Positions 1 to 64,000 of a stretch of DNA of 64,000 nt are shown one piece after another. Origin of the DNA: an uncultured delta proteobacterium. Lineage in GTDB: Bacteria; Desulfobacterota; Binatia; Binatales; Binataceae. The notes beneath the pieces are model-generated. The model did not search any database and had not been told where the DNA came from. It saw nothing but the letters and a program-made list of their open reading frames with translations. The position numbers and the translations under genes are program-made. The stretch lies in contig CAWCDG010000002.1 of assembly GCA_963794325.1 (NCBI GenBank), positions 608,001-672,000 of the forward strand, written 5' to 3'. Every line of letters starts with the position of its first letter. Position 1 is the stretch's first letter.

Positions 1-309
1 GGCTTCGAGGTCATCTACACCGGCCTTCATCAGACCCCCGAGATGATCGCGGAGGCCGCAGTGCAGGAAGACGCCGACGCGGTCGGGCTGAGCGTACTTT
101 CGGGCGCGCATATGACGCTGTTCCCCGAAGTGATGCGGCTGCTGAAGGAGCGCGGCGCTGCCGAGGTCGCAGTTTTCGGCGGCGGAATTATTCCCGACGA
201 CGACGCCGTCAAGCTCAAGCAGATGGGCGTCCGGCAAATCTTCACCCCCGGCGCGTCAACTGAAGATATCGTTAAATGGGTGCGCGAGAACGTCGCGGCC
301 CGCACTTAG
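1..309 (+). CDS. Cobalamin-binding domain of an acyl-CoA mutase (methylmalonyl/isobutyryl-CoA mutase C-terminal domain or small subunit), 5'-truncated by window
   Basis: [44 protein letters not shown] and IFTPG motifs. Confidence 0.9.
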
Positions 310-315
310 TTTCAA

Positions 316-1473
316 ATGAATTTCGATTTGACCGAAGAGCAGCGGCGCATCCGCGAGACGCTGACCGACTTCGCCGAGCGCGAGATCAAGCCATACTCGA
401 CCAAGTGGGATAAGGAGGAGACCTTCCCGCGGCATATCATCGAGCAGCTCGGGCAGTTGGGGTTTCTGGGCGTCGCGTTCGCTGAAAAATTTGGCGGCGG
501 TGGCGCCGATACTCTGTCGCAAGTGCTGGTCGTCGAAGGACTCTCGCGCTACGACGCCTCGATCGGCCTCACCTGCGCCGCGCACATGTCGCTCTCGACC
601 GGCCACATCGCGGCATTCGCATCCGACACTCTGCGCAATCATTACGTTCCCGAAATGCTGCAGGCGAAGAAGCTCGGCGCGTGGTGCCTCACCGAACCCA
701 GCTCCGGTTCCGACGCCGCCGCGATGCGCACGAAGGCGACCCGCGTCGGCGACAACTATTCGATCACCGGCTCCAAGATGTTCATCACCAACGGCACGGT
801 TGCCGACGTGTATGTAGTGATGGCGATCACCGACCAGGCGCGCGGACGCGACGGCGTGTCGGCATTCATCGTCGATCGCGGAACCGCCGGATTGGCGAAT
901 GGCAAGAAGATCGAAAAACTCGGATTGCGCGCGTCCGACACCGCCGAAGTCATCTTCGAAAACGTAACTGTGCCGGCGCGCAACCTCGTCGGCGAGCTCG
1001 GGGCCGGTTATCGGCAGACACTCAAGGTGCTCGAAGCAGGACGAATCGGAATCGCGGGATTCGCGGCGGGCATCGCGCGCGGGGGGTTCGAGGAAGCGCG
1101 CGCGTATGCTCTCGAACGCGGGCAGTTCGGCAAAAAGATTGCCGAGTTCCAGGCAATCCAGTGGATGTTCGCCGACATGGCGACGCGGATCGACGCATCG
1201 TGGGTGCTCATCTGCCGCGCCGCCGCACTCAAGGATGCGGGCAAGCCGTTCGCGCGTGAGGCTGCGATGGCAAAGCTGTTCGCATCCGAGACCGCGATGT
1301 GGTCGACGATCAAAGCCGTGCAGATCCACGGCGGCTACGGCTACGTCACCGACTTCCCGGTCGAGCGTTACATGCGCGACGCGAAGCTGTCGGAGATCGG
1401 CGAGGGCACCAGCGAAGTGCAGCGCATGATCATCGCGAAATCGCTGCTGCGCGACGGCTACCTGCCGGCCTGA
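316..1473 (+). CDS. Acyl-CoA dehydrogenase
   Basis: [28 protein letters not shown] and [10 protein letters not shown] motifs; 385 aa. Confidence 0.95.
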
Positions 1474-1476
1474 TCG

Positions 1477-2205
1477 TTAGTCTTCGAGCAAATCTTCCTG
1501 AATGATCGCGAGTTCGCGCGCGTCGAGGCCGATTACCTTGCGCATGAAGCCTTCGATGCCGCCGTTCTCATCCATCAGCTCGAAGACCGGGTCGAGTTGC
1601 TCGGCCGCGAGGGGAATCTTTTTGAAGACCAAATTGCTTTCGAGAAAGTCGGCGACGATTCGATCGCGCTCGACCCCAAGCATCGACAGCAGCATCGCGG
1701 CGCCGACTCCGGTGCGGTCACGGCCCGCGGAACAATGGAAGAGCAGGGGATAGACGTCGCGCTCGGCGAGCAATTTGAAGAAGCGCCGCCAGTCGTGCCG
1801 GAATTGCATCACGAGCGCGAGATGCTCGCGGCCGGGTTCCGGCGCGACTCGCGTGTAGCCCTGGTCATTGAACCATTCGTCGCCCATTGGGATGTGTTCC
1901 CATCGCACGCCGCTGCGCGCGGCCGGCGCTGGCGAGCCGAGGTGTTTCACTTCGGCGCGGCTCTGAAGAGTGACCAGGGTGCGAAGCTTCAGCTGGCTGA
2001 TGGGACTCTCGGGCGGGACCTCGGCAAGATGCGACGAGCGAAATATCTTGCCGGCACGGACGCGCCGCTGCTTGGCGGCCGGATGACCTCCCAGATCGCG
2101 GAAATTCTGCGCCGCGAAACTCCGCAGCAATTCGAAGTCGACGACGACCCGCGGCGGCTCAGTCGGTTCCTTGATACCTTCCGGAATGTTCTTCCCTTTT
2201 GGCAA
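1477..2205 (-). CDS. Tyrosine-protein phosphatase (PtpB/Y_phosphatase3-like)
   Basis: NFRDLGG, FRSS and P-loop HCSAGRDRTG. Confidence 0.9.
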   Translation of the reverse strand: MPKGKNIPEGIKEPTEPPRVVVDFELLRSFAAQNFRDLGGHPAAKQRRVRAGKIFRSSHLAEVPPESPISQLKLRTLVTLQSRAEVKHLGSPAPAARSGVRWEHIPMGDEWFNDQGYTRVAPEPGREHLALVMQFRHDWRRFFKLLAERDVYPLLFHCSAGRDRTGVGAAMLLSMLGVERDRIVADFLESNLVFKKIPLAAEQLDPVFELMDENGGIEGFMRKVIGLDARELAIIQEDLLED

Positions 2206-2308
2206 ACTGATCGGTCCTGCTGCTGGTGTCGGTCAAAAGTGTAACAGGGCGCGACGCGCGGACCAAAGGAGACTCGACTCACTTGCTTCGTGCACCGCGG
2301 TCAGTTAA

Positions 2309-2322
2309 TAGACTAGAGTCTA
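2309..2322. promoter_or_regulatory. Palindrome TAGACT-AG-AGTCTA, candidate TetR autoregulatory operator
   Basis: Perfect 6-bp inverted repeat 5 nt upstream of the TetR ATG. Confidence 0.55.
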
Positions 2323-2327
2323 GTTAT

Positions 2328-2984
2328 ATGGCTGAGTATATCGAAACCTCCACCACCCAATCCGCCCCGGTGTCGCGGCGCGAGCGCAAGAAGGGGCGCA
2401 CTCGCGCTGATATCTACAGCGCCGCGATGAATTTATTTGTGCGGCGCGGTTTCGATTCGGTTACGATCGAGGATATCTGCGAGGCCGCCGACGTGGCGCG
2501 GGCGACTTTCTTTCTGCATTTCCCGGCCAAGGAAGCGCTGCTTATCGAGTACGGCGAGCGCGCCAACCACGAGCTGGCCGCCGCCATTGCCGAATATCGC
2601 GGCAGCGCGACCTCGACGCTTCGGATGGCGCTCAAGATGCTGGCGGAGCGTGCGGTGCGCCATACCGACGTCGTCCGGCTGGTGATGCGGGAAATGCTGG
2701 CGCGGCCGCGAGTTCTGAGCGAGCACGATGAGAAGGCGGCCGGCCTGGTTGATCTGCTCGCGGGAATTATCCGGCGAGGGCAAAAGTCGGGCGAGTTCCG
2801 CCGCCGCGTGGAGCCGACGGTGGTAGCGCTGACCGCCTCCGCGGCGTTTTTCGCGCTGATTTATACATGGGTGCGCAACGACGGCAAGATCGATGTCGAG
2901 GGGGCGGTGGCCGAGACTTTGGACGTCATTTTGAACGGGCTCAGCGAAAAGAAATCCAGACGCGGACAACGCGCAGCAACCTAA
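2328..2984 (+). CDS. TetR/AcrR family transcriptional regulator
   Basis: HTH signature RGFDSVTIEDICEAADVARATFFLHFPAKE; start placed at ATG 2328. Confidence 0.93.
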   Translation: MAEYIETSTTQSAPVSRRERKKGRTRADIYSAAMNLFVRRGFDSVTIEDICEAADVARATFFLHFPAKEALLIEYGERANHELAAAIAEYRGSATSTLRMALKMLAERAVRHTDVVRLVMREMLARPRVLSEHDEKAAGLVDLLAGIIRRGQKSGEFRRRVEPTVVALTASAAFFALIYTWVRNDGKIDVEGAVAETLDVILNGLSEKKSRRGQRAAT

Positions 2985-3037
2985 CAAGAGAGTGTCGATG
3001 AAAATGACGCAAAGAAATAATCGCCTGCGCGGCGGGC

Positions 3038-3063
3038 GGCAGGGGTGACCCCTGCACCCAGTG
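3038..3063 (+). repeat. REP-like family B (GGCAGGGGTGACCCCTGCACCCAGT)
   Basis: Same hairpin at ~37290 (rc), ~38328, ~41835 and ~49481. Confidence 0.8.
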
Positions 3064-3252
3064 AAAAGTGAGAAGGGGCGAAATGTTGCGGACAACCTTT
3101 CGCTCTCAGGGTCGCGGGGAGGAGGGCGAGCGTAAAGGTGTGATGTTCGGCTTTCACCCGTCAGCGTGCGCGCAGCGAATGATCGACTAACCCGTGACCC
3201 GTTGCCTCGAGGGAAGGGGAACAATCCCGTTAAGAGGATCGAGGAAAGCTAG

Positions 3253-4668
3253 ATGGCAAACACTCATGCGATTGTGATGGGCGGCAGCATGGCCGGGCTT
3301 TGTGCTGCGCGCGTGCTGAGCAAGTTCTACGACAAAGTTACGGTGATCGATCGCGACGCTTATCCGGTCGGCGCGCACGAGCGGCCCGGCGTTCCGCAGA
3401 GCCGGCATGTTCATGCGCTGCTGATGCGCGGGCGGCTCGAACTCGATGGGCTCTTCCCGGGTTTCGAGCAGACCATGCTGCAGCGCGGCGCTATCGACAT
3501 AAATTTCGGCTGCGACTTCGCCGCGCTCAGGCAGGACGGATGGGCCGAGCGGCGGCCGAACTCGATTACGACGCTGTTCGCGAGCCGCGTGTTGATCGAG
3601 GAGACCGTGCGCGAGTTGCTGCGTCGCATTCCGAACGTCGAGCTGATCGAGCGCGCCGAGGCGGTCGGATTCGAGACGGTGCGCGGCGACGCGCTCCGGG
3701 TGGCTGGAGTGAAGGTGAATCCGCGCGACGGCGGCGCTGCGTTCACTCTGAAAGGAGATCTCATCGTCGATGCGAGCGGGCGCACGACCAAAGTTCCGTC
3801 GTGGATCGAGGCGATGGGCCTGCCGTTGCCGCCGGAGACTGTGGTCGATTCGCATACCGGCTACGCCTCGCGATGGTTCAAGGCAAATCCCGAGCGGCGC
3901 CCGAAGGAGTGGTGGTGGAAGGGAATCTGGATCGATCCGATCGCGGAGAGTTTCTCGACCGCCGGCGTTCTGTTTCCGGTCGAGGGCAATCGATTTATCG
4001 TCTCGCTGGCGGGCATCGGAGGGCATTATCCGCCAAGTGACGAGGCCGAATTCACCGCCAAGCTCGCGCAACTCCGCTCGCCGATCATCTCTGAAGAAGT
4101 CGCGCTCGGGGAGCCGATGTCGCAGGTCTATTCGTATCGGCAGATGGCGAATCGATGGCGCCATTACGACAAGTGGGCGGCGCGGCTCGACGGTTTCGTC
4201 GCGCTGGGCGACTCGTCGTGCGCATTCAACCCGGTTTACGGTCAGGGAATGACGTCGGGCGCGTTGTCGGCGCTGATGCTCGGCGAGTGCCTCGACAAGA
4301 ACGGCATCAACGATGTCGAAATCCCGCGGAAATTTTTCGCCGCGCAGGCGCGCTTCCAGGCCGAGCCATGGGGACTCGCGACCGCGTCCGATTTCAGAGT
4401 TCCGGGCACCGAAGGCAAGCGTCCGTTGATGAGCCGCGTGATGGATCCGTTGATAGGCAAAATGTTCCAGGTCGCGAATGACGATCCGGCGATCGGCGAA
4501 CGTATCGGCGAAGTGATCAATATGATGAAGCCGCCGTCGGCGCTGTTCGAGTCGTCGATGCTGAAGCTGATCGCGAAGGCCTGGTCGCGCCGGCTGTTCA
4601 AAGGCAGAACGCGCGAGAAGGAAGCGGCGACGACGATGCCGCCGCTCGCGCTGGGCGTCGAAGGGTAG
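3253..4668 (+). CDS. FAD-dependent monooxygenase/epoxidase-like oxidoreductase
   Basis: GGSMAG dinucleotide-binding motif, RPGVPQSRHVH, VDASGR and LGDSSCAFNPVYGQGM. Confidence 0.88.
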   Translation: MANTHAIVMGGSMAGLCAARVLSKFYDKVTVIDRDAYPVGAHERPGVPQSRHVHALLMRGRLELDGLFPGFEQTMLQRGAIDINFGCDFAALRQDGWAERRPNSITTLFASRVLIEETVRELLRRIPNVELIERAEAVGFETVRGDALRVAGVKVNPRDGGAAFTLKGDLIVDASGRTTKVPSWIEAMGLPLPPETVVDSHTGYASRWFKANPERRPKEWWWKGIWIDPIAESFSTAGVLFPVEGNRFIVSLAGIGGHYPPSDEAEFTAKLAQLRSPIISEEVALGEPMSQVYSYRQMANRWRHYDKWAARLDGFVALGDSSCAFNPVYGQGMTSGALSALMLGECLDKNGINDVEIPRKFFAAQARFQAEPWGLATASDFRVPGTEGKRPLMSRVMDPLIGKMFQVANDDPAIGERIGEVINMMKPPSALFESSMLKLIAKAWSRRLFKGRTREKEAATTMPPLALGVEG

Positions 4669-4823
4669 GTTCTACTTGCTCGTGCGGCGACACTTGTGCC
4701 GCGCACGGGCGAGGGCGCACGCATCGAGCGCAGTGCGCGCGCCCTCACCCGCGCTAAGGCGTGCCTCTCCCGAGGGAAACCTTTGCATAACTGATTGCTG
4801 CCTCTCTCCCTCTCCCTGTCCCC

Positions 4824-4941
4824 GTGTCATTCAGAGCGAAGCGAAGAATCCCGGATCCTTCTTCCCCTCTCCCGGCGGGAGAGGATTTAAGGAGAGGGAC
4901 CTTGTGCAGCGCGCGATTTTTTCGCGCGCGATTCGAGATTC
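4824..4941 (+). repeat. REP modules A (GTCATTCAGAGCGAAGCGAAGAATC) and D (CCTCTCCC..GGGAGAGGATTTAAGGAGAGGGACCTT..GCGCGATTCGAGATTC)
   Basis: Inverted counterparts at 7550-7672; further D copies at 16700-16785 and 57405-57480. Confidence 0.8.
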
Positions 4942-5008
4942 TGCGTCCGATTCCTTTGATTCGCCTGCTGGAACTGGCGCTACGAAGTCATCCCTGTAAG
5001 ATTGACGG

Positions 5009-6307
5009 ATGATCTCAAAACTAATCGACCAAATTATAGAACGCGATCTTCAGGATTTAATCGAGTTACGTATCGCTGAGAGAAAAACGCTCGATTACAA
5101 GCGCGACCTTCCCGCCAGGACTCCTACAGATAGAGATAAATTCCTAGCTAATGTGTCCTCCTTCGCGAACACTTCGGGAGGGGATTTAATCTATGGGATC
5201 GAAGCACCCTCCGGAACTGGAGAGCCGACTTCTATTCCGGGGTTGGACCTTCCGAATCCTGAGGAAGAGAAATTACGCTTGGAGCAGTACCTTCAGTCAG
5301 GCCTACGTCCTACTCTTCCACGCCACGATATTCACTATTTTAGGTTGAACTCGGGCCGCTACGTCCTAATCGTTCGTGCGTGGCAGAGTTGGATAGGACC
5401 GCATCGTCTGGGCGAGTATGGGGCGTTTTATGCGCGAAATTCGGCGGGCAAGTTTCAACTCGACGTTGCTCAGCTTCGGCAGGCATTTGGTCTTTCCGAT
5501 TCAATCTCTCAGAGGATGGGCGCTTTTCGGGCCGATCGTATTTCAAAGGTCTATAGCGACGATCTCCCGGCCCCAATCGACGAGGGTCCCCGGCTTCTAA
5601 TTCATATTATTCCGCCTTCTGCATTTGCTCCATTTGTCCAGTTAGATTTAGCGGATTCTCTACGGAAGGCGTTCTCCGACAGTGGCGACAATTTCGGCTG
5701 GAAGAGTTTCGAACCATTTTCGCATACTTTTTCTTGGGATCAGTTTGTCAATTTGGAAGGGCCGGTCGTTATCCCCACGGCGGCCGATGGTCGAGCAGCG
5801 GGCAGATCTTACGTTCAGATATATCGAACTGGAGTGCTCGAAGCACTTTGGCTGCTCCCATACAGGAGGTTTCAATATAGTCCAGGGGAAGAGCGATCCG
5901 GCATCCGGGGTGACGGATGGTTACCAAACCTTATCGAGCTTCTGCGAAAATATATGATAGGTCTGAATCGACTCGGCGTCTCTCCTCCCTTCTTTGTGTT
6001 TTTTACTTTTCTTTCAATCAAAGAGTTCTACCTCTTCGGGCCGAGCGGAAGTGGTACGCATCGTCCCTTCAACCGAGATCAGATCTTGCTGCCAGAGATC
6101 TACGTTGAGACTATTCCGGACGATATCAGGCCGATGATCCAACGATCACTCGACATGGTTTGGAACGCTATAGGTGCTGAGGTGAACCCATACAATCGGG
6201 AATCCCTAATGTTGCTCTGCAATCGCGGCGCGCGGTTGTCCCTCACCCGACGCACGGGGACGTGCGTCGGCCTTGTATGTTGCGGTCAAAGTCCGAAGAT
6301 GAAGTAG
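5009..6307 (+). CDS. Schlafen/AlbA_2 domain protein (low GC, horizontally acquired)
   Basis: AERKTLDYK, VSSFANTSGGDLIYGI and PHR..FYARNSAGK motifs; visibly AT-richer than flanks; C-terminal tail reads through a REP into the IS110 left end. Confidence 0.88.
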   Translation: MISKLIDQIIERDLQDLIELRIAERKTLDYKRDLPARTPTDRDKFLANVSSFANTSGGDLIYGIEAPSGTGEPTSIPGLDLPNPEEEKLRLEQYLQSGLRPTLPRHDIHYFRLNSGRYVLIVRAWQSWIGPHRLGEYGAFYARNSAGKFQLDVAQLRQAFGLSDSISQRMGAFRADRISKVYSDDLPAPIDEGPRLLIHIIPPSAFAPFVQLDLADSLRKAFSDSGDNFGWKSFEPFSHTFSWDQFVNLEGPVVIPTAADGRAAGRSYVQIYRTGVLEALWLLPYRRFQYSPGEERSGIRGDGWLPNLIELLRKYMIGLNRLGVSPPFFVFFTFLSIKEFYLFGPSGSGTHRPFNRDQILLPEIYVETIPDDIRPMIQRSLDMVWNAIGAEVNPYNRESLMLLCNRGARLSLTRRTGTCVGLVCCGQSPKMK

Positions 6308-6465
6308 GACGAGGGCGCGGCAGGCCGATTCGGCCTAGGTCGATAGAGACCGAGGGAGAGCGTGGTCGCCGCGCCCATAACTCCGGCCAGGAGCCCGAAC
6401 AGTCGCTGGGGCGGCGCACGGCGCAGAGCCCGAATCGCGCAAGGATGGGCGGTGCCGGAACCCAT
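6285..6465 (+). ncRNA. Putative IS110 bridge RNA (target-binding and donor-binding loops); ends approximate
   Basis: Stem GGGCGCGGC/GCCGCGCCC encloses TCGGCCT (6330-6336) and GGGAGAG (6354-6360), matching the target; second loop holds ACAGTCGCT (6399-6407) and CAAG (6440-6443), matching the donor junction. Confidence 0.8.
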
Positions 6466-6477
6466 GGAGGCGGTGGG

Positions 6478-7425
6478 ATGCAAGCAGCAGCGGTGGTGGT
6501 CGGGATCGATGTGAGCAAGCGCACGCTGGAAGTGGCGTTGTCCAGCGGTGGCGGCTTCAGCGTTACCAACGACGAGGACGGGATCAGCGAGATGCTGGCG
6601 CGGCTGCGGCCAAGCGGGGCTGCGCTGGTAGTGCTGGAAGCCTCGGGTGGATATGAGAGCCCAGCCTACCTGGCGCTGTGGGAGGCGGGGGTGCCGACTG
6701 CGCTAATCAATCCGCGCGACGCCTATCACTTCGCCCAGGCCAATCGGCAATTGGCTAAAACCGATCAGCTCGACGCGCGCGGGTTATGTGAGTTTGGCTT
6801 GCGCATGCAGCCCGCACCGTTGCCTCCGCCGGAGGCGGCGGATGAAGAACTCAAAGCCCTGGCCGTGCGCCGGCGCCAAGTAGTCAAGATGCTGGCGGCG
6901 GAGCGCACCCGGGTGCAACAGGCGCCGCGCTCAGTGCGGTCCAGCGTCAAGCGCATCGTCCGCGCGCTGGAGCGCGAGCTAGGTGCGGTCGACCATCAGA
7001 TCGAACAACGACTGCGGAACAATCCGCGCCTGGCGCACCGCTGCGCGCAACTCGAACAGGTGCCGGGACTGGGGCCGGTGACCGGCGCGATCCTGGTCAG
7101 CCGGCTGCCCGAGCTGGGTCGGCTCGGGCCCAAGCAGATCGCGGCGCTGGTCGGAGTCGCACCGTATGACCATCAAAGCGGTGAGTGGCGCGGGCGTAGC
7201 TCGATCTTCGGCGGCCGCGCCGAGGTGCGCAGCGCCCTGTATATGGCCACCCTGTCCGCGATTCGCTGTAACCCGGTGCTGCGCAGCTTTTATCGCCGGC
7301 TGCGGGCGGCCGGTAAACCGGCCAAGGTCGCGATCATCGCAGCCATGCGCAAGCTGCTCGTCATCCTCAACGCGATGTTCAAAACCAACTCGCCCTGGAG
7401 GCCTCCATGCGCCATCACCGTGTAG
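6478..7425 (+). CDS. IS110 family DEDD recombinase (transposase)
   Basis: GIDVSK, VLEASG, KTDQLD (DEDD); GVAPYDHQSG catalytic Ser; GGAGG RBS before ATG 6478. Confidence 0.96.
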   Translation: MQAAAVVVGIDVSKRTLEVALSSGGGFSVTNDEDGISEMLARLRPSGAALVVLEASGGYESPAYLALWEAGVPTALINPRDAYHFAQANRQLAKTDQLDARGLCEFGLRMQPAPLPPPEAADEELKALAVRRRQVVKMLAAERTRVQQAPRSVRSSVKRIVRALERELGAVDHQIEQRLRNNPRLAHRCAQLEQVPGLGPVTGAILVSRLPELGRLGPKQIAALVGVAPYDHQSGEWRGRSSIFGGRAEVRSALYMATLSAIRCNPVLRSFYRRLRAAGKPAKVAIIAAMRKLLVILNAMFKTNSPWRPPCAITV

Positions 7426-7427
7426 AT

Positions 7428-7505
7428 AACCGGGTTGCCCACAAGTCCACAGGCGGGGTCCTTCCTTGGACCCCACAGCCTGTGGACCCTGTGGGCAACC
7501 CGGTT
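7428..7505 (+). other. Long hairpin in the IS110 right end
   Basis: AACCGGGTTGCCCACA...TGTGGGCAACCCGGTT outer stem with inner GTCCACAGGC/GCCTGTGGAC and GGGGTCC/GGACCCC. Confidence 0.75.
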
Positions 7506-7729
7506 CCCTTGATTCCCAACACAGTCGCTCTCCCCATTGAGGGCGAGGCGAAGAAGGAGCCGGGATTCTTGGCTTCGCTCTAGAATGACACAAAGGCGGA
7601 ATCTTGAATCGCGCGCAAAAAATGCGCGCTGGACAAGGTCCCTCTCCTTAAATCCTCTCCCGTCGGGAGAGAGGAAGAGACGCCGTGCAGTTATGCAAAG
7701 GTCTCCGAAGGGAGAGGTAACGAGACTCG

Positions 7730-8644
7730 TTACTGCTGGTTTTGCTGGTTGGAGGTGTCTTTGGGATCGAGCGGGCGAGGCGGGTCCGGGAGCGGTTCTA
7801 TTTTCAGATCTACCGACATCAACTGCATGCCGCCGTGGCTTTTGTAGACGCCGCGCATTGGTGGGACGTCGGAGTAGTCGCGGCCGATGGCGACTCGGAT
7901 GTGACGCTCGTCCACCATGCATCCGTTGGTCGGGTCGAAGCCGGTCCATCCCATGCCCGGTAGCTGCGCTTCCAGCCACGCGTGGCTCGCTTGCGCGCCG
8001 ATGCTGGCGGCGCCACTGTTTGCCGCGGGCGCCAAATAGCCCGAGACGTAGCGCGTCGGGATTCCGGCGAGGCGGAGTACGCCGATCGTCAGATGCGCAA
8101 AGTCCTGGCATACGCCGCCGCCGACGGTGAGAATTTCGTCGGCGGTCGAGTGCACCTTCGTCATTCCCGGCTCATAAACGAACTGGTCGCGGATGAAAGC
8201 GACGATGCGATTCGCATACGCGGCCACATCTTCGGACGGATCAGGTTTCGCCAGCCAGAAAAATTTGCGCATCGGGTCGCTGAACGGAACATTGCGGCTC
8301 GCGTTCAGGAAATCGTACTCGAGTCGATTGCGCACGTGATCCTCGAGCAGGTACTCGCCGAACGGCATCGGTATCGAAGGCGGCTGCGAATCATGCGTGC
8401 GCTCGACCAGAGATTTCGTCATAACGATTAGCTCGGGGTGCGGGTCGTGGAGCGAAAATCCGTAAACCCGATTGCCATAGTAGTCGTCGTATTCAAAGGT
8501 GGACGCGTCGGGGGTCAAATCCAAATCGAACTCGACGCATCGTTGATTCGCGCCTTCCAGCGGGCGCATTCGCACTTCGTTGTGCGAATCGTAGGCGGGC
8601 GCCTGGTACTCGAAGCGAGTGGTGTGGCAGATCCGAAGCAGCAT
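7730..8644 (-). CDS. Transglutaminase-like protein (Bact_transglu_N + core)
   Basis: Triad GVCQDFAH / ASHAW / FDPTN; GRDYSDVPP; start at ATG 8644. Confidence 0.93.
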   Translation of the reverse strand: MLLRICHTTRFEYQAPAYDSHNEVRMRPLEGANQRCVEFDLDLTPDASTFEYDDYYGNRVYGFSLHDPHPELIVMTKSLVERTHDSQPPSIPMPFGEYLLEDHVRNRLEYDFLNASRNVPFSDPMRKFFWLAKPDPSEDVAAYANRIVAFIRDQFVYEPGMTKVHSTADEILTVGGGVCQDFAHLTIGVLRLAGIPTRYVSGYLAPAANSGAASIGAQASHAWLEAQLPGMGWTGFDPTNGCMVDERHIRVAIGRDYSDVPPMRGVYKSHGGMQLMSVDLKIEPLPDPPRPLDPKDTSNQQNQQ

Positions 8645-8655
8645 CGCGTCACAGT

Positions 8656-9597
8656 TCAATCGGTCCTGAGGTAGCGTTGAAAGACCTCGTCGCCCAGCGC
8701 GGCGCATCCGTCCTGAATCTGCAGCAGAAACTGATGCAGACCGGATTTGATCACCTCGAGCGAGCGCTTCGATTGCATCAGCGCCAACAGTTCTTCGAGC
8801 TGTGCCGATGGCGGCGACGGCTCGGGTGACAGCCGCTTGATGCGGTTGAGCGAAGTCTCGAGCATCGCGAGCGCGAATCGTGCCGAGCGCGGGAAGGTCG
8901 GATCGAACAGCAGGATCTCGACGACGTTGTCAATCCTGATCGAGTTGCCAAAGCGCTTGCGATAGGCCTCGAGACCCGACGCGCTGCGCAGCACGGCCGC
9001 CCACTGCAGGATGTCGAGCGAGCCGCCGACATCTTCGAGCCGCGGCAGCAGGAAGTGGTACTTGACGTCGAGCATCCGCGATACGTCCTCGGTCCGCTCG
9101 AGCATGATCCCGAGTTGCATGAAGTCGTACGCGATGTCGCGCGGGATGGTGCTCTGGCGAATGCCGGACAGGCGATAAAAGTTGTCTTTTAGGTCGGCGA
9201 AGAACGCGAACACGCCGGGCGAGACGAAAAGCTCCGGCGTCCATTCCTGCGCATTGAGGTACAGCGTGTTGAGGTCGAGCCAAAGCTCGGACGAGATGTA
9301 ATGGCGCAGCGAAATCGCGTTCTGGCGAGCGGTGTTGATACAACTGCGAATCGAATTTGGATTGTCGGTATCGAGCGCGAAGAAGTTGAGGATCGAAGCG
9401 TCGTCGGCGGTCGAGTGCGACTCGGCGAATAGTTCGCGCTCGCCAAAAATCGCAAGCAGCGGCGCCCACGGCTGCGCGTCGCGCGGCGGACTTTCGATCA
9501 GCAGCTGGTAGTTGACGTCGAGCAGCCGCGCGCGCCATTCGGCACGTTCCAGATTGCAGGCGGTCCAGAAAAGGTGGCTCGCGATTCGCCGGAGCAT
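8656..9597 (-). CDS. Alpha-E domain protein (DUF403)
   Basis: MLRRIASHLFW..LERAE..ARLLDV and second ER motif LERTEDVSRMLDVKY; FPRS. Confidence 0.93.
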   Translation of the reverse strand: MLRRIASHLFWTACNLERAEWRARLLDVNYQLLIESPPRDAQPWAPLLAIFGERELFAESHSTADDASILNFFALDTDNPNSIRSCINTARQNAISLRHYISSELWLDLNTLYLNAQEWTPELFVSPGVFAFFADLKDNFYRLSGIRQSTIPRDIAYDFMQLGIMLERTEDVSRMLDVKYHFLLPRLEDVGGSLDILQWAAVLRSASGLEAYRKRFGNSIRIDNVVEILLFDPTFPRSARFALAMLETSLNRIKRLSPEPSPPSAQLEELLALMQSKRSLEVIKSGLHQFLLQIQDGCAALGDEVFQRYLRTD

Positions 9598-11087
9598 CAG
9601 GCCTCGAGCACCCAGGTGTCCTTGCTGCCGCCGCCTTGCGATGAGTTCACGATCAACGAGCCCTCGCGCAGTGCGACGCGGGTCAGACCGCCGGCCAGCA
9701 CGCGCGGCTTGGCGCCCAGCAGCACGAACGGGCGAAAGTCGATGTGCCGCGGCAACATCTGCATGCCGCTCGCGGAGCCATTGTGAATGATCGTCGGATG
9801 CACCGAGAGCGCGATGACTGGCTGCGCGATGAAGGCCGACGGATCGTTGAGGATTCTTTCGCGCGTTTCCGCGAGTTCCTGTTCGCTCGCCTTTGATCCG
9901 ATCACGACGCCGTAGCCGCCGGACGCGCCGGTCGGCTTGACGACATAGCGCTCGAGATTTTTGACCACCTGATCGCGCACTTCAGGGTCGCGCAGCAGGT
10001 AGGTCTCGACGATCGGTAGAATCGGTTCCTCGGCCAGGTAGTAACGAATCATCGCGGGCGTGTACGCATAGACGGCCTTGTCGTCGGCGACTCCGGTGCC
10101 GACGCCGTTGGCAATCGCCGCGTTTCCAGCGCGCAGAACGGCGGTAAGGCCGGCAACGCCGAGCAGAGAATCGGGGCGGAAGACCAGCGGGTCGAGGAAG
10201 TCGTCGTCAATGCGCCGATAGAGAACATCTATCTGGCGGAGCCCGTGAACGTCTTTCATGTAGAGTTTGCGATCGACGCAAACGAGATCCACGCCTTCGA
10301 CGAGCTCGATGCCCATCTGCTGCGACAGGAAGACGTGCTCGAAGAACGCCGAGTTGTACGGCCCAGGCGTGAGCAGTGCGATCGTCGGATTCGACTTGCC
10401 GGAGGGAGACAGTTCCTTCAGGCATTGCAAAAGGTCGGCGGGGTAGCGCTCGACGCTGCGCACGCGCGATGCGCGCATCAGGGTCGGTACCAGGCGCGTC
10501 ATCACGACGCGATTTTCGATCACGTAAGAAACGCCGCTTGGAGTGCGCACGTTATCTTCGAGGACGTAGAAGCGGCCGTCAACGCCGCGCACCAAATCGA
10601 TTCCCGCGACGGTGACGAAGTTGCCCAGCGGAGGCTTGATGCCCACGGCGGCGCGGCGGAACTGCGGGCATCCGAGAACCAGGTCGCGCGGGACGACGCC
10701 GTCGGACAGGATGCAACCGTCGCCGTAAACGTCGGCGAGAAACGCGTTGAGCGCGCGCACGCGTTGAATCAGGCCCGCCTCGAGTGTGGCCCAGGTAGCC
10801 GCGTCGATCACGCGCGGAATCGGGTCGAACGGGAAGATGCGCTCGGAGCCGTCGGCGGCGCCGTACACATTGAAGGTGACGCCCATCCGGCGGAACATGC
10901 GGTCAGCGCGCGCGCAAATCTCGGTGAACTGCGCCGGCGTCATCGAGAACAACGTATCGATTACGCCCGCACAGCCAATTCGCGGCTGGCTAGAAAGATC
11001 CATCATCTCGTCGAAAACGCTCGCGTCGGACTTGTACGCCGCCCAAACGGGCACCGCCTTGCCTGTTTCGGAAACAGTCGAATTCAT
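9597..11087 (-). CDS. Circularly permuted type 2 ATP-grasp protein (DUF407)
   Basis: PFDPIPR, VLEDNVRTPSGVSY, YRRIDDDFLDPL and VNSSQGGGSKDTWV. Confidence 0.95.
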   Translation of the reverse strand: MNSTVSETGKAVPVWAAYKSDASVFDEMMDLSSQPRIGCAGVIDTLFSMTPAQFTEICARADRMFRRMGVTFNVYGAADGSERIFPFDPIPRVIDAATWATLEAGLIQRVRALNAFLADVYGDGCILSDGVVPRDLVLGCPQFRRAAVGIKPPLGNFVTVAGIDLVRGVDGRFYVLEDNVRTPSGVSYVIENRVVMTRLVPTLMRASRVRSVERYPADLLQCLKELSPSGKSNPTIALLTPGPYNSAFFEHVFLSQQMGIELVEGVDLVCVDRKLYMKDVHGLRQIDVLYRRIDDDFLDPLVFRPDSLLGVAGLTAVLRAGNAAIANGVGTGVADDKAVYAYTPAMIRYYLAEEPILPIVETYLLRDPEVRDQVVKNLERYVVKPTGASGGYGVVIGSKASEQELAETRERILNDPSAFIAQPVIALSVHPTIIHNGSASGMQMLPRHIDFRPFVLLGAKPRVLAGGLTRVALREGSLIVNSSQGGGSKDTWVLEA

Positions 11088-11174
11088 CGCAAATCACCCT
11101 ACCGCCCTGACTGGCGCGTAATTCAGCATCGCCAGCACCGCCGGTGTCTTTTAAGAGCAATCGACGGGCCAGAC

Positions 11175-13157
11175 TCAGGCGGGAATTTCGGCGTCGGTTT
11201 GCGCCAGGTACGCCTGGTAGTCGCGGTCCGTCGCGAGCAGGTGGGCATGCGTGCCGGAAGCGGCGATCGTACCGCCGTGAACGAACAAGACGCGGTCGCA
11301 TGCCGCGAGGGTGCCGGCGCGATGAGCGACGATGATCACGATTCGATTGCGCGCGAGCTCGGTCAGCGTTTTCAGGAGTTCTGATTCCGAGGCCGGGTCG
11401 AGCGGCGCGGCCGGTTCGTCGAGAACGATAATTTCAGGGCGTCGGAGGAGGGCGCGCGCGATTGCGATTCGCTGTTTCTGCCCGACCGACAGGCGCGCGC
11501 CGCGCCGCCCGAGCATCGTCGAGTAACCGTCGGGAAGGCGGTCGATAAATTCCGCGGCACCAGCCATCGCGGCAGCTTCGCGAACATCGGCATCCGAGCT
11601 GCTATCACTGCCATAGCGGATGTTGTCCTCGATCGAGGTCGAGAACAGCGACTCATTCTGAAAGACGAATCCGACGCGCGCGCGAATCGTGTCAGGCGCG
11701 ACGGCGCGCGAATCGATCCCGTCGAAAGCGATCGTTCCCGCCGACGGTTCGACAAAACGCGGGATCGAGTGGATCAGCGTCGTCTTGCCGCATCCGCTGG
11801 GACCGGCCAGCGCAACCATCTCGCCCGCGCGCATCGACATCGTGACGTCCCTCAGCACTGTGGTCGCGCCGTACCCGACTGCGACGCCGTTGAATTCGAG
11901 ACGGTTGAGGCGTCCGCTGAGTCCGTCGCCACTACCGTCGCTGACCGGCTCGGCAAGATTGTCGAGCACGCTATGCACGCGTCTCAGTCCCGCGACCGAC
12001 GCCTGTATCGATGCCCATGTGCTGCCGATGGTAGACATCGGACTCGCGAGCATCCCCATGTAGCCCGCGAGCAGGACGATATCGCCGAGCGTCATCTTGC
12101 CCACAATTACTTGCATCATCAGGTAGTAGAGGCTGTATCCGATCAGCGCGCAGCTGACCGGCGCGAGCACGATTACGATCACGAAAAAGATCGCGAGCAT
12201 CCGCAGTGTCGAGCGGAATGACTGCCAGCTTGCGGCGTCCACCGCGGCGGTCTCGCGAGACTCCTGTCCGAATGCCTTGATAAGCTGGACCTGGGCGACG
12301 CGCTCTTCGAACGCGGCCATTACGTTGCTGCCGCTTTCCCGCATTGATTGGCTCTGAGCGCGGATCACGCGTCCGAATAAACTGCTGCCGATTGCGACCA
12401 CCGGCAAAAACAAAATGGAGACGGCGACGATCACCGGCTGATTGCTGAACTGTATTGAGATCACGATGATCGCCATCACGAACATGAACACGGACATGAT
12501 CGGCGCGAGCACGCCGCGATAAAATACCGGCCCGATCGATGCGGAGTCGTACATCACGCGGAACACGGCGTCCCCGATTTTCTGATCGGCGTAGAGCGCG
12601 AGCGGCGACCGCAAAAATCGCTCGTAGATCGCGCTGCGCAGCGATTGGTTCATCCGCTGCGTGAGATCGATCGTCACTCGCGACTCGAGATAGCCGAACA
12701 GGCCGTTCCACAGGCTGCCGCCGTCGTTGGCGTCGTTGGCGGTGATGCCCGCCTGGTCGAGACCGCCGCTGTTCACGTTGGTGCCGAGCGATTGCGCTTC
12801 GCCGTGAACCATCCCGATCAGGATGACGGTGAGAAAGAGAAACAAAGAAACGGCGAGGAGTAGCCCGGATCGGCTGGTGCCGACCATCGGCGTCAAAATG
12901 GCGGAGGGAACGCCGGTCAGCGGATGGCCGTCGATGACGTTGTCGATGACGATCTTCAGCGGCCACGGCGTCATAAGAAAAAAGGTCAGCGATACGAACA
13001 CCAGCGCGCACTTGATCGCTACGAGCCGCCGATAGCGGCTGACATACGGCCAGCTCTTGATGAGAATGCGCCAGGCCTCGCGCAAGGTGAGCGGCGCTTG
13101 TTCGTCGGCGTAGAGCAGATTGGCGCGCGAGTCGCGCGATTCGGCGGCGTCAGCCAT
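11175..13157 (-). CDS. ABC exporter, fused TMD-NBD subunit
   Basis: GPSGCGKT, LSVGQKQR, IIVLDEP, VAHR; N-terminal TM helices; start at ATG 13157 overlapping the upstream stop. Confidence 0.92.
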   Translation of the reverse strand: MADAAESRDSRANLLYADEQAPLTLREAWRILIKSWPYVSRYRRLVAIKCALVFVSLTFFLMTPWPLKIVIDNVIDGHPLTGVPSAILTPMVGTSRSGLLLAVSLFLFLTVILIGMVHGEAQSLGTNVNSGGLDQAGITANDANDGGSLWNGLFGYLESRVTIDLTQRMNQSLRSAIYERFLRSPLALYADQKIGDAVFRVMYDSASIGPVFYRGVLAPIMSVFMFVMAIIVISIQFSNQPVIVAVSILFLPVVAIGSSLFGRVIRAQSQSMRESGSNVMAAFEERVAQVQLIKAFGQESRETAAVDAASWQSFRSTLRMLAIFFVIVIVLAPVSCALIGYSLYYLMMQVIVGKMTLGDIVLLAGYMGMLASPMSTIGSTWASIQASVAGLRRVHSVLDNLAEPVSDGSGDGLSGRLNRLEFNGVAVGYGATTVLRDVTMSMRAGEMVALAGPSGCGKTTLIHSIPRFVEPSAGTIAFDGIDSRAVAPDTIRARVGFVFQNESLFSTSIEDNIRYGSDSSSDADVREAAAMAGAAEFIDRLPDGYSTMLGRRGARLSVGQKQRIAIARALLRRPEIIVLDEPAAPLDPASESELLKTLTELARNRIVIIVAHRAGTLAACDRVLFVHGGTIAASGTHAHLLATDRDYQAYLAQTDAEIPA

Positions 13158-15024
13158 GACTGACCTCGCGAATCGGTACGTCGACGAGCGCCGATCCGTC
13201 CGCGGCAACAATACGGCCGGCCGCAAGCTGATAGATTCGGTCGGCGCGGGATGCGGTGGTGCGCCGATGCGTCGCGAGAATCACCATGCGGCTGTCGGGC
13301 GCCGCGTTCACCCAATCGCGCAAGCCGAGCATCACAGCTTCTTCAGTGGCGACGTCGAGCGAGGAGGTCGGTTCGTCGAGCAGCAGAATCGGCGCGTTAC
13401 GTAAAATCGCGCGGGCGAGGCCAAGCCGCTGCGCCTGCCCGGCCGAAAGCTTCGAGCCCTTTTCGCCAAGCATCGTGTCGAGTCCGGCCGGCAGAGAACG
13501 GACGAAGTCGCCGAGTCCCGCCCGCTGAATCGCTTCGACAACTTCGGTAGTCGATGCGTTCGGGCGTCCGTATGCGACATTGTCGCGAATGGTCGCGCTG
13601 AAGAGTGGATTCTCCTGGAGCGCGACGGAAAGCATCCCGCGCCATGCGGAAAGATCGAAGCTGTCAATCGGTTCGCCGTCGAGCAGAATGCGGCCCGCCG
13701 TCGGATCGAAGAATCTCACTATCAGCGAAATGATCGTGCTCTTGCCAGAACCGCTAGGACCGGCGATTGCACTGATTTCACCGACTCGAGCCTCAAGATT
13801 CACCCCGGTAAGTACCGGCGTGCGCGGGTCGTAGCCGAAGGTCACCTGATCAAAAGTTATCGTCGTCGCGGACTTGGGCGGGAGTGCGTGGCCGCTGCGC
13901 ACGCTTTGTTCGGGCGTTTGGCCGAGCATTTCGAGGACGCGCGAAATTGCGACGACGACGTCCTGCATGCTGCCCCACTGATCGGTGATGTTCCTGGTGC
14001 GCCTGCTGATATTCGAAAACAGCGTGATCGATCCCTGGAACAATCCCAACGAAAGGGCGACGTGCGAGAAGCCCGCGGTTCCGCCCGCGAGCACTTCCGT
14101 TGCGCCGACGTACATCGCGGCGACATAGCCCAGACCGCGAACAGTGTTGGTCGCGACGCGATATCGCGCCAGCATCAGGCGCGCGCGGCGTCCGGCAAGG
14201 AACGCGGTCCAATTGTCGCGCGCGTAATTCTCGGCTTCGCGAGCTTCGGTGCCGAAGGCTTTCACGGTTCTGATCGATGCGAGCGTCTCCTCGATGCGTG
14301 TGGTCGCGAGTGCGGTGGTTTCGCGTTCGCCGATGAACGCGGCGCGCAGCGAATCGGCGTATATCCAGCCCAGGATGAAGTTCGCGGGCATCAGCAGAAC
14401 GACGATCAGTGCCATCCGGTAGTCGTACCAGAGCAGGTAAAGGATTGAGCCGATGGCGGCCGGGAAGAAAATCACCGGCTGAACGATCAGGCCGTCGATC
14501 ACGTTGGGAATCGCGGCGGAATCCTGGAACATCCGGAAAATCGCATCGCCGATTTTCTCTTCGGAATGAAAACGGACGCTCAGTTCCTGCATCCGGGTGT
14601 AGAGATTGACGCGGAAGAGGTTGCTGATGCGCTGCAGAATCCAGACTGCGTAGCCGAGGAGAAATCCGACCGCGATCAACGCGACCACCGACATGACGCC
14701 GCCGACAACGCATGCGTGAATGAGGATAGTCTGCCGATCCGCATGCAGCGGCACCCGGAGCATCCACGCCTCGCCGGGTTTCAAGGCGCCGCCGAGACCA
14801 ACGACGTCGAAGAAAACGCGCACCAGCGTGAGTCCGACCAGTCCGCCGATCAGTGCCGGCAGCGTCAGCAGGAACAGATACACCAGATGGCGCCGGTATG
14901 GGCGGATGAACGGCCATGCGCGTGCGACGAGGCGGAACACGTCGCGCGAACGCAGCCGGCGAGCGTCGGGAAATGCCAGTTCGCTGGCAGGGGGTGGCGG
15001 CGCGACTGTCGGTTCAGGATTCAA
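13150..15024 (-). CDS. ABC exporter, fused TMD-NBD subunit (probable heterodimer partner)
   Basis: GPSGSGKS, LSAGQAQR, LLLDEPTSSLD, ATHR. Confidence 0.92.
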   Translation of the reverse strand: MNPEPTVAPPPPASELAFPDARRLRSRDVFRLVARAWPFIRPYRRHLVYLFLLTLPALIGGLVGLTLVRVFFDVVGLGGALKPGEAWMLRVPLHADRQTILIHACVVGGVMSVVALIAVGFLLGYAVWILQRISNLFRVNLYTRMQELSVRFHSEEKIGDAIFRMFQDSAAIPNVIDGLIVQPVIFFPAAIGSILYLLWYDYRMALIVVLLMPANFILGWIYADSLRAAFIGERETTALATTRIEETLASIRTVKAFGTEAREAENYARDNWTAFLAGRRARLMLARYRVATNTVRGLGYVAAMYVGATEVLAGGTAGFSHVALSLGLFQGSITLFSNISRRTRNITDQWGSMQDVVVAISRVLEMLGQTPEQSVRSGHALPPKSATTITFDQVTFGYDPRTPVLTGVNLEARVGEISAIAGPSGSGKSTIISLIVRFFDPTAGRILLDGEPIDSFDLSAWRGMLSVALQENPLFSATIRDNVAYGRPNASTTEVVEAIQRAGLGDFVRSLPAGLDTMLGEKGSKLSAGQAQRLGLARAILRNAPILLLDEPTSSLDVATEEAVMLGLRDWVNAAPDSRMVILATHRRTTASRADRIYQLAAGRIVAADGSALVDVPIREVSHG

Positions 15025-15039
15025 TCGAATCGCATCGAC

Positions 15040-15525
15040 TCACTTGCCGGGCGCGGCGCCCGCGGCCGCCAGTATCTGGTCTTCGAGGGTGAATTTAGAT
15101 TTGCAAGCTACCGTATTTTGATTGCCGCCGAGCGCGTAACGCCCCTGGAAATCCGCCGACACCGAGGCGAGCGTCGAATGCGGCGTCGCCTTATCGAGTT
15201 TCACAGTGACGATGGCTGTGCCGTCCTGCAACTTGTAGATCATCTGAACCGGACCGGTCTCGCAGAATGCCCAGTTGCGCCACGTCAGGTCATCGAGAGC
15301 GGTTTGCCTGGCGACCAGGGTGTGCGTGCGCTCATCGGCGCTGACGATCTGAAAGTGACTCAGCGATGAATCCGAAAAGTAATGCTTGAGGGAGGCGAAC
15401 ACTTCTCGCTCGGGCTTGGCTATCTCCTGAATTCGCGGAACGATGCGCGGCGTTTCGATCGCGAAAGCGGTCGCGAAGATGGAGATAAGCAGGAGCGTTG
15501 TGATCGATGCGGCGCGGAGTTTCAT
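15040..15525 (-). CDS. Hypothetical secreted protein
   Basis: GGAGG RBS; signal peptide MKLRAASITTLLLISIFATAFA; two Cys. Confidence 0.75.
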   Translation of the reverse strand: MKLRAASITTLLLISIFATAFAIETPRIVPRIQEIAKPEREVFASLKHYFSDSSLSHFQIVSADERTHTLVARQTALDDLTWRNWAFCETGPVQMIYKLQDGTAIVTVKLDKATPHSTLASVSADFQGRYALGGNQNTVACKSKFTLEDQILAAAGAAPGK

Positions 15526-15677
15526 GATTCCTCCTTGACAGGTACGAGCCTGACTGGTGTGAGGTTGCAAGCCTCTCACGATCATAACGGCTCGTGGAGC
15601 GGCTGGTAAAGGCGGTCGTGTGGCCCGCGAATACAGTTTGATGGTAATTTCGCGGCGTAAACGCAAAAGGAGACCCC

Positions 15678-16484
15678 ATGCCTGCGCTTATATTCGAGAA
15701 ACGAAATCACATCGCGTATCTCACGCTGAATCGGCCCGAGGTTCACAACTCATTGAATCCCGAGATGCTCGTCAGTCTTGCGGCAGCGTGGAAGGAGATC
15801 GATGGCGACGACGCGGTTCGCGCGACGATCGTGACGGGCGCCGGCAAGGTCGCGTTCTCGGCCGGCGCTGACCTGGGCAAGCTGATCCCGCTCTTCACCG
15901 GCGCGCGAAAGCCGGAGGACGAATGGGACAGCAAGCTGCTCGCGGACCGCAAGATCGGCGACATCGCATTGCTGCGCGGCTACGACATGGATAAGCCGGT
16001 GATTTCGGCGGTCAACGGCTTTTGCATCGCAGGCGGAATGGAATTCATCCAGGGCACCGATCTTCGTGTCGCGTCGGAGAATGCGAGCTTCGGCTTGCAG
16101 GAAGTGAAGTGGGCGATCATTCCGGCGGCGGGCTCGCTCGCGCGATTGCAACGGCAAATTCCGTACTGCAAGGCGATGGAGATACTCCTGACCGGCAACC
16201 GGATCGATGCGCAGGAAGCGTGGCGTCTCGGGCTCGTGAACTACGTCGTGCCGCAAGCGCAGTTGATCGCGAAGGCCGAAGAGCTTGCGGCGACCATCGC
16301 GCAGAACGGTCCGCTGGCAGTGCGGAAGATCAAAGAGGCCGTGCGTCGAACGTCGGGGCGTCCGTATGAAGAGGCTTTCAAGATCGAAAATGAAATCGCG
16401 CGCGAAGTCATGAAATCCGAGGACGCCAAGGAAGGCCCGCGCTCGTTCATGGAGAAGCGCACGCCGAATTACAAGGGGAGATAG
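15678..16484 (+). CDS. Enoyl-CoA hydratase/isomerase family protein
   Basis: LNRPEVHNSL, FSAGADL, AVNGFCIAGGME, FGLQEVKW. Confidence 0.93.
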   Translation: MPALIFEKRNHIAYLTLNRPEVHNSLNPEMLVSLAAAWKEIDGDDAVRATIVTGAGKVAFSAGADLGKLIPLFTGARKPEDEWDSKLLADRKIGDIALLRGYDMDKPVISAVNGFCIAGGMEFIQGTDLRVASENASFGLQEVKWAIIPAAGSLARLQRQIPYCKAMEILLTGNRIDAQEAWRLGLVNYVVPQAQLIAKAEELAATIAQNGPLAVRKIKEAVRRTSGRPYEEAFKIENEIAREVMKSEDAKEGPRSFMEKRTPNYKGR

Positions 16485-16514
16485 CGCCAATCTTCTCTGC
16501 CCGTCTCCCTGTTA

Positions 16515-16699
16515 GGAGGCCTTTGCATAAATTCACGCCGGCGGCGCAAAGCGAGACGCGCTGCGCGCGAGATCCTTCGCTGCGCTCAGGATGACACAAA
16601 GAACAGGACGACTCCTTGAGTCATTCTGAGCGAAAGCTGCTGTAGCGAAGAATCTCGACGGACGTTCCTGCGGCCGGCGTTATTTACGCAAAGCTCCTC
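16515..16699. mobile_element. MITE-like element with the same CTTTGCATAA-type inverted ends, containing two outward-facing REP-A halves
   Basis: GGAGGCCTTTGCATAAAT (16515-16532) and ATTTACGCAAAGCTCCTC (16682-16699); flanks CTCCCT / AGGGAG. Confidence 0.55.
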
Positions 16700-16801
16700 T
16701 TTATAAGGGAGAGGATTAACCTCCCTAACCCTCGAAGGTGAGGGTCCGATTACAGCGCGCTGCTTTCGCGCGCGATTCAAGATTCTTTCCGTTCCGCAGC
16801 G

Positions 16802-17812
16802 CTAAGCTCCTGCCAAGGCGCGCATCGTGTTTGGATAGTCCCGCGCCGACGTTGCGGCCGGGCCGATTGGGAAGACTACCGGATGCGTTACGCCGGCGGC
16901 GCGGAACCTTGCAACGAAATCGCGGCCGGCTTGGGCTTTACCGAATACCGCGATTTTGCGGCACGATGCTTCCGAGATGGCTTTGGGAGCCTCGTCGCGC
17001 TTGCCTTCTTTCCACAGACGGCGCACTTCGTCGAACTCGGCGGCGAGACCGTAACGCGCGAACATCTTGTTGTAGCTGTCCACGAACGCGTAGCTGGCGA
17101 GCTCGCGGCGGAACGAATCTACCGCTTTGTCCTCATCTTCGGTGATGCACATGCGGATGTAGATGCCGACGTCGACGGCCGACGGATCGCGGCCCGCGGC
17201 TTTTGCGCCTTCAGCGATGTGCTGCACCATCGGCGCCATCGCTTCCGGTGGCGAGTAGTTCATCAGGACACCGTCGGCAACTTCTCCGGCGAGACGGAGC
17301 ATCGGGGCGTTCAGGCCCGCGAGATAAATCTTCGGCGGATGCGGCGCCGTGATGCGCATGCTCAACTTGAAGTCGGACTTGTACACTTCGCCCTGGAACT
17401 TCGAACGGCCCTCGGTGAACAACTGGCGCATGATGGTGACGCACTCGCGCATCGCGGTGACCGGCTTGCGATACGCCGCGCCGTGCCATCGCTCGACGAT
17501 GATCGGACTCGACACGCCGAGCCCCGCGATCGCGCGGCCGCCGGACAGTTCGTTGATCGTGAGGAAGCCCATCGCCATCGCGCCCGGCGTGCGAATCTGA
17601 ATCGGGATGACACCGGTGGCAAGTTCAGCCTTGCGAGTATTGACCGCGAGCGCGGCGAGGCTGACGAACGCGTCGGGTCCGCTGACTTCGGCGATCCACA
17701 ATGAGGTGTAACCGAGGTCCTCGGCCTCGCGGATGAGCGCGAGGCGAGCGGGGAGAGCGTCGGCACCGACGCCGACATTAGTCTGAAGTCCGAGCTTTTG
17801 GGTTGATGGCAT
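16802..17812 (-). CDS. LLM-class (probably F420-dependent) oxidoreductase
   Basis: AEDLGYTSLWIAE, ELSGGRAIAGLGVS, IYLAGLNAPMLRLAGEVADG. Confidence 0.88.
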   Translation of the reverse strand: MPSTQKLGLQTNVGVGADALPARLALIREAEDLGYTSLWIAEVSGPDAFVSLAALAVNTRKAELATGVIPIQIRTPGAMAMGFLTINELSGGRAIAGLGVSSPIIVERWHGAAYRKPVTAMRECVTIMRQLFTEGRSKFQGEVYKSDFKLSMRITAPHPPKIYLAGLNAPMLRLAGEVADGVLMNYSPPEAMAPMVQHIAEGAKAAGRDPSAVDVGIYIRMCITEDEDKAVDSFRRELASYAFVDSYNKMFARYGLAAEFDEVRRLWKEGKRDEAPKAISEASCRKIAVFGKAQAGRDFVARFRAAGVTHPVVFPIGPAATSARDYPNTMRALAGA

Positions 17813-17890
17813 TGATGCGTCCGTGCGATTTTGATTTGCGCAGATTGTGCGGCTAATCGATTATGGCTGCAAGACACAGGAGCGTTGAAG

Positions 17891-18650
17891 ATGGCTTACT
17901 TCGATTCCAATGGCGTGCAGATTTATTTTGAGGAGCGCGGGAACGGGCGAGCCGGTTGTGCTGGTGCATGGGTTTGCGTCGCGCGGGGAGCATAACTGGG
18001 GCGGGGGATGGATCGACGCGCTCGCGCGGGATTATCGCGTCGTCGTGCTGGATTGCCGCGGTCACGGCAAGAGCGGGAAGCCGCACGATTCGGCGGCGTA
18101 CGATGGCGAGACGATGGGCGACGACGTGATCCGGCTGATGGATCATCTGGGAATCAAGCGCACGCTCATCATGGGATACTCGATGGGCGGGCGAATCGTG
18201 ACGGGGCTGCTGATGTTGCATCCGGAGCGTCTGCGCGCGGCGGTGCTCGGCGGAATCGGCGCGGCGAGCGCGGCGGCGCCAAGCTTCAATCGCAAGCCGA
18301 TCGTCGATGCGCTGCTCGCCGAAAATATTTCGAGCGTGAAGGAGCAGCGTGCGCGGGATTTTCGCCAGTTTGCGGAGGCCACCGGCAACGACTTGAAGGC
18401 ATTGGCGGCTGTGATGGCGTCGAAGCGCGAGGATTTCACTGCCGAGCAAATTGCGGCAAAGAAGATTCGCGTGCCGGTGATGATCGTGATCGGGACTAAG
18501 GATTTGCTGGTCGGCGATCCGAAGTTACTGCATGGCGCGATACCGGGCAGCAAACTGGTGATGCTCGAAGGACAGGATCATCTGAGCGCGCCGAGCGACC
18601 CGCGTTACGTGAAAGAGGTGCTGGAGTTTTTCAAGGCGGCGCCGGCGTAG
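17891..18650 (+). pseudogene. Alpha/beta hydrolase with an apparent 1-bp insertion at ~17940 (pseudogene or sequence error)
   Basis: MAYFDSNGVQIYFEERG from ATG 17891 is in a different frame from GTGEPVVLVHG..GYSMG..H. Confidence 0.75.
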
Positions 18651-18677
18651 GCCGCTGAGTTTGCGAATGTGCGAGCA

Positions 18678-18722
18678 ACCTAACCCCTAACCCCTTCCCA
18701 TAGTGGGAAGGGGAACCGGAAT
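18678..18722 (+). repeat. REP-like family C (CCTAACCCCTAACCCCTTCCC..GGGAAGGGGAACCGGA)
   Basis: Copies at 29429-29470, 30300-30421 (rc, x3), 42000-42043 (rc) and 52602-52760. Confidence 0.85.
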
Positions 18723-18763
18723 AGGGGCGATCGAGTTGGTTTGTGTTTTAGAATTCGCCACCT

Positions 18764-19615
18764 TCAGTGGATCCGCGGCGCGTTCAGGGTACCAGTCAAG
18801 AGATAGCGCTGCGGGCCTGGAGGGTGGGGCAGGACTGCAAGGAGCATCGCCAACTGCGAAGCGGCCGCGGGGGATGTCGATAGAGTGAATTGGATTGCGA
18901 GCTCGCTTTCGCCTGGGTCGGGGGCTAGTTGGATCGTTCCTTCGGCGCTGAGGGTCAAGTCACCGCCGGTGGTTGCGAGCTGCTCGATCGTCAATGTTCC
19001 CTGATCCAATTTAAATTTTGAATGGCCTTCGCCCAAACGGATTGGTGAGCTCGCCAGGGCCGAGATGAAGGTCAGGCCGGCGGCGCTTAGTATGCCGTCG
19101 CCGGTTTCCGCGATGTCTGCCGGGGAGAGCAATAGACTGCCGGTGCCGGAGAGCGCGCCGACGACGCTCGCGCCGGGGATTGTCCATAAATGCTGACGCG
19201 CTAGATCCAACGAGTCGAGGTCGTAGCTGATTGCGGTGCCGCTGCCGCTGGGGCGCAGCGTGACGTTTACGATGCCGTCGTAGAGCGCGGCTTTTACGCG
19301 GACCCCAGGATGCATCGTGAGCATCGAGAGGAATGCGGGCGCGATCGTGACGGCGGGGCTCTCGATTAGCAGGCCGCCTGACGCCGCGCGGGTTGAGATC
19401 AGGCGGACGCCCGACAGTCGCGCACCGAAGGGGAAGCTGGCGCTCTGGCTCGCGCTGGAAACCTCGAGGCCCATCGGTGCGAGGACTTTGGTGAGTGTTT
19501 TGGAGTACGGGAAGGTTGAAATCAGGTACGCGGCGAACAGCGATAACCCGACTATTGTGTAAGCGGTTCGAAGGAAGCGGGGTCGCTGGTACTGCTGCGA
19601 CGGGATCGCGCGCAC
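18764..19615 (-). CDS. gspN: Type II secretion protein GspN
   Basis: N-terminal TM followed by TFPY; C-terminal LTGTLNAP; last gene of the gsp cluster; start uncertain. Confidence 0.75.
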   Translation of the reverse strand: MRAIPSQQYQRPRFLRTAYTIVGLSLFAAYLISTFPYSKTLTKVLAPMGLEVSSASQSASFPFGARLSGVRLISTRAASGGLLIESPAVTIAPAFLSMLTMHPGVRVKAALYDGIVNVTLRPSGSGTAISYDLDSLDLARQHLWTIPGASVVGALSGTGSLLLSPADIAETGDGILSAAGLTFISALASSPIRLGEGHSKFKLDQGTLTIEQLATTGGDLTLSAEGTIQLAPDPGESELAIQFTLSTSPAAASQLAMLLAVLPHPPGPQRYLLTGTLNAPRIH

Positions 19616-19616
19616 G

Positions 19617-20261
19617 TCAGGTGTTCTTCGCGAGCGCGACGCAAGTGAGGTCAACGTCGTAGGAATGCGTATCCGGCGTGCGGCGCTGAATCCGAATCGT
19701 CGAGACGCCAATCGGCGTCGCCAGCGAATTGATGCCGTAGAGTGCGTCGATCAATTGCGCCAGATTCACGTTGGCGAGTTTCAACTGCACGCTATACTCG
19801 GTGAATCCGTCGGAGAGCTTGCGATCGGAGCCGGGGGTGATCGAGCCAATCTTTTCGCGGCCGACGCTCTTGGTCATCGAGGCTTCGACCACCGAGAACA
19901 GCGAGAAATCCTTGCCCAGCGGAACCGTGCGCTTCTCGGCATTGGCGAGGTTGGCCTTGAGCTGCGCATAAGTGCCGGCCAGGCGGCGAACCTCGGCGAG
20001 GTCGTGCTGGCGCTCAGCGATCTTGTCCTCGAGTCCCGAGCTCAGGCTCACGATCGGCACGTAAACCAAATTGTAGATGAGAAAAATTGCGAGCAGGCCG
20101 CCGGCGATCTGCACCAGGATGCGTTCGCGCGGTTCCAGTTTCTGGTAGCGGCCGCGCGCCTGCGCGAGCAGCGGATCGATGCGCGTCATGCCCTGCTTGA
20201 GCAAGGGACGGATCAAGTCCCTCATTCGCGCGCGCAGGTTGTCGAGCCATTCTCTAAGCAT
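19617..20261 (-). CDS. gspM: Type II secretion protein GspM
   Basis: YQKLEPRERIL + TM + coiled coil; position after gspL. Confidence 0.8.
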   Translation of the reverse strand: MLREWLDNLRARMRDLIRPLLKQGMTRIDPLLAQARGRYQKLEPRERILVQIAGGLLAIFLIYNLVYVPIVSLSSGLEDKIAERQHDLAEVRRLAGTYAQLKANLANAEKRTVPLGKDFSLFSVVEASMTKSVGREKIGSITPGSDRKLSDGFTEYSVQLKLANVNLAQLIDALYGINSLATPIGVSTIRIQRRTPDTHSYDVDLTCVALAKNT

Positions 20262-20274
20262 CGGGCTTCTTCAC

Positions 20275-21771
20275 TTATTCTTCGACGTCGTCGCCGCGAT
20301 CACTCGACCGCACGGCGTCCTTGAAATCCGCGTCCATCCGAAAATCCACCTTGCTCGGATCAGAGCCGGCCTTGGCGTGCGCGACTTCGATCGTGCCGAA
20401 GAAGCCGCTCTTGTCGAGCGCTCGCTTGGCTTGATCGACGGTTGCGAACGAATCGGCCTGTCCGGTCACGCGCAAGCCCTGCGAATCGATCTGAACGTCA
20501 GCCATCTGAACCGGAAAGCGCGGCGGCAGCGCTCGCGATACGGCGGCCAGGGTATCGAGCGGCGAATGAGTCAGATTGCCGCCAATCAAATTCAGCCGCT
20601 TGTTCATCTTCGCGATTCCCATCTGCAACTGCGTCTTGGCGTTGGCGGGATCGGTTTCGCCGAGGACCGGTCCTGCGACGGCTGCGATTTCCGCGTTGAC
20701 CTGGCTCAGGCGATGGAGTTTGGCGGACACCCCGAGCGAGAAATGAACGATGGTCACCGCCAACAACGCAGCCGCGAGAATCCCCGAAGTGTAGAACGGG
20801 CTGAGATCGCCGCGGACGCGTCCGCGAAACATGAATTCGCCCTGCCGGAAATTGATCAGCTCAGCCGGCTTAGTCGGCAACTCGCCGAGCAGCATCGCGA
20901 TGCACGATGAATACTTGCCGGTGTTGGGACCCGGCATAGCGCCCTCGAAGATTCCGGTGTAGTCGAACGCACCGCCGTCGCGTACCGCCATCGCCAGCGA
21001 ATCGGACAACAGTCCGCGCACCTTCGAAGACGTCGCCGCCGCGCCCGCAATGATTACCTCGGTCTGATCGGTTTCCTCGCCGCTGGCCAGCAGCGTCTGA
21101 CGCACCGAGTTGAGAATCGGCGCCGCCGCATCCTCGGATACCAGCGATCCGTCGGACATCATCAGGCCGCCGACTATCGAACGGAGAGCGCGCGGCGTTC
21201 CTCCCAGGTCAACCAGCACGACTGAGGTGGACGATTCGTCGCCCTCGACCACCAGATGCGCCATCGGCTTCGCGCCGTTTCCATTCCTGGTGCGCGTGAA
21301 CATCGCGGCCAGCGCCAGCGGCGCCAGCGTGACGGTCTTGGGATCGAGTCCCGCCTTTCGCAGCAAATCGATATGATTCTGAAGATCGGTCTTGCGCACC
21401 ATCGCGGCCATCACCAGCGTGTGATCGCCCTCGCGTCCAACGCGGGTAAACGCGACTGCGCCATTGTCCACCGGAAACGGGAGATGCTCTTCCAGCGCGA
21501 ACGGAACTACCTGGTGAAGGCGGCGCGCATCCTTGAACGGCAGCTCGAGCAATCGCTTGACCGCGCGATCGGCGGGCAGTGCCGAGATGACGATGTCTGG
21601 ATGACCGGCGTCAACCACCAGCCGCGACAGTGCGCCGCTCAAGTCGGCCTCGTCGTCGGCGCGAACCTTGTCGTAAACGCCGGCCAGCGTGAACGAATTC
21701 CACGAGCGCTCGGCGACCGCGGCAAGCACCCGGTCCGCCCCCATTTCCAGCGCTAGTATTCGTTGAGCCAT
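20275..21771 (-). CDS. gspL: Type II secretion protein GspL (PilM/PilN-like)
   Basis: Actin-like N-terminus (LELPF..VPFALEEHLPF), INFRQGEF, TM, PilN-like C-terminus. Confidence 0.85.
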   Translation of the reverse strand: MAQRILALEMGADRVLAAVAERSWNSFTLAGVYDKVRADDEADLSGALSRLVVDAGHPDIVISALPADRAVKRLLELPFKDARRLHQVVPFALEEHLPFPVDNGAVAFTRVGREGDHTLVMAAMVRKTDLQNHIDLLRKAGLDPKTVTLAPLALAAMFTRTRNGNGAKPMAHLVVEGDESSTSVVLVDLGGTPRALRSIVGGLMMSDGSLVSEDAAAPILNSVRQTLLASGEETDQTEVIIAGAAATSSKVRGLLSDSLAMAVRDGGAFDYTGIFEGAMPGPNTGKYSSCIAMLLGELPTKPAELINFRQGEFMFRGRVRGDLSPFYTSGILAAALLAVTIVHFSLGVSAKLHRLSQVNAEIAAVAGPVLGETDPANAKTQLQMGIAKMNKRLNLIGGNLTHSPLDTLAAVSRALPPRFPVQMADVQIDSQGLRVTGQADSFATVDQAKRALDKSGFFGTIEVAHAKAGSDPSKVDFRMDADFKDAVRSSDRGDDVEE

Positions 21772-21799
21772 CAGGCGTCCTTGGTCCTAATCTTCGTGC

Positions 21800-22747
21800 C
21801 TAATCTTCGTGCCATGAGGCGAGGGTGCCGACGCCGGTGGTCTCGCGATGGAAGGTTGCGGTGATAATTTTCCGCGCGCCCGCATAAGTTCCGTTTCCAG
21901 TGATCGTAAAAAATTGACTCCTCATATCCACGTCCTTCTGCAGGCGCTGGCCTACTTCGCCGAGATCTGGAAGGTTCGCGATGTCGGTAGGCTGGCTGAA
22001 CGGCCGAATCGTGCGGGCGTCCAGTATCGACACCACGATTTTCTGATCCTCGGTCAACTCCGGTTCCAGCGCCGCCAGTACTTGCGGCGACGCGGTGTTG
22101 GCGTTAACCGCCGTCTCAGGCATCACAGTGAGAAACGGGCTTACCCGGTTAAAGACTGCCTCGTTGAACCCCTGCACCATCTGCAAATCACCCATCGTCG
22201 GCATCGACCCGTAGCGCGGCTGGTATGGCGGCTTCAGTCCCGCGTAATAATCCCCGATACCGCCGCCGAGCCCGGTGCCATTATTCGGTGTAATCCAGTC
22301 GATGATACCTTGAACCAAGTCGGGGCTCACGTCGAGTATCGTGAAAAGCCGTTGGACCTTCAAAACGGCAAGCTGGTTCGGGTGGCCGTTTTGAACCATC
22401 GCATTCAAATTGATTTTGCGGCCTTCGTCCACGATCGACAAGGACACTGTGCCACCCTCGAGTTGCATCGGCGGAAACGGCATAGCCCACACGTCGTTTA
22501 AGGTGTCGGTCGGGGTTTGCGATTTCGCATCGGCGCGCGCGTCGGCCGCGAGCAGCGCGAGACCGATACTGACCGCCGACCTCGCCAGGTAACTGGCGCG
22601 CAGCTCGTTGGCCTGGTTCGCCGCCGACACGAACCCGAGTCCCGAGGTCATCGCGAATTCCACGACGACCAGGGTCATCAGTGCGACTCCGAGCAGAACC
22701 GCCAGCAGCGCGACGCCGCGTTCGCTCTTTCGCATCCGCGCTACCAT
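21800..22747 (-). CDS. gspK: Minor pseudopilin GspK
   Basis: ERG|VALLAVL cleavage site; DEGRKINLN, IIDWI, VNANTAS. Confidence 0.9.
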   Translation of the reverse strand: MVARMRKSERGVALLAVLLGVALMTLVVVEFAMTSGLGFVSAANQANELRASYLARSAVSIGLALLAADARADAKSQTPTDTLNDVWAMPFPPMQLEGGTVSLSIVDEGRKINLNAMVQNGHPNQLAVLKVQRLFTILDVSPDLVQGIIDWITPNNGTGLGGGIGDYYAGLKPPYQPRYGSMPTMGDLQMVQGFNEAVFNRVSPFLTVMPETAVNANTASPQVLAALEPELTEDQKIVVSILDARTIRPFSQPTDIANLPDLGEVGQRLQKDVDMRSQFFTITGNGTYAGARKIITATFHRETTGVGTLASWHED

Positions 22748-23409
22748 TGCTGTATCGCCATCGGCAGAGTGACCTGAGTCGCGAAGTCCATCACGCGTCC
22801 GCCGGGCGCCGCCATCTGAATCTGGATTGCCACCGCGACCGGCAACTGGCGTCCGCGCGGCAGGCTCGGCGAGTCCCAACTCTCTCCCCACCGCTGTCCG
22901 TCGAAATAACGGAAGTGAAGCGAGAGCACATTGTCCGCGAGCACCGTTGTTTGCGGCGTGACGGCGTTCGTCAGCAGTCCGCTTTGCTGCGAGCGCTGCA
23001 GCACATACCAGCCCCGCTGATCAGGATTCGACGTCAAATTGTAAGTGACGATCGTTTCGGCCGTCATCCCGGTAAGTGCGCGGCGATGGCCCGCGCTGAA
23101 GGTGGACAGCGTCAGGGTATCGACCGCCGTGCCACCGTTCATGTGGCCGGCGCCGAACATGGCGACGTTGCTGGTAGTGTACGGAGTCTGCACGGCGTTG
23201 CGCAGTTCCTTGGTGAGTTGCCACAACAAGGCACGGCCCTCGCGATCGACCATGAGGCGCCCCTCAGCATGCACCTTGCTATGCGCTATCGCGCTGAACG
23301 AGCTCGCCAGCATCGCGAGGATCATCGCCAGCACGCCGATCGCGAGCATCATCTCGATAAGCGTGAAGCCGCGCGGTGCGCGACGCGTCGAAATACGCCG
23401 GTTGATCAT
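22741..23409 (-). CDS. gspJ: Minor pseudopilin GspJ
   Basis: RG|FTLIEMM; FRYFDGQRW..W..LPVAV. Confidence 0.88.
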   Translation of the reverse strand: MINRRISTRRAPRGFTLIEMMLAIGVLAMILAMLASSFSAIAHSKVHAEGRLMVDREGRALLWQLTKELRNAVQTPYTTSNVAMFGAGHMNGGTAVDTLTLSTFSAGHRRALTGMTAETIVTYNLTSNPDQRGWYVLQRSQQSGLLTNAVTPQTTVLADNVLSLHFRYFDGQRWGESWDSPSLPRGRQLPVAVAIQIQMAAPGGRVMDFATQVTLPMAIQQW

Positions 23410-23831
23410 GGCGTCGCTGCCTGCGGGTCGTTTGGATCGAGCGGGACTGGCGAATGCAGAAATTCGACGAGCGAGAAGCTTTGCTCAAGCTTGGGGCCGT
23501 AGCGAATCACGATCTTGACCTTGCGAACGTCGGGGAACATGCCTGACGCGGCGACCTCGCGTTCCCACCGGAAATCCTGGAACTCGCCGGGGAACGACGA
23601 TTCGAAATCGCCGCTGCTGCGGCCGAGGTCCGGATACCGCTCGAGCTCCGCCTCGGTCATCACCGCCTGCGCCAGCATCGAGGCCCGCGTCGATTGCTGC
23701 GCCCGAATCACGGATTGGATGCTCTGATGTTGCAGTCCGAGCAGGCCCATCAGCGCGATCCCGAGGATCGCAATCGCAACCATCACCTCGAGCAGGGTAA
23801 ATCCTCGCGCGCGCTGGTGAAGAAGATTCAC
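23406..23831 (-). CDS. gspI: Minor pseudopilin GspI
   Basis: RG|FTLLEVMVAIAI; 141 aa. Confidence 0.88.
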   Translation of the reverse strand: MNLLHQRARGFTLLEVMVAIAILGIALMGLLGLQHQSIQSVIRAQQSTRASMLAQAVMTEAELERYPDLGRSSGDFESSFPGEFQDFRWEREVAASGMFPDVRKVKIVIRYGPKLEQSFSLVEFLHSPVPLDPNDPQAATP

Positions 23832-24415
23832 TGCGGCACCTTGATGCCCGCCGGCATCACGTCGCCGTTGATAATCGCGACCTGGCCGGTCAGCGGAGAG
23901 AATTCGAGCGTCATCACGTCGCCCGAGGCGTCCTCGAGATGCACCACGGTCGCATCGACGTAGCCCTCGGGATAGAAGGTGGTCGCGATAGTGCCGCGAT
24001 TCAGGGTGCCGATTCCTTCGACCGTCACGTCGCGAATCCGAATCGCCGACGGCATCATGACCGGATGTCCCGACATGCTGGTGTCAGGCGCGAATACTGG
24101 CTTGATCGCGTACGGATCGAGCTGCGCGACCGCATAGCCGTTGTTGTCGAGATCGAAGATTAGCTTCAACACGAGTTTGTGGCCGGTGGCCTCGTCGTAC
24201 AAGTAAGTCGCGCGGCCCGCGAGCCGGCGCGCCTGGCTCTTGAGCGCAGCCTGACGAAATCCGCCAAGGTACGGCATCGCCAGGGTCAGCATCAGGCCCA
24301 TTATAAAAATTACGACCGCAAGCTCGAGCAGCGTGAAGCCCGGCGCCGCGGACCTCGCGCCACGGCGCGCGCTCGCGGTGGCATCGCGAGAAGCTGGCTC
24401 GGGCCGGCACTTCAT
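23828..24415 (-). CDS. gspH: Minor pseudopilin GspH
   Basis: PG|FTLLELAVV; FYPEG; SPLTG. Confidence 0.85.
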   Translation of the reverse strand: MKCRPEPASRDATASARRGARSAAPGFTLLELAVVIFIMGLMLTLAMPYLGGFRQAALKSQARRLAGRATYLYDEATGHKLVLKLIFDLDNNGYAVAQLDPYAIKPVFAPDTSMSGHPVMMPSAIRIRDVTVEGIGTLNRGTIATTFYPEGYVDATVVHLEDASGDVMTLEFSPLTGQVAIINGDVMPAGIKVPQ

Positions 24416-24422
24416 TGCGTCG

Positions 24423-24851
24423 TCACTGCGATTGGCTGGCGTCTATAACGCTGGAAGTGTCTCCGCTGTCGGTGCCGCCTTTGCCGAACGACTTCAGCAC
24501 ATAGGAGTTCCCATCGCTCTGGAAGAAGTACGGGTTCCCCCATGGATCCATTGGAAGGCGTTCGATATAGCCGCCACTCTCGTAGTTGGCGGGCACGCGT
24601 CCGCTCGACGGCGGCGAAACGAGCGAATTCAAACCCTGGTCGGTGGTCGGATAGAAACCATTGTCGAGGTAATAGCGATCGAGCGCAGTTTTGATCTCGG
24701 CGAGGTCGGCCTGCGCCTTGGTGCGCTTGGCCTTGTCGGCGGCGCCGCGGAGACTCTGTACAACGATCGTCGCCAGCAGGCCAAGGATCAGAATAACCAC
24801 CATGATTTCAATCAGGGTAAAACCATCCTGATTGTATCGGCGCGATTTCAT
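24423..24851 (-). CDS. gspG: Major pseudopilin GspG
   Basis: DG|FTLIEIMVV, ALDRYYLDNGFYPTTDQGL, DPWGNPY; GGAGG RBS before ATG 24851. Confidence 0.95.
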   Translation of the reverse strand: MKSRRYNQDGFTLIEIMVVILILGLLATIVVQSLRGAADKAKRTKAQADLAEIKTALDRYYLDNGFYPTTDQGLNSLVSPPSSGRVPANYESGGYIERLPMDPWGNPYFFQSDGNSYVLKSFGKGGTDSGDTSSVIDASQSQ

Positions 24852-24897
24852 CGCGATTACCTCCGGCGCATTTTTCATTTTTTCACTTTTCATTTTT

Positions 24898-25458
24898 TCA
24901 CTGCATCAACTGGTTGAGCTGGAAAATCGGCATCAGCACCGCCAGCATCATGAACACGATAACAGCGGCCATCGCGAGCGTCATCACAGGTTCGAGCACA
25001 GTGGTCATCTGGGACGAGTGGTCACAGTAGTGGTAGAGCCGCCGTCCGCGCTCGGTTAGCAGCGCACCCACTGTTCCGGCGACGAGCCCGACGAACAGAA
25101 TAACCATCGCCAGCCAATGGCCCGTGATGAGCGCTGAGAATCTCATCAAAAGTTTCGTCGCCAGTGGCAATGACGCATGCTGCTGCACGAAGATCGTCGC
25201 TACCTGCGGCACCACATATGCCACCAGGAACAATATGATCCCCGTTCCATAGGTCAGCATTACGAGAGGATAGGTCAACGCGCCGCCAACCTCGTTCACC
25301 GATCGGTTGTCAGAGCGCCGTCCCTGCCGCCCTACCAGCGCGCCAGCCATTAACTTTAAGAGCCCAATTAACCGACTGGTCGTGGTGGTTGAACAGCTGT
25401 GCGCGCCGCTGACTTCGTAGGTGGATTCGGCGTTGTAACTGCGCGACTGCGTCTTCAT
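24898..25458 (-). CDS. Short GspF paralogue with only the membrane segments (mini-GspF, 186 aa) or gspF relic
   Basis: ATG overlaps the gspF stop (TAATG); contains the GALTYP..RGRRLY and QMTTVLEP..LMQ blocks but neither cytoplasmic domain. Confidence 0.65.
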   Translation of the reverse strand: MKTQSRSYNAESTYEVSGAHSCSTTTTSRLIGLLKLMAGALVGRQGRRSDNRSVNEVGGALTYPLVMLTYGTGIILFLVAYVVPQVATIFVQQHASLPLATKLLMRFSALITGHWLAMVILFVGLVAGTVGALLTERGRRLYHYCDHSSQMTTVLEPVMTLAMAAVIVFMMLAVLMPIFQLNQLMQ

Positions 25459-26687
25459 TACTGCATCAACTGATTGAGCTGGAAAATCGGCATCAGCACC
25501 GCCAGCATCATGAACACGATAACAGCGGCCATCGCCAGCGTCATCACAGGTTCCAGCACCGTGGTCATCTGGCTCAGTGAGTGCGAGACCTCGCGTTCGT
25601 AGTTGTCCGCGACCCGCTCCAGCATCCGCTCGAGCTCGCCCGACCGTTCGCCGACCCGAATCATCTCGATCAGCAGCGGTGGGAACAGTCCGCTTTGCGA
25701 GAGCGTCTGCGCCATGCCGTGGCCTTCCCGGATGCTTTCGCGGCTCTTCTCGACGGCGTCCTTGAGCAGACCGTTGGTCACCACGCCCTTGACCGCGTCG
25801 AGCGAGGGCAGCAATTGAACGCCGCTGGCGAGCAGGGTGGCCAGCGTCCGCGCGAAGCGCGCGCAGATAATTCGAATCATCGTCGGCCCGATGTAGTAAA
25901 CCTTCAGGATCGCGGTATCGTAGATTCTGCGGCCGCGCGGCGTCGCCATCGCGGCGCTGAATCCTGCGACGATGCCGACCAGCAACAGTGCCAGCGGAAT
26001 CCAGTAGCCGGTGACGATTCCCGAAATTGTGATGAGGACTTTGGTCGCCAGCGGCAGCGCCGCATGCTGCTGCTCGAAAATCGTCGCGACCTGCGGCACC
26101 ACGTATGCCACCAGGAACGCCATGATTCCGGTGCCGACGCACATCATGATGATCGGATAGGTCAGCGCCCCGCGCACCTTGGTGACGAATTCATTCTGGC
26201 GCTCGCTGTACTCCGCGAGCCGGTCCAGCACCGCCTCGAGCGCCGCCGCCTGCTCGCCGGCCCGGACCATCCCGATGTAGAGATCTGAAAACACGTCGCG
26301 ATGATTGCTCAGCGCATCGGCCAGCGACGAGCCCTCGCGCACCCGCTCGCGCACCTGCGAGAGCATCCGCTTGGTCGCGGCGCGGGTCGATTGGTCAGCG
26401 AGCGCAGTCAGCGCATCGACCAACTGCACGCCAGCACCAAGCAGCGCGCTCAACTGCCGGGTGAGCAGCGCCAGGTCCGACGCCGGCATCTTGCGCCGCC
26501 ACAGCGAGGGCAGCCAGTCGCGCTTGGCGGCCTGGCGTTCGGCGGCGTTGGATTCCTCGTTGAGGTCGGTCGGGAAAATCCCTGACGCGCGCAGCTTGCC
26601 GCGCGCGGTTCGCGCACTGTCCGCGTCAACCACGCCGTTGACGGAACGACCGTCGGCGCCAAGTCCTCGATAAGCAAATACTGGCAT
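25458..26687 (-). CDS. gspF: Type II secretion inner membrane platform protein GspF
   Basis: MPVFAYRG, TRQLSALLGAG, VREGSSL, ALTYP, GERSGEL, LEP. Confidence 0.96.
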   Translation of the reverse strand: MPVFAYRGLGADGRSVNGVVDADSARTARGKLRASGIFPTDLNEESNAAERQAAKRDWLPSLWRRKMPASDLALLTRQLSALLGAGVQLVDALTALADQSTRAATKRMLSQVRERVREGSSLADALSNHRDVFSDLYIGMVRAGEQAAALEAVLDRLAEYSERQNEFVTKVRGALTYPIIMMCVGTGIMAFLVAYVVPQVATIFEQQHAALPLATKVLITISGIVTGYWIPLALLLVGIVAGFSAAMATPRGRRIYDTAILKVYYIGPTMIRIICARFARTLATLLASGVQLLPSLDAVKGVVTNGLLKDAVEKSRESIREGHGMAQTLSQSGLFPPLLIEMIRVGERSGELERMLERVADNYEREVSHSLSQMTTVLEPVMTLAMAAVIVFMMLAVLMPIFQLNQLMQ

Positions 26688-26712
26688 CGGTGAAAAAAAT
26701 TAAGCGGGAGCG

Positions 26713-28428
26713 CTATTCGATATCTTCCTGCGTGACCCGCAGCAACTCTTCGATCGAGGTCTCTCCGCGCACCACGCGCGCCGCTCCGTCCTGCCGCAGC
26801 AGCATCATTCCGGTGCTGACGCATTTACGGCGCAGGGTCGCGGCGTCGGCGTTCTGCATCACGAGCGCGCGAATCTCGTCGTCCATGATCATCAATTCCT
26901 GGATTGCCATTCGTCCGCGATAACCGGTGTTGCGGCAATTGCGGCATCCCTTCGGACGGCAAATCTTGTTCATCGGATCGACGCCCTTGAGTCCGATTCG
27001 TGCCAGCTCGGTATCGCTGGCCTTATAGGGCTCGCGGCAATCGACACAGAGCTTGCGGACCAGGCGTTGCGCGAGCACCGCGAGAATCGACGACGAAACC
27101 AGGAACGGCTCGATTCCCATATCGACCAGCCGCGTCACCGCGCCGAACGAATCGTTGGTGTGCAGCGTCGAGAACACAAGATGGCCGGTGAGGGCGGCTT
27201 GAATCGCGATTTCCGCAGTTTCGCTGTCGCGGATTTCGCCGACCATGATTACGTCGGGGTCCTGGCGCAGAATCGATCGCAGGCCACTGGCGAAGGTCAG
27301 CTCGATCTTCGGATTCACCTGCATCTGGCCGACGCCGCGCAACTGGTATTCGATCGGATCCTCGATCGTAATGATATTTTTTTCGGGTGAGTTGATTCGC
27401 GTGAGACACGCGTACAGCGTCGTCGATTTGCCCGATCCGGTCGGTCCGGTCGCCAGGATGATCCCGTGACTCTGCCTGATCAGGCGATCGAGCCGCTGAA
27501 GATTGTCGCCGGAGAAACCAAGATGATCGAGGTTGATTGCTTCGACCGCCTGCGCGCGGTCGAGCAGTCGCAGCACGATACGCTCGCCGAACGCGGTCGG
27601 GATCGACGAGACGCGCAAGTCGATATCGCGGCCCGCGATGCGCAGCCGGATTCTGCCGTCCTGCGGCAGCCGCTTCTCCGCGATATTGAGGCCCGCCATG
27701 ACCTTGACGCGCGAGGTGATCGCCGGCTGAAACCGCTTATTCGGCGACAGTACGTCGTACATCATGCCGTCCACCCGGAACCGGATCACCATTTCCTTTT
27801 CGAAAACTTCGACGTGGATATCCGACGCGCGGTCCTTGACCGCCTGCGACAGCACGCCATTGACCAGCTTGATGATCGGTGCGGAATCGTCGGATTCGAG
27901 CAGGTCCAGCGGCTCCGACGCGAGTTCGTTGGCGACGACGTCGAGCCGCTCTTCCTCGAGATCGATCATCAGATCTTCGGCCGAGGTGGCCGAGGCCTGG
28001 TCGTATGCGCGGTTGATCGCTTCCGCGATTACTTCCGACGGCGCGACCAGCGCTTGTATCTTGGCGTCGAACAGCATTCGCAAATCGTCGAGCGCCTCGT
28101 AGTTGGCCGGGTCGGCGATCGCAACCGTCACCGCGCCGTCGATACTCGACAGCGGCAGCAGCCGGTTCTTCTTTGCGTAGTTGATCGGAATCTTCGAGAC
28201 GAGCTTGGTGTCGAGCGAGTTTTCGTCGATATGGGCCTGGAAGGGCAGCCGGTATTCCTGCGCGAGCGCCCGCGCCAGGCGCTGCGGCTCGAGCGCGCCC
28301 ATCTCGATCAGGACGTCGGCCAGCTCCTGCCCGGGCTTCTTGCGCTGACGCGCCTTGTCGAGATCCTGCTCCGAGACCCACGACCGGTCTAACAGAATTG
28401 CCTCGAAACTTTTGCGTGCTGTCGCCAT
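26713..28428 (-). CDS. gspE: Type II secretion ATPase GspE
   Basis: ASDIH, RLPQDGR, GPTGSGKST, TIEDPIE, LRQDPD, STLHTN, tetra-Cys motif. Confidence 0.97.
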   Translation of the reverse strand: MATARKSFEAILLDRSWVSEQDLDKARQRKKPGQELADVLIEMGALEPQRLARALAQEYRLPFQAHIDENSLDTKLVSKIPINYAKKNRLLPLSSIDGAVTVAIADPANYEALDDLRMLFDAKIQALVAPSEVIAEAINRAYDQASATSAEDLMIDLEEERLDVVANELASEPLDLLESDDSAPIIKLVNGVLSQAVKDRASDIHVEVFEKEMVIRFRVDGMMYDVLSPNKRFQPAITSRVKVMAGLNIAEKRLPQDGRIRLRIAGRDIDLRVSSIPTAFGERIVLRLLDRAQAVEAINLDHLGFSGDNLQRLDRLIRQSHGIILATGPTGSGKSTTLYACLTRINSPEKNIITIEDPIEYQLRGVGQMQVNPKIELTFASGLRSILRQDPDVIMVGEIRDSETAEIAIQAALTGHLVFSTLHTNDSFGAVTRLVDMGIEPFLVSSSILAVLAQRLVRKLCVDCREPYKASDTELARIGLKGVDPMNKICRPKGCRNCRNTGYRGRMAIQELMIMDDEIRALVMQNADAATLRRKCVSTGMMLLRQDGAARVVRGETSIEELLRVTQEDIE

Positions 28429-28617
28429 CAGGCAAGTCCAGACGCCGGCGACACGGCTCGTCGATTCAGGTCATATCGGGTTATTTTCAACGACAATGAC
28501 ACCCCACCGAACATACCACCATTGCCCCCATCGAGGCTCAATTAGACACGATGCTTCCGACTGGTTGCAAGTATAGTTTCCCCATCGCACCGCTAGTTTC
28601 GCAGCTCCCCGCTGCCG

Positions 28618-29091
28618 CTAGTAGTGCACCGCACCGGGCATTTGCTCGGTCCCGTTGCCTATCGGTCCCTGATTGATCCCCATTCCGAAGCCCGTATGCC
28701 CTTTCGGCGGCAGAGTGTGCTCGGCTTCTTGCCATGAGACGAGTTTACCGTCAACAAACTTCAAATCTAAAAACGTCCCCTTGTCCCCGTCCTTGGACGA
28801 GGTGTACAGCAGGGCGGCTGTTACGTCGTTGCTGTTGGGCTTATAAGGATAGCTCCAGACCTCGGTTTCGCCCGGCAAATAGGTCCGAATATCGGGTTCT
28901 CCCCACGAATGATGCACCTGGGGCGAGGTCTGGCCGACCTGCAACGAATCGGACATCCGCGTCGCCTTGATTCGGGTGCCCGCCTGGTAAGCGAGGCCGC
29001 ATCCGGCGAAAACCAGCGCCGCCGATACGATCAGGGGCAGGGCGAAGGGGGCAAACGGGACTTTTTTCCCGAAAAAGGTACTTATCGACAT
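28618..29091 (-). CDS. Putative lipoprotein (SmpA/BamE-like fold possible)
   Basis: Lipobox LVFAGC; LQVGQTSPQV..WGEP..WSY; start uncertain. Confidence 0.6.
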   Translation of the reverse strand: MSISTFFGKKVPFAPFALPLIVSAALVFAGCGLAYQAGTRIKATRMSDSLQVGQTSPQVHHSWGEPDIRTYLPGETEVWSYPYKPNSNDVTAALLYTSSKDGDKGTFLDLKFVDGKLVSWQEAEHTLPPKGHTGFGMGINQGPIGNGTEQMPGAVHY

Positions 29092-29178
29092 TCCATCCAT
29101 CGACGAGATTTTGTGGGCGCCATCCTTGATTGTCAACGTTATGCTATAGAGCAACGAATATGAACGAGGGAGGACCCG

Positions 29179-29412
29179 ATGGCGCGTAAGCTGACTCTGG
29201 TGAAAGGGCGGTCGCAGCGCGGCTCACTGGTTTACGGGATGCGCATATTCAGCCAGGGCAGCGTTGCGGGCGTCGAGGATGCGCGGGTCAGCTTGGCCGA
29301 CGGCACCAGCGGCCGAGTCACGATGCATCTGATCGAAGGCACGCGAGTACAAATCCGCCGCCAGCTGATGCAAAGCATCGACGCCTTTTTCGAATTGTTA
29401 GATGAGCAGTAA
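29179..29412 (+). CDS. Small hypothetical protein (77 aa)
   Basis: GGAGG RBS; fills the intergenic space. Confidence 0.65.
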   Translation: MARKLTLVKGRSQRGSLVYGMRIFSQGSVAGVEDARVSLADGTSGRVTMHLIEGTRVQIRRQLMQSIDAFFELLDEQ

Positions 29413-29487
29413 AATATAAATGCCAGCAACCTAACCCTAACCCCTTCCCGAGCGGGAAGGGGGACCGGATTAAGCGCGGAGAAAAAT

Positions 29488-30273
29488 ATGGATCTGAAAT
29501 TCATCAAATACGAGAAGCGCAACCATATCGCCTACATCACGTTCAACCGGCCCGAGCGGATGAACGCGTTGCATCCGCCGTGTCACGTCGAGATGGACAG
29601 CGTGTGGGACGACTTCGTCGCCGACAAGTCGGCATGGGTCGCAATCGTCACCGGCGCCGGCGACAAAGGGTTCTCCGCGGGCAACGATTTGCGCTGGACC
29701 GCGGAGAATCGCGGCGAACTGGAGAAGACCATTCGCGGCAAGGGCGGCTTCGCAGGAATCACCGCGCGTTACGATATCTACAAACCGATCATCGCGGCGG
29801 TGAACGGATTCGCGCTCGGCGGCGGATTCGAAATCGCACTCTCGTGCGATATCATCATAGCCGCCGAGCACGCGCGTTTCGGATTGCCGGAACCGCGCGT
29901 CGGCCTGATGGCCGCAGCCGGCGGCGTGCATCGCCTGCCGCGTCAGATTCCTCTGAAGATCGCGATGGGCATGATGCTGACGGGCAAGCACATCACAGCC
30001 GCCGACGCACTCCGCTTCGGAATCGCCAACCAGGTGGTACCGCTCAAGGATCTAATTCCCACCGCCGAGAAATGGGCCGCCGAGATCATGGAATGCTCCC
30101 CGCTGTCGGTGCAAGCCACCAAGCAAGCAGCGATGGACGGCCTCGGGCTGCCAACCCAGGACGCGCTCGCCAAGCATTACGATTTGCAGTCGAAGCTATT
30201 CAGATCGAAAGACGCAGTGGAGGGCCCGCTGGCATTCTCGCAAAAACGAAAACCCAACTGGACCGGCGAGTAG
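29488..30273 (+). CDS. Enoyl-CoA hydratase/isomerase family protein
   Basis: FNRPERMNAL, FSAGNDL, AVNGFALGGGFE, FGLPEPRVG. Confidence 0.94.
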   Translation: MDLKFIKYEKRNHIAYITFNRPERMNALHPPCHVEMDSVWDDFVADKSAWVAIVTGAGDKGFSAGNDLRWTAENRGELEKTIRGKGGFAGITARYDIYKPIIAAVNGFALGGGFEIALSCDIIIAAEHARFGLPEPRVGLMAAAGGVHRLPRQIPLKIAMGMMLTGKHITAADALRFGIANQVVPLKDLIPTAEKWAAEIMECSPLSVQATKQAAMDGLGLPTQDALAKHYDLQSKLFRSKDAVEGPLAFSQKRKPNWTGE

Positions 30274-30299
30274 GGCGCCGCGCCCATCTCTCCTTTTTT

Positions 30300-30421
30300 C
30301 CGGTTCCCCTTCCCGTTCGAGAAGGGGCAACTAATAATCCGGTTCCCCTTCCCGCGCGGGAAGGGGTTACTCCCCATAATCCGGTTCCCCTTCCCACTAT
30401 GGGAAGGGGTTAGGGGTTAGG
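30300..30421 (-). repeat. Tandem array of three family C hairpin units
   Basis: CCGGTTCCCCTTCCC-N-G(G/A)GAAGGGG units starting at 30300, 30339 and 30381. Confidence 0.85.
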
Positions 30422-30434
30422 TCGCCGGAATTTT

Positions 30435-30650
30435 ATGCAAGAACTCTGGCTACTGCACGACGCAATCGCGATGCTGCTAGCCGCGGCGACCACCGCAGCG
30501 TTGCCGCCAGTCAGCACCGGCGCATTCTGGACGATCGTCGCATTCTACGGCGTAGTTTCGATCATCTTCGACGACGAAACCCCGCGCGGCGTCCCCGGCA
30601 TCGATTACTTCTACGCCACCCGCCCCCACCTGAAGGATCCGCAGAGCTAG
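30435..30650 (+). CDS. Small membrane protein ending DYFYATRPHLKDPQS (copy 1 of 3)
   Basis: Near-identical copy at 32470-32663; 3' fragment at 31853-31900 differs mostly at synonymous sites. Confidence 0.6.
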   Translation: MQELWLLHDAIAMLLAAATTAALPPVSTGAFWTIVAFYGVVSIIFDDETPRGVPGIDYFYATRPHLKDPQS

Positions 30651-30658
30651 CCCTTTAG

Positions 30659-31816
30659 ATGACAGGTGTCAGGCACTTTCGCGCAAGACATTTTCTTTCG
30701 GCGCTGGGTTTGCTTATCGGTTTGACGATCGGCTGCGCTCAATCAGGATCCGAATCGTTGCCCGACTGGATGCAGCCCGGAGTGCGGACTGGAGCCGGCG
30801 TTCTCGACGAGCGACTGTACGCGACCGCTGACGGGATGGGCTCACTCACTGACATTCAGTATGGAGAACTTCGCGCTCGCGGGAAGGTTGAGTTGGGAAT
30901 TGCGGGAAACTATGGCGCCAGGTTTTTCGACGAGGCGGGAAGACCGAGCGCTAGCGTGGACTTTGCCGTTCGAGAACCCGGCGGGCTTAAAGTCTCGGCC
31001 GATATTGTGAGCCGATCCCGTGCACACGCAATGCGTTTTTTTCGCCATGGATACGCCGCCTACGCGAGTTTGGTCGACGCTGACGGCAAAGAGATCTGGC
31101 GAACGCCCTATAACCCTTTTGCCAGCACCTTCGGAGATCTAAATGGCGACGGCACCGAGGACTTTATCTTTGCGCGAACGCCGGATGCTGTAATCGAAGC
31201 TCGGAATGGTTCAGGCGCGATCGTATGGCAGACGCAGCCCGGTCACATGGTGTTCAAGCTTGCGGTTATCAGCACGGATGGCGGTGAAGGTTCCAAGCTG
31301 CTCGCTGTCGAATCTGGCAGATTGATAGGTCTTGGGCCACATGGTGAACGCCTTTTCGAGAGAACCCCATCTACCGGAGGATATTTTCATGCTTTTTCCC
31401 CGGTTCGCTGGCCCAGTGTCTGTGCGGAGGAGTGCCTACTCGTGAGCACGAACGACGAGATTTTTCTGCTCACTTCGGATGGAGAAAAAGAGGTGACAGA
31501 GCTCGCCGCCGGGTACATGTATCAGCCGCGTGGTGTGGCCGTTCGTCTGGACAAGAACGAACGGCCACTGCTAGCGGTGGCTGGCGAACTGCCCTATAGG
31601 AGAAAGAACGAGAGGTTTGGTGGTGCACTCTTCGTGTTCGACGCGAACAGGAATCTTGTCTACCACGAGGTTTTTCCGGAACCGGTCGAAGCGCTCGGCG
31701 TGATGCCCGCGCCAGACGGCAAGCGTGAGAACCTTTTGGTGGGCGGCGTGAATAAGTTGTGGCAATACTCAATGCCTCCAGCGAACGCATCCCACTCTGT
31801 CCAGCCACCGCACTAA
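30659..31816 (+). CDS. Hypothetical lipoprotein, FG-GAP/beta-propeller-like
   Basis: Lipobox LTIGC; GDLNGDGTEDFI; repeated DADGKEIW / NGSGAIVW blades; lower GC. Confidence 0.7.
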   Translation: MTGVRHFRARHFLSALGLLIGLTIGCAQSGSESLPDWMQPGVRTGAGVLDERLYATADGMGSLTDIQYGELRARGKVELGIAGNYGARFFDEAGRPSASVDFAVREPGGLKVSADIVSRSRAHAMRFFRHGYAAYASLVDADGKEIWRTPYNPFASTFGDLNGDGTEDFIFARTPDAVIEARNGSGAIVWQTQPGHMVFKLAVISTDGGEGSKLLAVESGRLIGLGPHGERLFERTPSTGGYFHAFSPVRWPSVCAEECLLVSTNDEIFLLTSDGEKEVTELAAGYMYQPRGVAVRLDKNERPLLAVAGELPYRRKNERFGGALFVFDANRNLVYHEVFPEPVEALGVMPAPDGKRENLLVGGVNKLWQYSMPPANASHSVQPPH

Positions 31817-31852
31817 GACGGGCGTCCCTAGTCGCGCAGTGTAGCTGGGCTC

Positions 31853-31952
31853 GATTATTTCTACGCGACGCGCCCGAATCTGAAGGATCCGCAAAGTTAG
31901 CGCTCTTCTTCCACCACAAAATGTAGCGGGAAGAACAAAAAGCGTGACCAAT
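31853..31952 (+). repeat. Copy 2 (3' fragment plus downstream tail) of the DYFYATRPxLKDPQS repeat
   Basis: Encodes DYFYATRPNLKDPQS*; tail AAAATGT.GCG..G..GAACAAAAA...TGACCAA shared with 32664-32716. Confidence 0.8.
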
Positions 31953-31986
31953 CGTCGCTAGTGTCTCAGTTTGAATTTCACGCGAT

Positions 31987-32127
31987 TTAAGTTGGGGCGA
32001 GCCGCTGAATCTTCAAACATGAACGACACAGTCGAACGCTGAGAACGCGCCAGAGCTTTCGGATTCTACCGCAACGCGAACATGCTCCGGTACTTGGGAT
32101 CGGTATTGGATGGGTTTCTACGGTCAT
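31987..32127 (-). CDS. 46-aa putative zinc-ribbon miniprotein
   Basis: MTVETHPIPIPSTGACSRCGRIRKLWRVLSVRLCRSCLKIQRLAPT; two CxxC; below the ORF-track cutoff. Confidence 0.45.
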   Translation of the reverse strand: MTVETHPIPIPSTGACSRCGRIRKLWRVLSVRLCRSCLKIQRLAPT

Positions 32128-32146
32128 GTCGATTCTGGGCAGTGGG

Positions 32147-32338
32147 TCAGTTTGAACGCTGAAAACAAAAGTAGAAGATCTGTAAGATCAGAACGACCAG
32201 TCCAGTCAGTCGAAGCGTCGTGATGCTGTAATCTTCCCTCATCCTGGGATTAACGCGAAAGACGCCTTCAGGCCAAATCACGAACCATGCGGCCAACGAA
32301 CCAAACACGATCGTCGCGGCTAGTGTTAGCCAGTACAT
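32147..32338 (-). CDS. Small two-TM hypothetical protein
   Basis: Two hydrophobic segments; stop codon lies in the TCAAACTGA end motif. Confidence 0.55.
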   Translation of the reverse strand: MYWLTLAATIVFGSLAAWFVIWPEGVFRVNPRMREDYSITTLRLTGLVVLILQIFYFCFQRSN

Positions 32339-32339
32339 T

Positions 32340-32469
32340 TTACGCAGTCTGTCCCTTCTGACTCGCTTCCCATTCGTCTACGACTCCAATCAAATCCTCG
32401 AACGAGAAAAGATGATCGACAATACCCGACTCCATCGCGGGCGTCACTCTCAGCGTCGTGTGAATCCGA
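32340..32469 (-). pseudogene. C-terminal remnant of an IS1-family-like transposase
   Basis: RIHTTLRVTPAMESGIVDHLFSFEDLI resembles the RIHxTLRVTPAMxAGxxDHxWS terminus; end-like motifs at 31959-31975 and 32138-32156. Confidence 0.7.
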
Positions 32470-32716
32470 ACGACGCACTCACGATGCTGCTCATCTCCGC
32501 GACGACCGCAGCATTGCCGCCAGTCAGCACCGGCGCATTCTGGACGATCGTAGCATTCTACGGCGTAGTGTCGATCCTCTTCGGCGACGAAACCCCCCGC
32601 GGCGTCCTCGGCATCGATTACTTCTACGCCACCCGCCCCCACCTGAAGGATCCTCAGAGCTAGCGTTATATTTTCCGGATAAAAATGTTGCGAGGGGAAC
32701 AAAAATTCTGACCAAA
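32470..32716 (+). repeat. Copy 3 of the small-membrane-protein repeat
   Basis: ~195 bp direct repeat of 30457-30651. Confidence 0.9.
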
Positions 32717-32785
32717 AGTGGAGGCTTTCGTTTGACTTAGCCATGCACGCGATTTGGCGTTATTGTGCTACAATGAGCGTTATGG

Positions 32786-33043
32786 GTGACATGCATGGCG
32801 ATTAATTCTGTGATTCCTTCTCCGATCTTCGAGACGCTCAGGGATTCCGAGGACACGCTCCGGACCACTCTGGCCGAGCTGGCCCAGGATAAACGCAAGC
32901 AGAAGCCGAAGATCTCCGAGCGAAAACTAGCCGAATATCTTGCAGATCAGATGGGCTACCGCGGCGCGAGGAATGTCGAAGCGCTGGTCGCTGCACGCGA
33001 GCGAATCGCCAAGTCGCGGCAGGCAGTCGGTCTGGGCAAGTAA
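32786..33043 (+). CDS. Small hypothetical protein
   Basis: 85-aa ORF preceded by an extended -10 (TGCTACAAT, ~32767-32775). Confidence 0.6.
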   Translation: MTCMAINSVIPSPIFETLRDSEDTLRTTLAELAQDKRKQKPKISERKLAEYLADQMGYRGARNVEALVAARERIAKSRQAVGLGK

Positions 33044-33067
33044 CGCGTTTCTGTTCGAGTAGACCTG

Positions 33068-36000
33068 CTAGGCGAGCGATTCGTCGAGCAGCGCTTTGGC
33101 ACCTTTCAGATCGGGCGTGTCGAAGCCTTCAGTGAACCATTTGTAGATTTCGAGGAGCGTTGCGCGAGCCTCATCGCGTTTGCCCTGCTTCGTGAGCAGG
33201 CGTGCGAGGCTGGTCGCGGCGCGAAGTTCGAACGACTTCGCGCTCATCGTGCGCGCCAGCGCTATCGCCTCGCGAAAATCGGCTTCGGCCAGTTCGTTCT
33301 GGCCGAGCTTGAATCGCAGGTCCCCGCGACAGGTAAGAATATGCGGTCGGAAGATAATCTCCTCGGGGTTCGCCTCAAGAGCATTCTCCAACGTACCGAG
33401 GGCCTCTTCGATTTGGCCGTCGAGAGCCTGCGCCTCGGCCAGGACCGATAGAAATTCGCTGACGCCGGCCCTTGAGCCTGCCGCCAGCATGTCAGACAGA
33501 CCTTGCTGTATCAGCGAGACGCCTTCGCCAGCGTGGCCAAGATGCGCGCGCGCCCATCCGAGGAAGCATCGCGCTAAATTGCTCACGTACGAAAAGCCGA
33601 GCTGTTCGGACATCGCGAGCGCTTGCATGGCGGCGTCTTCCGCGAGCCGCGGTTCCCTGAGAAATCGGTAAAACCACGCGGCAAAGTAATGCGCGAACGC
33701 GATGTCGTGCAGATTCTTGCCGTCCTGCACAAAAGCGATCGCATGCGCCGCGTGTTCGCGCCCGCGGTCGGCATAGCCGAGCGCCCATTCGCTGACGCTG
33801 GCGAAGCCCTCGGCATTCGGCGTACCGGGGAATCCACTGCTGCGAATCGTCTCAAGGTAGGGAATCAGCTCGGCGAAATGCTCCCGGACTCCCAACAGAT
33901 CGGCGCGGTAGTAGCAGACGTGCACTTGGGCGATCTGTGCGCGTCCGAGGTTATCGTCGCTGCCCTCGCGTTGTGCCAAAGCCAGTACCCGGTCCGCAAG
34001 CGCAGCGGCGGCAGGATGGTCGCCGGAGACTAGCACGCCGCTCCAATTGAGGATTTCCTGCGCGACCAGCAGCTTCAGGTTACCGGTCTTCTCCGCGACT
34101 ACGCGCGCCCGGCCGACCATCTCGACCGTTGCTGGAGCGGTAAAACCACTCGTCGTAAGCAGGAGGTTGGACAGTCCTGTCGTGAGCTCGAGCTCGCTGA
34201 CGTCACGCTCGGGTGATTCGGGCATCGTGTAGAGCATCGCGAGTGCATTGCGATAGTCCTCTTCGGCTTCCTTGAAGGCGCGGCGCCCGTATGCCGCGTG
34301 CTGCGCCTTCTTCCATGCCGCGATAGCTAACTTCGCCTCTGTGGCCTCGGTCCAGTGGCGTGCGACGACTTCCGGCTGCGCTTCCGCAATAGCGGGGAAT
34401 TTTTCGCTGATAGTTTGCGCGACACTGCGATGCATCTGCTTGCGCCTGCTTTTCAGCAGCGCCTCGTACGCGGCGTCCTGGATGAGTGCGTGCTTGAACT
34501 GGTAGGTCGCGTCGGGCGCGGTGCCGCGGGTGTAGATCACTTCCGCGTCGGCAAGTTTATCGAGCGCCGACTGCAAATCGATTTCCGGCATCGACGCGAC
34601 CGCGCGAAGCAGCTCGTACGAGAACTCGCGTCCGATCACGGCGGCGACCTGGGCAACCTCTTTGGCGGCGCCGAGCCGGTCGAGCCGTGCGGTCAACGAG
34701 TCGTGCAACGTGGCGGGAATCTCGCGCGATATGGAACGCCCGTCGGCCTCGAGCATCAGCCGCGTCAGCTCTTCAGTGAACAGCGGCACGCCGTCGCTGC
34801 GCTTGACGACCGCGTCGATCACGCTCGCGGGCAGGCCAATACGCGCGATCACGCCGATCACCATCTCGCGGGTCTGGCCGTCGTTCAGCCGGCTCAGCGT
34901 GATCTGCGCATGATGCGCCCGCGGCGGCCACGGCGCGCGGAATCCCGGCCGCGCCGCACACAGCAACATCAATGGCGCCGTCGCGGCCTGCTCGGCCAGG
35001 GTCTGCAGCAGTTCTAGCGTCGAGGGATCGGCCCAGTGAACGTCCTCGATCGCGATTACCATCGGTTGCAGCCGAGCGACGTTGAGAACCCAGGTCTGTA
35101 GGTTCGCCAGCAGCCGTTTACGCTTCTGGTCCGGCGCAAACAGCAGGTGCGGGTACTTATCCGGTATCGGCAGATTCAGCATCTCGGCGATCAACGGCAC
35201 CGCCTCGTCGAGCTTCATCCCGGCCAATTCCAGCGAGCGCTCGAGCTGACTAATCCGTTCGTCCGCACTTTCATCGCCGCGCCAACCCAGCCCCTGATCG
35301 AGTATTTGAGTCACCGCGTGGAAGGGCGTGCTTCGAAAGATATGCTCGCCGGCACAATCGATCCAAAGATGTGGTTCGTCCTTGACCCGCGCGCGGAACT
35401 CGTCGATCAGGCGCGATTTGCCGATTCCCGGCTCGCCGGTCACCAGCACCAACTGGCCTTGTCCCTGCCGCGCGCGATCCCATCGATTGAGCACCAGGCG
35501 CATCTCGTCGTCGCGCCCGACGAACGCCGTCATCGCGTGCACTGCGGGGTCATCCCTGTGACGGCGTGTCGCGATAGCCTGGATGGCGCGATAAAGCTGC
35601 ACGGGATGCTCGATACCCTTGAGCGGCTGCGCGCCACGGTCCTCGACCACGAACAGACCTGAGACGAGCGCGTGCACGGCGGCGGTGAAAAGGACCGAAT
35701 CCGGCTCGGCGAGAGTCTGCACCCGCGCCGCTATGTTGGGTGCGTCGCCGAACACGTCGGATTCCATCCCGCCACCGTGACCGACGACTACCGATCCAGT
35801 ATCGATTCCGACGCGCACCGCGAGCTTTACCTGCTGCGCGATTGCCAGGCTTGCACTCAGCGCTGCGACCGAATCGACGATCGCAAGCCCGGCGCGGACG
35901 GCGCGCTGCGCGTCATCCTCATGCGCCTCGGGGAAGCCGAAGAACACGACGAGTCCATCGCCGAGATACTTCGCGACGTGGCCCCCGAAGCGCGTGGCCG

Positions 36001-36316
36001 CCTCGGCGGCCGCGCGTTGATAGGCAGCCGCGATATCGCGCCAGTCCTCGGGATCGAGACGCGCGGCGATTTCAGTGGAGCTGACGAGATCGCAGAAGAG
36101 CACCGTAAGATGGCGCCGTTCGCCGTCGGAGATAGCCGCATCCGGAGCGCGCCGGATGTCCACGCCGCCTATTGGCGAACCGCAATCGCTGCAAAATCGC
36201 GACGCCGCCGAATTTTCGAATCCGCACTTGACGCATCGCCGCTTGAACGGCGCGCCGCATTGCGCACAGAACTTGCCCTCGTCGGGATTATCCGACGCAC
36301 ATGACGGGCATTGCAT
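33068..36316 (-). CDS. Zinc-ribbon + class III adenylate/guanylate cyclase + AAA (STAND) ATPase + TPR protein
   Basis: Four CxxC; TVLFCDLVSST, KYLGDG, FGDAPNIAAR; GEPGIGKS; IEDVHWAD; WFTEGFDTPDL. Confidence 0.95.
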   Translation of the reverse strand: MQCPSCASDNPDEGKFCAQCGAPFKRRCVKCGFENSAASRFCSDCGSPIGGVDIRRAPDAAISDGERRHLTVLFCDLVSSTEIAARLDPEDWRDIAAAYQRAAAEAATRFGGHVAKYLGDGLVVFFGFPEAHEDDAQRAVRAGLAIVDSVAALSASLAIAQQVKLAVRVGIDTGSVVVGHGGGMESDVFGDAPNIAARVQTLAEPDSVLFTAAVHALVSGLFVVEDRGAQPLKGIEHPVQLYRAIQAIATRRHRDDPAVHAMTAFVGRDDEMRLVLNRWDRARQGQGQLVLVTGEPGIGKSRLIDEFRARVKDEPHLWIDCAGEHIFRSTPFHAVTQILDQGLGWRGDESADERISQLERSLELAGMKLDEAVPLIAEMLNLPIPDKYPHLLFAPDQKRKRLLANLQTWVLNVARLQPMVIAIEDVHWADPSTLELLQTLAEQAATAPLMLLCAARPGFRAPWPPRAHHAQITLSRLNDGQTREMVIGVIARIGLPASVIDAVVKRSDGVPLFTEELTRLMLEADGRSISREIPATLHDSLTARLDRLGAAKEVAQVAAVIGREFSYELLRAVASMPEIDLQSALDKLADAEVIYTRGTAPDATYQFKHALIQDAAYEALLKSRRKQMHRSVAQTISEKFPAIAEAQPEVVARHWTEATEAKLAIAAWKKAQHAAYGRRAFKEAEEDYRNALAMLYTMPESPERDVSELELTTGLSNLLLTTSGFTAPATVEMVGRARVVAEKTGNLKLLVAQEILNWSGVLVSGDHPAAAALADRVLALAQREGSDDNLGRAQIAQVHVCYYRADLLGVREHFAELIPYLETIRSSGFPGTPNAEGFASVSEWALGYADRGREHAAHAIAFVQDGKNLHDIAFAHYFAAWFYRFLREPRLAEDAAMQALAMSEQLGFSYVSNLARCFLGWARAHLGHAGEGVSLIQQGLSDMLAAGSRAGVSEFLSVLAEAQALDGQIEEALGTLENALEANPEEIIFRPHILTCRGDLRFKLGQNELAEADFREAIALARTMSAKSFELRAATSLARLLTKQGKRDEARATLLEIYKWFTEGFDTPDLKGAKALLDESLA

Positions 36317-36418
36317 CAGCAGTTCCCCTGGCGGACCAACCCCGTCGCGCCTTGTTCACTCTGCGAAAGCTTTAGCTAATGCAATAATATTACGCGAACA
36401 GGCAAGCGCTTTGAATGC

Positions 36419-37138
36419 TTAGTGGCCAAGATAGCGGCCGAAGAACGCTGCGATACGCTTCCAACTGTCATCGGCGGCCTGCGGATTGTATTCGGCCTTC
36501 ATTGGCCCAATTTTTCCTATCCACGGCAGCAACCCGCTGTTGCGGCTCATGAAGCTGTGGCCGGCATCCTCGTAAACTTTGACGTCGTGATCGACGCCCA
36601 TCTCAGTGAGAAGGTTTTCGAGCCTGCGCCCCTGCGCCGCGAACATCCGGTCCTGGCCGCCGTAGCCGCCGAGCACCGGGCACACGCCGCGTAACTGCTC
36701 GACGGTCTTGGGCACGTCGCCATAGAACGTCGCGGCGACGCCGAGCGGAGTGCGCGCCGCGTACATCAGCGCGAATCCACCACCCATGCAAAACCCGATC
36801 ACGCCGATGCGCGCGGCGTCAACGCCCGGCTGCTGCTGGAGAAACTTGCGCGCCGCATCGAGGTCCTTGAACGCATCACCGTCGCCGCGATTCAGCGTCA
36901 TCAGTGTGCGCGCTATGCAAATGAGCCGGGCACCGTCCCGATCGTAAAGGTCAGGCGCGAGCGCCGCGTAACCAAGGTCAGCAACCATCCCGGTGATTCG
37001 GCGGATATCGTCGTTGAGCCCGAAGATCTCGTGAATAACGATCACGCCCGGACGCTTCTGCGAATCAACCGGCGCAGCATACGCCGCCCGCATCGGACGC
37101 CCGTCGTGAGAAGGGAAGCTAATATCAGTGGTGGTCAT
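36419..37138 (-). CDS. Dienelactone hydrolase family protein
   Basis: HEIFG, APDLY, GFCMGG, AGHSF. Confidence 0.94.
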   Translation of the reverse strand: MTTTDISFPSHDGRPMRAAYAAPVDSQKRPGVIVIHEIFGLNDDIRRITGMVADLGYAALAPDLYDRDGARLICIARTLMTLNRGDGDAFKDLDAARKFLQQQPGVDAARIGVIGFCMGGGFALMYAARTPLGVAATFYGDVPKTVEQLRGVCPVLGGYGGQDRMFAAQGRRLENLLTEMGVDHDVKVYEDAGHSFMSRNSGLLPWIGKIGPMKAEYNPQAADDSWKRIAAFFGRYLGH

Positions 37139-37289
37139 CGGAACCCATCATCATACGGTTATCGATTCACAGCAACCTAACCCCTCTTTTCAGTATTAAG
37201 GCCGCGCTCCGTTGTCGCGCGCGGATCGAGGGAACGGGAACCGGACGCGGAGAAGTCCCGCATCCCGCGGCGGTGCCGATTCTCTTAAT

Positions 37290-37348
37290 ACTGGGGTGCA
37301 GGGGTCACCCCTGCCGAAGGAAGTTTGAAACCCACCGTGGGTTTCAAA
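37290..37348 (-). repeat. REP-like family B with TGAAACCCACCGTGGGTTTCA palindrome
   Basis: Reverse complement of the 38296-38353 copy. Confidence 0.85.
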
Positions 37349-37353
37349 TTAAA

Positions 37354-38235
37354 TCAAGTTTTCCTCTTCCCGCCTTTCTTCGGCGCGCGATTCTTCGAGC
37401 GCGGGTTTGATCCATAATCTCCGAATGGATCATCGCGCTCGCGGACTGCTTGCCGAAATCCCGCTGCTTGTGCGCGTGCAACGAAATCCAGGCCCTCCTG
37501 CGTGTGCCGCGCGATTCCGTCAAACAGCGAGCCGACCAGCCGCGACGTCGCCAGGCCCATGTTCTCGGCGGTGTGATTGCATAGCAGCTTAAGCATCTGG
37601 AGTTGATTCGTCGGCACCTGCGCCATCCGCTCGGCGAGCGAGGTCGCGCGCGCATCGAGTTCGGCGTCGGGCACCGCTTCGAGGATCAGTCCGATACGCG
37701 CGGCTTCGGGCGCGGGGATCTCATCGCCGGTAAGCAGGTAGCGCTTGGCGCGTTCCAGCCCCATCCGATAGACCCACATCGCGGTGGTCGGCGTGCCCCA
37801 CACGCGCGACGGCGGATAGCCGAACGAGGCGGACTCGCCCGCGACAATCAAGTCGGCGCACAGCGCCATGTCGGTGCCGCCCCCGATGCACCATCCGTGG
37901 ACGGCCGCGATAGTCGGTTTCTTCGCGTACCAGAGTTTCATGTACACGTTGACGTATTGCGAGATCATCCCGAAGTCGGCGACCGAGTCCCACACGCGCT
38001 TGCGCGCGGTCTCCCCGGCCTGCGCGCGAGTCGATCCCGCGAGTGCGTAGCCCGCGCAGAACGCGGGCCCCTCCGCGCGCAGCAGGATCACGTGGACGTC
38101 GTGGTCGGCGTCAGCGCGATCGATAGCGTCGGCAAGCTCGTCGCGCAGCTCGGGTGTGATCGTGTTGTACTCGGCGGCGCGCGTGAGCGTGATGATACCG
38201 ACGCCGTTGCGTGTCTCCGTGCGGAGCGTCTTCAT
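37354..38235 (-). CDS. Crotonase/enoyl-CoA hydratase family protein
   Basis: AFCAGY, KPTIAAVHGWCIGGG, GYPPSRVWG. Confidence 0.9.
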   Translation of the reverse strand: MKTLRTETRNGVGIITLTRAAEYNTITPELRDELADAIDRADADHDVHVILLRAEGPAFCAGYALAGSTRAQAGETARKRVWDSVADFGMISQYVNVYMKLWYAKKPTIAAVHGWCIGGGTDMALCADLIVAGESASFGYPPSRVWGTPTTAMWVYRMGLERAKRYLLTGDEIPAPEAARIGLILEAVPDAELDARATSLAERMAQVPTNQLQMLKLLCNHTAENMGLATSRLVGSLFDGIARHTQEGLDFVARAQAAGFRQAVRERDDPFGDYGSNPRSKNRAPKKGGKRKT

Positions 38236-38295
38236 GGGACTCGCATATAGCAGAGGACGAAGCGAAACAGGGAAGGGGAGATCACTTGATCTAAC

Positions 38296-38353
38296 GTGAA
38301 ACCCACCGTGGGTTTCACACTTCCTTGGGCAGGGGTGACCCCTGCACCCAGTG
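38296..38353 (+). repeat. REP-like family B
   Basis: GTGAAACCCACCGTGGGTTTCACACTTCCTT.GGCAGGGGTGACCCCTGCACCCAGTG. Confidence 0.85.
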
Positions 38354-38404
38354 ATAAGAAAAAGATGCGGGACTTCGTCCCTGTTAGAACTTGCTCGGTA
38401 AGAG

Positions 38405-39100
38405 TCAGGCGGCCTTCGATTTCTTCTGTACTGGCGGTGTCGTATTGCTCATCCGGCGCGACACTTCCTCGTCGCTCATCGCCCAGATGCGATCATCCGG
38501 CGGATAATCCATCAGCGGCTTCGACGGATCGGGCTTCGGCTGCGCGACCGTCCCGCCTTTCGATTCGAACTGCGAGGGATGCTTGTACTTCTCGACTTCC
38601 TCGGCGCTGATTCCGGCCAGCGCCTGCACTTCAGGATCGATCCACGACTCGGCGTCGATCGAGCCGCCGTCGGAGGTCGAAAATTCGAGCATGATTCCTT
38701 CCGGCGCCGCCAGGTAGATCGATTTGCAGAAACCATGATCGAGCGGGCCCATCACCCAATGCCCATGCGATCGGACGCGGTCGCGAATCGCCATCAGGTC
38801 GGCGGTGCTGTCGACGTTGAGCGCCAGATGCTGCATCGCGCCGGGCGCGACGTTCTGCGTGGTGTGCCCGGCGTGCGAGACGCCCTTGATCGGCTTGATC
38901 GTCGCGACCTCGGGATGCTGCACGAAGGCGATCGACGAGCTGTCGCTCAGCTTCATAAAGCCGTGGAAGGTGTTGTCGACACCATGCATCCAGTAGAGCG
39001 CGACCAACTCCATCCCGACGACCTCGGAGAAGTACTCGATCTGTTTCTTGATGTCCTTGGTGCAGATAGCGAGGTGATGGACTCCGTTGGGCAAACCCAT
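38405..39100 (-). CDS. VOC/glyoxalase family protein
   Basis: GVHHLAI, MQHLAL, DHGFCKSIY..PEGIMLE; start at ATG 39100. Confidence 0.88.
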   Translation of the reverse strand: MGLPNGVHHLAICTKDIKKQIEYFSEVVGMELVALYWMHGVDNTFHGFMKLSDSSSIAFVQHPEVATIKPIKGVSHAGHTTQNVAPGAMQHLALNVDSTADLMAIRDRVRSHGHWVMGPLDHGFCKSIYLAAPEGIMLEFSTSDGGSIDAESWIDPEVQALAGISAEEVEKYKHPSQFESKGGTVAQPKPDPSKPLMDYPPDDRIWAMSDEEVSRRMSNTTPPVQKKSKAA

Positions 39101-39164
39101 AATTCCGACCTCCGTGGTGACTGATTCTGTTTTGCCACAATGAGCGAAGGAAGGGAACTCTGTG

Positions 39165-39228
39165 ATAGTGGGGCGGGCCGCCGTGCCCGCCATCGACGCG
39201 CGGACGTCCGCGTCCGCGCTTACCAATG
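39165..39228 (+). repeat. REP-like family F (GTGGGGCGGGCCGCCGTGCCCGCC...)
   Basis: Reverse complement at 63481-63543; partner half at 63419-63441. Confidence 0.8.
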
Positions 39229-39235
39229 CACCCTC

Positions 39236-39349
39236 CGTCATCCTGAGCGCAGCGAAGGATCTCGCGCGTTAGCGCGTCTGCCCGCAGGCGCCGAACGTAA
39301 GAACGTCCGTCGAGATTCTTCACTGCGGCAGCCTTCGTTCAGAATGACG
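39236..39349 (-). repeat. REPIN-like doublet of family A (GTCATCCTGAGCGCAGCGAAGGATCT...AGATTCTTC..CAGAATGAC)
   Basis: Reverse complement of 46891-47001. Confidence 0.85.
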
Positions 39350-39371
39350 GAAAAAAGAAAGATGCGCTTCG

Positions 39372-40271
39372 CTAGCCAATAATCTTATTCAGCGGAAACT
39401 CCACGATTCCCACCGCGCCCGCTTCGAGCAGCTTCGGGAACAACTCGCGCACTGTCTGCTCCGCGATCACAGTCTCGACCGCCAGCCACTCGACGCCCTT
39501 GAGCGCGGCACTCGGGTATAGGTGCGAAATCGTCGGCGCGGTGATCGACGGCAGCAACGCAATCACTTTTTCCAGATTTTCCTTCGCCACGTTCATCTTG
39601 ATGCCGACGCGATTCTCGGCGTCGAGCGCGCCGCGAATCAGGATACCGAGTTGGCGAATCTTGGCCTGCTTCCACGGGTCGTTCCACGATGTGGGGTTGG
39701 CGACCAGCACTGGATTCGAGACGAGCAACTCCTCTACGATGCGCAGTCCGTTGGCGCGTAGCGACGATCCGGTCTCGGTTACGTCGATTGCCGCGTCGAT
39801 AATCCCTTCGGCGACCTTGGCCTCGGTCGCGCCCCACGAAAATTCAACCTCTGCTTTAACTTTGCGCTCGGCGAGGATTCGCTTGACGAACTGCACCAGC
39901 TCGGTCGCGATTCGCTTGCCCTGCAAATCTTCGAGCCGCTGGACCGGCGAGTCGTTGCGCACGCACAGCACCCATCGCGAGGGCGTCAGCGTCGCCTTCG
40001 CATAGATGAAGCTCTCGACCTGATGCAGCTTCACGTTGTTCTCGACGATCCAGTCGCTGCCTGTGATACCCGCGTCGAGCGATCCGTCGGCGATATACCG
40101 CGGCATCTCCTGCGGCCTCAGGATGCGGCAGCTTAGCGTCGGGTCGTCGATGGTCGGGATGTACGAGCGCGATCCAACTGTGATCCGCCAGCCGGACTTG
40201 CGCATCAGCTCGAGCGTTTGATCCTCGAGGCTTCCCTTCGGGATGCCGAATTTCAAAACCTGGTCAGCCAT
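39372..40271 (-). CDS. hisG: ATP phosphoribosyltransferase, long form
   Basis: IPKGSL, RPQEMP..DAGITGSDW, SWGATE, DVTETGSSL, C-terminal regulatory domain. Confidence 0.96.
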   Translation of the reverse strand: MADQVLKFGIPKGSLEDQTLELMRKSGWRITVGSRSYIPTIDDPTLSCRILRPQEMPRYIADGSLDAGITGSDWIVENNVKLHQVESFIYAKATLTPSRWVLCVRNDSPVQRLEDLQGKRIATELVQFVKRILAERKVKAEVEFSWGATEAKVAEGIIDAAIDVTETGSSLRANGLRIVEELLVSNPVLVANPTSWNDPWKQAKIRQLGILIRGALDAENRVGIKMNVAKENLEKVIALLPSITAPTISHLYPSAALKGVEWLAVETVIAEQTVRELFPKLLEAGAVGIVEFPLNKIIG

Positions 40272-40276
40272 ATCGA

Positions 40277-40717
40277 TCAGCCGGCCGACTTCTTCTGATG
40301 CCCGTAGTTGGGGCCGTACTTGGTGGGATCGACTTTGCGCTGATCGACGACCTTCCACGCGCCATCGTCGAGTTTGCGGAAAAAGCACGACTCGTAGCCC
40401 TCGTGGCATGCAGCCGCGTCGCCGCGCTGCTCGACCGCGATCACGATAGCGTCGGCGTCGCAGTCGATGCGAATCTCGTGCACGACTTGAAAATTTCCCG
40501 ACTCCTCGCCCTTGCGCCACAGCTTGTTGCGCGATCGTGAGAAGTAGCACGCGCGCCCGGTCGCAACCGTCTCGTCGAAGGCCTCGCGATTCATATAGGC
40601 AACCATCAGCACCCGATGGCTCAAATGATCGACCGCGATCGCGGCGACCACGCCGCCATTCTTGTCGAAATCAATTGCCGCCGATGCTGAATTGGTTTTC
40701 TGTGCCTGTGTCGCCAT
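40277..40717 (-). CDS. hisI: Phosphoribosyl-AMP cyclohydrolase
   Basis: [31 protein letters not shown]. Confidence 0.96.
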
Positions 40718-40907
40718 TACTGTCACCGCGCAAAAAATGCCTTTGTGAATCAAGAAGTATCGGCGAATCTCCTGTCCGATTCAATGCGGCTTCGTCTTTA
40801 CGACTTGCCCTGAATTGCCAGACGGTTTTTAATTAGAGACAAGACGTGTAGATTACGGAGCGATGTTAGACAACCGACCACGTTCCTTTGTTCGTTCGTC
40901 CTCAGCG

Positions 40908-41774
40908 ATGTATCCGCGCGCTTCATCCACAGTTTCGAAACTCCTGTACGTCGCCGCCCTCGTGTTGGCGACGGCGCTTGCCGCTTGCCACATTCCTGGA
41001 AAATCTATCGCGTCGAATTATAAAAACGTCGATCAGTTCAACTTCGATGTCGCCCAAGGGCCCAAGAATTATCACATAGAAGGATACCTGACGCGCAGCG
41101 CCGAGCTGGGCAAGCGGCCCGGACTGCTGGTCCTCAATGGCGGCGAGGGCAACGTCGATCGATGCGTCCAGATGAGCCAGGGAATCGCCGCGATGGGTAT
41201 CCAGGTCGCCTGCGTGAGTATTCCCGGCTACGGCAATTCGTCGGGACCCAGCCGCTTCGTTGGACAGCCGTCGGTGCTGGCCTCGCGCAAGGCATTGGAC
41301 ATGCTCGCAGGGCGTACCGACGTCGATTCGTCGCGGCTCGCAGTCTGGGGACTCGGGCACGGCGCACTCGCCGCGGGATTGCTGATGGACTACGACTCGC
41401 GTCCGCGCGCACTCATCCTCGAATCCGGATGCTACGATCCGCTGACGCTGTGGCCTGAAGCGCCGCTGCGCACCAAGCTGTCGATCCTGCGCGAAGTATG
41501 GCCGAGCAAGCGCATCCTGAAAGAGCGCAGCGTGATTGCGCATCTGCCGCCGAGGCTCGATGTCAGCGTGCTAATCATGCACGGCGAGCAGGACAATCGG
41601 ATGCCTGTCGGACAGGCGGTGAAGCTCGCCGGCGCATTGCGCGCTCACGGCGCGAAAGTCGAAACCCTGTACTTCCCGGCGGCGTCGCACGATCTCGGCA
41701 AACGCGTCGAGCCCGAACTGCGTGCATTCCTGCGCGACAATCTGCTCGGCACAACCAGCGCCGCCGCCTCGTAG
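40908..41774 (+). CDS. Alpha/beta-hydrolase (peptidase S9-like) fold lipoprotein lacking the nucleophile Ser
   Basis: Lipobox LAAC; PGYGNSSG; elbow reads WGLGHGA; HGEQD and ASH retained. Confidence 0.75.
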   Translation: MYPRASSTVSKLLYVAALVLATALAACHIPGKSIASNYKNVDQFNFDVAQGPKNYHIEGYLTRSAELGKRPGLLVLNGGEGNVDRCVQMSQGIAAMGIQVACVSIPGYGNSSGPSRFVGQPSVLASRKALDMLAGRTDVDSSRLAVWGLGHGALAAGLLMDYDSRPRALILESGCYDPLTLWPEAPLRTKLSILREVWPSKRILKERSVIAHLPPRLDVSVLIMHGEQDNRMPVGQAVKLAGALRAHGAKVETLYFPAASHDLGKRVEPELRAFLRDNLLGTTSAAAS

Positions 41775-41802
41775 AAAGCACGGGAAAATTCACTTTATTA
41801 AA

Positions 41803-41860
41803 TGTGAAACCCGCGGTGGTTTCACACTTCCTTCGGCAGGGGTGACCCCTGCACCCAGTG
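41803..41860 (+). repeat. REP-like family B
   Basis: Same palindrome plus hairpin as 38296. Confidence 0.85.
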
Positions 41861-41936
41861 AAAAGTGAAATCGCAAAACGGCGAGGACGCCATTTTGCTC
41901 TAAAGTTCGTTTGGGGGAGGGCGGCGCCTCTGCCTC

Positions 41937-42043
41937 TGTTCCCCCTTTCCGCATCGGAAAGGGGGTGAGGGGGATAGGACGACGCGATCCGACGAAACCC
42001 TTCCGGTTCCCCTTCCCACTATGGGAAGGGGTTAGGGGTTAGG
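41937..42043 (-). repeat. Family C hairpins
   Basis: CCGGTTCCCCTTCCCACTATGGGAAGGGGTTAGGGGTTAGG. Confidence 0.8.
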
Positions 42044-42076
42044 TCGCCGGCATCGACCACCACTCCCGTTGCCGAG

Positions 42077-42616
42077 CTACGCGATCTCCTTCAGCGCCTC
42101 GATCACTTCCTCGGTGTGGCCGTTCACCTTGACCTTCGGGAACACCCGCCGCACGACGCCCGCTTTGTCGATGATGAACGTGGTGCGCTCGATACCCATG
42201 AACTCGCGGCCGTAGAGCGATTTCATTTTGTACACGCCGTACAGCTTGCAGACCTTGTTGCCGGGATCCGCGAGCAGCGGGAAGTTGAGATCGTGCTTGG
42301 CGATGAACTTGCCGTGAGAGTCGGTCGAGTCGCCGCTGATGCCGACGACCTTCGCGCCGATCTTTTTGATCGGCGCAAGGTTGTCGCGGAAGCTGCACGC
42401 CTCGATCGTGCATCCCGGCGTCATGTCCTTGGGATAGAAGTAGAGCACGAGGTTGTTCGCGCCGATGAGCTGCTTCAGCGCGACCGATTTCCCGTCAGCA
42501 TCGAACAGCTCGAAGGCCGGCGCTGTTTTTCCTTCGAGCGCAGCGCTGGCGCTCTTCGCCGTCGCGGTTACGGGCTTCTTCATGATTTTGGGGCCAAGCT
42601 TTTTGGATGTCGGCAT
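42077..42616 (-). CDS. bcp: Peroxiredoxin Bcp/PrxQ
   Basis: LYFYPKDMTPGCTIEAC; GIERTTFII. Confidence 0.93.
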   Translation of the reverse strand: MPTSKKLGPKIMKKPVTATAKSASAALEGKTAPAFELFDADGKSVALKQLIGANNLVLYFYPKDMTPGCTIEACSFRDNLAPIKKIGAKVVGISGDSTDSHGKFIAKHDLNFPLLADPGNKVCKLYGVYKMKSLYGREFMGIERTTFIIDKAGVVRRVFPKVKVNGHTEEVIEALKEIA

Positions 42617-42804
42617 GAACGTGATTTAATCGCGCCCGCTGGTTGTCGCAACCCGGACACTCTGCCGCGGCGCACTCAAGGTATTCTGAAAATCACGAAA
42701 CCCCCATTTTATAAGGGTTTCGTGGCCCCTAGTTGACGAGGTGGCAGCCACCCCTTAGACTTGGCGGGCTGACAGTCCTCAATTTGAATCGCCCCCGCGT
42801 CCCT

Positions 42805-43839
42805 ATGGCCGTTTACACCGAGCTAAGCAAACCGTTTCTCAAAGAGTTGGCGGACGACTACGGTCTCGGCCGCGTGACCAGCGCGACTGGAATCCCCGAG
42901 GGCTCGGTTAACTCCAACTACGTGCTCGAAGCGGCCAAGGGCAAGTTCCTGCTGCGGATCGACGAGGTCAAAGGCGAGAACGAGCTGAAGCGCGAAATCG
43001 ATTTGCTGTCGTTCCTGCGCAAGCACGCGTTCCCATGCCCGCATCCGATGCAGGATCGGACGGGCCGCTTCTATCGCAATTTCAATAATCGCTGTGTCTC
43101 GTTGTTCAAGTACCAGGAAGGCAAGGTGCTCGCGCCTGCGCGGATGAAGCCGAGCCAGCTCGAGACGATCGGCCACGCGCTTGGCGACCTGCACGTGATT
43201 GGCAAGGCTTACAAAAAGGGAATCGACAACCGTTTTAGCTTCGAGCGAATCGCCGACCTCTATCTGACGGTGCGCAACCGGCTGCCGAACTACTTCCGCA
43301 AAATCTGCCGCACGCTCGACGACGAGGTCGAGTACCTGACGCGCTACCTCGAGGGCAAGCTGCCCAAGGGCGTAATCCACGGCGATATCTTTTCGGACAA
43401 TCTGCTGTTTCGCGGCGAGAAGTTGACCGCGATGCTTGATTTCGACGCGGCGTGCCGCGGCAAATTTATTTTCGATATCGCGACTGCGGTCAACGCGCTG
43501 TGCTTCGTCGATGGCAGCTACTCGCTCGACCGGTTCCGCTACCTGCTGTCGGGCTACGAATCGGTGCGGACGCTGTCGCTCGCCGAATGGGACGCGTTTC
43601 CCAACGAGCTGCGATTTTCGTCGCTGCGCTTCACCGTGACCCGGCTGCATGATTTCTTTCTGACCCCGATCGACGGCAAGAATCGCGTGGACAAGGACTT
43701 CCGCGAGTTCTTCGATCGCCTGCGCGTGCTGCGCCGCGAGCGTGAGGGCGGGATGGAACCGCTGCTGATGGCGATGGCGACCGGATACGACTACCGCAAA
43801 TATCAGAAGGTCAAAGCGACCGAACGCCGCCAGGCTTGA
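42805..43839 (+). CDS. thrB: Homoserine kinase, type II (APH-like)
   Basis: MAVYT start, EGSVNSNY, LPKGVIHGDIFSDN, LDF, LRFTVTRLHD. Confidence 0.85.
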   Translation: MAVYTELSKPFLKELADDYGLGRVTSATGIPEGSVNSNYVLEAAKGKFLLRIDEVKGENELKREIDLLSFLRKHAFPCPHPMQDRTGRFYRNFNNRCVSLFKYQEGKVLAPARMKPSQLETIGHALGDLHVIGKAYKKGIDNRFSFERIADLYLTVRNRLPNYFRKICRTLDDEVEYLTRYLEGKLPKGVIHGDIFSDNLLFRGEKLTAMLDFDAACRGKFIFDIATAVNALCFVDGSYSLDRFRYLLSGYESVRTLSLAEWDAFPNELRFSSLRFTVTRLHDFFLTPIDGKNRVDKDFREFFDRLRVLRREREGGMEPLLMAMATGYDYRKYQKVKATERRQA

Positions 43840-43877
43840 CGCCGGCATCCTGACCTTCGCGTCCGCGGAGAAATCCG

Positions 43878-44780
43878 TTGCCCTCAATCCTCGACAGCCT
43901 GAACGCATCGACGCCCGCGCTATGGCTCGAGGTTTCTCCGCCGCGCGGAATCAATCCGGCGCCGCTGCTCAAACGCCTCGGCGAGCTGGCCGGGCACGTT
44001 GATGCGATCAACCTGACCGACAACGCACTTGGAAAAGTGAAAATGTCGGGGCTGGTTTTCGGCGCCGCTATCAAGGATCGCTTAAAAATTCCGGTCGTGC
44101 TGAACGTCTCGTGTCGCGATCGCAACCGCTTCGCGCTCAAATCGGATCTGCTGGGCGCTGCCGCGATTGGAATCGACGCAGTGGTCGCGCTGAACGGCGA
44201 CAAGATTCCGCCGGGGGCCGATGGCGCCGCGATCGTCTCGCACGATATCGACGCGTACGGACTGCTCGCGATTGTCGGCGCATTGAATCGGGGCGATACC
44301 GGCGAGGGCAAGGCGCTGTTGAAGGCGATCCCGTCGATCGTCGCGGGATCGGTCGCGAATCCAAATCGAAAAAATATCGACCGCGAATTCGAATTGCTCG
44401 AACGCAAGGCCGCGGCCGGTGCGAAGTTCGTGATCACCCAGCCGGTGTTTGATGCGGAGACTGGACGCCGCTTCGTCGCGAAGGCGAACAGCCTCGGAAT
44501 CAGGACGATGCTCGGAATTCTGCCGGTCAAGCGCGAGGCGATGGCGAATTACCTGATCGACCGCGTCAAGGACCTCAGCGGCGCCCGGAGCCATCTGGAC
44601 AGATTCGCCGGGATGAGCGAAGAAGAGGTGCGCGCGATGTCGATCCGCGAGAACCTGGCGCTGATGAAGTCGTTGGCTCGCGACGCCAGTGGGTTCATCA
44701 TCATGAGCGGTGGCGGCCCGTCGCTCGCAATCGAGCTGGCGCTTCAGTTCAGCCGCTGGCGCAAGGAGATCGGTAAATGA
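43878..44780 (+). CDS. metF: Methylenetetrahydrofolate reductase family protein
   Basis: [37 protein letters not shown]. Confidence 0.85.
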
Positions 44781-45406
44781 ACCGTACCCATGCAAATGGT
44801 TCACGATCGAAAGTCGGCGCCGACAAGAACGGCGCGACGGGTACCGCCAAGGTCGAAGACGCGGTCCGCGTCATCCTGCGGCATATCGGCGAAGATCCGG
44901 ATCGCGAAGGCCTCGAGCGCACGCCTGCCCGCGTCGCCAGGGCTTACGAGTTTCTGACCAGCGGCTACGCCAAGGATCCGAAGGAAGCGATCAACGGCGC
45001 GCTGTTCTCCGAGGAAGACTACCAGGAGATGATCCTGTGCAAGGATTTGGATTTCTACTCCTTGTGCGAGCATCACCTGCTGCCGTTTATGGGCAAGGCG
45101 CACGTCGCGTATCTGCCCAATCGCAAGATCGTCGGAATCTCGAAGCTGGCGCGGATGGTCGAGATCTACGCACGGCGCCTGCAAGTGCAGGAACGGCTGA
45201 CCACGCAAATCGCGCAGACTCTAATGTCGGAGATCGATCCGCTCGGCGTCGCCGTGGTCCTCGAGGCCGAGCATCTATGCATGCGGATGCGCGGAGTCGA
45301 GAAGCAGAACTCCTACGTCACGACGTCCGCGATGCTGGGCGTGTTCCGCACCAACACCGAAACGCGCCAGGAGTTCATGCAACTACTGCGCAACGGCAAG
45401 CCGTAA
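44777..45406 (+). CDS. folE: GTP cyclohydrolase I
   Basis: [39 protein letters not shown]. Confidence 0.97.
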
Positions 45407-45472
45407 ATGCGTCGCGAGTTTCGCTTTTTTTCGAGGGAACAGGGCTGATTTGCTGTACTTTTTAGGCGAAAA

Positions 45473-45488
45473 TGTTTCACGTGAAACG
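45473..45488. other. parS-like centromere site
   Basis: TGTTTCACGTGAAACG, 15/16 match to the parS consensus TGTTTCACGTGAAACA; intergenic. Confidence 0.75.
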
Positions 45489-45549
45489 TTTTTGGCAGTT
45501 TAGTTCAGGAGAACGAAACGCGAATCTGGTGGAGTGCGGTATCGAGCAC

Positions 45550-45942
45550 TCAGGTCTTCAGCACACGAAGGCCAAGATGGCGCTCGAAGGGATCGAAGTC
45601 GCGGTCGCAATGAAGAAGCTCATGGCCCTCGGCGATGCAGAACGTAGCGATGATCGTATCAATGGTATTCCGGGGAGTAATGCCGCGTGCTCGGAGTGTG
45701 CGATGGTTGCGTGCAGCAGCAGTTGCTATCTCGCGACTGCCCATAGGACGAAATTCGAGCAGCGCGAGAGCTCCCGCTACGCGCTGAAAATCAGTTTCGG
45801 ACGCGAAGCCTTGCAGCACTTCCGTCATGATAAGGTCGCCGATAAGGATCCGTGCGTTGAGTATTCGGTCGAGAGCGTCGGTCTGGTCGGTAATGCGCCC
45901 GTTGAAATAGTCGACCCAGACCGAAGAGTCGACCACAGTCAT
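45550..45942 (-). CDS. vapC: PIN domain toxin VapC
   Basis: VDSSVW, TEVLQG, TIDTIIA, DRDF. Confidence 0.92.
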   Translation of the reverse strand: MTVVDSSVWVDYFNGRITDQTDALDRILNARILIGDLIMTEVLQGFASETDFQRVAGALALLEFRPMGSREIATAAARNHRTLRARGITPRNTIDTIIATFCIAEGHELLHCDRDFDPFERHLGLRVLKT

Positions 45943-46148
45943 CTCCGCGGTTTGCGGTCACGGCGCATAGCTTTCAGATCGCCCTCCCAATGGACCTTGC
46001 CGCGCAGGGATCGTATGGCCTTTTCCTGTTCCTCCAAGCGCACCATCAATTCGAGCCCTCGCTCGACTGTCTCGCGTTTAGTGGTCGCGCCCGATACGCG
46101 CATCGCGCGCTTCATCAATTGGTCGTCAATTACTATATTTGTCCGCAT
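45939..46148 (-). CDS. vapB: VapB-type antitoxin
   Basis: MRTNIVIDDQLM..TKRETVERGL..WEGDL; overlaps the vapC start. Confidence 0.9.
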   Translation of the reverse strand: MRTNIVIDDQLMKRAMRVSGATTKRETVERGLELMVRLEEQEKAIRSLRGKVHWEGDLKAMRRDRKPRR

Positions 46149-46205
46149 CGGTAATCACCCGATGTGTATCGTAGCCCTGCGTGATACACACTGCAAGGTT
46201 CTACA

Positions 46206-46883
46206 GTGATGGCTGCTGACGACGCATCGCTGGAGGCGCTGGGAAAGTATGCGCTGCGCTTTGTTAAGCCGGGGCATACGATTGGGCTGGGGACGGGGAG
46301 GGCGGCTAGTGCGTTCATCCGGGCGCTGGGAGCCAGCGGGATCAGCGTTCGCGGAGTGCCTACTTCGAGCCCCGCCGAAGACTTGGCGCGCTCGGTGGAG
46401 ATTCCGATCGTCACGCTGGCGGAGGCGGGGAAAATCGATACCGACTTCGACGGCGCTGACGAGGTCGATCCGCGGCTCAATCTGATCAAGGGATATGGCG
46501 GCGCGCTGGTGCGCGAGAAAATCGTGGCTGCATCGTCGCGGCGGTTCGTCGTGCTCGTGGGTTACGAGAAGATTGTGAAGCGGCTCGGAGAGCGGGGGAG
46601 TATCCCGGTCGAGGTGGTCCCGTTCGGCGTGCCGCTGGTGAGCGCGAAGATCAAAGCGCTCGGGATGAAACCGCGCGTTCGCGAAAATAATGGACAGCAG
46701 TTCGTCACGGACAACGGGAACGTGATTCTCGATTGTGCCGTGAAGAAGACTACGAATCCGGCGCGCCTGGATCGCGATCTGCGCGCGATTCCTGGCGTGG
46801 TCGGCACCGGGTTGTTCATTGCGATGGCGGACGTGGTGCTGGTGGCGGAAGCATCGGGGAAGATTCGCGTCCTCAAGCGTTAA
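46206..46883 (+). CDS. rpiA: Ribose-5-phosphate isomerase A
   Basis: GLGTG, DGADEVD, KGYGGALVREK, TDNGN, PGVVGTGLF. Confidence 0.95.
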   Translation: MMAADDASLEALGKYALRFVKPGHTIGLGTGRAASAFIRALGASGISVRGVPTSSPAEDLARSVEIPIVTLAEAGKIDTDFDGADEVDPRLNLIKGYGGALVREKIVAASSRRFVVLVGYEKIVKRLGERGSIPVEVVPFGVPLVSAKIKALGMKPRVRENNGQQFVTDNGNVILDCAVKKTTNPARLDRDLRAIPGVVGTGLFIAMADVVLVAEASGKIRVLKR

Positions 46884-46890
46884 CCATGCC

Positions 46891-47001
46891 CGTCATTCTG
46901 AGCGAAAGTTGCTGTAGCGAAGAATCTCGATGGACGTTCCTGCGTCCGGCGCCTGCCGGTACGCGCTGCGCGCGAGATCCTTCGCTGCGCTCAGGATGAC
47001 G
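46891..47001 (+). repeat. REPIN-like doublet of family A
   Basis: GTCATTCTGAGCG...CGCTCAGGATGAC terminal inverted arms. Confidence 0.85.
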
Positions 47002-47019
47002 GAAGAGAGCCGCGCTGCA

Positions 47020-48369
47020 GTGACTCAACAACCATCGGCGCGGGCGGACCTCGAAAAGATTTATCGTGCGGCGGTTGCGGCGGTCGATCCGGCGCGCCTC
47101 GTTGGACTCGCGATGCATGGCGATTGCCGCGGCGCGGAACGGGTTCCCGATTTGATTGCGGGTGCGTCGCGAATCCTGCTGCTGGCGGTGGGGAAAGCGT
47201 CGATCGAGATGGCCAGCGAGATTCAACGCCGAGTCGGCGACAAGCTCGCCGATGGACTCGCCATCGTGCCAAGAATCTCCGCCGCGACAACAGAGCGGGC
47301 CTTAATACTGAAAAAAAAGAAAAGAATTAGCGTCGTCGAATCGAGTCACCCTGTCCCTGATGAGTCGTCGGAGAAGGCTGCGCGCACGGCGTGCGAGATG
47401 CTGCACGGCGCGACGGCGGATGACCTGGTGATCGTCGCGGTGAGCGGTGGCGCGTCGGCGATGTTCACGATGCCGCCCGAGGGGCTGACGTTGGCGGACA
47501 AGATTGCGGTCAATCAAGCGCTGCTCAAAGCCGGAGCGTCGATCCGCGAAGTTAATGTCGTGCGGCGGCATCTGTCGGCGGTGAAGGGCGGGCGATTGTT
47601 GCGCCATTGCGGCGGCGCGCGGGTGCTCGGCCTGATTTTGTCGGATGTGCCCGGCAACGATCTCGCGACGATCGGCTCGGGACTGACGGCGGGCGATTGG
47701 AGCATCGTCGGCGATGCGATCTCGGTGATGAAGCGGCGCAACGTATGGGGGCGCGCGCCCGAGACGGTCCGCTCGTATCTCGAAAATGCGGTGGCGAACG
47801 AAGTCGGCCCGACGGTGAAGACCAACGATCCGATCCTTGAGCGCGTGACCAACGTGATCATTGGCGACAACGACCTGGCTCAGGAGGGGGCTGAGCGCGC
47901 CGCGGCCGCGATTGGGTATCATCCGCAGCGGTGGAAGCCGATGCATGGAGAAGCCAACGACGTCGGCCTCACGCTCGCGGAGTATCTTAGCGAGATCACG
48001 AATGAGCGAGTATGCGTCGTGGCAGGAGGCGAGCCGGTCGTGACGGTTCGCGGTGGCGGGAAGGGCGGACGCGCACAGCAATGCGCACTCGCGATGAGTA
48101 TCGAGCTGTCGAAAATCGGACGCGGGCAATCAAAGCGAATCGCGGCGCTGTTCGCGGGCACCGACGGAATCGACGGGCCGACCGACGCCGCGGGCGCATT
48201 CGCGTCGCCAGGCACGGTCGAAGACACAGCGCGCGCGGGCGTCAGCGCCGCGACCGCATTGACGCGCAACGACGCGTACAATTTTTTCAAAGCATCGGGC
48301 GGACTGTTCATCACAGGGCCGACCGGGACCAACGTCAGCGACATTTTTGTCGGGCTGGTGAATTACTAA
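47020..48369 (+). CDS. Glycerate kinase (DUF4147/MOFRL)
   Basis: VGKA, HPVPD, SGGASA, KGGRL, SDVPG, GTDGIDG, GPTGTNV; start at GTG 47020 (upstream extension is REP). Confidence 0.92.
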   Translation: MTQQPSARADLEKIYRAAVAAVDPARLVGLAMHGDCRGAERVPDLIAGASRILLLAVGKASIEMASEIQRRVGDKLADGLAIVPRISAATTERALILKKKKRISVVESSHPVPDESSEKAARTACEMLHGATADDLVIVAVSGGASAMFTMPPEGLTLADKIAVNQALLKAGASIREVNVVRRHLSAVKGGRLLRHCGGARVLGLILSDVPGNDLATIGSGLTAGDWSIVGDAISVMKRRNVWGRAPETVRSYLENAVANEVGPTVKTNDPILERVTNVIIGDNDLAQEGAERAAAAIGYHPQRWKPMHGEANDVGLTLAEYLSEITNERVCVVAGGEPVVTVRGGGKGGRAQQCALAMSIELSKIGRGQSKRIAALFAGTDGIDGPTDAAGAFASPGTVEDTARAGVSAATALTRNDAYNFFKASGGLFITGPTGTNVSDIFVGLVNY

Positions 48370-49422
48370 TTGAAGTTGAAAAAGAAAAGTCAGGCGGCGG
48401 TCTCGCAGAAAAATCACAATCGCCCGGTCACATTGATTCCGGGCGACGGAGTCGGGCCGGAGGTGGTCAGCGCGGCGCTTGCGGTGATCGACGCGACCGG
48501 AATCAAGCTCGAATGGGATCGGCAGGCGGCGGGGATGAGCGCGTTTCGGCGCTTCGGAACTCCGGTGCCCGACGCGCTGATCAAATCGCTCCGCCGCACC
48601 GGCGTTGCGCTGAAGGGGCCGCTCGAGACGCGCGTGGCGGAGGGATGGCGCTCGATCAACGTGCATCTGCGGCGCGCCTTCGACCTCTACGCCAACGTGC
48701 GCCCGACCATGAATTTCGCCGGTGTGCAGACGCCGTTCAGCAACGTCGATCTGATCGTCGTGCGCGAGAATACCGAGGACCTCTACTCGGGTATCGAGCA
48801 CGAGATCGCACCGGGCGTGGTCGAGAGCATCAAGGTGATCACCGCGCGTGCGTCGCGGCGAATCGCGAAGTTCGCGTTCGAGTATGCGCGCCAGCGTAAG
48901 CGCAAATCGATCACCGCGATCCATAAAGCCAATATAATGAAGCTGTCGGACGGGCTGTTTCTGAAGTGCGCGCGCGCGGTATCGCAAAGCTACAAGACGA
49001 TTCGGTATCAGGAGCAAATCGTCGACGCGGCATGCATGCGGCTCGTGACGCATCCGGAATCCTTCGACGTGCTGCTGCTGGAAAATCTGTACGGCGATAT
49101 CGTTTCGGATTTGTGCGCGGGACTGGTCGGCGGATTGGGACTCGTGCCGGGCGCGAACTACGGCGACAAGGGCGCGATTTTCGAAGCGGTTCACGGCACG
49201 GCGCCGGATATCGCGGGCAAAGGCGTCGCAAATCCGATTGCGATGATCCTGTCGAGTGCGATGATGCTCGACTACCTGGGGCATCGCGCAGCCGGCGACA
49301 AAATTCGCGCCGCGACCGCGTCGGTGCTGCGCGCGGGCAAAGTGCTGACCCGCGACGTCGGCGGCAAAGCCTCGACGCAGGAGGTGACGGCGGCGATCGT
49401 CAAGGCAATGTCGCGGGGTTGA
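48370..49422 (+). CDS. Isocitrate/isopropylmalate dehydrogenase family (NAD-IDH-like)
   Basis: IPGDGVGPE, RENTEDLY, HKANIMK, NLYGDIVSD, FEAVHGTAPDIAG. Confidence 0.93.
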   Translation: MKLKKKSQAAVSQKNHNRPVTLIPGDGVGPEVVSAALAVIDATGIKLEWDRQAAGMSAFRRFGTPVPDALIKSLRRTGVALKGPLETRVAEGWRSINVHLRRAFDLYANVRPTMNFAGVQTPFSNVDLIVVRENTEDLYSGIEHEIAPGVVESIKVITARASRRIAKFAFEYARQRKRKSITAIHKANIMKLSDGLFLKCARAVSQSYKTIRYQEQIVDAACMRLVTHPESFDVLLLENLYGDIVSDLCAGLVGGLGLVPGANYGDKGAIFEAVHGTAPDIAGKGVANPIAMILSSAMMLDYLGHRAAGDKIRAATASVLRAGKVLTRDVGGKASTQEVTAAIVKAMSRG

Positions 49423-49448
49423 GGGAGGGGGCAAATCACTTCATTGAA

Positions 49449-49505
49449 TGTGAAACCCTGCGCGGGTTTCACGCTTCCGCGGCAGGGGTGACCCCTGCAC
49501 CCAGT
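49449..49505 (+). repeat. REP-like family B
   Basis: TGTGAAACCC..GGGTTTCAC..GGCAGGGGTGACCCCTGCACCCAGT. Confidence 0.8.
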
Positions 49506-49557
49506 ACTAATCGCGAAATGTCGAGGACGACCTTTCGCTCGAAGGTTCCTGATTTTG

Positions 49558-49633
49558 GTGGCACAGGCTTTGGCCTGTGATTCTCTGGTCCATGCAGATC
49601 CAGGAAAGAATCACAGGCTAAAGCCTGTGCCAC
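49558..49633. repeat. REP doublet family G (GTGGCACAGGCTTTGGCCTGTG / CACAGGCTAAAGCCTGTGCCAC)
   Basis: Two inverted palindromic units with GTGG tails. Confidence 0.75.
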
Positions 49634-49686
49634 GTGATCAGATCAACCCTTCCACCAGATCTATCCGTCAGATAATAGTCAGCCGT

Positions 49687-50292
49687 ATGTCAAAACCGCT
49701 CACCTCACAGGACGATGCCGCGCGGGTTCCTCCGGGACAGACCCTGACTGACAACTTTCCGGTTCTCACTTACGGTCCCACCCCGCATTTCGATCCTAAG
49801 ACCTGGGATTTCAAAGTCGTCGGTCTGGTCGAGAAGCCGCTTCGATTTTCATACCAGGAATTCCGTGCTCTCCCGCAAACCCGTGAAGTCGCCGACTTCC
49901 ATTGCGTGACGACCTGGTCGCGCCTCGACAATACGTGGGAAGGTGTTCGGGTTGCCGATCTGATGAAGCTGGTGAAGCTCAGTCCGGAAGTCCGTCACGT
50001 GATTATCCATTGCGACGGCGATTACACGACGAACCTGCCGCTGAACGAGTTTCTCGACGACGACGTCATGCTGGCGAATCGGCATGACGGGCGCGACCTC
50101 GAGCCGGATCACGGATTTCCGCTGCGCCTGATCGTGCCGAAGCTCTACGGATGGAAGAGCGCAAAGTGGGTGCGCGCGATCGAGTTCACAGATATCGATC
50201 GGCGCGGATTCTGGGAAGTTCGCGGCTATCACAATCACGCCGACCCCTGGACCGAGGAGCGCTACTCGTTCCAGGAAGATCCCGAAGACTGA
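49687..50292 (+). CDS. Sulfite oxidase-like molybdopterin oxidoreductase
   Basis: RVPPGQ, DFHCVTTWS, HGFPLRL, YGWKSAKW, GFWEVRGYH. Confidence 0.9.
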   Translation: MSKPLTSQDDAARVPPGQTLTDNFPVLTYGPTPHFDPKTWDFKVVGLVEKPLRFSYQEFRALPQTREVADFHCVTTWSRLDNTWEGVRVADLMKLVKLSPEVRHVIIHCDGDYTTNLPLNEFLDDDVMLANRHDGRDLEPDHGFPLRLIVPKLYGWKSAKWVRAIEFTDIDRRGFWEVRGYHNHADPWTEERYSFQEDPED

Positions 50293-50305
50293 CCGGTCGG
50301 ATTCG

Positions 50306-51932
50306 TTGGCCGCTACTCTTAATCGTGAGAAGAGCCTGGCGCGATTTCGCGACGAGGAATTCGATCTCGCGGTAATCGGCGCGGGCATCAATGGCGCCGC
50401 GGTCGCGCGTGACGCGTCGATGCGCGGGCTGCGGGTCGCGCTGATAGACCGCGGCGATTTCGCGGGCGGTACATCGTCGCGATCGTCGAAACTGATTCAC
50501 GGCGGATTCCGCTATCTCCCGCAGGGGCAGTTCAAACTCGTGTATGAGGCATTGCGCGAGCGCGAGCGCTTGCGGCATCGCACCGCGCCTCATCTGGTGC
50601 ATCCGATTCAGTTTCTGCTTCCGGTTTATAAGCGGCGCGGCTTCAATCGTTTCACCATGGCGATGGGGCTGACGCTGTACGATCTGTTCGCGCGGATGCC
50701 GTTCAAGGAATGGCACTCGAGCCTCAACCCTGCCGAAGTGCGCGAGACCGAGCCGGCGCTCAGCCGTGATGGGCTCACCGGCGGTGCGATGTACTTCGAC
50801 GCGTGGGCCGACGACGCGCGCGTCACGTTCGAAAATGTGCTCGACGCAGACTTGCATGGCGCGGCGGTCGCGAACTATGCGGGGGTCGAGAGTTTCAACA
50901 TGGCCGACGGCAAGATCGCGTCGGCGAAGGTGCGCGATTTGATTGGCGGCGCCGTCTGTGAGATTCGTGCGAAGAAGTTTCTGAACGCGGCCGGGCCGTG
51001 GGTCGACGACATCCGCCGGATGGACGCATCCGGAGTCGAAGCCCTGCGTACGATTGACCAAGGGCGTCCATCTGGTGTTCGCGCGGACGGTTCTGCCGGT
51101 ACGCGAATCGATTGTGCTCGCCGACGAGCACGGCCGAATCGTGTTCGTGATGCCCCATGACCGCTACGTGCTGGTGGGTACCACCGACACTGATTTTACC
51201 GGCGATCCCGCCACGGTGCGGACGGAGATTGCCGACGTCGAATACTTGCTCGCGGTGCTGGCCGAAAGTCTGCCCGGAATCAAACTGACTAGCACCGATG
51301 TAGCGACGAGTTTTGCCGGGCTGCGCGCGCTTGTCCGAGAAGAGAAGGATTCGCCGTCGTCGGTTCCGCGCGAGGAAGTTATTTTGGAAAGTCTGTCGGG
51401 ACTGATCACCGTCGCAGGGGGGAAATTCACGACGCATCGCGCGATTGCGCAGAAGCTGGTCGATCTCGTGATGAAACGCATCGGGCGTCCATCGGGTGTT
51501 TGTCCGACGCTCATGACGCCGTTTCCTGGTGCGCGCGCGCTGCCCGACGGCGACAGCTCGGGTACCAGTGCGGCGATGCGAAGTATTCCGTCAGCGGCGG
51601 CTGAGATTCTCAAAGCACGTTATGGAACGCGCGCGTCGCTCGTCGCCCGGATCGCATCGCGACGGCCCGAGCTTGCGGAGCCGCTGTCGCGCAACTGTCC
51701 CGCGATTGGCGCGGAGGTTGTGCACGCGGTCGCCAGCGAGATGGCGCACTCGGTCGGCGATTTTCTGATTCGACGCACCTCGCTGTCGTGGCGATCCCCG
51801 GTCGAGGCGGAAGCCGCGGCGGCCACGGTCGCGCGAATCATGGCGGCCGAGCTCGGATGGGATCGCGCGCGCGAGGCTGCCGAAGCCGCCAGCTTCACGC
51901 ATGAGCAGCAGAGCCGGCGCGTCGTCGCGTGA
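50306..51932 (+). pseudogene. glpD: FAD glycerol-3-phosphate dehydrogenase, frameshifted near 51027 (pseudogene or sequence error)
   Basis: GAGING, GTSSRSSKLIHGG, NAAGPW in one frame; TKGVHL, GTTD, AGLR, GGKFTT in another. Confidence 0.85.
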
Positions 51933-51935
51933 GGA

Positions 51936-52607
51936 TTGATGGCGGCGCGCGAATCGATCGCGGATCTGAAAAAGCGCGCTGCCCGAGTCTCGCGCGCGTT
52001 CGCGAAGCTGTACCCCAAAGCCCGCATCAGCCTTGATTTCAACACGCCGTGGCAATGCCTGGCGGCGACGATCCTCTCGGCACAGTCCACCGATGTCGGC
52101 GTCAACAAGGTGACGCCGCAACTTTTCAAGGAGTATCCCGACGCGCGATCGATGGCGACGGCGGACCCGCGGCACGTCGAGCAGTTAATCGTCAGGACGG
52201 GATTCTTTCGGCAGAAAACGCGCGCGCTGATCGGAGCAGCGAAGAAGATCGTCGAGGACTACGGCGGTGAGGTTCCATCGACGATGGTAGAGCTCGTGAA
52301 GATTCCGGGAGTGGGGCGCAAGACCGCGAATGTGATTCTCGGGCATGTCTTTGGCGAGCCGGCGTTCGTCGTCGATACGCATGTGCGGCGGCTTACGTAT
52401 CGGCTGGGGTTTACTAAGCATACGGATCCGGCCGAGATTGAAATCGATATGCAGAAGATGCTGCCGCCCAAGGATTGGACGCCGTTCTCGATGCGGCTGA
52501 TCCTGCACGGGCGCCAGGTGTGTGATGCGCGCAAGCCGCTCTGCGAGATTTGCGCGATCGCCAATGATTGTCCGAGGATTGGCGTGGGGAAGGCGCGAAG
52601 AACCTAA
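51936..52607 (+). CDS. nth: Endonuclease III
   Basis: ILSAQSTD, PGVGRKTANV, VDTHV, C-X6-C-X2-C-X5-C. Confidence 0.96.
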   Translation: MMAARESIADLKKRAARVSRAFAKLYPKARISLDFNTPWQCLAATILSAQSTDVGVNKVTPQLFKEYPDARSMATADPRHVEQLIVRTGFFRQKTRALIGAAKKIVEDYGGEVPSTMVELVKIPGVGRKTANVILGHVFGEPAFVVDTHVRRLTYRLGFTKHTDPAEIEIDMQKMLPPKDWTPFSMRLILHGRQVCDARKPLCEICAIANDCPRIGVGKARRT

Positions 52608-52762
52608 CCCCTAACCCCTTCCCATAGTGGGAAGGGGAACCGGAATGATGGGAGAGAGTAACCTCTTGCCGAGTGGGAAGAGGAACCGGATTGTTGGGAG
52701 TAACCGCTTCCGCGCGGGAAGGGGAACCGGATTGTGGGAGTAACCTCTTGCCGAGCGGGAGG
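52602..52762 (+). repeat. Tandem array of four family C units
   Basis: Repeating TAACC..TT.CC...GGGAAG.GGAACCGGA between convergent genes. Confidence 0.85.
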
Positions 52763-52777
52763 ATTTTTGGGCGTAGG

Positions 52778-54034
52778 TCAGTCGGTGATATCCATCGCGT
52801 TGGTGCGGGCGATGGTGCCTAGCCATTCGGCGCTGGGTTTGATGGTGCGCTTTTGCGTGGTGCGATCCACTGCTACCAGGCCGAAGGTTGGGCGGTAGCC
52901 GGAGATCCATTCGAAGTTGTCCAGTAGTGACCAGTAGCAGTATCCGCGGACGTCGATGCCGTCGCGGATACATCGCGCGACGCCGTTCAATGCGCGCCGA
53001 ACGTACTCGATGCGGCGATCGTCTTTGTCGGTGCCAATGCCGTTCTCGGTGACGATCACCGGCACTTTGGCGATCGCGGCGGCCTGACGAATGTTTGCTT
53101 CGAGCGCTTCCGGCCAGAACTCGTAGCCCATCAAGGTCGTCTCGACGCCAGCCTCCGGGCCCAGCGTGCGGTCGGCGCTGATGCGATTGCGGGTGTAGGT
53201 CTGGACGCCGATGAAATCGTCGCCGCGCGCTGCTTCGTAGAAAATCTCCTGGCACTCCGCCTTGATGCGATCGCGACGAGCCTCGCCGCCCGGCATCGCC
53301 TGCAGGTCGCCTAGCGCGACACAGATTCCCACCGGATATTTGCCGCGCGATGATTTCAGCGCGGCGGTAGCGAGGCGATGTGCTTCGAGCATCACGTCGC
53401 GCGCCTTCATCTGATCGCACATCAGGTACGGTGCGAAGCGATTCGGATCGGCGCCGATGCGCCGCGCCGCGTCCGCGAGCCATGGCAATCGCGACGGGTC
53501 GAGCTTCAACGGCAGCGTGCCGACGAGATATTGGTAGGCGCCGAGGTTGGCCTCGTTGATCGTGCATGCGACGCCAATCAAATCCCCCAGATGAGCGGCC
53601 GCGCGCTCGCAGTATCGGGCGAACAGTTCGGCGGTCTTTTTCTCTTCCCATCCGCCGTCGCCCGTGACCCATCTTGGCGATGTGAAATGATGAAAGGTTA
53701 CGACCGGCGTGATTTTGTGCTCGTGACAGCAGGCAAGCACGCGCCGGTAATGGTCGAGTGCGGCGCGCGAGAACTCGCCGGGCTCGGGCTCGACTCGCGC
53801 CCATTCTATCGAGAAGCGGTAAGAGTTGAAGCCGAGCCGCGCAAGCATCGCGATGTCGTCGGCATACAGATGATACTGGTCGCATGCGTCGCCCGACGGC
53901 TCGACGAACGGCGAACCGGGCGTGTGCTCGAGCACCCAATAATCGCAATTGAGGTTGTTGCCCTCGACCTGGTGGGCGGCAGTCGCGGTGCCCCAAAGAA
54001 AATTGTCGGGAAAAGTGAAACGTTCAGTTGGCAT
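52778..54034 (-). CDS. Glycoside hydrolase family 1 (beta-glucosidase-like)
   Basis: FLWGTATAAHQVEG, RFSIEWAR, TINE, VTENG, WSLLDNFEW. Confidence 0.95.
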   Translation of the reverse strand: MPTERFTFPDNFLWGTATAAHQVEGNNLNCDYWVLEHTPGSPFVEPSGDACDQYHLYADDIAMLARLGFNSYRFSIEWARVEPEPGEFSRAALDHYRRVLACCHEHKITPVVTFHHFTSPRWVTGDGGWEEKKTAELFARYCERAAAHLGDLIGVACTINEANLGAYQYLVGTLPLKLDPSRLPWLADAARRIGADPNRFAPYLMCDQMKARDVMLEAHRLATAALKSSRGKYPVGICVALGDLQAMPGGEARRDRIKAECQEIFYEAARGDDFIGVQTYTRNRISADRTLGPEAGVETTLMGYEFWPEALEANIRQAAAIAKVPVIVTENGIGTDKDDRRIEYVRRALNGVARCIRDGIDVRGYCYWSLLDNFEWISGYRPTFGLVAVDRTTQKRTIKPSAEWLGTIARTNAMDITD

Positions 54035-54215
54035 CTGAATTTACCCTCGACCACGAAAACGAAAACGAATATCCTTCCGACGCTACAGCTAAAATCGCGA
54101 CTCCGCCAACCCGATGTATTTGAACATCGCCGCCGAAATGCAATAATTCGCGTTCCGCTACTGCGTCCCAGGCGTGTCGTGAGCAGTGAAAAAGTGAAAA
54201 ATGAAAAAGTGAAAA

Positions 54216-54749
54216 GTGAAAATCCGAATCGAGGACATAACGGCCGATGCCAAGGATTTGGCGTTCGCCGAGCCTGAGCAGGAAATAAACCGTATCCTGG
54301 GCGAAGGGCCGATCCGCGAGTATCACTTGGAAGGGCCGGTCGACGTGTCGGTGTCATTCTATCGCGCGGGCACCGAGCTGTTTTTCGAGGGCAAGCTCAA
54401 GACGCGGACCGGTGCGGTCTGTGCGCGATGTGCCGAGGATTTCGATGCGGCCGGCGACCGTCCGTTCCGGTTCGTGCTGTCGCCCAAGTCGATCGGATAT
54501 GACGACGACAATCTTCGCGCCGAGGATTTGGAATTTTCGCTGTACGAGGGCGACGAGGTAGATCTGGGCCCACTGATTCGCGAGCAAGTCCTGCTCGCAT
54601 TGCCGACGCGACCGCTGTGCCAGGATGATTGCCGCGGTCTGTGCCCGCATTGCGGGTTGAATCTGAATCGCAATACGTGCGACTGCCGCGTGGAAATCGT
54701 CGATCCGCGGCTGGAAGCAATTCGGTCGCTTAAACTGCCGCGCACCTGA
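54216..54749 (+). CDS. yceD: DUF177/YceD family protein
   Basis: CARC, LIREQVLLALP, CQDDCRGLCPHCG, DPRL; upstream of rpmF. Confidence 0.92.
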   Translation: MKIRIEDITADAKDLAFAEPEQEINRILGEGPIREYHLEGPVDVSVSFYRAGTELFFEGKLKTRTGAVCARCAEDFDAAGDRPFRFVLSPKSIGYDDDNLRAEDLEFSLYEGDEVDLGPLIREQVLLALPTRPLCQDDCRGLCPHCGLNLNRNTCDCRVEIVDPRLEAIRSLKLPRT

Positions 54750-54783
54750 TAAGCTCAACCTCAACATTAGGAAGTAATCCGTC

Positions 54784-54963
54784 ATGCAAGCACCCAAACG
54801 CCGAAGTTCGCACTCGAAGAAAAATATGCGCCGCGCGCATGATGCACTCCGCGCCGTCAACCCGGGCACCTGCGGGTCGTGCGGCGAGCCCGTGATGCCG
54901 CATCGAATCTGCCGTCATTGCGGCGCCTACCGCGGCCGCCAGCTGGCCGAAGTCAAGGAATAG
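54784..54963 (+). CDS. rpmF: 50S ribosomal protein L32
   Basis: MQAPKRRSSHSKKNMRRAHDAL..CGSCGE..PHRICRHCGAYRGR; 59 aa, absent from the ORF track. Confidence 0.96.
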   Translation: MQAPKRRSSHSKKNMRRAHDALRAVNPGTCGSCGEPVMPHRICRHCGAYRGRQLAEVKE

Positions 54964-54980
54964 GCGCTCGGAGCACTGCC

Positions 54981-56411
54981 GTGAAAATCGCGCTCGACGC
55001 GATGGGGGGTGATCTCGCCCCCAAGGCGACCGTTGAGGGCGCCGTCCTGGCGGCTCGCGACTTCGGTATCGAGGTCGTGATGGTCGGCGATGGCGAGATC
55101 CTCGCGCATGAACTTGCCGACCATGACGCCGCCAACCTTCCGATTCGAATCGAACACGCGCCCGAAGTCGTGCTGATGGACGACTCGCCGCTCGAAGCCG
55201 TGTTGTCCAAGCCCCGCTCGTCGATCCACGTCGGACTCGACCTCGTCAAGCGCGGTGACGCGAACGCATTCGTCAGCGCGGGAAACTCCGGCGCGGTGAT
55301 GACGGCGTCGATGATGATCCTGGGCAATCTCAACTACGTCGATCGGCCCGCGATCGCGTCGCTCGTGCCTACCAGCGAAGGTTTCAGCCTGCTGATCGAT
55401 GCGGGCGCGAATACCGACGTCAAGCCGATCAACCTCGTGCAATTCGCCGTGATGGGGAGCGTGTACTGGCGCTACGTTCGCAACGTCTCGCGCCCGCGCG
55501 TCGGGATTCTCTCGAACGGCGAGGAAAGTTCCAAGGGCACCGACATCACGCGCGCCGCGGCCGCGATGCTCGAGCAGATGCCGACTTACGTGCATTACAT
55601 CGGGTACGTCGAGGGACGCGATATCAACCGCGCGAAGGCGGACGTCGTCGTCACCGACGGCTTCACCGGCAACGTCGCGCTCAAGACGATGGAGGGATTC
55701 TCGTCGTTTCTACTCGGCAGCCTGCGTGGAGTGTTCGGCGGAAATTGGCGCACGCGGCTGGCGTACCTGCTGGTGCGAAAAAACCTCACCGCCATGCGCG
55801 AGCGGCTCGATCCGTCGGAATACGGCGGCGCACCGCTGCTCGGGGTCAGCGGCGTGTCGATCATCGCGCACGGCTCGTCGAATCCCAAGGCGATTCGCAA
55901 CGCGATTCGAGCCGCGGCGAACGAGCAACTCGTGCATCACGTGAACGCTGAAATTCTCGAAATTCTTGGGAAAATTCAGCCGGTCGGACCGGTCAAGCCT
56001 GCTGCGGGCAAGGGGATCCGGGCTCTATTCGGCAAGATGCGCGGACGATTGCATCGTCGCGAGAAAGAAGGCGAGGCCGGTAGGCACGACGATGCGAAGC
56101 ACGACGAATCGCATCCGGTGACGAGCGGTACGGGCCCACTGCGCGAGCCGTCACCGGAGCACGGTGCGGATCACCATCCCGATCCAAAAATTGAGCGCGC
56201 CAATTATGAATCGACCCATTCGCGATCTCCTGGCAGCGGCTCGCTTAAGAACGAGGCGCGGGTCGAGACCGCAGACGTAGTCGCGACACCGCCGGCGACC
56301 AACGGCACGGCGGTAGGCATCGACAAGTCGCACAAATCAGGTGAGTTGCATCCGCAAGGTGAACCGGACGCCGACGCGAAATCGTCCGATCGCCCAAAGA
56401 GCGATTCGTGA
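54981..56411 (+). CDS. plsX: Phosphate acyltransferase PlsX with long C-terminal extension
   Basis: IALDAMGGD, SAGNSGA, DAGAN, DGFTGNVALK, GGAPLLG, HGSS; start at GTG 54981. Confidence 0.95.
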   Translation: MKIALDAMGGDLAPKATVEGAVLAARDFGIEVVMVGDGEILAHELADHDAANLPIRIEHAPEVVLMDDSPLEAVLSKPRSSIHVGLDLVKRGDANAFVSAGNSGAVMTASMMILGNLNYVDRPAIASLVPTSEGFSLLIDAGANTDVKPINLVQFAVMGSVYWRYVRNVSRPRVGILSNGEESSKGTDITRAAAAMLEQMPTYVHYIGYVEGRDINRAKADVVVTDGFTGNVALKTMEGFSSFLLGSLRGVFGGNWRTRLAYLLVRKNLTAMRERLDPSEYGGAPLLGVSGVSIIAHGSSNPKAIRNAIRAAANEQLVHHVNAEILEILGKIQPVGPVKPAAGKGIRALFGKMRGRLHRREKEGEAGRHDDAKHDESHPVTSGTGPLREPSPEHGADHHPDPKIERANYESTHSRSPGSGSLKNEARVETADVVATPPATNGTAVGIDKSHKSGELHPQGEPDADAKSSDRPKSDS

Positions 56412-56425
56412 GGCGCCGCCAATAG

Positions 56426-57370
56426 ATGAAGCTGGCGTTTCTTTTCCCAGGCCAGGGATCGCAACGCGTCGGGATGGGCAAGGAGCTCGCCGACAACTTC
56501 CCGGTCGCGCGCGAGACGTTCAGGGAAGCCGACGAAGCACTTGGATTTTCATTATCGAAGCTATGTTTCGAAGGTCCCGAAGACGAACTTCGCCTGACCG
56601 CCAATACGCAACCCGCGATCGTGACGGCCTCAATCGCCGCGCTGCGGGTTTATCGCGAGAAAATCGGCGGAGAGCCGGAAATCGCGGCGGGTCACAGCCT
56701 CGGTGAATACAGCGCGCTGGTCGCGGCCGGCGCTCTTGAGTTTGCCGACGCGGTGCGGGCAGTTCGCGAGCGTGGACGCCTGATGCAGGAAGCGGTCCCG
56801 CAAGGGCAGGGCGCGATGGCGGCGCTGATCGGGCTCGACTTGCCGCAAGTGCAGGAGATTTGCGCGGAAGTCACGGGCGACGGCCAGCTTGCGGTGCCGG
56901 CGAATCTCAATGCGCCCGGCCAAATCGTTATCGCCGGACATGCTGCTCCGGTCCGGCGCGCGCTCGAGATCGCAAAAGAGCGGGGCGCCTCGATGTCGGT
57001 CGAGTTGAAGGTGAGCGCGCCGTTTCATTGCCCACTGATGCAGCCGGCGCGCACTGGAATGGAACCGATGTTACGCGCGCTCACAGTTGGAGAGTTCCGG
57101 TTCGGCGTGATTGCGAACGTCACGGCGGAAGTCAATCGCGATCCCGCTCGGGTGGTGCCGCTGCTGCTCGAACAGATAACCTCGCCGGTGCGATGGGAAG
57201 AATCGATGGGCGTGGTCGCGCGCAGCGGGGTTACGGAAGCGATCGAATTCGGCTGTGGCCGCGTGCTGATGGGCCTGATGCGCCGGATGTACCGAACAAT
57301 CCGCGTGCGGCCGCTCGAGGACCTCGCGTCGCTGAAGGCGGTATCGGAGCCGGCCGCCGCCAAAGGTTAG
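56426..57370 (+). CDS. fabD: Malonyl-CoA-ACP transacylase
   Basis: FPGQGSQ, GHSLGEY, VSAPFH. Confidence 0.97.
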   Translation: MKLAFLFPGQGSQRVGMGKELADNFPVARETFREADEALGFSLSKLCFEGPEDELRLTANTQPAIVTASIAALRVYREKIGGEPEIAAGHSLGEYSALVAAGALEFADAVRAVRERGRLMQEAVPQGQGAMAALIGLDLPQVQEICAEVTGDGQLAVPANLNAPGQIVIAGHAAPVRRALEIAKERGASMSVELKVSAPFHCPLMQPARTGMEPMLRALTVGEFRFGVIANVTAEVNRDPARVVPLLLEQITSPVRWEESMGVVARSGVTEAIEFGCGRVLMGLMRRMYRTIRVRPLEDLASLKAVSEPAAAKG

Positions 57371-57404
57371 GATTGATGATGGGATACTGGTCCAGAGAAG
57401 AGGC

Positions 57405-57480
57405 AGAATCTTGAATCGCGCAAAAGAGCGCGCTGCATAAGGTCCCTCTCCTTAAATCCTCTCCCGATGGGAGAGGGGAA
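57405..57480 (-). repeat. REP-like family D
   Basis: GAATCTTGAATCGCGC..AAGGTCCCTCTCCTTAAATCCTCTCCCGATGGGAGAG, as at 7599-7672. Confidence 0.85.
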
Positions 57481-57636
57481 GAACTTGCGTCCGCTCCTTT
57501 CAGTCCTTATGATCCCCTGATAATTTAATCCCGACCCTCTCGCCGGTTACCTCTGGTCTGCGCGGCAGTGGGATAATGTTAGAATATTGATTGGCGGCCA
57601 AATTACGATCCCGCTGCCAGGAGGAACTAGAGCACG

Positions 57637-57876
57637 ATGGCTCAAGACATCGAAACCAAAGTTCGCGAGAAAATAAGCGAACAGCTGGGTGTGGCCGCTG
57701 ACGAAGTAACTCCGGAGGCCTCGTTCATCGAGGACCTCGGCGCGGACTCGCTCGATATCGTCGAGCTGGTAATGGCGCTGGAAGAGGAGTTCAACATCGA
57801 AATCTCTGACGAAGACGCCGAGAAAATCCGAACCGTCAAAGACGTCGTCACCTACATCGAGGCTCACAAGAGCTGA
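57637..57876 (+). CDS. acpP: Acyl carrier protein
   Basis: [20 protein letters not shown]. Confidence 0.98.
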
Positions 57877-57953
57877 AGCTCCGCGGCGCAAAACTCGTTC
57901 GTTACAAGTCGGCGGGGCCGCGGCGAATCGCCGGATGGACCCGGGGTTAGTCC

Positions 57954-58460
57954 ATGCGGTGCCCCTTCTGCCGCCATCGGGGAAATCGCGTCATCGATTC
58001 GAGGCTCGCGAACGACGGCATGTTGATTCGGCGTCGTCGCGCGTGCTCGGGATGCAAGCGGCGCTTCACGACCTACGAACGAGTCGAAGAGGCGGCGCCG
58101 ATGGTGGTCAAGAAAGACGGACGCCGGGAGCCGTTCGATCGCGCCAAGATAGTCGCGGGCTTGAAGCGCGCGTGCGAGAAGCGGCCGGTCTCGATGGAAA
58201 CGATCGAGCAACTGGCCAACAACATCGAGACTGCGATGACCGAACAGAGCGATCGCGAGGTGGCGAGCAGCGTGGTCGGCGCGGCGGTGATGAACGAGCT
58301 GCACAAAATCGACCAGGTCGCGTACGTGCGCTTCGCGTCGGTCTATCGCCAATTCAAGGATATCGACGAGTTCATGCACGAGCTCGAAGACCTCATCAAT
58401 CAACGCAAGCAAGCTCCCGCGCATCGCGCCGGTGAAAAGAAAGGCAACGGCGCCGCCTGA
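57954..58460 (+). CDS. nrdR: Transcriptional repressor NrdR
   Basis: MRCPFC, IRRRRAC, RFTTYE, ATP-cone, [10 protein letters not shown]. Confidence 0.98.
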
Positions 58461-59571
58461 TTCGGCTGCGATTCGGGACGAGCGCTTCATGCGCGACGCG
58501 CTCGCGCTCGCACAAGAACAGCTCGGGCTGACCACTCCAAATCCGTCCGTAGGATGCGTGATCGTGCGCGGCGAAAAAGTCGTCGGGCGCGGCGTCACCG
58601 GCGTGGGCGGGCGTCCGCACGGCGAGACGGTGGCAATCGCGGAGGCGGGCGCGCTCGCGCGCGGCGCGACCGCGTACGTATCGTTCGAGCCATGCGCACA
58701 TTTCGGGCAGACGCCGCCGTGCGCGAACGCGCTGGTCGCGGTGGGCGTCAAGCGCGTCGTCGTGGGATGCGTCGATCCGGACCCGCGCGTCAGCGGTCGA
58801 GGAATCGCAATCCTGAAGCGCGCGAAGACAGTCGTCACGGCCGGAGTGCTCGAAGAAGAGTCTTTGCGGCTCAATGAAGGGTTCATTACGCGGCTGCGAC
58901 AGGGACGCCCGATGAACACCCTCAAGCTTGCGATGTCGATGGACGGGCGAATCGCCGCGAGCAGCGGCGATTCGCGATGGATCAGTTCGCGCGAATCGCG
59001 CGAACTGGTCCATCGATGGCGTCGCGAATGCGACGCCATCATGGTCGGTGCGGGCACGGTGATCGCCGACAATCCACGACTGACGTGCAGAATCGCGGGC
59101 GGACGCGATCCGGCGCGCGTCGTCGTCGACGCGCGCCTGCGCTCCTCGCCGAGCGCACTCGTATATCGTCAGCGCTCGAAGGCCCCAACTATCTTGGTCA
59201 CGACGCCTGCGAATCTCGCTCGCGCGCGAGCGAGATATGAGCGTCGCGGTGTCGAGGTGATCTCGGTCGCGACTCATAGCGGAATCATCGAGCTGGATCG
59301 CTTGATGCTCGAGTTTGGGCATCGCGGATGGTGCCGTGTTTTAATCGAAGGCGGTGCAAATCTCGCCGGCTCCGCACTCAGTGCCGGAATCGTCGATCGG
59401 GTGGCATTCTTCGTCGCGCCCAAACTCCTTGGTGCGGGCCTCTCCGCGATCGAGGGAATGAAATCGCGCAGCGTGCGCGATTCCGTCCAACTTGAGGATC
59501 TTTCGGCGCGTCAAGTCGGCGACGACTGGCTGTTCGAGGGTCGGGTGCGCCGGACAGGAAGAAAATGTTAA
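58432..59571 (+). CDS. ribD: Bifunctional pyrimidine deaminase/reductase RibD
   Basis: PNPSVG, HGE, EPCAH..TPPC, SRWIS, DNPRL, IEGG. Confidence 0.96.
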
Positions 59572-59660
59572 CTCAATCTTCAACCCAAGAGCTGATTCAC
59601 TGAATAGACTGGTTAGGTTCTCCAGCCGGTGATAATATCGCCATCATTGAATTGAATCAG

Positions 59661-60872
59661 ATGAAACCGGCCTCTCTAGAAGAAATTTTCTCCACGCTGC
59701 GCGACGGAAAGATGGTCGTGATGGTCGCGGAGGAGCGCGAGGACGCCGAGGGCGACCTCGTGATGGCGGCCGAGAAGATCACCCCAGTCGATATCAATTT
59801 CATGGCGCGCGAGGCCTGCGGCGTCATTTCGGTCGCGATTCCCGAGAAGCGTTTCCGCGCACTTGGCATTCCGCTCCAGCCTTCGACCGACAACGGCGAT
59901 TCCAACGAACAGGCCGGCGTGCTGATCGACGCTCGCGAGGGCGCCACCACCGGCATCTCGGCGAGCGATCGTGCACGCGTGATTTCGGTAGTCGCATTCG
60001 ACGAGTCGCGTCACGACGATATCGTTATGCCGGGACACATCCTGCCCTTGATGGCGCTGAGCGGCGGCGTGATGGTGCGAATAGGGCGCGCCGAGGGCGC
60101 GGTCGACCTGGTTCGCTCTGCGGGAATGGGTTCGGTCGCGGCGTTGTGCACGATACTGCGCGAGGACGGCGAAGCCGCGCGGCTCAAGGAACTTCGAGAA
60201 TTCGCGACGAAGCATTCGATCCCAATCGTTTACGTCAAGGAACTCGTCTCGCATCGCCTGACGAATGAAGTCCTGGTCCAGCGGGTTTCCGAGCAGCCGT
60301 TCCCGATCGAGGGCGGCATGCTGAATGCAGTCGTCTTCCGCAACGTCGTTGACGGCCGCGAGCATCTCGCGCTTATCAAGGGTCAGGTCGGCGGTGGACG
60401 CTCGGCGCTGGTGCGGCTCCATTCGGAATGTCTCACTGGCGACGTGTTTGCGTCCGCGCGATGCGATTGCGGCGAGCAGTTGCAGGAGGCGCTCGATCGA
60501 ATCATGGCGGCGGAGCGCGGCGTGGTGATTTATCTCCATCAGGAGGGCCGCGGTATCGGGCTCGGCAACAAGATTCGCGCGTACGCGCTCCAGGACAATG
60601 GGATGGACACGGTCGAAGCGAATTTGCATCTCGGCTTCGAGGAGGACCTGCGCGATTACGGAATCGGCGCGCAGATTTTGCGCGACCTCGGCGTCGGCGA
60701 GGTGCAGTTGCTCACCAACAATCCGCACAAAATTGACAGCCTGCGCCGTTACGGGGTGAATGTCTCTCGCGTGCCGATCGAAGTCGTGCCGCACGCCGGA
60801 AATATCGGGTACTTGAAAACCAAAAAGGAAAAACTCGGCCATCTTTTTTCGGAGCTGAAACTGATCACATGA
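59661..60872 (+). CDS. ribBA: RibBA fusion: degenerate DHBP synthase domain + intact GTP cyclohydrolase II
   Basis: [22 protein letters not shown] and LLTNNP intact; RibB motifs altered (EDAEGD, RIGRAE, LCTIL). Confidence 0.92.
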
Positions 60873-60927
60873 AAAAGTAAGCCGCTGCGCCGGCGCAGCG
60901 CGCGTTGCCAGCGACTGTGGAATTGCA

Positions 60928-61374
60928 ATGGGATTAAGACATCAGGGGCGCGAGCTTGCGCTCAAAGCCCTATACCGGATTGATATCTGCGGCGGCGCGA
61001 GCAGCGACGACCTGACCGCGCTGTTCGAAAGTTTTCCGGTCGAGGATGACGCGCGCAAGTTTGCCGTCCAGCTGATGGAAGGGGTGAGGCGCGAGCAGCC
61101 GGCGCTCGACAAGCATCTGGCGGACGCGCTGGAACACTGGTCGGTCAAGCGGCTGTCGCGCGTCGATCACAACGTCATGCGAATCGCGCTTTACGAATTG
61201 CTGCGGATGGAGGACATTCCAACGCGCGTTACGATCGACGAGGCAATCGAGCTGGCGAAGTGTTACGGCGACATCGAATCGGGACGCTTCGTCAATGGGG
61301 TGCTGGACGAAATTGCGGGACGGCTGGGGCTCAAGCAGAAGGGTGAGGATGTCACGTTATCCAAGGCCGAGTAG
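60928..61374 (+). CDS. nusB: Transcription antitermination factor NusB
   Basis: RELALKALY, WSVKRLSRVD, IDEAIELAK, FVNGVLD. Confidence 0.96.
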   Translation: MGLRHQGRELALKALYRIDICGGASSDDLTALFESFPVEDDARKFAVQLMEGVRREQPALDKHLADALEHWSVKRLSRVDHNVMRIALYELLRMEDIPTRVTIDEAIELAKCYGDIESGRFVNGVLDEIAGRLGLKQKGEDVTLSKAE

Positions 61375-61954
61375 GCGGATCGGCTTAATAATAGGCGCGG
61401 CGCTCTTTCTTTCCGGATGCGGCTATCACTTCGCGGCGTCGGGCGACGCGTTGCCGAGTGGCGCCAATACGATTTACGTTTCGCGATTCAGCAACAGCAC
61501 GCGCCTGACGGGCGTCAACGACGAGTTGATGCGCTACATCAAGGACGAAATCGCGTTGCATCGCAGACTCAAGGTCGTCGATAGTCCCGATGCGGCCGAT
61601 TTGGAATTGTCGGGGGATGTCAGATTTGTCAACCAGACGCCGTCGAACTTCAACTCGGCTCTCGAACCGACCCAATACAACCAGAGCATCGTTGTCTCGG
61701 CGTCGCTCAGAGATGTCCGCGCCAAGAAGACTATCTGGACTACGCGCAACGTCAGCGCCGGCGAGCATACGCCTATCGTGCCGCAAACCACCGTGGCGAC
61801 GACGCCAACTTTTCTGCAGCAGAATTTGCGCGCCAATGACATCGCAAATCTGACCGACATCCAGACTGCACAATCGGAAACCTCGGCCTACCGCGACGTG
61901 ATGATGCAGCGGGTCGCGCAAAACCTCTATAGTCAGATGGCCGAAGGCTTCTAG
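61349..61954 (+). CDS. lptE: LPS assembly lipoprotein LptE-like
   Basis: Lipobox LSGCGYHF, TIYV..FSN; directly upstream of holA. Confidence 0.8.
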   Translation: MSRYPRPSRRIGLIIGAALFLSGCGYHFAASGDALPSGANTIYVSRFSNSTRLTGVNDELMRYIKDEIALHRRLKVVDSPDAADLELSGDVRFVNQTPSNFNSALEPTQYNQSIVVSASLRDVRAKKTIWTTRNVSAGEHTPIVPQTTVATTPTFLQQNLRANDIANLTDIQTAQSETSAYRDVMMQRVAQNLYSQMAEGF

Positions 61955-61965
61955 CGAGTCTGCGC

Positions 61966-63039
61966 ATGCCGCTGGAAACCGCGCTGGCGTACATTCGAGG
62001 GGCGGGCGGAGATCCCGGAAAGCGAATCCCGCCGGTGGTCGTGATCTTCGGACCGCATGCGTTCCTGCGCGAATACGTTCTCGATTCGGTCGTTCGCAAG
62101 CTCATCGCTGACGGTTGCCAGTATCGAAGCTTTCAGATTGGCTCCGGTGACGACTATGGCGCCGCGCTGAACGAACTTAACGCCCCCGATTTGTTCGCAC
62201 CTCGGCGCGCGATCGCATGCCGAATCCTGAAGTCGCGGCGCGACAAGGCGGAGACTGCCAGCGATGCTGACGGCGGCGACACGCGTGGGTCGGGCGGCGG
62301 CGGCTCGGAGGCGGCGCTGGTCGCGGCTATCGAGGATGCGCGCGGCCCCGGCCATCTCATTTTGCTCTACGAAAAAGACAGTGCGCCCGCGAAAGTCCGC
62401 CGAGCGGCTGAAAAACCGGCGCTGCTCGTGAATTGCATGCGGCCGTTCGATAATCAGATCGAGCAGTACGTCAATGCGTTCGCGAATGCGCTGGGATTAA
62501 AACTGTTGCCAGCGGCGCTCGACCTGATCATTTCGCGCCATGGCGGAGATTTGGCGGCGGTCGCCAACACGCTCGGCAAAGTTACGATTTTCGCCGAGCC
62601 TGGCAAACTGGTGCAGCCGGGAGATTTGGATGAGGGCTCGCGCCGGATGCCGGAAGTCTTCGAGCTTGCCGAGAGCGTCGCTCGCGGCCGGGCCACGGCG
62701 GCGCTCGCGCAGTTGGGCCGCGCGCTCGCGCTCGGGCGCGAGGTCTTCGAGATTCTCGCGGTCGAGATCATCCCGATGATGCGCCGGATGATGATCGCGG
62801 CCTCGATGATGGCGTCGCGCAGAAGTCCCGGCGATGTCGCCGCTGCGCTTGGACTGCCGCCGCAAAGCGGACTGGCGACTCGCGCAATCGAAGGAGCGCG
62901 GCGCTTCGGATTGGCGCGCCTCGAGCGCGCTTACTGGCGCGCGTGCGCGATGGACGCGGGATTCAAGGACGGCACGATAAAAGGGCGCGAGGAAGCGCTC
63001 GCCGGACTGATCCTCGATCTGATGACGGCGCCCGACTAG
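61966..63039 (+). CDS. holA: DNA polymerase III delta subunit
   Basis: VIFGPHAFL, PDLFAPRR, VFELAE, DAGFK; lptE-holA-rpsT synteny. Confidence 0.8.
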   Translation: MPLETALAYIRGAGGDPGKRIPPVVVIFGPHAFLREYVLDSVVRKLIADGCQYRSFQIGSGDDYGAALNELNAPDLFAPRRAIACRILKSRRDKAETASDADGGDTRGSGGGGSEAALVAAIEDARGPGHLILLYEKDSAPAKVRRAAEKPALLVNCMRPFDNQIEQYVNAFANALGLKLLPAALDLIISRHGGDLAAVANTLGKVTIFAEPGKLVQPGDLDEGSRRMPEVFELAESVARGRATAALAQLGRALALGREVFEILAVEIIPMMRRMMIAASMMASRRSPGDVAAALGLPPQSGLATRAIEGARRFGLARLERAYWRACAMDAGFKDGTIKGREEALAGLILDLMTAPD

Positions 63040-63063
63040 GCAGCCATCATTCGAGCGGACGAC

Positions 63064-63348
63064 TTACGCTTTCTTGAATTTGCGATGCAGGCTGGCGGAC
63101 AGCCGCGCAACTTTGCGCCGCACCGTATTGCGATGTATCGTGCCGCTGCTGATCGCCTTGTACAGCACCTTGGTCGCCTGCTTGAGCGCTTCGCGCGCCG
63201 CGGCCTCGTCGCTGCTGGTGGCGATAGTTTCCGCGGCGGTCTTTGCTAACGTGCGGGCACGTGTGCGAACGACGCGGTTGCGCTCAGCGCGCTTAAGACT
63301 TTGCCGATGACGTTTCTCGGCCGACGGATGAACGGGAATATGAGGCAT
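63064..63348 (-). CDS. rpsT: 30S ribosomal protein S20
   Basis: SAEKRHRQSLKRAERNR, GTIHRNTVRRKVARL. Confidence 0.95.
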   Translation of the reverse strand: MPHIPVHPSAEKRHRQSLKRAERNRVVRTRARTLAKTAAETIATSSDEAAAREALKQATKVLYKAISSGTIHRNTVRRKVARLSASLHRKFKKA

Positions 63349-63418
63349 AACCAGTCATTTCTAACAGTGCGCGAGAGCGGGGGCAATACAGCGAAGATCG
63401 GTAGTGGTCCTGATTACA

Positions 63419-63543
63419 GTGGGGCGGGCCGCCGTGCCCGCGCCCTCTCCTTAATGTTGCGGCCACACCCCAGCGTCACTCATCGGTAAGCGTGGGCGCG
63501 GCGCCCGCGCGTCGATGGCGGGCACGGCGGCCCGCCCCACTAT
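63419..63543. repeat. REP doublet family F
   Basis: GTGGGGCGGGCCGCCGTGCCCGC and its inverted copy GCGGGCACGGCGGCCCGCCCCAC. Confidence 0.8.
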
Positions 63544-64000
63544 GAGCGCAGAGCGGCTTTTGCTTCTTTCCACAGAGCGTCGATTTCTGCAGGTGTCATC
63601 GCTTTGAGATCGAGGCCGCGCGAAGCTGCGATTCGTGCGACTTCGTCGAAACGCGCGACGAACTTGTCGCAGGCGGCGCGCAGGGTTGTCTCGGCATCCT
63701 TGTTGATGAAGCGCGGGGCGTTGGCGATTGCGAGCATCAGGTCGCCCAGTTCTTCGGCGGCGTGAGCGGTGTCGTTGCGATCGAGCGCCTGCTCGACTTC
63801 GTCGAGTTCTTCGCGAGCCTTCGCCAGCACCTCGCGGATGTTTGCCCAGTCCATGCCGGCGCGCCGCGCCTTTTCGCCGAGTTTCTCCGCGCGCATCATC
63901 GACGGCAGGCCGCGGCCGACGTGCGCGAGGCTCTTTGCGCTGTCGTCGTCCTCGTTCTTGCTCTCGCGTTCCTGCTGTTTGATCTTCTCCCAATTCTCGA
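63540..64000 (-). CDS. mazG: Nucleoside triphosphate pyrophosphohydrolase MazG, C-terminal part
   Basis: NWEKIK, LPSMMRAEKL, GMDW, EELDE, EELGDL, ALWKEAK. Confidence 0.93.
   Translation of the reverse strand, partial: ENWEKIKQQERESKNEDDDSAKSLAHVGRGLPSMMRAEKLGEKARRAGMDWANIREVLAKAREELDEVEQALDRNDTAHAAEELGDLMLAIANAPRFINKDAETTLRAACDKFVARFDEVARIAASRGLDLKAMTPAEIDALWKEAKAALRS

Follow-up and report, generated by a model that had tools for sequence, protein, structure and literature searches.

Structure of the element and its recombinase

The window, a 64,000-nucleotide stretch of DNA from an uncultured delta proteobacterium, carries an IS110-family element inserted in a REP-like palindrome, with a CT core on both sides. 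The insertion lies where the original prediction, made from the letters of the window, had placed it. The main features of the element are the following:

6272..6273, + strand: CT core of the left junction (target copy); the same CT stands before TGTATGTT in 21/21 close copies
6274..7529, + strand: IS110-family element, 1256 bp including the right CT core; blastn alignments to relatives span base 1 to base 1256
6466..6470, + strand: ribosome-binding site GGAGG, 7 nt 5' of the ATG, read from the sequence
6478..7425, + strand: recombinase gene, 315 aa, stop included; matches PF01548, PF02371, NF033542, and IS621 (8wt6)
7428..7505, + strand: long near-perfect right-end hairpin that follows the stop codon and precedes the -35 half (-69 kcal/mol)
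7521..7529, + strand: left donor ACAGTCG plus CT core, from the sequence and the comparison of close copies

At the left junction, GTGCGTCGGC is followed by CT (6272-6273) and by TGTATG from 6274; at the right junction, ACAGTCG (7521-7527) is followed by CT (7528-7529) and by CTCCCC from 7530. The same ends recur in 21/21 close copies from other genomes (74-98% amino acid identity), each of which starts with TGTATGTT right after ..CT and ends in ACAGTCGCT, followed by CTCCC. Because the ends are identical in all 21, the boundaries are no matter of choice, and the check on other copies proposed with the original prediction favors the boundaries it gave.

The recombinase consists of an N-terminal RuvC-like DEDD domain (PF01548, 83.1 bits; cut-off, 29) and a C-terminal Tnp domain (PF02371, 69.2 bits; cut-off, 21.3). 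It also scores 229.7 bits, with a cut-off of 140, against NF033542, the NCBIfam equivalog “IS110 family RNA-guided transposase.” The closest solved structures are IS621 (PDB 8wt6, E 3.1e-35) and then ISCro4. Residues D11, E54, D96, and D99 align with the DEDD columns of IS621 (residue names as in PMC11208158), and S234, part of YDHQSGEW, falls on the SG of IS621, in its Ser column. All five catalytic residues, described from the start as intact, are unchanged in 7/7 aligned relatives; this protein alignment leaves out two loci with in-frame stops (L026 and L028), both of which were retained as RNA seeds. The hairpin of the right end is far more stable than expected (z -9.4; 0/200 shuffles equally stable), and a different hairpin takes its place in the 92% group.

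Structure and guides of the bridge RNA

The left end, upstream of the gene, folds with two internal loops. By analogy with IS621, the bridge RNA would extend from near 6288 to about 6465. Its modules and its guides, i.e., the left and right target guides (LTG and RTG) and the left and right donor guides (LDG and RDG), are positioned as follows:

6291..6310, + strand: predicted small 5' stem-loop GUCC...GGAC, from the single-sequence fold
6313..6376, + strand: target-binding loop module, with outer stem 6313-6326/6364-6376 and inner hairpin 6338-6341/6348-6351, from RNAalifold and the covariance-model alignment
6328..6336, + strand: LTG ATTCGGCCT, in which positions 3-9 are identical to TCGGC of the left target and then the CT core
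6354..6362, + strand: RTG GGGAGAG (6354-6360), the reverse complement of CT+CTCCC, then CG
6393..6450, + strand: donor-binding loop module, with stem 6393-6396/6447-6450 and inner stem 6409-6412/6428-6431, from the covariance-model alignment
6399..6407, + strand: LDG ACAGUCGCU, the same sequence as at the right end (7521-7529)
6434..6445, + strand: split RDG, with AU (6434-6435), a CGC bulge, G (6439), CAAG (6440-6443), and GA (6444-6445)

The stem of the target-binding module is formed by GGGCGCGGC (6313-6321) and GCCGCGCCC (6368-6376). A covariance model built from 8 seeds matched the + strand over its full length, upstream of the gene, in 81/90 sources. Across the alignment of 81 sequences, which was fitted to the structure of the model and favors it to that extent, 98.2% of cells pair and compensatory changes occur in 24/25 modelled pairs; none of 500 shuffles pairs as well, and slid controls are 32-53% paired. 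The three helices of the target loop (helices 1-3) are 94.8-98.9% paired, with changes on both sides in 16/17 pairs, and in the donor loop pairing reaches 97.2% (helix 4) and 99.4% (helix 5), with changes on both sides in 8/8 pairs (81 distinct rows throughout). Folding and covariance, the check suggested at the outset, return the two-loop structure. The single-sequence fold of the left end is modestly better than shuffles (z -2.09; 6/200 as good).

No Rfam family matches the bridge RNA on the + strand, either in the window or, at E values up to 0.01, in 8 relatives. The only family that touches the region is RF02234 (sX15, a Xanthomonadaceae sRNA; 6305-6425), which was rejected as an identity: the match lies on the opposite strand and reaches 32 bits against a gathering score of 55. 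The annotated 98-aa ORF adjoining sX15 has no Pfam match.

All four guides agree with the flanks and ends of this very copy. The junctions, the empty target, the stem, and the guide sequences were read correctly in the original prediction; ATTCGGCCT lies at 6328-6336, GGGAGAG at 6354-6360, CAAG at 6440-6443, and ACAGTCGCT, the DNA reading of the LDG, at 6399-6407. CAAG is present but is an incomplete account of the RDG, which has the split IS621 pattern AU...GCAAG. Handshake bases, as defined in PMC11208158, follow both right guides: the CG after the RTG is complementary to donor positions 6-7 (the handshake position), and the G of the GA (6444-6445) after the RDG is complementary to target position 7.

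Guides across the clade

Relatives of the element form a soil clade, of which at least 80 loci were found. The RTG agrees with the right flank at 7/7 positions in 22/22 close copies, all of which have CT-CTCCC on the right. Among 47 distinct pairs of RTG and flank, 31 agree at 5/5 and 10 at 4/5 positions; the mean is 4.40 of 5 versus 1.60 in shuffles (sd 0.16, maximum 2.17), and 0/2000 shuffles reach it. RTG positions 1-7 agree in 87-94% of the 47 distinct guide/flank pairs, positions 8-9 in only 22-23%. The long 7-nt RTG is a property of the whole clade and not, as first supposed, peculiar to this copy.

Left guides follow their flanks less closely. The mean LTG agreement is 4.36 of 7 versus 2.45 in shuffles (sd 0.17, maximum 3.07; 0/1000 reach it) over 44 distinct pairs, a count that omits 20/66 left-flank loci whose guide or flank is without a CT end in the expected register. 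At positions 4-7, 75-86% of pairs agree with their flank, whereas positions 1-2 track no target (identity 0.25 and 0.32 versus 0.19 and 0.26 in shuffles). The LTG match originally given as 7/9 is correct as a count; since its two mismatches fall at positions 1-2, the part of the guide that does work is matched in full. In the 22 close copies, LTG positions 3-9 match at 7/7 in 9, 6/7 in 2, 5/7 in 8, 4/7 in 1, and 3/7 in 2. One genome has 8/11 copies in sites with at least two left mismatches, 7 of them in the same CTTCATCCT site (two mismatches). Natural left-target matching is loose.

Guides nevertheless change together with their targets. Loci L021 and L023 combine the LTG AATTGCCCT with the flank GCTTGCCCT, in place of ATTCGGCCT and CGTCGGCCT in the window. 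On the right side, the RTG CACGAAG of L027 faces CT-TCGTG, GTCGAAG of L090 faces CTTCGAC, and CCGTTAG of L067 faces CTAACGG. L027 (40% amino acid identity) was misaligned by MAFFT and missed by the covariance model, and its guides were read by eye; donor guide and element end both read ACAGCCGC there, a T-to-C change common to the two. The RDG pattern AU..GCAAG runs across the clade and becomes CTAG where the left end begins AGTAT. Tentatively, and at slightly under an even chance, recognition in the clade would be nearly symmetric (5 + CT + 5), using the full 7-nt RTG and leaving the first two loop positions of the LTG unused.

Proposed mechanism and activity

With a probability of about 0.9, the element is an intact, IS621-type insertion sequence from the IS110 group (IS110 family), and its bridge RNA would carry guides both to the target and to the element's ends. 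A bridge RNA of about 175 nt from the left end would guide the 315-aa DEDD/Ser recombinase. Within the target loop, UCGGC+CU (6330-6336) would read the left target's bottom strand and GGGAGAG (6354-6360) the right target's top strand; within the donor loop, ACAGUCGCU (6399-6407) and AU/GCAAG (6434-6443) would read the joined ends of the element itself. Through recombination at the CT core, the circle would have entered the 5' arm of the REP-like palindrome. Expression of the RNA, the circle, and the chemistry of strand exchange are ascribed to the element by analogy, and so is activity at present. The RNA promoter would arise from two halves at opposite ends of the element:

6276..6281, + strand: -10 half, TATGTT, with the promoter complete only at the circle junction; TAT... 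stands here in 44/51 distinct junctions
7509..7514, + strand: -35 half of the junction promoter, TTGATT, at a fixed distance, 15 nt from the end

When 7529 is joined to 6274, the two halves read TTGATT-17 bp-TATGTT. The -35 place holds TTGAC[T/A/C] in 35 of the 51 distinct junctions and TTGATT in 2, including this copy (together 37/51); the junction promoter of this copy has 8/12 consensus matches, where the threshold of the scan tool is 9.

Recent mobility of the family is indicated by genomes with several near-identical copies: one other genome has 5 (0-3 differences) and another has 11 (0-16 differences), and the frame is open in 14/16. Present activity of the copy in the window, called probable in the original prediction, is plausible. 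The copy could also be correctly decoded but now immobile, having inserted once and making too little bridge RNA or circle to move, an alternative that is given somewhat less than even odds. It accords with the element's copy number of one in the 4.45-Mb genome (85% complete), with a weaker -35 half, TTGATT in place of the clade's TTGAC[T/A/C], with the finding of 0 sigma-70-like promoters in 6100-7700 in the integrated state, and with the contigs of four of 20 public runs, in which no circle-junction joint was seen. Immobility fits less well with an open frame whose five catalytic residues are intact, with four guides that all suit the copy's own flanks and ends, and with 95% DNA identity to multi-copy relatives. 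One contig of one DNA run also joins 6271 to 7528, like an empty site, which is weak evidence, as the shorter side has 30 letters and intervening letters are possible. Contigs of RNA libraries match 6271-6818 and 7096-7496 with 90-95% likeness, but as their source may be relatives or DNA carry-over, they have no bearing on expression of this copy.

The target site and the possible role of the REP

The two parts of the target that flank the intact element are the following, both read from the sequence:

6240..6271, + strand: left target part, with CCCTCACCC, stem-loop GACGCAC-GGGGAC-GUGCGUC, and GGC
7530..7553, + strand: right target part, CTCCCC-AUU-GAGGGCGAGG

The insertion site is the 5' arm of the palindrome, and a GC stem-loop (6249-6268) adjoins the left target. 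The reconstructed empty target exists in the same genome, where CGTCGGCCT followed by CTCCC stands unchanged in two unoccupied REP-like copies. The CCCTCACC..CTCTCCC repeat has 68 copies in this genome; the 12-mer target itself, with 2 occurrences versus about 1.4 expected from base composition, is not over-represented, and only the composite REP is enriched. An upstream ORF at 5009-6307 putatively runs through the REP.

Since the LTG accepts mismatches when its target is a REP repeat, hairpins of the repeat itself may contribute to the choice of site. The stronger version, that REP structure (a hairpin near or across the site) mainly sets the target and the left guide is minor, is unlikely, though it has several observations in its favor. 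The RTG matches at 7/7 in 22/22 copies, yet 11/22 have at least two left-guide mismatches, and the site lies in a palindrome arm beside the GC stem-loop. ISPpu10 and ISPpu9 of Pseudomonas putida are likewise reported to insert in REP-type intergenic repeats; for ISPpu10, a preprint (10.64898/2026.03.19.712850) reports a GC-rich stem-loop 5' of the target as a second, extra determinant, and the adjoining stem-loop here may have a similar role. In addition, 13/62 distinct loci have a further match to the RTG 7-mer (6/7 or better) in the 30 nt downstream, versus 5.1 (sd 2.0) in shuffles, but 1/1000 shuffles also gave 13, and most of the signal is due to the GGGAGAG group. That LTG positions 4-7 still follow the flank in most pairs also tells against a minor left guide. 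A last reading, in which the left end is only a 5' leader controlling translation of the recombinase and the flank matches are accidents of a C-rich target, would suit its position directly upstream of the ribosome-binding site and its modest single-sequence fold, but is very improbable given that guides vary between relatives, each following its own flanks (L027, L090, L067), and that composition-keeping permutation of flanks among loci never reached the observed agreement.

Comparison with IS621

IS621 of Escherichia coli (PDB 8wt6; PMC11208160, PMC11208158) provides the model for an RNA-guided element of this kind. The shared characteristics uphold the IS621-type architecture proposed originally: the same two protein domains with DEDD and Ser residues, a left-end RNA with target- and donor-binding loops, a CT core, a REP-type target, a promoter formed at the RE-LE junction (putative here), a split RDG that includes a G:T position, and handshake bases. 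In IS621 the RDG comprises A157-U158/C162-G165 with a G161:dT12 wobble (PMC11208158).

The two systems are nevertheless distant. The proteins align at 125 bits (E 3.1e-35), and a distant-mode blastn search with the left end gave no match in 5,426 E. coli genomes, so that no IS621 DNA could be aligned. The donor string that the original prediction gave for IS621 has 0 occurrences in the main text of PMC11208160. The RTG is 4 nt in IS621 and 7 nt here; Durrant et al. already mention longer RTGs in some orthologues (PMC11208160). IS621 pairs all 9 LTG positions, whereas the LTG here tracks 5 (weakly 6) plus the core, and the asymmetric IS621 code of 7 + CT + 2 contrasts with the nearly symmetric 5 + CT + 5 tentatively proposed for the clade. 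Two bases (U159, U160) are flipped out of the IS621 RDG, as compared to a 3-nt bulge (CGC) here, and the target repeat belongs to a REP family other than that of IS621. The second-best solved relative, the ISCro4 transposase (PDB 9t56; known here from its PDB title), aligns over residues 7-307.

Significance

The element is a well-behaved addition to the RNA-guided recombinases already described. The mechanism and REP targeting have already been published, as has the occurrence of longer RTGs (PMC11208160, PMC11208158), and the element opens no new question. What it contributes is an orthologue that is apparently intact and can be decoded cleanly, together with a soil-metagenome clade of relatives, in which the IS621 model is legible from sequence alone: both loops, the split RDG, the handshake bases, and the putative junction promoter. 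Its practical value is modest, a natural 7-nt RTG with a shorter working LTG, comparable with IS621 and IS622. If true, the 5 + CT + 5 code would give the engineering of bridge recombinases a natural guide geometry unlike that of IS621.

Element, ends and target repeat

Judged by its sequence, the IS110-family element at 6274-7529 would work like IS621. It shows the sequence-testable features of membership, and its junction promoter, with a weak -35 in the window copy, is a candidate one. The original prediction of an element bounded by CT cores was borne out, as both junctions read in the window sequence as it had stated.

Features of the element (window positions; all on the + strand)
6272-6273: left junction, with flank GTGCGTCGGC-CT (the CT at these positions) and element start TGTATGTT at 6274; read in the window sequence
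6328-6336: left target guide (LTG), ATTCGGCCT; read against CGTCGGC+CT
6354-6360: right target guide (RTG), GGGAGAG; reverse complement of CT+CTCCC
6399-6407: left donor guide (LDG), ACAGTCGCT; identical to 7521-7529
3' side of the donor loop: right donor guide (RDG) side, GAAUCGCGCAAGGA; the IS621 split scheme fits
6478-7425: recombinase reading frame, 315 aa; no other long frame has family support
7528-7529: right junction, AACACAGTCG-CT, the CT at these positions, then CTCCCC; read in the window sequence

The window's own genome (4.45 Mb, 10 contigs, 85% complete) holds a single copy. Scanning one genome of each species gave 26 related loci, 21 of which are close copies: five at 97-98% amino acid identity, all in one genome, eleven at 92-93%, all in another, and five at 74%, spread over two more. 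Blastn alignments of 6274-7529 to these 21 start at base 1 of the query, and those to the 97% and 74% groups run through to base 1256. Every close copy (21/21) begins TGTATGTT directly after ..CT and ends ACAGTCGCT, followed by CTCCC, and the predicted boundaries thus hold in the other copies checked.

A 78-nt near-perfect hairpin (7428-7505; -69 kcal/mol, z -9.4) separates the stop codon of the recombinase from the junction-promoter -35. Similar hairpins are kept in the related loci L024, L026 and L028; in the 92% group this is the sole replaced stretch, and an unrelated hairpin stands there. Possible roles of the hairpin are to shield the junction promoter as a terminator-like block or to bind a protein. 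L026 and L028, which share a genome with L024, look like decaying copies: their recombinase frames (51-53% amino acid identity) contain stop codons, and the LDG of L028 differs by one base from its own right end.

The insertion point lies in the 5' arm of a CCTCTCCC...GGGCGAGG palindrome, directly preceded by a GC stem-loop at 6249-6268 (6247-6270 by a second scan), and the occupied repeat sits between convergent frames. The composite repeat CCCTCACC-N(5-45)-CTCTCCC, which usually continues into a loop and GGG[A/C]GAGG, occurs 68 times in the genome, against a chance expectation of less than one copy by our own base-composition estimate. Two unoccupied copies, which fall in one subfamily with the occupied repeat, read exactly CGTCGGCCT|CTCCC, so that the reconstructed empty site corresponds to a type of sequence that does occur. 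A second palindrome, CCTCTCCC-GTC-GGGAGAGAGG, stands unoccupied at 7630-7672, some 100 bp downstream of the insertion, with a left side (TTAAATC) that is a poor match to the LTG. The upstream frame at 5009-6307 (+), which has a Schlafen AlbA_2 domain (39.1 bits), crosses the REP-like repeat into the element as called.

Recombinase

The recombinase ATG is preceded by GGAGG at 7 nt. A longer frame from 6262 was rejected as an upstream extension across the non-coding end, relatives starting at the ATG. The protein contains the Pfam domains DEDD_Tnp_IS110 (residues 8-148, 83.1 bits) and Transposase_20 (residues 190-273, 69.2 bits), and scores 229.7 bits against the NCBIfam equivalog NF033542, 'IS110 family RNA-guided transposase' (cut-off 140). 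Its best solved relatives are IS621 (8wt6; E 3.1e-35, residues 7-307 aligned on 9-318) and ISCro4 (9t56). The IS621 catalytic residues given in the available text of PMC11208158 (D11, E60, D102, D105, S241) align with D11, E54, D96, D99 and S234, which are invariant in 7/7 aligned proteins down to 40% identity.

Bridge RNA structure and guides

RNAalifold of ten left ends recovered the stem named in the original prediction, as 6313-6326 paired with 6364-6376; it also gave an inner hairpin and a further module made up of two stems. A covariance model (8 seeds, 25 pairs, the four guide strands left unpaired) was searched against the window, 9 genome loci and 80 metagenome loci, 90 sources in all, and gave 82 matches, 81 of them full-length, on the + strand and just upstream of the gene. 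Sources that gave no match mostly have too little sequence 5' of the gene; locus L027 was missed despite having enough. In the resulting alignment, which is fitted to the model itself and thus biased towards the modelled structure, 98.2% of cells are paired, and both sides have changed in 24 of the 25 pairs. None of 500 shuffles matched this pairing, and sliding the partner by 1-3 columns gave 32-53%; given so large a gap, the modelled helices can be considered safe despite the fitting. The single-sequence fold is weak evidence (z -2.09).

According to the available text of PMC11208158, the IS621 RDG is split: A157-U158 and C162-G165 pair, G161 forms G:T, and U159 and U160 flip out. By this scheme AU (6434-6435) of the window copy pairs with AT of TGTAT, G6439 stands opposite T, and CAAG (6440-6443) pairs with CTTG, leaving a 3-nt bulge. 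CG (6361-6362), the dinucleotide that directly follows the RTG, is complementary to donor positions 6-7 (CG). G6444, which directly follows the RDG, is complementary to target position 7 (C). These bases occupy the IS621 handshake positions described there.

Guides and flanks across relatives

Left ends were set from the conserved terminus motif and right ends by the best downstream match to each locus's own LDG, target guides being used for neither. For the RTG, 10 of 81 rows were by our reading unusable: 5 lack a right end, 4 have a flank core other than CT and 1 has too short a loop. The remainder collapse to 47 distinct guide/flank pairs. These average 4.40 non-core matches (5/5 in 31 pairs, 4/5 in 10, fewer in 6); when flanks were permuted among loci 2000 times, the average was 1.60 (sd 0.16, maximum 2.17). 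Agreement is 87-94% at positions 1-7, 22% at position 8 and 23% at position 9.

For the LTG, a left flank is present in 66 loci. Of these, 20 whose flank or loop lacks an in-register terminal CT were dropped, and the rest gave 44 distinct pairs for comparison. Identity at positions 1-7 is 0.25, 0.32, 0.55, 0.77, 0.75, 0.86 and 0.86, against 0.19, 0.26, 0.28, 0.36, 0.28, 0.38 and 0.70 in shuffles, with a mean match of 4.36 versus 2.45 (sd 0.17, maximum 3.07). These profiles suggest that the clade's recognition code is about 5 + CT + 5 bases. The predicted 7/9 LTG match of the window copy is correct as a count, and the guiding part matches in full.

Donor guides vary together with the ends: guide and end of L027 are both ACAGCCGC, and loci whose left end starts AGTAT carry CTAG in place of CAAG. 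Many LDGs end in C where the element end has T (ACAGTTGCC versus ACAGTTGCT). In five related loci (L024, L034, L104, L070, L098) the flank core is CT, yet the left guide strand has ..CCCG or ..CCCA in place of a terminal ..CCT and so carries a non-complementary base opposite the core T.

All 22 close copies have a 7/7 RTG match. LTG positions 3-9 match 7/7 in 9 of them, 6/7 in 2, 5/7 in 8, 4/7 in 1 and 3/7 in 2; seven of the eleven copies of one genome lie in CTTCATCCT sites with two LTG mismatches, one a would-be rG:dT pair, a type that occurs in IS621 (available text of PMC11208158), and the other a true mismatch. These mismatches therefore point either to a tolerant left guide or to help in site choice from the repeat's own structure. 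The RTG 7-mer recurs downstream, as the palindrome's other arm, in 13 of 62 distinct loci (shuffles 5.1, sd 2.0; 13 reached in 1/1000), a weak signal that is mostly limited to the GGGAGAG group.

Candidate junction promoter and mobility

With the right end joined to the left, TTGATT (7509-7514) would stand 17 bp before TATGTT (6276-6281). In the 51 distinct junctions compared, the first hexamer keeps a constant distance of 15 nt to the end and reads TTGACT in 19, TTGACA in 13, TTGACC in 3 and TTGATT, the weaker -35 of the window copy, in 2; the second starts TAT in 44. The clade's hexamers match the IS621 junction promoter as described in the available text of PMC11208160. For the integrated state, a scan of 6100-7700 found no promoter-like site; integrated IS621 loci are reported to give weak bridge RNA expression and to excise inefficiently (PMC13626964, in the part available).

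The multi-copy relatives are near-identical (5 copies with 0-3 differences, 11 with 0-16), and 14 of 16 have open frames. In one DNA run a single contig connects 6271 with 7528 (depth 6.6, 30 letters on the shorter side), a hint of activity in which intervening letters are possible and which lends no independent support, as the run may be the source sample. The circle joint was not seen in contigs of 4 public runs. Present mobility of the window copy is favoured by its intact frame and guides and by the near-identical multi-copy relatives, and its single copy, weak -35 and missing circle joint speak against it; on this balance mobility has slightly better than even odds.

Relation to known systems

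The element differs from IS621 in its natural 7-nt RTG, shorter working LTG, 3-nt RDG bulge and different REP family. Longer natural RTGs are already in print (PMC11208160, available text), and the clade may already be catalogued among the orthologues of published work.

On plasmid pXCV183, Rfam sX15 (RF02234) scores 150.9 bits at 1879-2037 (+) of locus L110 (NC_007507 114500-119000), and the bridge RNA model matches 1887-2025 on the - strand (53.5 bits, E 3.3e-10). Directly downstream on that strand is a truncated IS110-type start, ATG AAT GGC ATC GGG ATT GAT GTG.. (MNGIGIDV..). The sX15 model also matches the - strand of the bridge RNAs of the window copy (6305-6425, 32 bits) and of the related locus L067 (39.2 bits). 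The available text of Schmidtke et al. (PMC3300014) describes asX7 as a complementary RNA and gives 10 homologues for Stenotrophomonas maltophilia; no paper making the link to IS110 bridge RNAs was found in the literature on Xanthomonas sX15 or on asX7. Rfam sX15 thus looks like an IS110 bridge RNA read as its reverse complement.
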